A DNA stretch of 64,000 nucleotides from Hormiphora californensis (Eukaryota > Animalia > Ctenophora), in assembly GCA_020137815.1 (NCBI GenBank), contig CM035359.1, forward strand, positions 2,294,001 to 2,358,000, given 5' to 3'. The notes beneath the pieces were generated by a model, which ran no database searches, was not told where the DNA came from, and saw only the letters and a program-made list of their open reading frames with translations. Of this stretch, positions 1 to 64,000 are shown piece after piece. Positions within the stretch are counted from its first letter, which is position 1. Every line of letters starts with the position of its first letter. The translations under genes and the position numbers were made by a program.

Positions 1-57
1 TAAATGGTGTGTGTTAGAAAAACCAAAAAGGGATTTAGATGATCAAGACAAGGTGTA

Positions 58-1295
58 TTATAACATTCCCCTAATTTCTGCAAACACTTGCCTGGCAATA
101 ACTTTAGCAGCCTCAAATGCGAGAAAATTGGGCTCGTGTGGGTGAGTAGGAAGCTGGTTCCCCTGTATTTCAGTCCCTTCATCATTCGTGGTTAATCGTG
201 CACGACAACCAATATCAGGCCTCTCTTGACAATACCTAATGGGAGATGGAGATAGTAAATATTAGGATTGGGAGAAGGGCTAGGGAAAGGATAAAACTGC
301 ATGTTAAAGAAATGGCATTATTTGTTGAAGCCTTAATCGAACAATGAACATAATATGATATCTATTAATGGAGCATCAAATTATTGTCAACTCACCAGTA
401 TCTGACGCATCTGTCTGATAGCTTTTTCCTCTTTTCATGGACATAGATGAAGCCAAGGATCCCTAGCTGCCGACCTCCCTTCCTTCCATACAAGTGGTGA
501 ATTTTAACTTTAGTTGGGTCACTGATATCGCCTGAAAAGAGTTTTATTAAGTAATGTGCATGTAAAAACTAAAAACATTCATGTTTGCCACATAACATTC
601 TTATCTACTATTCTAATCTACTATAAACAAACATTAATTCTGTTGGTCACGCCTATAACTTCGAACTTGGGTAATGGGGCTTTACTCGCTATCTCCCCCT
701 TATTAGGGGCTTCTATCACGCTAAGGCTCTCCAAATAATTTAGTTTGAATCACGGAAACCCGCTTCGGGTGTCCGAACTACACTGCAGTACACGCAGCAC
801 ACATACGGTAACTGAGAAATACTTCTCTCTCCCTCTATCTAAAGACATCATTGAGGCAGTGCAACTTACATTCTTGGGTCTCTGATGTTGAAGTACTGCT
901 CGCTGCAACACTATCATCAATGCGGGGTTCACTGTCATTTATATCAATATCTGCTTCTGTTACTGAAAAAGTTTACAATATTAATAACAAGCAATAAAAT
1001 TTGAAGCATATATCAAAAATGTTTCAATTTCAACTTGTGGGAATGCAGTAGGTTTGAACATACCAATCATTGCTGTGTCCAGATCAAGAACTGTAGAAGA
1101 AAAGCCAGGCAAAGAAAAATCCATGTGGTCCGACTCCAAGTTAGAATGAACTGATGCATGGTACGGCTGTAAACTGATGTAGGAGTCCTCTAGAGGGTCA
1201 AATCCTAGAGACTGTGGCGAGCTTGGAACAACGGCAAATGGGTCTTGGCCCGAACCATCGGTATCAATATTGGATAGCAATTCAGTAAAGCTCAT
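58..1295 (-). CDS. Spliced FLYWCH zinc-finger protein gene (host gene or MULE-transposase-related)
   Basis: Exons 531-396 and 235-58 splice (TG|gtgagt ... ag|G) into GRKGGRQLGILGFIYVHEKRKKLSDRCVRYWYCQERPDIGCRARLTTNDEGTEIQGNQLPTHPHEP, which fits the FLYWCH pattern (G-F-x-Y...YW-x-C-x6-C...H-x-H). Acidic first exon 1295-1064 (ATT G|gtatgt). Middle exons (~963-650) not resolved. Confidence 0.7.
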
Positions 1296-1427
1296 TGAGA
1301 AAAGTTTTTAAAACAGATAGCTGCAGGTAGTAAGCCTGAGTTTGATTTATATACCAAGTTGAGTCAATTATTCATTGAAATCGAAGTCGGATACCAGACC
1401 CCCTCCATTCAATGTTTAGACACCCCA

Positions 1428-1637
1428 TCTAGCTACTCTTGCTGACTAGAACCCAATTTATTTCTAGTCCCCGCCGGATCAAGTAGCTAGCTGAGGACTC
1501 CCCGGCTAGCTACTTGATCCCAATTATTCATTTATACACTCTGATTAGCTACTTGATCGGTGATCCCAGACCCAATCTATTTGTACATTTTGACTAGCTA
1601 CTTGATCCCAATTTATTCATTCACTTTGACTAGCTAC
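1428..1637. repeat. Cluster of tagctacttgatccc-type short repeats
   Basis: About 6 imperfect copies, one inverted (gatcaagtagcta near 1477), just upstream of the FLYWCH ATG. Confidence 0.6.
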
Positions 1638-2127
1638 CATATATTATGAAACTGCTTCATTTGGTTCTCAAAATTATTTAGTGTGTACACTGTACCTTAA
1701 TATGCATTATATGTACAACATACCACTGGTCTGTATGGCGTCGGAATCACGGAAAAATACGACCATATACAGACTGGGCTGAGAAAGATATTTGGTCTGT
1801 ATGGCGTCGTTTTGTCGGGTATATACGACTCCATACAGATTCGGTATGGTGTCGGTCTGTATGGTGTCGTTCTGTATAGTGTCGGTCTGTATGTAGGGAG
1901 CGCACTGAGAATCAAATGGGGTATGGCGCCGCCATACAGCATTGGCCTGACAGAGCTTTCAAGCTCATGACTCATCACGTGGTTCAAGTTTCAAGGCACT
2001 TGCGAGGTATAATGACATTTAGCAAGACCTCGCTAGATTCGCAACCTAAAAGTGTAGTGAAACGTCTGCCAGTTATACTTGAATCCCTACACAGGTCGGT
2101 CCAACATCAATGAATCGTCATGACTAT

Positions 2128-2308
2128 CACGGTCGCTTGTAGTGGGAAAACGGTAATGGAAAACGAAGATACAGTAAGACGACGCGCAACCGTGACCAAT
2201 CAGGGCGCTAGTACGTGCTGACACATGAACTTTTTGCCGCGTGTTATGCACCGTGCGCGTCTCCTTACCGTATTTTGCGTTACCGTATTTTGACTGCAAG
2301 CAGCACTG
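2128..2308. mobile_element. CACTA/EnSpm-like MITE, copy 1
   Basis: Imperfect TIR cacggtcgcttgtagt / gactgcaagcagcactg with 3-bp TSD tat. A second copy lies at 36208-36388. Confidence 0.75.
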
Positions 2309-2413
2309 TATGAGCATGTTGGTGAATGTTCAAGTTGAGTATTTACGACCAACTAGTCTACATTGTCTGGTTTGTCTACCGTTTCTTGCATATTGGTTGA
2401 TATATTATGACGG

Positions 2414-2517
2414 TCGTGTGGTTGATAAGGTAACCACCAACCGTGTGGTTGCTATGGTAACCACTAACCGTGTGGTTGCTATGGTAACCACTAACCGTGT
2501 GGTTGCTATGGTAACCA
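2414..2517. repeat. 27-bp minisatellite (cgtgtggttgctatggtaaccactaac) x~4
   Basis: Direct tandem copies visible. Confidence 0.9.
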
Positions 2518-4430
2518 GTAGACTTATATTGTAATGGTAATTACTATGCATAACTAAATATGTACCAGTAGGGCCATGAGAAGGATGGTTGGTGGGGGCA
2601 TGAATTTCTTCCCGAATTCAATAATCGCGTGGGTACATCTCCCCATCTTGAAGTTAAGCAGCAGTAGTAGGTCTTCTGGAGAGAGCTAGACAAGGTTCAA
2701 AAAATGAAAATACGGCTTTGAACACAAACTGATCATTTTCTGTCTGGCGGCGCCAGACCCCGCTTTGATTCTCAAATCAGTGAGCTCGGATCGGGTCGGC
2801 GCCGCCTCTAGCCAGACAGATCATTCTGGAATTTGGTGCTTGAAATTAGCGAAAGTCTAAAAATTTGATCTAGATATCAGAAAACAGAGATGAGTTGTTG
2901 GTCTGCCGAAAGAGTTAAACTACCTGACGGTATACCTATAACTAACTGACAAAATCAGAAGATTCAGGTCATTGCGGAAAGTGTAAACATATATTCCGGG
3001 AAAAAGTGAAACCACACCAGGAATGCTTGTTCACTACTGGTAAATGTCTGTGTCAGCTTTCTAACACACTAGTTAGTACAGTCCTAACAGGAAGATGGTC
3101 CTGATATGTGTAAGCTCTAGAATTGCTAGCATGTCTAGCAGACATGTTTATATAGGTCATGTCATCGGTAGTACGGACTCAAGATCAAGAGTCAAGACAT
3201 GCATCCAGTGAGTGACCCAGTGTTGTCAACACTGTTGAGTAAAATAAAGTCGGAAGAGCACTGTCTGGTGGCGCCATACACCAATTTAACAGTGCTCTCA
3301 GATTCGATGGGGTCGGTGGCGCCAGACACTAGACAGGCAAACTGGTCTGGCCCTATTTCGTGGACAGACTCAGAGCATTGGCGGGGCCTGACAGGAACTC
3401 AGACTACAATTGACCCTATTCTCGCGAGAACAGCGGTCAAAGTATTGGCCTGCCAGGATATATAAATTGTATCTGCAGTGTTCCCAGACAATTCACACAT
3501 GTGGTAGTCTCTTCCGACTCACAGCTACATCATGGCTATCCGAGTTCACTTACTACATGTATCAAATCTCATGTGATGGACGTGACTCAACAAACCTTTC
3601 CCATGCAGACCATGATGGTGAAGACACATGTGAACGATTTGATCTAATCTATGAAACCCCTCCCTTAGTAGCCAACTCTGTACATATTTTGTCCCCCTGT
3701 CCGATTCAGCAAGCACCAACTCGGCTCCCCATTCCTCGCATTCGATTGGTTGTTGAAGATCACGCGGTGCTTCCTGATTGGTTGTTTGCTGTCACGTGAT
3801 ATTGATGGTGTCCTCTGATTGGTCGGTTGGTTTGATGTGAGGTCACCACAAGAGCTTGTATGTGTAGACGTGGTGCACTGGGGTGGCCAAGCTGGGGAGG
3901 ACTCTCTGTTTGACCCTTTGGTTGTCGCTCACCCCCTTGATCTAGACTACTTGACGTGCGAATTCAGGGGAACCCTGTGAATTTTCTTCGACATTCTTCC
4001 ATGAATTTCGAATGAATCTTTGAATTCGTATTTCGTATGTTGTTCAATTCAGTTAAATCTAGAATCCTGTCCTTGCCGAATCCTGTCCTTGACCAGACTT
4101 TGGTTCGGTACGAGTTAGGGGCCATGAAAATAACATTTCGAGGTGCAGTTCTTAGGCTTGTCCTTTTTCGCTGATCCATATATTTCTCCGCTGCCACTCG
4201 CATCCCTCTGCCCATCCTCTTAGTTCTCACCTTATATCTACTCCATCTCAATCTAGCTGCCACCTAGTCCTCTTCTTCTCTACAGTATCATATCGCCCCT
4301 CCCCCCATCCTCCTACTTTACTCCTATCCCTCCCCATCCTCCTAGTAGTAATCCTCGATCTGCCACCGCCCACCTCTGACGTCACTCATATCACGTGATA
4401 TTAAGGTGGTCTCGTAGTAGTACAGTGCAC

Positions 4431-4444
4431 GCTCTCTCCCTCTC

Positions 4445-4507
<63 letters not shown>

Positions 4508-4744
4508 CTCTCACATAGTTCGAATATATTATAACACGTTACGTGCATGTGCTATACACAAACATAATCGTCTGTTTCTCTCGAGATCATGATCATCTTG
4601 GCGGAGATTTACAGTGCAGCTCCTTGAAAACGATCCCCCCTATCAAACTGCTTCATTTTCATTTCAAACGGTTGTGTAATAACTTGTGTTTGTGGCGCTT
4701 TGAGTTAGGTTTTTAAATGATAATCGTGTTCAAAGATCGCGTAT

Positions 4745-4812
<68 letters not shown>
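4431..4812. repeat. Two (CT)n microsatellites; similar (CT)/(GA) tracts at 7406, 13700, 15860, 16126, 33183, 45738, 52027, 55070, 55378
   Basis: Dinucleotide runs visible. They generate the spurious RERE/SLSL ORFs in the track. Confidence 0.95.
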
Positions 4813-4814
<2 letters not shown>

Positions 4815-5216
4815 ATCTCCTTATGGTGGTACAGATATTGCTTTGAGTTCGGTTTTTAAAGTCGTCCCCTTCGATCATTTTTCTCTTTCGATTGATCATG
4901 TCTCGCCGCATATTAGCATTTTTAACTCAATGGTTTTTTTGAAATGATGTTCGTTCGTCGCTTTGGTAACTCAGCTTTTTGAATGAAATTGAAATATTCG
5001 GAGAATATAACTTGGATTTAAACAAGGAGGATCAAGAACCAATAGTGTGCTACGCAGACAGTCATCGGCTCTTATCTGGATGAACATGTCTATTATCGTC
5101 ATTGCCATGCAGGTCATCGAGTTTTTGAGATGATTGTCAGACTGTGACCTCAATCATTTAGTTGAATGTATTGTCTAAATTGGATTGATAGGCTCCGTGG
5201 TGATATATCTGTCATC

Positions 5217-5325
5217 CAGGAACCGACCGAATCAGGAAATACTGGTCCCTGATTGGCTGATAACCAGTCACGTGACCTAAATAACGAGTTCTGATTGGTT
5301 GTTTACTTGTTTCGGTCGGTTCCTG
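5217..5325. mobile_element. 109-bp hAT-type MITE
   Basis: TIR caggaaccgaccgaa / ttcggtcggttcctg and perfect 8-bp TSD ctgtcatc. Confidence 0.9.
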
Positions 5326-5519
5326 CTGTCATCTATATCGGCTCCGAAATGATGCTTATCATTTCTTATCTGTCCTACTCCTTTCAGTTAATATACCAGT
5401 ATGCCTCGAATACTAATTAGTTAATTGTGCTGAGAGACTGGATAAGCAATTACCAATTAATTGCTAATTAATTAATTATCCCTCCCATTTCCCACTGGCA
5501 GTTCAGATGCTATTGAAAG

Positions 5520-29159
<23,640 letters not shown>

Positions 29160-29744
29160 TGCTCTTTTCAAGCTCTTAACCAACTATAATTGCTACTCAT
29201 TGTTTTACTCGAAATGAACCGCCGCACCGGGTGTTATACCCCCGAACGTGATGAAAGACAGGATGTTTCGCAGCTAGGAGATCATGGACTTGAAATATAT
29301 AGACCCAATGCATGTGTTGCAGCAATGGTGATGATGTCATTGCATGATTATGACGTCACTGATTTTATCTCTCACTATAATCATTTCACAGACAATCTAT
29401 ACCACGGGGAATGTTTTTATTTTTTTTATCTAGGAACAACAGCCGGACCTCGATTTACCGGAACTTAGATTTACCGGAACATAAATTATCGAAAACCTTT
29501 CCCGGTCCCCCAGCTGTAGTAGTAGTCCATGGTAAATCGAGGTTTGGTTGAAACTAGCTGATATGGGAGACCAGAACGTGTGCATGGTTTTTTAAAATAC
29601 GTTTAGCTTGCTTTCAGAGAGAGAAAGAGTGCATCTCTCAGAGAGAGAGGATGATATTGAACAAGTGGTATATGTTTTATATCCTGATTTTGTTCCGCAC
29701 CATGGGTAGCCACGTGTTTTGGCCTGTGTTCTATTCCAAGTCAC

Positions 29745-31830
29745 CACCCCTCCTACACCCGCCGCTCCCATCCCCCACCCGCCCCTCCCATCCCCCACCC
29801 CTCCTACACCCGCCCCTCCCATCCCCCACCCGCCCCTCCACCCACCCCTCCTACAATCGCACCTCCTACACCCGCCCCTCCTACACCCGCCCCTCCTACA
29901 CCCGCTCCTCCCATCCCCCACCCATCCTCTCCCACAAACGCCCCTCACATCCCCCACCCACCCCTCCACCCACCCCTCCTACTGCACTCGTCCCTCCCAT
30001 CCCACACCCGCCCCTCCCATCCCCCACCCACCCCTCCACCCACCCCTCCTACTGCACCCGCCCCTCCCATCCCCCACCCGCCCCTCCACCCACCCCTCCT
30101 ACTGCACCCGCCCCTCTCATCCCCCACCATCGGTACCCGCCCTCCCTGCCGACGGACCTCCCTGCCGACGGGTCGGCAGGGAGGTCATTCGGCAGGGAGG
30201 GCGGGATATAGGGGTATGAAACCCGATAGTTTATTTATCAGTCGTTTGAACATTTTACGCGCACACGTTAACTGCGAGATGGGGGATTTAACACCCTGCT
30301 CGCTCTTTATCAGACCAGTGCCCATTTTCAAGCGTTTCTCTTCATTTCCATAACATGCGTGTAAATTTCCAAGTAATGAAAATGTGTGTAAACACACAGT
30401 TCTGTCAATAACAGAGAGGGGAACACATCTGCAACACTTTTCAATGTTATCTCTCTCATCAAGAGGCAAAATAGTCGCATTCCATTCGTTTCTCTCTCTC
30501 ATTCTCTCTTTTACTGTTCAATATCTCTCACTGTGTGTTTTGCCCCTAATCTTTCTCTCTCTTTCTCAAACATGTTAGGAACAGTAGACACTAAGTCTAC
30601 ACACATTTTGAGAGTGTCTGTTGACTATTTGCCAGTAGTCCTTGTGTGTTACCCCTTGTGTTGTGTCTCTTATTTGTGTGTAATTACTATCGGGTTTCAT
30701 AAACTATGAACGTTTGTTAGGCTATCGCGTTATAGGTTTTAAATCACCTCCCCCTCACCCTCGGCTGGCGCCTCGGGATCGGCGTCGGGATTTAAACCAG
30801 TTTAATCGCCCTGCCGGGCGATTAAACTCCAGTTGGCTGTCCCCAGCTCGCGCTGGGAACAGCCAACTTGATAACGCGCCAGTCTACAAACGTTCATAGT
30901 TCATATAATGTCCTACGTGCCGACGAGATTGGGATGAGATCGCCGTCGGCACGTAGGACATTTGACCCCTATATTCCGCCCTCCCTGCCGAAAACTCACT
31001 CCGAGAGAGTATTCGGCAGGGAGGACATTTACCCCTCCTATTCACCCTCTGTACCGACGATCGGCAGGGAGGACATTTCACCCCTCCTTTTACCCTCTGT
31101 ACCGACGATCGGTAGGGAGGGCGTTTCACTCCTTCTGTGAGCTCGAGAATTTGGCCGGCAGGCCAAATACGAAGAGTTCACTGTGTATTGTTCCTCTGAG
31201 TATCGTTAGGGATAGGGTTAGGGTTAGGGTTAGGGTTAGGGTTAGGGCGGTGGTTAGGGTTAGGGTTAGGGTGGTGGTTAGGGCGGTGGTTAGGGTGATG
31301 GTTAGGGCGATGGTTTGGGCTAAGTTTGGGTTATGGTTTCGTCGGCACAGAGGGTGAAAAGGAGGGGTAAATGTCCTCCCTGCCGATCGTCGGTAGTGAG
31401 GCTGAAAAGGAGGGGTAAATGTCCTCCCTGCCGACGGCCCTACTTGCCGATCGTCGGTACAGAGGGTAAAAGGAGGGGTAAAATGTCCTCCCTGCCGATC
31501 GTCGGTACAGAGGGTAAAAGGAGGGGTAAAATGTCCTCCCTGCCGACCCGTCGGCAGGGAGGGGGTGACTCCTCCTACACCCGCCCCTCCCATCCTACAC
31601 CCTCCCATCCCCCACCCGCCCCTCCACCCACCCCTTCTACAATCGCCCCTCCCATCCCCCACCCCTCCTACACCCGCCCCTCCCATCCCCCACCCCTCCC
31701 ATCCCCACCCCTCCTACAATCGCCCATCCCATCCCCACCCATCCTACAATCGCCCATCCCATCCCCACCCATCCTACAACCGCCCCTCCCATCCCACACC
31801 CCTCCTACACCAGCCCCTCCCATCGCACCT
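29745..31830. repeat. C-rich minisatellite (cctcctacacccgcccctcccatcccccacc) split by a ~1.4-kb composite inverted-repeat element (~30138-31565)
   Basis: Same unit on both sides. The insert is built from ccctgccgac/gtcggcaggg inverted motifs, with an inner IR pair tatgaaacccgatag (~30214) / ctatcgggtttcata (~30687). Confidence 0.7.
31206..31333 (+). repeat. Interstitial telomere-like (TTAGGG)n, degenerate
   Basis: gttagggttagggttagg... mixed with gtggttagg variants. Confidence 0.85.
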
Positions 31831-33180
31831 AACTAACCTACCCATGTTTTAGTCTGAACAGAGGTGTGGTACTCTTATTGAGTACTTATTGAGTACTCTT
31901 ATTGAGTACTCTTATTGAGTACTGAATGATATTGGATTGGATGATATATACTGACTGACTTGGTGACGCAGTGAATACTGAATAGAGATGGCAATATCAC
32001 CAACTGGCCGACTGGATCCGGCCTTGGATGAGGATTAATAAGGTACAGTTTAAAATAAACAATCTCTGTTGTTTTAGTATGGTTTTGTGATTTAGAGAAC
32101 ACTTTTCAGTCTCTGATCCCACTTGGAAATTGTTCTAGAATAATGAACAAAGTTCTAGTAGAACTAGTACTACTAAAATATATCCAGGTTCTAGCAGTAC
32201 TTATAGTGGGCCCGTTCCGGTGCGAGAACTATAATCGATACCAAGGAGCTGGAAGGAAATCATTATAATCGCGAGAGTTCCGGGGCACCGCGATTATAAT
32301 ATTCCAATATATGTATTGACCTGCTGTTATATATCGCGCAATATGAGTGGTTTTCAGTAATATGTAAAATGGTTTCCGCTGGTGCACTCGAATAATTCAT
32401 ATATGTATTGAATAATGTGTCGCGTTGTTTTTTTTTATATGTAAATTCGGTTCTTGACTTCCTTGTCTCAGTTATTATAGCACCCCACAGCCTAACTGCT
32501 AAACTTTTTGCAATAGCCTTGCTTATTGATCACTTACGCACAAGTTACAGATTGATACCCTGATATCAGGGCACGGCGCGTTCCTGCATGCCCGGCCATC
32601 ATGTGCAGATGGTTCTGTGGGAACCACGCGACATTGCTGCGCGTCGCGTAAATTGAATGGAAAGTAGTACTAACGCGCACGTCAGCACTCACTTGCTTGC
32701 CGACCTTGGGAACTGCCGAGCTTGGGAACTGGTGCCTGGGAATCTCTAACTGGTGCCCTAAAGTTCACTGTTCAAAGCCCAACCATATTCTGCTTTCAGA
32801 ATAAAATGTAAGTAAATGAAATTTGCCATTGCTTTCTCCAGATAGAAATAGTTAGGAGGTTGGCGACTCTCGTAAATAATTGTCTAAGCATTTATGCTTA
32901 AATGTTATAGATCTTATGTCATCCACTGATCTGACGTATGTTTACATTTTTAGGATTTTTACTAACTTCAAACATTTCCAAGGAAGTTCTTCGGCCATGT
33001 ATTTGAGCTTCGGTAGTTGCAATTGGATTGGTATTTTCCTTGTGTGTGTGGTACTGTCCATTCAATTTCAATAGCATTATGGCATCTCGGTAGACAGAAA
33101 ACCTCAAAACCACATAGTAAACAATATAATTAATCCTCGAGTAAACTATTACAGACTTTACTATGTGGGCCGGATGATTT

Positions 33181-33215
<35 letters not shown>

Positions 33216-36207
33216 GAGAGTTCTACATTTTATTGTACAGACGACGCCCTTACTATTTCCGATGATCTTGTTCCTCTTGGTTTAAATCAACTAACATCAG
33301 TATTATTTATTAGCCTATAATTAGGAGCAATAATATTATGTTTTTCTATATTGCACAACACTGATAACAGCTGTTATACGTAAATTGGAAGTTTTCATAT
33401 TGAGATGCTGCATTCTTTTTATAGACCTAGGGTGCCCCTGAAGACGGTTAGAGGGAGACTGAGAGAGAAAGGAAGACAGAAACAGAGAGAGAGTGAGAGA
33501 ATGGGAGACTGAAGCATGGTTATTCACCTGCACTGAGAGGGAGATCAGAGAAAGAAAGAGAGACTGAGACAGAGTCACAAAAACTGAGATTGAGAGAAGC
33601 TGGTCGGGGGTTTACATGTTCTAATATTGATCCAATATATGCAGAATACAGCTCAGATCTGCAGCTTGCAGCTGTTTCTAATGCGTCACAATCATTATAC
33701 AAGACTTATAACGATCATATAATAATGATCTCTTCTTGGCATCCCCTCCCACTTGCACTTTGTTGAGTAAGGGCTGGCGGAGAAGTAAACAACTTGCAAT
33801 GTAAATTTATAACTGGGTGCTCCATATGGCTCTATATAGTACTTGATGAATCTCCCTGTATACAAGATCTACCTAGCAATATAATAGTTAGTACTTGTTG
33901 AATCTTAACCTAGCGATATCTAGCGACAATTAGATTACATTACTCGAAAGTAGTTGATGAGTAAGGACAAGAAAGTAGAGCACTTTCGACTATTTGTATA
34001 TCCTATCAGCCGTCCTATCAGCCATGTGAACTGAACCTACGCCGTGCTTCTAGCTACTGGAATACTGGTTACTGTCAGGCCAATGCTATGACCGATCCTC
34101 GCACGCTCCTTATTTGAAAGACATGAGAATAGGGACAGGCCAATGCTCTGGCAGACTGGACACTGGTCGCCCTAAAACCTGTCAGGCCAATGCTCTGACC
34201 ACAGTTCTCGAAACGAGAATGGGTCAGGCCAATGCTCTGACAGCCTAAAACAGAACTGCTATTCTTTTCGGTTAACAGGGCCCTAATTCAGCGAATTGTT
34301 AGTAAGACAGCTGCCTATCAAACCTCGTTGTAACAATTCTGAAGTCCTCAATAATTACTGAAAACACAGCTGTGTATTGATTGCTGTAATTTTAGGCGTG
34401 TTCTGAAAGCTTCTGTAGAATTCAATAACTTCTGAACTGCGTCCCAGCTTTACAACCCCATGATTTAAATGATCTAACAGCGATTAGACATGGAACCAAG
34501 TGGCGCAATATTTGTTTACCCCCCCCCCCCACAATTACTTAGGTCATCATCATATTAAAGACACACCTCCTATAACGTGTGTTAGATCAGTGATCATCTG
34601 GCCCTAAACCATTTTACTAATGTCTGCACTACGCATGACGTATGCTTCCATGACGGCGCTTCAGATTCGATTAGAGCAACAACTGATCTTTTGTGATTCT
34701 TTATAACTGGGCTATAATTATCTGTCCCCGTTATGACATCACCCCCAATTTTACCAAGTGGACATACTTACAGCTTTTAAACAGTCATGCAGATCATACA
34801 CCCTTATTATGCTTGCCCTCGGCCTCATTATGGTCTACAGAGCTGGATCTCGATCACATCTGCGGCCTTTGTATAAATCAGAATATAATACTCGTTATCA
34901 ATGGTTGGGTATTATACTTGTTATGTATGGTCTTAGACCATTGGTCTAAAACCGATCTGGATCTACTCAACAAGATCTGGAGAGTGGAGACCCACGTATT
35001 TTATGAATATAAAGAGTATTCCCAAATAGAGCAATTGTTATGTGTGTCACTCAGTATACTCCTTACTCAGGTTATGATGATGATGCATCACCCATAATTT
35101 GTCCCTAGCGGGTTTTTATAGTATGATTATGATGCAGAGTTTTGCTTGTAGAGATCATTAGTGATTCGAGGGAAAATATCAAGCTATTGTTTGTTGTGTG
35201 GGCCGGGGGTCAGGAAAATCTGACAAGCTTTTGTATTTTAGACTAATGATATATCTGATTATCTGTCTGGCTCTCTGCACGGGTCAGGATCCCATTATAT
35301 ATGGCCCTTGATAGCTCTGACTTGTTGTTAAAAAGTTTAAACCCCCGGTAATTTCCTGTCTCGCCACCAGTACACTCTGTAGATTAGGATCGACCACACC
35401 AATGCTCTCTGCACCTTTCAGCTTTGTGATTGTCCCATGATGTCCTTTAATATATAGCATTGCCTTGCTCGACTTTCTCTCAACCATGAATATTATAATA
35501 GACGAGTAATAAAGTATGTAACAACAACAAATTATATCTCATTAATTTCAGTTTCCAAGAAACACAATATTACGATATTGCAATAATATTGTTATAATTA
35601 GGGCCCAGTGAGTCAGAGTAGTTGGCGTACTCCTTGAATTGTTAATGCATCTTGGCTCTTGATTGAACTCACGAAAAATACAAATAAATAGTCTACTAAT
35701 TCTTGTCTAAATAACAATAGCTGCCTTCGTTACGACAATTTATATGGAAATTTTGTGGAAACTAGACAATTCTAAGAGCTTTTGAGCCCGCTTTTGAAAA
35801 GGTTGATTGGACAGTAAATGATATTGATAGCGAGAGAAGAGAAAGGGGAGAGGGAACATTATGAGAGATAGAGAAATAATGGGGGATAAATGGTGGTTGA
35901 GGGAATCAGCGTGAGCAGCAACGCACCACCACTCACATGGTTTAAAAGTAGCCCCCCTCTTCCCATATAGCTGCCACTCCAGTCAAAAGCACCACTTTGC
36001 AGTTCAATGGCAGCTTTTAGTTTTTTTCCTGATTACATATTATATTGATACTTGTATAATAAATTACGCTTTTAGTATGGTTTGGCCTTAGTGTTAACTC
36101 AATTCGGTGACTAAAACTTCACAGACAGCAAGAATCGCGGCATGCAGTTCAAGTGGTTTTCTACAGTAATTGAATTTAGACTAAATCTCTACGAGACTGA
36201 TGACATA

Positions 36208-36388
36208 CACGGTCGCTTGTAGTGGGAAAACGGTAATGGAAAACGGAGATACAGTAAGACGACGCGCAACCGTGGCCAATCAGGGCGCTAGTACGTGCTG
36301 AACACATGCACTTTTTGCCGCGCATTATGAAACGTGCGCGTCTCATTACTGTATTTCCATTACGGTAATACGACTACAAGCAGCACTG
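36208..36388. mobile_element. CACTA/EnSpm-like MITE, copy 2
   Basis: Homologous to 2128-2308, with 3-bp TSD ata. Confidence 0.75.
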
Positions 36389-36591
36389 ATAGACTATGAA
36401 ACCCCAGTCGTCTAGATTCTTAAGCACTATCTAGACAAATCGTATGCGACAGTCCTTTTTTATTTAACTCTGGCATGTTATAGTCATTGTTCCTACAGAT
36501 CCCATACTGCTCCTATAAGGCACTAAAGTGACACCTATTTAGTACGTTAAATTAAATCTTAAAGTGCTTCCAAGCTTGGAACTATGTACTA

Positions 36592-37447
36592 CAGTCGGAC
36601 CCCGATTTAACGGCACCCTCGGGGGAAAGGGTTTTGTCCGTTAAATCGGGGTGTCCGTTAAATCGGGGTAGAGCATATTTGGCCTATAAAACCCTATTTT
36701 TGTCCAAAATGCTATACTTAAACACCTCTAAGTGTTAAATACAATGTCCATGTATTGATTACATGATCATTTCTGATTAGAAAAACAAAATAATTTTCAA
36801 AAAAGTTATAAAAATTTCAAAGGTATGTACTACCTATATCAACCACGTTCGAATCGTGTTTCGGATCAGTGCATCTTATCGCACGTCCTGTCGCTAATTA
36901 GACGGTTCGAAACGAACCGATATGTGATACCATGTCGAATCGGGGCACTTTAAGCGGGGTGAGGAAGAATTTGAATTTCAAAATATATTTTTCTCTGAAA
37001 ATTTATGGGGAGCACCGATCAAAGCATTGCCAGTCGTTCTGTAAAATTTTTCAAAAAAAGTTATGAAAATCTTTCAAAGGTATATCAACCACGTCCGAAT
37101 CGTGTTTCGGATCAGTGCATCTTATCGCACGTCCTGTCGCTAATTAGACGGTTCGAAACGAACCGATACGTGATCCCCATGGAGCCAGTTTAACAAATGT
37201 CAAAATTACGATTCGATGGGCCTCATGGGGATCATATATCTGTTCGTTTCGAACCGTCTAATTACCGGCAAGACATGCAATAAGATGCACCGATTCGAAA
37301 CACGATTCGGACGTGGTTGATACACACATTTTCAGAAAATTTCCAAAAAAATTCCAAAAAAATTTCAAAAAATTTTTGGGGGAAATTTATCCTGCCGTTA
37401 AATCGGGGTGCCGCTAAATCGGGGGCCGTTAAATCGGGGTCCGACTG
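36592..37447. mobile_element. Tc1/mariner(pogo)-like non-autonomous element
   Basis: TA|cagtcggaccccgatttaacgg ... ccgttaaatcggggtccgactg|TA, with internal direct and inverted ~100-bp repeats. Confidence 0.85.
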
Positions 37448-37792
37448 TATATATAGTAGTTTATTGAATCATTTTTTGTTGGCTTTTGTACAAAATCTAT
37501 TTTTACAGCTTTTGAATAATTCATTGTTGCAAAATTTTCACGCCTCTAATTTCCTTCTACAATTGTTTCCAATATACACTGTATATACTCCATTTTCTAC
37601 TTGTCATGTAGAGCTTTTAGTACATTATAGCGAACAGTGAACACCCATGCACCCATGATCATGACTAATGCATTTTCCTATGTATGATCTGAAGATGGTC
37701 CTTTGATGGAAGTTTCAATCAACCTTATTACCTAAATATAAAGCGACCTAAAATTCACGTATTTTTACCATAGTGTCCCAATTAACATCACA

Positions 37793-38244
37793 ATGGCTAA
37801 AATGGAAGCTGTATTGGTTGTTTTCCTGCTCATGACGACCCTGGCCATTGCAGCACCTGTTCTGTCAAACGAGGATCAGCTTGAGAGGTAATTAATGAAT
37901 AATTGATGAATAATTAATGAATAGTTGATGAATAATTAATGAATAATTGATGAATAATTGATGAACAATTAATGAATAATTTATGAATTATTGATGACTA
38001 TGTACTTGTAGAAAATTTAGATCTATAAGAACCTATAGGAATTTAGCTATAGCTGGTTTATAATAGATATCCATTGTCAAGTTTGAAGGTTTGTTAGCTA
38101 ATTAGCTATTTTAGTTAACGAATACTCTTCAGCAGGTCTGAACCCGTGATGCAAAACAAAGAAATCTCGGAAACCCAGCACAGAATCCAAAAGCGAGCAA
38201 AGTGTCCGCCCGCCCTGGCGAAGCGAGGATGTACTATGTTTTGA
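37793..38244 (+). CDS. Small secreted prepropeptide (candidate neuropeptide/peptide-hormone precursor, ~67 aa)
   Basis: Exon 37793-37887 (AG|gtaatt) plus exon 38133/38136-38244 give MAKMEAVLVVFLLMTTLAIAAPVLSNEDQLE(S)RSEPVMQNKEISETQHRIQKR-AKCPPALAKRGCTMF*. Confidence 0.7.
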
Positions 38245-39229
38245 ACCATTGCTAAATATTAACAATTTATTGATTTTATGTTTCCAATTTCCCCCATACA
38301 CAAATAAGTTTTTGCCCAATTTTCCCAAGAAATGAGTTTTGGTATTAAAATTAGTCTACAGATTCATTCACTGCAGCTATTTCTTCTCCGATTAAGAGTT
38401 TGATAAATCGACAGATTCATTCTGGTCCTTCGAGTAGTATAATAGCAAATGCTTTACTGCATCTCCCGCCAAAAGCATCCCCGGTCATTGAGCTGCGATG
38501 AGGATACTCTTTGGGTGAAAACACAACAATTTGTTCATTCAGAAAGTTTCTGGCCGAAATCCTATGGCAATTGAAACCAGAGTAGAATAAAATGATAAGC
38601 AAGTATTTTTTGTACAAAATAGGTATATAACGTTTACATGTATAAATTGGTACAAAATTCTCAAATACATATTTGAATTTCCTATCTCTCTGCTGATACT
38701 TTTCCGATATATATTACGGATTTAAAATGCCATCATCATTTCAAGATATTAAACGTTACGAAGGAGCTCTTCATATTTACCAGAAATCTCTAGAGCTCGA
38801 GGGCCCGATAAGTTCTGATTTTGACACTTATAATGATCATTAAAATTAGGCTCATGTCAGAGAGCGTCTCTGCCTTGCTCACGTGGTTGTCTGATGACTG
38901 AGGTGTCGTAATATATCTCCAATACATTTAACATATCTCTGATATATTTATATCTACATATATATCTATCAATGCCCGTTATTATCACAGAGAGGAAATT
39001 GGGCGGGCCCCGGAAATTGTTAGTAAAAAAGGTTCGGTATAAATTTGCTCAAAATTAAAAGATCAAGTAAAAATTCAGTCTGAAATGTCCGTGCTGGAAC
39101 ACGAGCTTCGATTTCACATGTTTTAATCTCAGTGTTCTTCTCAATACATCCTCTGATTTCATCTTTTTCACGTGTGAAAGGATCAGGTCTTGAACTCATG
39201 ATCTGGTAGCTGTTAGTTGTAGTAGAACC

Positions 39230-42200
39230 TCACCTTAGGACGACCAGCCAGAAGAGGAGTGGTAGAATGGAAAGGAAACCACTTGCACGGTCACCTGAAA
39301 CATATTTCTGTAAATGAACTGTATGATAACTTGCCTTTAGGCAAAATGCCAAGAACGTGATCGTCATACCTCTGCTGTTGTAGTAGTAGGGTCCGTAGCT
39401 GACTGATTTGGTAGGGTACATGGAGGGTAGGGGCTGTTTACAGCCAGGTTTACACGCCGGGTCTGTGCTGGGACAAAGCGCCACTTCACAATGAATATAC
39501 ACCTACAATATGATATTAGGGTGTTAATAGAAAACAAAGTGAGAACAATAATTGTTATACAATAATTGTTTATACTATACGACTGGTTTGCATCAGACCT
39601 TCCCTCAATACCCTCAGAATTTTTTCGAATGGAAGGGAAAAAGAATCCAAAAATTACACGTACCTGACCGTTGAATTCCCGATCTCTAAACTGCATCCTG
39701 AAGAAGCTGAACTGTACACGTGGTCCAGGTCCTGCCCGTTGTATCGTCAGAGTTTTATCTCTTGAACACCCATCCTCCATCAAAAAGTACCGAGTCTCGT
39801 AATCAGGCTGACCTGGATGGAAGGAGTTTATTGGTCTTCAGTCGTGCGAATGTAATGTTCATCGCTATATGATCTGTGCTTCCATCTAAAACACTAGTCA
39901 TTATATAGTCACCACATTATTACCGTTAGGAGTTGCATAGCAGGATCGGAGAAGGACATCTCGCGTATAGGTCTCATCTGTTAGTTGCACAAACACCGTC
40001 TATAATTGGAAAAAGAAGATGGTTGATATCATGACACGTGTGTCAAGAAGTAGAGCTGTTTTATATGCAACACATGATCGCACGACGCCATAAGTCTTTT
40101 GGCAAAAGATTTCATGGCCAAGATCCCATTGAAGTTCGGGTTGACGGATTACTTGTAATCTCATGACTCATATATATATATTGTACCTGGTTTGACCCAA
40201 GATCCATTACTCCATCGTTATCCTTAAAGAATGGTGTTGAGAAGTTGTCATCAATATAAAACCTCATCTGTAGCTGAGCGGCTGTGATGGACTTGATGTC
40301 ATCCTTGGCAGGGCAATCTACCGCTCCGATAACGTTGTAATCGTAGCCTGTTTGCGCAACTATACTTCTAACATAGATCTGAAATGGCAGGTTTGTGAAA
40401 TTTCATGAAAGGGGTAGGCGGTACTGCAAAAAAGGAGCAATCAAAATTTTGTTTGTGAATGATGTCAATTCCAGCAAACAAATTAGTTGATTTAAATTTT
40501 GATTGCTCCATATAATTGTTTTTATGGAATTCCAGAATTCCCATTATACCCCACACAATGCTTTCAAGAATTTTGTGATTCAATTCGACGTTTAAAACTT
40601 TAAAAGGTTTTTAAATCTGTAATGGCGTATTTTGGGCAGGGATTTTACGTAGCGGTTCATTTGGAAGATTAAAACTCATCAAGAGATGTCCATTTTACCC
40701 AAATTTCACGGAATTCACATGTCAAGTAGCGACTGATTGAGCTACTTTAGAATTTGCCAGGAATTAAGTAGCCCAAAATTGAGCCATCTTTATTGCACAA
40801 GACCCTCCTGAGTCCTGACAGAACCTTAACCATATTATTAATTTGAAATGATTTCACGGCAAAGACATTGAGAACATGATATACTCAGTCTCATAAATAC
40901 ACATACTTATTGCAAAACGAATCCTCGCCCGGACATGTCCCAACTTTGGTGACATGGACACATGTGTGCGAGATCGAAGACTGCCCGATTGAGATCGAGA
41001 CCGAGAATAGCTATTAATAGGTGGCACAAAGTCCCAACTGCAGCAGTACTCACCCTGTTTTTGTATCGGACATGTTTGTCAGGTTGAACCTCCCTGACAG
41101 TTCCACATTTTCCCTGGGTGTACCCCAGCTCGAGCTCCATTGCACCGGCCTTCACATGGGCCAGGCACCTCTTATCTGAGATAGTGTTAAACGTAATAAA
41201 CGGTTGAAGCTACGGATTTATTAAATACATCTTCCAATTAAAATAATGTAAATCTTGAACTACCTAGCGGGATGGAAAAGGAAAGATTATATTGTTGCTC
41301 GTGGGTGGTAGCTGGTTATTTCTTAGTTACGAAATAACACCCCCGCGTCTATGATAAAAAACACATGTCAAGTTGTCAGATCGTTATAGGTGCTTACGCA
41401 AGCACGTGCAGTGTCTGGGGGACTCCCACGATGCAACTCATCCTGTCCCTCCTTGACTTCCATGTCTCTTATACCCTGAGTGCCCCTTCAAGTGATTGGC
41501 CCTTGGCTCCAACAGTAACTCCTTTAAATGTCTCCCCTTCTTGACACAAATTAGTGGCTCGGGTTGGGTCCTGTCTCCCCTCCTAGTCCCTTCCACTGCC
41601 ACCCTTCAACCCCTCTCTTCAACTCATATATAATTGCTCCTGTCTCCCTTCCTAACCACCTTTCAAGTCCTCAACTAGGTACTTCCTTCAACTGCAATTA
41701 TCACGTACCTTCTGCCGTGATGGTAGGCTGATTTACTTCACCACTGTACTCGATCCTCACCAAAATCCTCTCATCACACGTGTAGTTAACTGAAATTACA
41801 ATGTGTAAATAACTGAAATTAAGTTATATACAGTCTGACCCCGATTTACCGGGGTGCTCGAGGGAACGGCGCGGGGTTTGCCCGGTAAATCGCGAGTTCT
41901 CGGTATATCGGAGTGAAAAAAGTTTATCCTCCCGGTAATTTACTGCCGGGTAAACCGGGGTTCCGGTAAATCGGGGCCGACTGTATCAGTTTGGGCAAAT
42001 TTCGTTTTTATTAAATTCTTAAAAACATTTTAAATAGGACCGATTTTTTAAATGGATTCTTAAAATTTTGCACACCCAGCTTGATCTTAATCACGGTTGT
42101 GACTGATTTTTGCAAAACGTTGAAAAATAGCTGTATTTTTATGCAAAATAGCTGTCTTTTTATGAAAAATTGGAAGCCGTAATTGACACGGACAGGGGTG

Positions 42201-45200
42201 TCAATTCTTCTTCTTTTTGATCTTTTCGTTTTCAAACTGTCAAAGAAAATGTCACGTGGCACATGAAAAAGATTCATGTCAATTGTGACATGTGCCAATT
42301 TATAGAATGAATGAACTGGCGGGGTCTCTTGACACCATCGATCGATGCCAAAAATATTCAGAACACTGAATGCAAAAGCATCGTCAAAGCTATAAAATCA
42401 TGAGAGAATTTCTCATGACTGAGAAGGATCGGAGCGGCATAGTCAATGAAGAAGTTTAATTTTCTCCTTGTCGAAACAACACTTCCTTAAATTTCTCTCA
42501 GGACCATTCATTCCAACACTATGTAAGATGTGAGGTCACTTCAGGACTTCTGCACCGGTTTAAGCAAGGCAATAGTATTTCCGGTGCTTGTTGTCAACAC
42601 TATAATAGAGAGAGATGGTATGTTGGAATGTTGGCAGGATGCCAAGCTTTTCTTTTGGTATGTTGCCAGGAATCTTAGCAATGCCGGATATTTCATTGTG
42701 CTTTACTAATCACTCATTATTCTTGGTCTAGGCATGTGGTAAAAGCTCGAGAACGCTTGCCATGCTACGCAGTCTGTCCATTCGGCCCTTTAAGCGCCTC
42801 GGGCTCGCGTAAGCTCAATGCTCATACCGGCCGAAGGCTGACAGACGAGGAACATGTCAAGATAACGCGGGTATTCTGGGCGCTAGAAGTACATTTTCAA
42901 TTTTTTTTTGGTCATCTATAATTGCTATAGGGTATATCACGATTGAGGCTGTCCCCCAAGTCGTTAAAGTTACCTCTGTAAAATCGTCCGACAGCAGTTT
43001 GGATAGTGGCAGGTTCAACGGAAACAGTGGCTCCTGTTGTTGGGTAGGATTTGTCGTCCGTCGTTAACATACCCCCACTTCCTCTTCTTCCTGTAGGAGA
43101 TTTATATTGGTTCCTCTAGAATATTCTCTAGAATTCAAGAATATTCTGTCAGACATATATCGCGCTGAACACTTCTATCTCCCTCCTAATTATGTATGAC
43201 TCCTAAGAGGGCGTGGGTCCCTGTCTGGCGCCGCGACCCCATCTGAGCGCACTGAGAATCAAATGGGGTATGTCGCCGCCATACAGCCGGGGCAGGGAAC
43301 GGGAGCCTCATGGCTATCTGGCGCCGCGACCCCATCTGAGCGCACTGAGACTCAAATATTTGATTCTCAGTGCAAATGGGGTATGGCGCCGCCATACAGG
43401 TGGGCCCGCTAGCAGTTTCTTACCACATTGGATGTCAGCGAAGGTTTCCCGAATACTTTCACAATTCCGTGATACATGCCGGGGGTTGTTGCACTGGCAC
43501 GTCCACAGTAGGTTACCATTATTAAGAGAGTTCAAACTCTTTACCGCTCCTTTACATTCACTGGTACAACTTGTCTGTGGGGAATGTGAAAATTGTGGAT
43601 AAAAGTTTTTCTCAGTTGGTCAAGACGGCCGTGTTCGTAAATTTTCCGGATTACGGCCTCAAAATGAAAACTGTGATTGTCCTTCTAGAACGATTCGCCT
43701 TTTTCTTACCTTGTCTCTACAGGCATTCATGACATTGTTGTATCGTTCCTTGCACTCCTTGTGGTGTCTGCACTCGTCCCACTGTAACTTGCAGTCCCCC
43801 GTGTACCGAACTTGAGCCTCAGTATAGGACGGACTCTGAAGGATGTCGAGGGTTGGTAAAAAGGGTTTTGAAATTTATGGACTTTAGTAAAATTGATGCT
43901 TCGTGTGAGTATAATACTTATACTTATAAGTTATAATGTTCTGGAATAATTCGCGTGCAAGAACCTTTTAGTAATCTTTTGATTTTATATTTAGTTTCTC
44001 TCGAGACTAAAAATAGAATCAAAAGTATATCCTTTAAATTTAGGCTTAAGAATTCATCATATGTTATGAAACTGTTCAGTGAACTGATTCACACTCCAAA
44101 ACATCTTACCCCGCAAACTTATTTTCCTTGGATTAACCCAACATGTCCCCGGCCCCACAAGCCGTTTGGCCCTCCTCCCATCTCTTATAAATAATACCTG
44201 TGTGTGATATTGTTTCGGTTCAACTTCCACAATGCATGTCTTTATCAGGGCTGAGAATAGCATGTCGTTACGGCCAGAGTCCCGGTCTGCCCCCTCGAAC
44301 TTGCAGTTCCTGCAGTGGATGGAGGAGTGTGTCTTACTCAACAAGGACCAGGATAGTTTGGATGTCAGTTTGGATGTCTGCGTGGTTTCAAGGGTTTAGA
44401 AAGATGGATAATATCGTAACTATAAGGAATCACGTTTCAGGTACGTTATTTTGCTATCCCAAAAATGCACAGACAAACAAACACCGCGGCCTTCTCTCAC
44501 TCCCGACGACAACTAACTACGCGACATGACCAGTTACCGCCGTGTGACACACTGTATCCATGCTCAACTCTGTGTGTCACCTTGTTAGATCGTTGTTAAA
44601 CACTCTATTAGTCGCGGAGTTATTGTACTACTCCAGCGACATATATATCGAGTACACTAGCTCACCGGGCTGCGACAAATTACAACTTGTTGGTGTTGAT
44701 GAAGATATTATTAGGACGACAAGGTTTATTATAAATCTCCTAACAAGAGAGTTAAAACCCAAAGTCTGAGACTCTCGCAGTGATAAAAGTCGTAATTTCC
44801 TTTTTCCACCAGACCACCCACACATAATTCAGGGAAGTATTGATTCCTTCCTTCTAATAGTAATCTAATAGTACCAGTTAGCACTACGCGATAAAGAATT
44901 TTGCTCATTATTATTATACGTTAGCAACCGCAACACCTAGTTTAACACATAACTCATCGCTTGAATGAGTGATAAGTTATCCGCCGAAAATAGCTCTTAC
45001 TCCACCCTCGCGGGTTATGTTATAGACTTCAAGGAACTTAGTTTTCCTTGCCTAAAGATTGCAATTGACAGGAAACAAACAAACAAACAAACAAACAAAC
45101 AAACAAACAAACAAACAAACAAACAAACAAACAAACAAACAAACAAACAAACAAACAAACAAACAAACAAACAAACTGTACTTACTGAAAGTGCATTCCA

Positions 45201-45733
45201 ATATCGTTTTCAATGAGTGCTTGGTTTGCCTCAGTACACTGCGTGGTACAATGTCCCGAACCACTTCCTGTCATCCTGAAAATGTAAGGAATTCCTTGTC
45301 TGACGAAGGAATGAAGGGGTACCTCCCGTAGAAAAACAAACTTGTTAACCTTTTTATAAATTAAGCTAGGTAGAATTCAAAAATAATAAAAAAACACATG
45401 TGCACTTACTCGAAGTCTTGGCAATTGCTTCTCTGGGCTTTTAGCAGGATGGCACAGTCTTTATCTTCATTGCAGAAATTAGTTCGAATTGCCTCACAGT
45501 TCATCTGGATTGGGGGACACGTGAGTCAATAAAAAAACTAATCTTCTTAGTGATCAAGAACTCTTCTCTGAGAATGACTCTTAGCTGTTACCATAGCAAC
45601 GCCCACTAAATCTATCTGGAATTCATGACGTCAATATGACGTATAACAGACTATTGTACCTACTATTGGACCTATATGATACACGTCACAACAACGCGTT
45701 CTTGGCGTTATATAATACTGAGTCGGGGTTGGG

Positions 45734-45786
<53 letters not shown>

Positions 45787-48700
45787 TGTGAACGTGCAGA
45801 CCGATTAGACCGCAGTGACATGCCAAATAACTGTGTGTACAAACTTATTTTTACTTCAACTAGCTCCCTCAAAACACAGACAAAAGAACTGGAAGCTTGT
45901 GTACAGCTGTATATAGGGAAACCAGTATCGCGACATTTACTTGATATAGATGTCTATTGTCTAGTACCCCTTCTCGATTTCGATTCTTGCATCCAGAATT
46001 CGATGATGCAGATGCGTCTATCTCTTTCTCGATTTCGATCCATCTGCCTCGGCCCTATATATGATTATAGAAGATTACCCCTATGAAACTCTTACCCTGG
46101 AGAGAGAAACGGTTGAGCTGCTCATGGTAATTGACTGGTCGGTAGATGCAGATATTGGGGCGGCAGTTGGTAGAAACTTGGTACTCTCATGCTCCCTGTT
46201 CAATCTCTCCTGACAATCCTCTGAAATCATAATTGGAATTAGAAATGTAGATTAGAAGTATATAGATTAAAAGTACATATATAGATTAGAAGTATACAGA
46301 TTAGAAACTAGGTGATCGGGTAGCGGTTCTCCCTGGACAGATTTTTTTCTTCAAACCCGGGCGCTGGGAGGGAGGGTCGAACAAGGCAAGGACAGATACA
46401 TTTTTGCCCTAATGTCTAATTCCCTTTGACTTGGGATTGAGAAGCTTTTTCAAACATATATTGTGTGATTATAGTGGTATGTTTTGGGTCGCGTCCGTTG
46501 AAGGGATTCTAGGAATATGAGTGTAAAATGGGTAATGAGCTGAAGGTGCTGAAGGTTGTAAAGTCATAGCTAAAGATAGTTGTACACGCGGGCCGGGAGA
46601 ATGAAAGATATATAATGGGAACGTGGCAGCTGTAGAGAGAGAGATGGGGACGTGAAAGATAGAAAGATATTCGCGACAGAGAGTTATTCTCTGTCTCGCG
46701 CATCTTTCTATCTTTATCTATCTTCTGTCAGAGAATATATAGCTTGACAGATCGATATAATGCAGCTGCAGCCGTCTAAGGAAATTCGGTGATTTGTTGA
46801 CAGAATTAGCTCGTGTCACAAAGTGACTTTGAAATCACACAGGGTGTTATGATATTATTGGCAGCTAGGAGGTTTCGGAATTGACACGAGCGAAACAAAT
46901 CCTCGGCACGAGCCACAGCTTTTCCCGCCTTTTGAAACACGATTTTAAACATGAACTGGGTTCACAAAATAACTTCCCGACAGAGGGTATGGAGATATGG
47001 CAACACACCGATGGAGGGGATGACAGCTCTTTCAATATAAGGGCTACTGCGGGCCGACATCGATGGATAGGATATAATGTTTTCATCGCCCATGGAGAGG
47101 CAATTGTCAGACAATTTGTCTATATCGGAAAGAGGCAAGAGAATAATATAAAGAGAGACAAATATACCAGATTATGAATATTTTGCCTTTGGGTATCATG
47201 CACATATGGGAGTGCAAGTGCGTATATGAAAAAAGAAGTGTTTGGACCAAAATATCCCTAGGATAAGAAGATCCAAGGAAATGAATTGAAATAAAATCAA
47301 TCTGAGTTTCCTATACCTTCAAGGCAAGCCCTCATTAGCCGACACTTTTGCTTCTCGCACATATCTTGACTTCCTGGGTTATCGTTAGCACAGGAACACT
47401 CAGAAAACCTGAAACAATTTATAGCTGTTAGGGCGCGATCACACCAAGATCTTAGAAAGAATTCTTTTGAAGCACCAAACCCAATCACACCAATATGCTT
47501 CGTTTGGTTCTTGCGCGCGTATGTCTATTGCTAGTTTTTGACTCTGAGGACTATGGTGCTCCAAATGGCTCATGTTGAATTTCTGTGTTAAATTATAAAA
47601 AGCGAACTAAAAGTGAAAAAAAAGTGAAGTGAAAACAAAGTGAAGTGAAAAAAAAGTGAAGTGAAAACAAAGTGAAGTGAAAACAAAGTGAAGTGAAAAA
47701 AAAGTGAAGTGAAAAAAAAGTGAAGTGAAAAAAAAGTGAAGTGAAAAAAAAGTGAAGTGAAAAAAAGTGAAGTGAAAAATTTTTGATTTGACCTCTTGGT
47801 GAGTCACGTGCTCTAAATGGCTCAGGTGGCTCAGGTAGGATAGACGCTTTTTATAAACCATATTGAGGCCAAACGAAAAGAGATCGAGACTTCTAGTTTT
47901 CACTAGCTGGTAGATCTACTAGATGTGTGTGCATTAGTTGGGGTGAACTTTACCATCATCTCCAGAAACGTCGTACAGAACGTCTTAAAGTTGTCATTTT
48001 TGATACACTGACCAAACTTCTTTGAGCTCAATTTACACCTTTAAAATGGATTCTAATCGAAAAATCAAGACTATATCATGGAAAGAGAATTGTCTGAAAT
48101 TTCAGACACTATATTGCAAATTTTCAGAACCCGAGTTCTAAGGGTCGTAAATCGCGTCGAAAGTGTTATGACTATGTTAAAATAGATATGACGATATGGC
48201 TTTTTTCGCCATAGCGGGTCCAAATCTCAACAAATCCATCTCAAACTTAATCAATATCTTCGAATTGATATTCCGGATGATATTACGTCATCAGCATGAC
48301 GTCATAACGTCGTGGCGTCACGTTATGACGTCAAAATGACGTCAAAAATAACATATCGTCATATCTATTTTAACATAGTCATAACACTTTCGACGCGATT
48401 TACGACCCTTAGAACTCGGGTTCTGAAAATTTGCAATATAGTGTCTGAAATTTCAGACAATTCTCTTTCCATGATATAGTCTTGATTTTTCGATTAGAAT
48501 CCATTTTAAAGGTGTAAATTGAGCTCAAAGAAGTTTGGTCAGTGTATCAAAAATGACAACTTTAAGACGTTCTGTAGGACGTTTCTGGAGATGATGGTAA
48601 AGTTCACCCCAACTAATGCACACACATCTAGTAGATCTACCAGCTAGTGAAAACTAGAAGTCTCGATCTCTTTTCGTTTGGCCTCAATATGGTTTATAAA

Positions 48701-51405
48701 AAGCGTCTATCCTACCTGAGCCACCTGAGCCATTTAGAGCACGTGACTCACCAAGAGGTCAAATCAAAAATTTTTCACTTCACTTTTTTTTCACTTCACT
48801 TTTTTTTTCACTTCACTTTTTTCACTTCACTTTTTTTTTCACTTCACTTTGTTTTCACTTCACTTTTTTTTCACTTCACTTTTTTTCACTTCACTTTTTT
48901 TTCACTTCACTTTTTTTTCACTTCACTTTTTTCACTTCACTTTTTTTTCACTTCACTTATTTTTCACTTCACTTTGTTTTCACTTCACTTTTTTTCCACT
49001 TCACTTATTTTTCACTTCACTTTGTTTTCACTTCACTTTTTTTCACTTCACTTTGTTTTCACTTCACTTTTTTTTCACTTCACTTTGTTTTCACTTCACT
49101 TTTTTTTCACTTTTAGTTCGCTTTTTATAATTTAACACAGAAATTCAACATGAGCCATTTGGAGCACCATAGAGGACAGTGAAAAGCATACAACAGCCAT
49201 CCGTGCGCAAGAACCAAACGAAACATTTTGGTGTGACTGGGTTTGGTGCTTCGAAAGAATTCTTTCGAAGATCTTGGTGTGATCGCGCCCTTACCATGGT
49301 GAATGAAGAATAGAGTTGGACCATGCAGAGGTAAAACAATTCAAGAACAGTACGAAATCAAAGCATAGCTTTAACAAAACAGAGGTGGTTGATCTATATT
49401 ATACCTACCATCGAATATAGGTTTACCTACCCGTTCATTGATGGAAAAGCGAGAAGGCTGGCAAAGGAGTCTTTACACTGTTTGTGACACGCCTGGCCCT
49501 AAAATCAGACAAGATTGTCATAATACGATCTGGGAGTATAGTTCTCACTACTATTATACAGACACTCAAATGAAATGGTTCTAGCCCCTAACAACTACTC
49601 AAATCAATTAAGGTTCACGCCCCTGCACAGGTGATAATATTTAAAACATACCCTAAGTAAACCGGGTTTTCAGTTTCCGGGTTTGTAGGGAATTAAATTT
49701 TTAGGGGCCTTAACCGGGTTGGGGGGGTTTTTTCAGGCGGGGGGGGGGGAAAAAAAAGGGGGAAAGATAATTTTTTTTTAAAGACTCATGGGTTTTGTAA
49801 CCCTTTTTTTGGAACAAATTTTTTTACTGTAATATATATGGAATGGCACTCGAAGAGTGGACTTGATTTAAGAATTATTTGTCCCTCTTCTTCTTTTGTG
49901 AATTTACTTACAAAAAATTGCCTGACTTAGATGTGTTTACAGATTAGCTCGTTCACAATGACTTTGAATCACACGGTGTTATGATATTATTGGCAGCTAG
50001 GAGGTTTCGGAATTGACACGCGAAACAAATCCTCGGCACGAGCCACAGCTTTTCCCGCCTTTTGAAACACGATTTTAAACATGAACTGGGTTCACAAAAT
50101 AGCTTCCCGACAGAGCTGGCATGGAGATATTGCCAGATGGCAACACACCGATGAAGGGGGTGACAGCTCTTTCAATATAAGGGCTACAGGCCGACATCGA
50201 TGGAATAGGATATAATGTTTTCATCGCCCATGGAGAGGCAATTGTCAGACAATTTGTCTATATCGGGAAGAGGCAGGAGAATAATATACAGAGAGACAAA
50301 TATACCAGATTATGAATATTTTGCCTTTGGGTATCATGCACATATGGGAGTGCAAAAAAAGAAGTGTTTGGAGCAAAATATCCTTAGGATAAGATCCAAG
50401 GAATTGAATTGAAATAAAATCAATCTGAGTTTCCTACCTTCAAGACAAGCCCTCATCAGCCGACACTTTTGCTTCTCGCACATATCTTGACTTCCTGGGT
50501 TGTCGTTAGCACAGGAACACTCAGAAAACCTGAAACAATTTATAGCTGTTACCATGGTTAATAGAGATTCGGAACAATTTTGCCATGGTGAACATAGAGA
50601 TGAAGAATAGAGTTGGACCATGGAGGTAAAACAATTCAAGAACAGTACGAAATCAAAGCATAGCAGAGGTGGTTCTATATTATATTATTATTAATACCTA
50701 CCATCGAATAGGTTGACCTACCCGTTCATTGATGGAAAAGCGAGAAGGCTGGCAAAGGAGTCTTTACACTGTTTGTGACACGCCTGGCCCTGAAATCAGA
50801 TTTTCATGGTCATAATCATACGATCTGGTAGTATAGTTCTCACTACTATAACAGACACTCAAATCAAATGGTTCAAGCCCCTAGCAACTACTCAAATCAA
50901 TTAAGGTTCACGCCCCTGGCAGGTGATTATATCAACACATACCTCTAAGTAAACGTGTTTGCAGTCTGTATAGTATGATTGGTAGAGGGCCTTACAGGTG
51001 GGATTGAGCGCACAGGAAGATATCAGAGACATGCATGTTGTACCTGTGGAACATGTGTTATAGCGAGGTATCTGGTAGGGGTGGAACACCTGGCGCGACC
51101 CCCGCACCAGGTGATATGTCACCAAGTAGGGGTGGAACACGCGTGTAGGGATGGAGCAATGTTAAACGGAGTTGGTAGGCTAGGGGGTCGGAACAAGTTG
51201 GAACAAGTTGGTAGGAGCTAGGGTGAAGAGAGTGAATGGTGGTTGACTTGGTTTACAATGCCGCGGTTCATGAGGGATTTATAGAATGTAACCGCATGTC
51301 ATCGCATTACACATGGAATTTATCTTAATTATTGGTAAAATTTGATTTAGTACCTTCGACGATGTTTGGTAGAAGTGCTGTAAGAGTCAGCAAAAACAAA
51401 ATCAT
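39230..51405 (-). CDS. Multi-exon protein: signal peptide, 3 GDNF-receptor-alpha/GAS1-like Cys-rich domains, ZP domain, GPI-like tail
   Basis: Exons: 51405-51354 (MILFLLTLTALLPNIVEG), ~51043-50943 (CMSLISSCALNPTCKALYQSYYTDC), ~50789-50721 or 49498-49431 (GQACHKQCKDSF), ~47409-47337 (ECSC..MCEKQKCRLMRAC), ~46220-46097, ~45504-45410, ~45276-45186, ~44309-44197, ~43836-43710 (CKLQWDECRHHKECKERY), ~43574-43424 (CTSECKGAV..LWTCQC..NCESIR), ~43091-42974, ~41789-41709, ~41175-41054 (GKCGT..YKN), ~41011-40907, ~40367-40187, ~40000-39924 (RSCYATP), ~39813-39664 (EDGC..QFSFFRMQF), 39502-39370 (VYIHCEVALC), ~39294-39230. One phase conflict near 43091. Confidence 0.8.
41831..41983. mobile_element. Tc1/mariner(pogo)-like MITE
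   Basis: TA|cagtctgaccccgatttaccgg ... ccggtaaatcggggccgactg|TA. Confidence 0.8.
43220..43399. repeat. Two copies of a small ctgtctggcgcc...ggcgccgccatacag hairpin repeat family (also ~1900, 2740, 3260, 6892, 16400)
   Basis: Shared motifs gcgcactgagaatcaaatggggtatggcgccgccatacag and inverted ends. Confidence 0.6.
47431..49290. mobile_element. 1.86-kb foldback element with PIF/Harbinger-type ends
   Basis: TTA|gggcgcgatcacaccaagatct ... agatcttggtgtgatcgcgccc|TTA. Arms extend to a ~150-bp spacer (48199-48350). Empty site gctgTTAccatgg at 50549. Confidence 0.9.
49660..49930. other. Low-quality, garbled sequence joining two versions of the same locus
   Basis: Starts as a degraded copy of 50940-51010 with homopolymer inflation. 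Confidence 0.75.
49939..50960. repeat. Diverged duplicate of 46799-47430 + 49291-49660 (probably the second haplotype)
   Basis: Colinear match with many small indels. It carries the same two exons and lacks the foldback element. Confidence 0.85.
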
Positions 51406-51470
51406 AGCTCTGAAAGAGTGATAGCTTGGTGTTAGAATCTTTCAGCAGAAAACAAACAAATGGGAAGATC

Positions 51471-51740
51471 GATATTCAGAGTTTTTGTTATTCTCTCTGT
51501 GGCTGAACAAATGAATCAGACGGGTATAATGACGCTACCAGTTTCGAGGATCTACCTCTTCATCGGGCTCAAATTAATTTGTTTAAAGTAGTGTTGAAAA
51601 GTTTGAAAACTTTTCAACACTACTTTAAACAAATTAATTTGAGCCCGATGAAGAGGTAGATCCTCGAAACTGGTAGCGTCATTATACCCGTCTGATTCAT
51701 TTGTTCAGCCACAGAGAGAATAACAAAAACTCTGAATATC
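51471..51740. repeat. Perfect 270-bp palindrome (134-bp arms, 2-nt spacer)
   Basis: gatattcagagtttttg...gaaaagttt-ga-aaacttttc...caaaaactctgaatatc. Confidence 0.9.
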
Positions 51741-52023
51741 AAACATGAGGCTAATAAACAGTTATCCGATCACCCAACTGTCTAATGGGAAGATCATATC
51801 AAACGAACAAACAAAATGTGGGAAACCACAATTTGGAACTATCTGTTTAGTAAAATCAACAAATTTAGAAGGTAGAAACTAGGATCATAGCATGAGCACT
51901 GTGAAATGTAAATAGCAAGGGAGGTATTCCGAGTATAAGATTCTAAAACATATAGAATGTGCCTAACGAACTCGACCGACGAAACAAAATAGCACCGTCG
52001 GCTTAGAACCCTAGCTGTCTTTA

Positions 52024-52121
<98 letters not shown>

Positions 52122-52569
52122 CTCTCTCTCATTCTCTCTCCCTCACCCTTACTTCTCCACCACCGTTCTAAGCCTTTCTAAACCCGCTCAGATCTCGCCC
52201 AGTACATGCGGTGCTGAAAGGTTTATTGGGTAGCTATTACAGAAATTATCACGTGACCAAAGTGTAGGCAGTGAGAGTGAGGGAGAAAGGGAGGTAGTGA
52301 GAGAGATGGGGAGAGAGAGAGGGAGAGGAGAGGGAGAGAGACATAAAGAGAGAGGGGAGAGGGATAGAGAGAGAGGGATAGAGAGAGGGATAGAGAGAGG
52401 GGAAGAGGGATAGAGAGAGGGACATAAAGAGAGAGGAAGAGAGGGATAGAGAGAAGGGTGACAGGTGTGTACGTCAATGCGGGGTTCCCTAAGGCGGGCT
52501 TGAGATATCTCTGGTTGGGGTAACAAAAAGACATAGAACAAAATTCATAGATTCCTCGTCAATAAAGGT

Positions 52570-53190
52570 AATTCCTACAATCTTGGTCCCTTCCCCGGGG
52601 GGGGGTTTGGGAAGTTTGGCTTTCATAAAGGAAAATTAAGAATCTGAATCAACTTTTCAGACGAAATTTTTAAAAAAATTCCGTCAAAAATTTGTAAGGT
52701 ATAGTTGAGGGGTTCCAACCCCCAATTCAAAAAAGGCAGTAAACGTTTATAAGAAGTCCCCCCGTTTTTAGGCCCTTATTTGGGGGGTTTTAAAAACTAA
52801 TTACAAAATACCGGATTACCTTTGGTATCTGATATAGCCTTTTTTCGGGCCCTTTTGATTGGGGCTAAAAAAATCACTAATTGTTCCTTTCGCCCTCTCC
52901 TCCTTTTTTTTATATCATTTTTTTTTTCTTCACTCCCCCCTTCCCTTCCCTCCCCCCCCTTTCTCTCTTCCCTACCTCTCTCTCTTCTCCCCTCCCCTTT
53001 CTCTCTCCCCTTTTGCCCCTCCAATTTGGGCCTGGGATAGGCTATCGCTGAAGGAAGCTAGTAAATTCATTCCCATGCACTGAGAACCTTCTAAAACAAC
53101 GTGAGAGAAAGATGAAATAGAAGAAAATTGGGATAGAAAAAATTGGAGGGCGACCCGGGCAAATTTAGGGGGGAAGGAATGTAGACTCAA
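52570..53190. other. Probable low-quality consensus (homopolymer-rich)
   Basis: Abrupt excess of G/C/T/A runs typical of read ends. Confidence 0.55.
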
Positions 53191-55119
53191 TCAGTTATTA
53201 GCCATGTTTTACAATTGATTGGGTGAACAATTCGATGTATTGGAATTTAACATAAGTCTAGTTTGCACAAGACAAGCCCCATGAGAAGTCTAGAGGAAGG
53301 TTAGCTCGCAATATGGTACCACTACTCTCGTTAACACTGAATTATTACTGGCCGAATGTAGAGCATTAATTGAAGCGTTATTCCAAACTCCGACTCAACA
53401 CTTAGCACATAGTTCAGTGTAGACCTACCGACCGATAGAATCTGCTGCGGAATCTGCCGATATGGAGTTATGGGTTCTATAGAAATATCGACAGTCGATA
53501 CCCATCTGGAATTGGTTTCAGTGACGGCTATTCCCTGAGAACTAAGGGAATAGCTGTCACTGAAACATGAGATCTCAGGTCTCGGTGAAAAATAGCGGTG
53601 GCCTGAACCTGAGGTTCAGGCACGACTGTTTTCCCCCAAAGGATCTCTATAAGTATAATTATATTCACAAAAACAAGGCCAAGGTTCACAAGGAAACTAG
53701 AATAGTTGAACATAATTGTTCATGTAACAAGCTTTATACTCAGTCACTGAGTCAGTGAACACGGCGCCGGAGAGGCGAGACTTTAACTAACTGATTTATA
53801 CTCAGTCCTTCAACAACTCCCTTGGTACTTGGGAAAACGCACATGCTGTCTCACTACTGCCCTGAATCATTCAGTGAATGATGGATGTTGTCTTCCAAAA
53901 TCACAGAGAAACTATTGATACTGTCTGTACAGACTCGATGAAATGTGAAAATGTGAGCCTGAAGAAATCTACACAGACTGTAAACATGCTTTTCTCGTGT
54001 AAAGAAATAAAAAAGGGGCGCATTATGATTATCAAACTGTACCAGACTCCAAAAAGAAACATACCAGAGGAAAGACTGAATATGACGAAGAAAAAACAAG
54101 GGGCGACGGTAAAATAAAAAAGTGGTGATGCATATCTCTCTCACTAGGAGACTATGGGTAGAGGGGGAGAGACTGGGTGATGTGAAAAGACTGTCAGCAC
54201 TTTGAACATTGTAACTCTACATCATATATACCTCGAATTGCATCTGACCCTTGGTAGCCATGGTTATGAGAAATAAGGCTTCCTGCATGGTTTAGCCGGG
54301 AATAGACGAAAAAAACTTAATCTGAAGGATTCAATTCCAAACCTACCATATAGTTCAAGATTGTGCTTTTTAACTAAATACATAATACCCCATCGTAAAT
54401 GGCTTCTGATTTTCTAGCACAGTAATTAAGAAAGCCCTTTAAGTCGTGTGAACATTAAACTAGAGCTAAGTCACTTAAGCAGAAAGTAGGGAAAGTAACA
54501 CACTCAAAGGATATCGGGATATACGAAACCCTAAGGTTTCAGATAGAATTTTAACCTGCGCGAGACAAAGTGTCTACTCCTTTCAAAAGAAGCCTTTAAA
54601 ACCTAGCTGCGTGGTAAAAACATCACGAACTACCGCCCAGTTGGTACAACCAAGCACCGAGCCAACAGCATGTCAACAGTTTAACGTGGTTGAGAAACGG
54701 TTCCCGCCCTTTTCACACACCCCAACTTGGAAGGTGTGTGAAAAGACTCACGAGAGCTTCAAACGAGTCAAATTTACAGGGAGGTACTTGTCAGCACTTG
54801 ATGTTTCAAACAGTTTGTAGTTTTGTGTTCACAAGGAACAAGAAAATGAGCAATCGACGCTGCTCGCAAACAATTATAATCATGAGGACTTGCTAAGACG
54901 TTGTGTGTACGAGGGACTAAAACTTAGAGGGACAGAGAAAGGAACGCTCAAGTTTTTGCCCAACTCACATGAGCTAATGGCCAATTATTCATGTCTAGTA
55001 GAATGCCATCCAAAACTATATAGTGCTAACGGTCCGTCTAGTTCGAACATCCCCCATCAGTGGCAATGAGATAGAGAGAGACAAAGAGAGAGAGAGAGGT
55101 AGAGAGACAAAGAGGGAGA

Positions 55120-55262
<143 letters not shown>

Positions 55263-55376
55263 AGATAAAGATAGATACTGATGGAGAGAGGCATGGGAAT
55301 TAGTTGGTGACAGAGCGAGTATAGGAGACCGAGAAGTGGGAATAGCGGGAATGAATGTTTCAGGAAACCTAACAGG

Positions 55377-55456
<80 letters not shown>

Positions 55457-55656
55457 AGTGAGAGAGAGAGAAACAGAGAAAGAAGGGAGAGAGAAGAGAG
55501 GCCCCTATTTTGGTGCACCGCAGCTAGACAGGTGATGACACATGTGTGCGGTGGTGGCCCACTAAACAAGGTGCACGTGCCCATACACAGTTCCTAATCG
55601 GAGCACGCGATATAATTCCCACCACAGCTGTTATAGTTGGCAGAACTGCATGATCT

Positions 55657-57746
55657 TCTGACGTCAGATGGACAGGACGGTCCTCTGACGTCTGATGGAC
55701 AGAACAGTCCTCTGACGTCTGATGGACAGAACGGTCCTCTGACATCTGATGGACAGAACGGTCCTCTAACTTCAGATGGACAGAACAGTCCTCTGACGTC
55801 AGATGGACAGAATGGTCCTCTGACGTCTGATGGTCAGAACAGTCCTCTAACGTCAGATGGACAGAACGGTCCTCTGACGTCAGATGGACAGAACAGTCCT
55901 CTAACTTCAGATGGACAGAACGGTCCTCTGACGTCTGATGGACAGAACGGTCCTCAGTCCTCTGACGTCAGATGGACAGAACAGTCCTCTGACGTCTGAT
56001 GGACAGAACGGTCCTCTGACGTCAGATGGACAGAACGGCCTCCTCTGACGTCAGATGGACAGAATGGTCCTCTGACGTCAGATGGACAGAACGGTCCTCT
56101 GACGTCAGATGGACAGAACGGTCCTCTGACGTCTGATGGACAGAACGGTCCTCTGACGTCTGATGGACAGAACGGTCCTCTGACGTCAGATGGACAGAAC
56201 AGTCCTCTGACGTCAGATGGACAGAACGGTCCTCTGACGTCAGATGGACAGAACGGTCCTCTAACTTCAGATGGACAGAACGGTCCTCTAACTTCAGATG
56301 GACAGAACGGTCCTCTGACGTCAGATGGACAGAACGGTCCTCTGACGTCTGATGGACAGAACGGTCCTCTGACGTCAGATGGACAGAACAGTCCTCTGAC
56401 GTCAGACGGACAGAACGGTCCTCTGACGTCTGATGGACAGAACAGTCCTCTGACGTCAGATGGACAGAACGGTCCTCTGACGTCTGATGGACAGAACGGT
56501 CCTCTGACGTCAGATGGACAGAACAGTCCTCTGAAGTCAGATGGACAGAACGGTCCTCTGACGTCTGATGGACAGAACGGTCCTCTGACGTCAGATGGAC
56601 AGAAAGGTCCTCTGACGTCTGATGGAAAGAACAGTCCTCTGAAGTCAGATGGACAGAACGGTCCTCTGACGTCAGATGGACAGAACAGTCCTCTGAAGTC
56701 AGATGGACAGAACGGTCCTCTGACGTCTGATGGACAGAACGGTCCTCTGACGTCAGATGGACAGAACGGTCCTCTAACTTCAGATGGACAGAAAGGTCCT
56801 CTGACGTCTGATGGACAGAACGGTCCTCTGACGTCTGATGGACAGAACGGTCCTCTGACGGCTGATGGACAGAACGGTCCTCTGACGTCAGATGGACAGA
56901 ACGGTCCTCTGACGTCTGATGGACAGAACGGTCCTCTGACGTCTGATGGACAGAATGGTCTTCTGACGTCAGATGGACAGAACGGTCCTCTGACGTCTGA
57001 TGGACAGAACGGTCCTCTGACGTCTGATGGACAGAACGGTCCTCTGACGTCTGATGGACAGAACGGTCCTCTGACGTCAGATGGACAGAACGGTCCTCTG
57101 ACGTCAGATGGACAGAACGGTCCTCTGACGTCAGATGGACAGAACGGTCCTCGGACGTCAGATGGACAGAACGGTCCTCTGACGTCTGATGGACAGAACG
57201 GTCCTCTGACGTCAGATGGACAGAACGGTCCTCTGACGTCAGATGGACAGAACGGTCCTCTGACGTCAGATGGACAGAACGGTCCTCTGACATCTGATGG
57301 ACCGAACAGTCCTCTGACGGCTGATGGACAGAACAGTCCTCTAACGTCTGATGGACAGAACGGTCCTCTGACGTCTGATGGACAGAACGGTCCTCTGACG
57401 TCAGATGGACAGAACGGTCCTCTGACGTCTGATGGACAGAACAGTCCTCTGACGTCAGATGGACAGAACAGTCCTCTGACGTCAGATGGACAGAACGGTC
57501 CTCTGACGTCTGATGGACAGAACGGTCCTCTGACGTCTGATGGACAGAACGGTCCTCTGACGTCTGATGGACAGAACGGTCCTCTGACGTCTGATGGACA
57601 GAACGGTCCTCTGACGTCTCATGGACAGAACAGTCCTCTGACGTCTGATGGACAGAACGGTCCTCTGACGTCTGATGGACAGAACGGTCCTCTGACGTCT
57701 GATGGACAGAACGGTCCCCTGACGTCTGATGGACAGAACGGCCCTC
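55657..57746. repeat. 27-bp minisatellite (gtcctctgacgtc[a/t]gatggacagaacg) x~77
   Basis: Homogeneous tandem array. It explains the 581-aa SEDRSVHQT ORF. Confidence 0.95.
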
Positions 57747-58765
57747 TTTATTTGACAGGGAACACAAAGGTTGATCATGGCTACGATGTGCCCAATCCTC
57801 TGATGAGAGATGAGTTCAGTAGAATCAGCAAATCACAGAAGCCCAAGTTAAATTGACGAAAGGCGAATTAAGAAAATGAAGAGAATAAGGCAAGATCATG
57901 CAGATACTAAACCGAATTGACACTTGCAGTATACTCTTGCACGCGGCTGGAAATAGCATCTCCCATCTCTCACAAGATGAAGAGCAAAATGATGTGCATG
58001 GAGAAGAATGATTCGTGCAATTGCATTCTGATTAATTCAAATAATATGGCTTGATGCAAAACTAGCAAATAAACCCTCTGACCACCGTTAATAAAATTAA
58101 AAATGCAAGATTGTACGTCAATACCTGATAATTTGGAACCTTGAATATGACACCTCAAATGTTACACTGTATAAATCTCCACTCTCCCCATGTTATACCA
58201 CAGAATTTAACAGTACACAGTTTAACATGAGATTAACTCGACACTCTGACTACAAGCGGGCAACAGAGAATCGATATATACTTGGTGCAGAACTGGGCCA
58301 GCCCTGTGTGTTTGTGTGTGCGTGTGTGTGAGAATGTGTGTTTGTGTCTGTGTCCTATCGCGAAGGTGCTTGTTTTGACGCTGAGTTCTATTAAAAGCAC
58401 AGCATCTTCGCGCGCGCGTGTGTGTCGCTTTGGTGACACGCGCGCGCGTTTTCTGAGATCTGAGAGAGAAGAGCGATTGGTGTTTTGAGAGTGAGTTTTC
58501 TTTTGTCGGAGCGAAGCAACTTTCAAAAGCGTGTGTTCTCTTAGTCAACTGAACTGTAACAATCCTTTACCGTTACTTTTACATTCACAAAAATAAAAGA
58601 CAACGTGTTTACTTTCGCCTTTACGCTCCAGCTGACGGGTACGCCCCATACGTGTCACGAAACCACCCCAAGAACGTCCCTTTCCAAACACCCCCGATTG
58701 CCGTCCTTACTTTACACCATCTGGTGACTTCCAAGGAAACGGACCCATCGAAGTAAACTATCACC

Positions 58766-60559
58766 ATGAATAACCACCGTGCCCACTCACCGGTTGACAG
58801 CCTTGCCGGTGACATTCAACCTGGAATGGTGGCGCGACGTGTCTTGGAGTACTCCACACCACGCAACCGGGATATCCGACTGAATCAGAGTGTTGTTAAT
58901 CGCCAAAGAGCACATTTACCCAATACTTCCGTTGATGCTCAGATCGTTGAACCTCCGAGGGTCAGACGATCGTTGTATGAAAGATCCCTTGACACTACCA
59001 GAAGAGTACCAGAACCGAGAGCCAATGCATCGATCATCAGCCAAGAGCCACTGTCTCAATGGGATACTATCGATCAGTTTGATCTCAACTCCACAGTAGC
59101 TTCCAGTCGACAGGTGCGGCCTAAGAGAGTCTTCAATGGCCGGCAGCATCAACAGAACCAACAACCCAGCAGACTGCAGGACCAGCGTCCGCCAGAATCA
59201 TACCTAGCAGATTTGAACATTTCACGAGTTGATTCAGGCCGAGAATCAGTGATTTTGCAACATGCTGATGCAGTTGCACCAAGGATCATGTCAAGTTCCC
59301 CGAAACGAGAGAATACGAGAGAAAGGATCCGAATCCCTGAAGATAGACCCAAGACGCCAGAAAAAAGAATGTCACGGATTTTGAACCTATCAAGAGCTCC
59401 CAGTCGCCGAAACACTTCATCAACCAAACCAGACATCAAACAGTCATCATCAAGCAAACCGAACGTGCCCATAGCTCCCGCGGTAGCTCCAACAAGTTAC
59501 CCAGTAGCAAATCAACTGAACACGCAACCAACTCAGATCAACCAAAACAGAGCCCCTCTCCCTGGAATAAAACCGCCAAAGTTCAAGGAAGGAAGTTGTC
59601 TGAAATCATACCTGGAAAGGTTTGAGGATTACCTTTCAACGGCGACCGTAAACCCTCAGGATGTGCGTGGAATCCTAATAAACTGTATAAAGTGCGATCA
59701 AACATACAGGCGGATACGCCGCCTGAAGTTCAGCCAGGAAGAAATGGCCGATCCAAATAAGCTGCTCAAGTTCATCCGTGACACCATACTGAACGATGCT
59801 GCCATCGCCGAGACAAATCGTTTGGAGCTAAAGGACATCAAACAAGAAGAATTCGAGTCGGTAACTGATTTCGCAGAGAGAATACACCGGGCAGCAGAAC
59901 TGGCGTTCCCAGATGAATCAGATGATCGTATCAACGCCAACAAGATAGACGCTCTACAAGATGGTCTCCACGACCGTGATGTTGCTAAAGATGTCTGTGA
60001 CTGGAAGAAACAGGATATCGCCTTCGAGACTCTAGTTGCTGAAGCGGAGAGAGCAGCGACCCAGAATAAAATTTTCAAGAGGGGCGGTGCTGAATCTGGA
60101 GCCACAGTCTACGCGATCCGGAACGAGGGACCACGAACGATCCAAAACCCGCCTTACCAGAGAAAGACTTGGAACCCTTGCAAGTTCTGTAAGAAGACGA
60201 ACCACTCAGAATCACACTGTAGGTTCAAGATAATTTGCCAACTATGTGGCCAAGATTTACATGATGCCAAGAACTGTCCCACGATATCGAGCAATATCCA
60301 AGCAAACATGAACCCCGTGCAGACTCTACAAACCACGAACTTCCAACCACAGGCTTTCACAACTGGTAGTAGGAGACAAGCTACACAGTTAATACCTGGA
60401 ACGAGAGAGCATGATAGGGCTAATGGCCTATGCTACATCTGCCACGAGAATGGACACCTTAGCAGAGCTTGCAATAACCGAGGTAGGCAGTTAAACGAGA
60501 GAGCGGTCGGAGATTTGAACAACACGAACACACACCTGAACTCCGGCCGCGTGAACTAA
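58766..60559 (+). CDS. Gag with three CCHC zinc knuckles
   Basis: KPPKF..YLERFEDY, QEEFESVTDFAERI (MHR-like), CKFCKKTNHSESHC, CQLCGQDLHDAKNC, CYICHENGHLSRAC. Confidence 0.9.
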   Translation: MNNHRAHSPVDSLAGDIQPGMVARRVLEYSTPRNRDIRLNQSVVNRQRAHLPNTSVDAQIVEPPRVRRSLYERSLDTTRRVPEPRANASIISQEPLSQWDTIDQFDLNSTVASSRQVRPKRVFNGRQHQQNQQPSRLQDQRPPESYLADLNISRVDSGRESVILQHADAVAPRIMSSSPKRENTRERIRIPEDRPKTPEKRMSRILNLSRAPSRRNTSSTKPDIKQSSSSKPNVPIAPAVAPTSYPVANQLNTQPTQINQNRAPLPGIKPPKFKEGSCLKSYLERFEDYLSTATVNPQDVRGILINCIKCDQTYRRIRRLKFSQEEMADPNKLLKFIRDTILNDAAIAETNRLELKDIKQEEFESVTDFAERIHRAAELAFPDESDDRINANKIDALQDGLHDRDVAKDVCDWKKQDIAFETLVAEAERAATQNKIFKRGGAESGATVYAIRNEGPRTIQNPPYQRKTWNPCKFCKKTNHSESHCRFKIICQLCGQDLHDAKNCPTISSNIQANMNPVQTLQTTNFQPQAFTTGSRRQATQLIPGTREHDRANGLCYICHENGHLSRACNNRGRQLNERAVGDLNNTNTHLNSGRVN

Positions 60560-63400
60560 CTCAGCGTACAATGACCCCGGCACAGAAAAAGGATATCAAG
60601 AAGAACAGGGTGACCACACCTGAATCTGTGCCGGTAGAATGCTTCTGGGATCCACCACGATCAGAGGAGGTGCATCCTAGAGAAGATGAAGGGGATACAG
60701 CAACATCGTTAAACAGCACACACGCTATAGCGGATACTGAAATAACACCCGATGAGAATGTTAGTGGTCTCTCCTCAGCATCCGATGTAGACGTCGAATC
60801 GAGGGACTTGCTAGTCACTGCAAAGTTATCCCCAAGAACAAAGAAAACGGAAAAAGTGGTCATCCGAAAGCAGGAGAAGAATCAATCCCACACTGACGTG
60901 AGCGATGAGAAAAATGAAATAGTCGATAGTTCAGCAGTGGTTGAGGTCGAGGGCAACAATGAGGACGATGTTATCCCTGAACCCAAGACCGAACGGAAGA
61001 AAAAGAGAAACAAGAGGAGCAAGGCAGCGAAAGTGAAAGCCCTCTCTGGAGAAGAAATACGGAAATCTCAAGAAATTATTGTAAACGGACTCATCTATGG
61101 CCCAGCATGGTGTGAGGATCAAACTAAACACCGGGTGCGCATGTTCATCGATACAGGAAGCCAAGTTAACCTTATTGACTGGACAACTGTATGTAAGTAC
61201 GGGCTAATGTCTGAGATCCGTGAGACAAACAGAAAGTTGAGAGATTTCAGCGGAAATCGGATACCTTGCAGAGGCGCCATCTCCTTGTGTATGATAGTCG
61301 GAGGAGCCACCATTAATCTGGTCAACTTCGTGGTGTGCGAAGGAATGGATACAGATATTCTATTAGGTGACCCATTCTGTCGTAGCACAGGAGCCGCCTT
61401 GGACTATACGAACGCTGAACTAAGAGTCCCAAATGGTGAACCAGTACCTTTCCTGCCAAGACCAAGAAGCACCAAGAAGATTCTCCAGATAAGGTGGGGA
61501 GAAACTACCACAATACCACCTCGTACTATGGGGTATGTCGTAGGATCCCTGAAGGAAGATTGTCTAGGTGATACGATCGGTCTTGTCTCAACTGATTGGT
61601 CACGGAAAAATAATGGCTTACTCATTGGTGACGCAATTGCCGAAGCTATGGAAGGAGACATTCCCATGAGAGTTTTGAACTTTAGCGAGGAGCCGATAAC
61701 CCTCCGAAGGGGTGATAAAGCCGCTAAATTCCGCCCAGTGCCAGAGTACGACCCTTATTCTAGAGTGGAATGGGAAGACCGAATCCAATTTCTCCGTGAG
61801 TCTGAGGAACCGGAAGTCGAGAAATGGACAAAGGAAGAGCTATTCGAGCGTCTAAAAGTAAAAACTGCATCCAGAAACCTCACGAAACAACAGGCTCAAG
61901 ATCTACAAGACATCATTTGGGAGCACAGGGATTGTTTTGCATACGATGAGTATGATCTCGGTTCCTGCAATATGTACAAAGCTACGATCAAGTTGAAGGA
62001 AGGGGCTACACCTCAGTGGACCCCTCCATTCCCTTGCCCATACAAGCTTGAGGGGGAGATGCAGAAAACAATCGATGAGATGGTGAAAACGAATGTGGTG
62101 GAGATCCTTCCGCAACGGTCAGATTGGAACTCACCAACATTCCTGGTACGAAAGAAAACACCTAAAGGGCAGCCTCAGCGTTACAGGCTTGTGTGCGACC
62201 TAAGGAACGTGAACAAGATGTGTATGCCAGCAAAACTTCCCATTGGCTCATTTGGATCATGTCTTGGATAAAATCGGCCAGGACAAGATATTCTCCTCTT
62301 TTTGACCTTACCCGAGGATACTGGCAGCTTCCCTATGATGAATCCTCGAAACAGATCACTGCCTTCTTGTATAAGAACACCCAGTACGCATTCTCGAAGA
62401 CAGTGATGGGACATCGATCATCCGGACCATCTTTCTGTGATATGATGAATCGTCTGCTCGGATCTCTCCCGATAGAACAAGTTGTCCAAATTTGTGGACG
62501 ACCTCCTCCTATCTTCTGTCACAGCTGACCAGCACCTTGATCGGTTGGAACGGCTTCTATCCAGATTGTATGGTGCGAACCTCAAGATTTCACCCGACAA
62601 AAGTCAGCTGATGAGAGATTGCAGTTGATTTCGTTGGAGGTTCGTGTCAGCGGTGGCGGTATAAGTATCACTGAAGACCGTGTAGCTGACCTCCTAGCAC
62701 TCCGTGAGCCTGAATCAAAGAAAGAGGTCATGCAAGCAATGGGTGCCCTGAACTATGTGAGAAAGTGGATTCCAGCCTACAGTTCTATCAGTAAGCCAAT
62801 ATTCGCTTCTATACGCGGGGGAAAGGAGTGCAAGTTCAAATGGACCAAAGAGTGTAGTGAAGCGTACGCCAAGCTGAAGCAGCTCGTCGCGGAAAGTACA
62901 CAGCTTGCAATACCGAATCCGAGGATCCCTACAGCTCCTACTGGGTCACACTAGATGCCAGTGAGCGAGGTTTAGGTGCCTCCTTATCCAGGAATGGGTA
63001 ACCATGATGGAGTAGAGGAACGAAGACGATTGTCGATTACATATAAGCCAGAGCATCCCCCAGAGTACAAGAAATCGCGCAGGACAGACGAAAGCTGAGT
63101 TGAGGCTCTATCCCGCAGCAATCCAAAACACTGGGACCATCTATCTTTACAACGTGGAAGAGTTTTGTCTCATCATAACAGACTGTTTATCCTATGGTTA
63201 AAGCCGAGGGTACCCTTTTCACGAAACCAGGACAACGCGCGGTTTGATCAAGAAAAGTCTGAAGTTAGCCGAATTCACACTTCAAAACTCCGGACATTTT
63301 TAAGTGGCCGAAAAACAAGATGGTGACTGGTTGTTCGAGGTGTCAGCCTTCGCCAACCCAAGGAACGAAGCCGCCGAAACACAAACGACACGCACAATCA
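60487..63400 (+). pseudogene. Pol (protease, dUTPase-like fold, RT, RNase H), frameshifted after ~62250
   Basis: FIDTGS protease, WNSPTFLV, RLVCDLRNVN, FDLTRGYWQL, FVDD (~62490), LNYVRKWI, LDASERGLGA (~62950). Indel density rises toward the window end (decay or poor consensus). Confidence 0.85.
60490..60550 (+). promoter_or_regulatory. Putative -1 ribosomal frameshift signal (G_TTA_AAC + stem-loop)
   Basis: Heptamer at 60490-60496, 6-nt spacer, 10-bp stem gcggtcggag/ctccggccgc. The pol frame is -1 and open from 60487. Confidence 0.7.
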
Positions 63401-64000
63401 TGAAGATTTGACTAAAGTGTGTTCAGGTGTAATCTATTGCGATAGAAACAAAACGCAAGAGAGATACAAACACAAATGTCGTCCGAAAGATACCTGGAGG
63501 ATCGTCACAAAAAACTACACAGCAGTCCGAAGCAGACACAGAAAAGGAACTGAAGCAGGGACACCAGAGTCCGAAAGGCCAGACACGAGTCCAACCATGA
63601 GATCGTTTTAGCAGCGACATGGATACAGGAACGTACAACGTCTACTGAAGATTCATACTGAAGAATAATCTCTGGCGACAACACGACCTCACCTACGTTT
63701 AGGACAGTGACCAAAGCGAGTGCGAAGTCTTATAATCGTTACAGAGCACTCAGTTTCCGGAAGCAATCGTTACTCACGGAGATAAAATACTTCAGTAAAC
63801 GGAGACGAGGGGTCAACCCACCCGAATCAGTGTGGATGAAAACAGCCACACGAAACATGAGAGTATTGGCTCGGAAGAAAATCTAGGCCTATGCAAGATA
63901 CTCGACAATCTGGTGAGCTGTGAAGAGATAACCACCCATCCAATAAAAGTCATGAATGAAGATAACGAAAGCAGAAGAAGAATGGTCATATGAGCAGGAG

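Follow-up and report, generated by a model that had tools for sequence, protein, structure and literature searches.

What might be the role of a gene in which cysteine repeats of the GAS1 type precede a ZP module? Within the window analysed here, a stretch of 64,000 nucleotides of the ctenophore Hormiphora californensis (GCA_020137815.1, CM035359.1, positions 2,294,001 to 2,358,000), six-frame reading together with a listing of splice sites delineates a minus-strand gene at 51405–39230. It comprises 18 exons and 17 introns, the latter all of the GT-AG type: exons 1–5 at 51405-51354, 51043-50943, 50789-50722, 50529-50438 and 46220-46096; exons 6–10 at 45504-45410, 45275-45186, 44309-44198, 43835-43710 and 43574-43424; exons 11–14 at 43090-42974, 41789-41709, 41175-41054 and 40378-40187; and exons 15–18 at 39999-39924, 39812-39664, 39502-39370 and 39294-39230. 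The spliced sequence of 1947 nt translates into 648 aa, with a single terminal stop and an otherwise open frame. Just one frame is free of stops in 16 of the 18 exons, and it is the one demanded by the flanking phases. Scored against leave-one-out matrices, all 17 acceptors lie above the 93rd percentile of AG sites and 16 of 17 donors above the 94th, the remaining donor ranking at the 73rd, although this scoring is partly circular because the sites were picked by eye. The encoded domains are, in order, a signal peptide, repeat 1, an S/T/P spacer, repeats 2 and 3, a T/S linker, ZP-N, ZP-C and a hydrophobic tail. As read from the spliced model, this architecture of the predicted protein is very likely correct.

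The preliminary description of this DNA had proposed that the cysteine-repeat and ZP exons splice into one gene, as the matching phases and the open frame of the model bear out, but had noted a phase conflict near 43091, where the two parts meet. There is none. Exon 11 (43090-42974, minus strand) encodes a Thr/Ser-rich linker from the repeats to the ZP module, with a minimal R-x-x-R site at its end. Its sole open frame has phase 1 at both boundaries; the two alternative frames both contain stops and were rejected. Two adjacent genes, or a mis-assembly, would place the repeat and ZP exons on separate transcripts. Such a reading could point to a model built from the genomic sequence and to an assembly flaw at about 49650-49930, yet this flaw falls inside repeat 1 and away from the repeat/ZP junction, the copy of exon 4 through exon 18 is continuous with matching phases, neither a signal peptide nor a start exon was found for the ZP part, and the repeat part has no stop. 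We regard it as highly improbable. RNA reads from one run cover, within 39000-45050, only a DNA repeat at 41829-41976 and are uninformative on expression. Intron 17 (75 nt) preserves the reading frame and contains no stop; a form retaining it would hence end in an unchanged tail.

Exons 2-4 recur at 47317..49830 on the minus strand, in a second copy that probably represents the other haplotype. Its exon 2 (about 49650-49830) is garbled and homopolymer-rich, its exon 3 (49498-49431) is identical over 68/68 nt and its exon 4 (47408-47317) carries three synonymous changes. Tandem use of both exon 3-4 copies was rejected, since exon 4 exits in phase 1 and exon 3 enters in phase 0. The duplication is probably an assembly artefact, and we infer that two haplotypes were concatenated where a read of low quality ended. 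Intron 3 of the second copy harbours a 1.86-kb foldback insertion (47431-49290) with a duplicated TTA, which the first copy lacks. This element has terminal inverted repeats and internal 11-bp tandem arrays, and we take it to resemble an insertion of the Harbinger/Tourist type.

At the 5′ end of the gene, exon 1 (51354..51405, minus strand) provides the start codon and a predicted signal peptide (aa 1-17, hydropathy above 2). A strong splice acceptor (99th percentile) lies 4 nt upstream of the ATG and is a possible trans-splice site; in the control, 146 of 1500 random ATGs had a strong acceptor within 25 nt. Three other genes have weaker acceptors 4-19 nt upstream of their starts (95th, 88th and 90th percentile). 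Further upstream lies a perfect palindrome (51471..51740; 134-bp arms, 2-nt spacer) whose arms hold spliced-leader sequence, at 51568-51603 on the minus and 51608-51643 on the plus strand: two exact 36-nt matches to the Hormiphora spliced leader, as compared to 0 in 100 shuffles. This leader has been printed for the ctenophore Hormiphora and the motif has also been reported in Mnemiopsis (PMC8527503). Its presence in the window by itself makes a comb jelly very likely as the host, and supports the early-branching host that had been raised as a condition in the preliminary description. The sequence after the leader is non-GT in each arm, as would be seen at an mRNA 5′ end, and the palindrome may have arisen by retro-insertion or during library preparation. 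Rfam matches on it all stayed below the gathering score and reflect the hairpin.

The closest point of comparison in the same window is an Ig-ZP gene on the plus strand (5520-29160), which encodes a signal peptide, several Ig domains and a ZP module with a long linker. Only its ZP exons were modelled; those for ZP-N and ZP-C match Pfam, and a PDB search with one exon of this neighbour returned none or unrelated matches. Its introns accommodate a methyltransferase gene nested on the opposite strand (11986-13565, minus strand), with relatives at 86% and 64% identity, and a 937-aa open reading frame with a partial upstream duplicate (19499-24013, plus strand). By eye, the latter resembles a Penelope-like reverse transcriptase with a GIY-YIG end, though without a Pfam match at E 0.1. 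A nested gene and acceptors ahead of start codons fit ctenophore genomes as described, albeit non-specifically (PMC8527503). Elsewhere in the window are a short plus-strand exon (37793-37888) that faces the 3′ end of the gene studied here and encodes the beginning of a small secreted protein, including its signal peptide; a lengthy tandem array with a 27-nt unit and more than one open frame (55520-57860); and Gag- and protease-like open reading frames of an LTR retrotransposon (58757-62954, plus strand; aspartyl protease E 6.8e-08) with pol in several frames.

Are the cysteine repeats of the GDNF/GAS1 type? All three that had been proposed are found in the spliced frame. Repeat 1 (exons 2-4; 50438..51043, minus strand) spans Cys21-Cys102 and displays the ten-Cys pattern of the family plus extra cysteines, with spacings of 6,5,10,9,3,18,1,10,4,5 followed by a further Cys107 in exon 5. 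Repeats 1 and 2 are separated by the Ser/Thr/Pro-rich spacer of exon 5 (46096..46220, minus strand; 16 of 39 residues being S, T or P). Repeat 2 (exons 6-8; 44198..45504, minus strand), recognised by its Cys spacing and by alignment to the other repeats, is degenerate, having eight cysteines (7,5,10,12,3,18,22). The absent eighth and ninth presumably constitute one disulfide pair in the connectivity of GFRalpha. Repeat 3 (exons 9-10; 43424..43835, minus strand) is a complete 10-Cys GAS1/GFR-type domain (6,5,10,5,3,18,1,9,11). The C-x3-C-x18-C spacing of GAS1 occurs in all three. A search with the Cys pattern, written after the sequence had been seen, gave two matches here as compared to one in 20000 shuffles. 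Aligned to each other, repeats 1 and 3 are clearly related (score reached by 0/2000 shuffles) and repeats 1 and 2 weakly so (33/2000), while no relation was detectable between repeats 2 and 3 (236/2000), marking repeat 2 as the weak one of the three.

Database searches with single exons agree with this assignment. Among 13 exons queried against Pfam, PF02351 (gathering cut-off 22 bits) matched exon 2 (E 0.0027, 18.8 bits, positions 1-27 of 87) and exon 10 (E 0.017, 16.3 bits, positions 39-87, i.e. 49 of 87), PF00100 matched two exons, one match to Myb was unrelated and eight exons had none. The HMMER check envisaged in the preliminary description therefore came out in part: both models were found, each on two of the 13 exons, and no single-exon score attained its gathering cut-off, in the case of PF02351 because the queries were single exons. 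In the PDB, 11 of 11 matches of exon 2 were GFRalpha-family chains (best E 0.052), and the better of two matches of exon 10 was GAS1 (7rhq_G, E 0.097), with a gapless alignment to both GAS1 domains over C-x3-C-x18-C-x-C. Exons 4, 6 and 9 yielded no relevant PDB match, and repeat 2 had neither a Pfam nor a relevant PDB match with exon queries; AlphaFold on exon 10 alone returned a pLDDT of 44.5. Together, PF02351, the GFRalpha and GAS1 structures and the Cys pattern support the proposed domain type, all single-exon scores being below cut-off.

A pattern shared by GFRalpha and GAS1 had been suggested, of which the GAS1 half holds (three of three repeats) and the GFRalpha half does not. Like GAS1 (7rhq_G; PF02351), the predicted protein combines a signal peptide, GDNF/GAS1 domains and a GPI-type tail with C-x3-C-x18-C-x-C spacing and without an RRR motif. 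It differs in that GAS1 is a 282-aa chain with two domains, whereas here three repeats and a ZP module precede the anchor, and in that the host is likely outside Bilateria. The repeats might act as a GAS1-like lipid shuttle, binding a lipid or, as GAS1 does with Hedgehog, a lipid-modified protein, with the ZP stalk as a mere spacer from the membrane; for this speak the GAS1 spacing of all repeats and GAS1 as the best PDB match of exon 10. Yet that match reaches only E 0.097 and Hedgehog ligands are reportedly absent from ctenophores, so we hold this reading to be very unlikely. With GFRalpha1-4, GFRAL and Gfrl, the protein shares 10-Cys domains, the number of three repeats and a GPI anchor (predicted here), and repeat 3 has the 6,5,10 start and the 1,9,11 end of the spacing of rat GFRalpha1 D3. 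The C5-C6 and C6-C7 spacings, however, are 3 and 18 here, as opposed to 7 and 27 in rat GFRalpha1 D3 and 7 and 14-16 in D0 and D1 of Drosophila Gfrl (PMC3527400). GFRalpha proteins further differ in lacking a ZP module and in possessing the RRR motif, which domain 2 uses for ligand binding (PMC7299427). This motif is absent from all three repeats, which disfavours the predicted protein as a GDNF receptor.

Is the ZP module complete, and would it polymerise? ZP-N is encoded by exons 12-14 (part; 40313..41789, minus strand; Cys381, 407, 427 and 466), the short ZP-N/ZP-C linker lies entirely within exon 14 (40286..40312, minus strand) and ZP-C is encoded by exons 14 (part)-17 (39370..40285, minus strand; Cys528, 549, 588, 593, 600 and 604), with a GP-containing external hydrophobic patch (about 39403-39383, minus strand) following an Arg-free loop. 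All ten canonical cysteines are thus in place. PF00100 matched ZP-C exons 16 and 17 (E 0.00039 and 0.026, below the gathering score), uromodulin was the best PDB match for both, and six of the seven PDB matches of exon 17 were ZP proteins. The ZP-N exons had no Pfam match and, for exons 13 and 14, none or unrelated matches in the PDB; ZP-N was assigned from its Cys pattern, the four cysteines aligning with those of the neighbour's ZP-N, which has a PF23344 match. Over the whole module, the alignment to the neighbouring Ig-ZP gene reaches a z of 10.3. The full ZP module announced in the preliminary description is accordingly borne out for ZP-C, and its ZP-N half is probable from the alignment to the neighbour.

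The same neighbour served as control for the elements linked to filament formation. From the fourth Cys of ZP-N to the end of strand A of ZP-C, we count 19 residues here and 37 in the neighbour. The linker is hence about 18 residues shorter and falls below the roughly 22-26 residues of the uromodulin type; as it resides wholly in one exon, a missed exon cannot explain its shortness. The stretch from the last Cys to the external hydrophobic patch holds no Arg and two isolated Lys, as compared to eight Arg in the neighbour, where they form a run that acts as its putative cleavage site. The earlier statement that a polybasic site is missing is therefore right for this interval, but the protein does contain minimal R-x-x-R sites outside it, one at 373 directly ahead of ZP-N and one at 627 after the patch. 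At position -10 relative to the fourth Cys, the neighbour keeps an Arg that is absent here and presumably corresponds to R415 of the uromodulin fg loop, and the FXF motif reads MQF here and FQF in the neighbour. By these marks the neighbour's module appears to be of the polymer type. In uromodulin, a 24-residue linker, R415 and the FXF motif have each been tied to filament formation, and mutation of the fg-loop Arg abolishes polymerisation (PMC7737619). For endoglin and betaglycan, in turn, the inability to polymerise has been ascribed to a short linker and a missing cleavage site (Saito et al., PMC5464963; also PMC7737619). On this basis the ZP module studied here is probably non-polymerising, bearing in mind that the linker rule derives from two vertebrate proteins and our comparison from one control gene of the same genome.

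The opposite reading would make the protein a structural matrix subunit akin to uromodulin and GP2, which, freed by a non-furin protease or a phospholipase, builds, caps or co-polymerises into apical filaments decorated by the repeats. Both known proteins resemble it as GPI-anchored ZP proteins with N-terminal Cys-rich domains and the same C-x4-C-x6-C-x3-C end of ZP-C, but carry EGF/D8C domains in place of GAS1-type repeats. The canonical ZP cysteines, uromodulin as best PDB match and the two Lys in the loop before the patch are in keeping with such a subunit, as is the precedent of uromodulin itself, a GPI-anchored protein whose RFRS site hepsin cleaves in a step tied to filament formation (PMC4755741). 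Against it stand the shortened linker and the Arg-free loop, as well as the missing fg-loop Arg and the degenerate FXF: linker length, RFRS site and fg-loop Arg are all features of uromodulin without counterpart here, and elements of this kind are required for its filaments (PMC7737619, PMC4755741). We thus consider a matrix subunit unlikely, and the preliminary description's option of a matrix protein less likely than its other one, a membrane-retained co-receptor.

Retention at the membrane would be a matter of the C-terminus. Exon 18 (39230..39294, minus strand) encodes a GPI-like tail of 17 uncharged residues, followed by one residue and the stop, which leaves no cytoplasmic tail. Its mean hydropathy is 2.27, the best 19-aa window outside the signal peptide scoring 1.61, and small residues are found upstream by inspection. 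The hydrophobic, GPI-like C-terminus that had been described is thus confirmed; it fits a GPI signal, and anchoring is predicted by analogy with studied proteins, GFRalpha1-4 and GAS1 being GPI-linked (PMC7299427). The tail of the neighbouring Ig-ZP protein is much alike.

What, then, could the protein do? With no cytoplasmic part and no filament signature, it would most simply hold its N-terminal domains at the surface for a partner. We envisage a GPI-anchored surface protein in which a non-polymerising ZP module forms the membrane-proximal stalk for three GAS1-type domains. A secreted signal, for which a member of the TGF-beta family is the most plausible candidate, would likely be bound by these domains and passed on to a transmembrane receptor encoded elsewhere. 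As judged from studied proteins, the hydrophobic patch would stay bound and no filament would form, while signalling would proceed through the partner, as expected where a cytoplasmic tail is missing; that the repeats are shed by cleavage at the R-x-x-R site ahead of ZP-N is a guess. Because the studied carriers of these modules (GAS1, GFRalpha, endoglin and betaglycan) are co-receptors, the reading we put forward, tentatively and at just short of an even chance, is that of a co-receptor that is GPI-anchored, forms no filaments and probably serves a ligand of the TGF-beta family, this ligand class being guesswork. The ZP-C cysteines and the best structural matches count against it, being uromodulin- or GP2-like, i.e. 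those of GPI-anchored polymers.

Regarding the ligand, ctenophores are not known to have Hedgehog ligands. GDNF ligands were not found in invertebrates (PMC3527400), and Mnemiopsis is described as having nine ligands and four receptors of the TGF-beta pathway, whereas the known families of its antagonists are all missing (PMC3169577). Together, this favours a TGF-beta ligand. The likeness to endoglin and betaglycan (TGFBR3), an N-terminal region on a membrane-proximal ZP module with a short linker and no consensus cleavage site, lends independent support to the comparison drawn in the preliminary description, but is probably convergent. Those proteins carry orphan domains and end in a transmembrane helix with a cytoplasmic tail, where this one has Cys repeats and a GPI-like tail, and ZP-C of endoglin contains one disulfide and a free dimerising Cys, as opposed to six cysteines here. 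GAS1 is a Hedgehog co-receptor. In endoglin, ligand binding is the task of the orphan domain, and the ZP module acts as a stalk through which the protein dimerises (PMC5464963). The idea that both modules bind cystine-knot ligands is accordingly a guess.

Binding of a soluble factor is not obligatory for domains of the GFR type, as illustrated by a tested invertebrate relative, Drosophila Gfrl, which did not mediate Ret signalling and interacts with FasII instead (PMC3527400). Accordingly, the protein might act in ligand-independent adhesion or recognition, a GPI-anchored, non-polymerising molecule binding a membrane partner, for example of the Ig superfamily, in cis or in trans. The Gfrl-FasII/NCAM precedent, invertebrates without GDNF ligands (PMC3527400), the lack of RRR and the Ig-ZP GPI-type gene about 10 kb away would all suit such a role; proximity of genes is no evidence of partnership, however, and the repeat spacing is GAS1-like and unlike that of Gfrl. 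We deem adhesion rather unlikely, though deserving of consideration, and retain the co-receptor as the preferred reading. By the features compared, the predicted protein would fall outside the GFRalpha, GAS1, endoglin/betaglycan and polymerising ZP families.

Searches for homologues added little. Exon 16 gave no candidate among longer proteins and, among 1.84 billion representatives, two matches, both to unrelated bacterial-type repeat proteins. A word search with four exons left 0 of 136 candidates at E 10, using a weak profile from non-homologous exons. In metagenome contigs, exon 14 found 0 of 116, and exon 10 found four of 412, all chance matches on one 8-mer and none matched by the model. 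The ESM Atlas returned EGF-like and phage clusters only, at 0.90 or below, which is uninformative. These blanks are weak because all queries were 64 aa or less. In the literature, none of the matches listed described GDNF/GAS1 domains fused to a ZP module, or their occurrence in ctenophores, most subscription papers being outside the scope, and a 2026 review of ZP evolution does not mention GDNF, GFR or GAS1. GAS1-type repeats joined to a ZP module are thus apparently an undescribed domain combination, for which automatic database annotation may already exist.

Finding a GPI-type gene with three such repeats in a ctenophore would push this domain and the GPI-anchored layout much deeper in animals, and suggests that the GAS1 spacing is old. 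The nine ligands and four receptors of Mnemiopsis offer a small, testable set for what the domain bound before GDNF ligands, and the gene provides a natural test, outside vertebrates, of the rule that a short linker prevents polymerisation. Fusion of GAS1-type domains to a ZP stalk that does not polymerise may even have given ctenophores a betaglycan-like co-receptor of their own, a speculation that we rate as doubtful. If true, binding of TGF-beta-family ligands by the GAS1/GFRalpha domain predates GDNF ligands, RET signalling and Hedgehog, the design of a short-linker ZP co-receptor arose twice, and a shed form could replace the TGF-beta antagonists that ctenophores lack.
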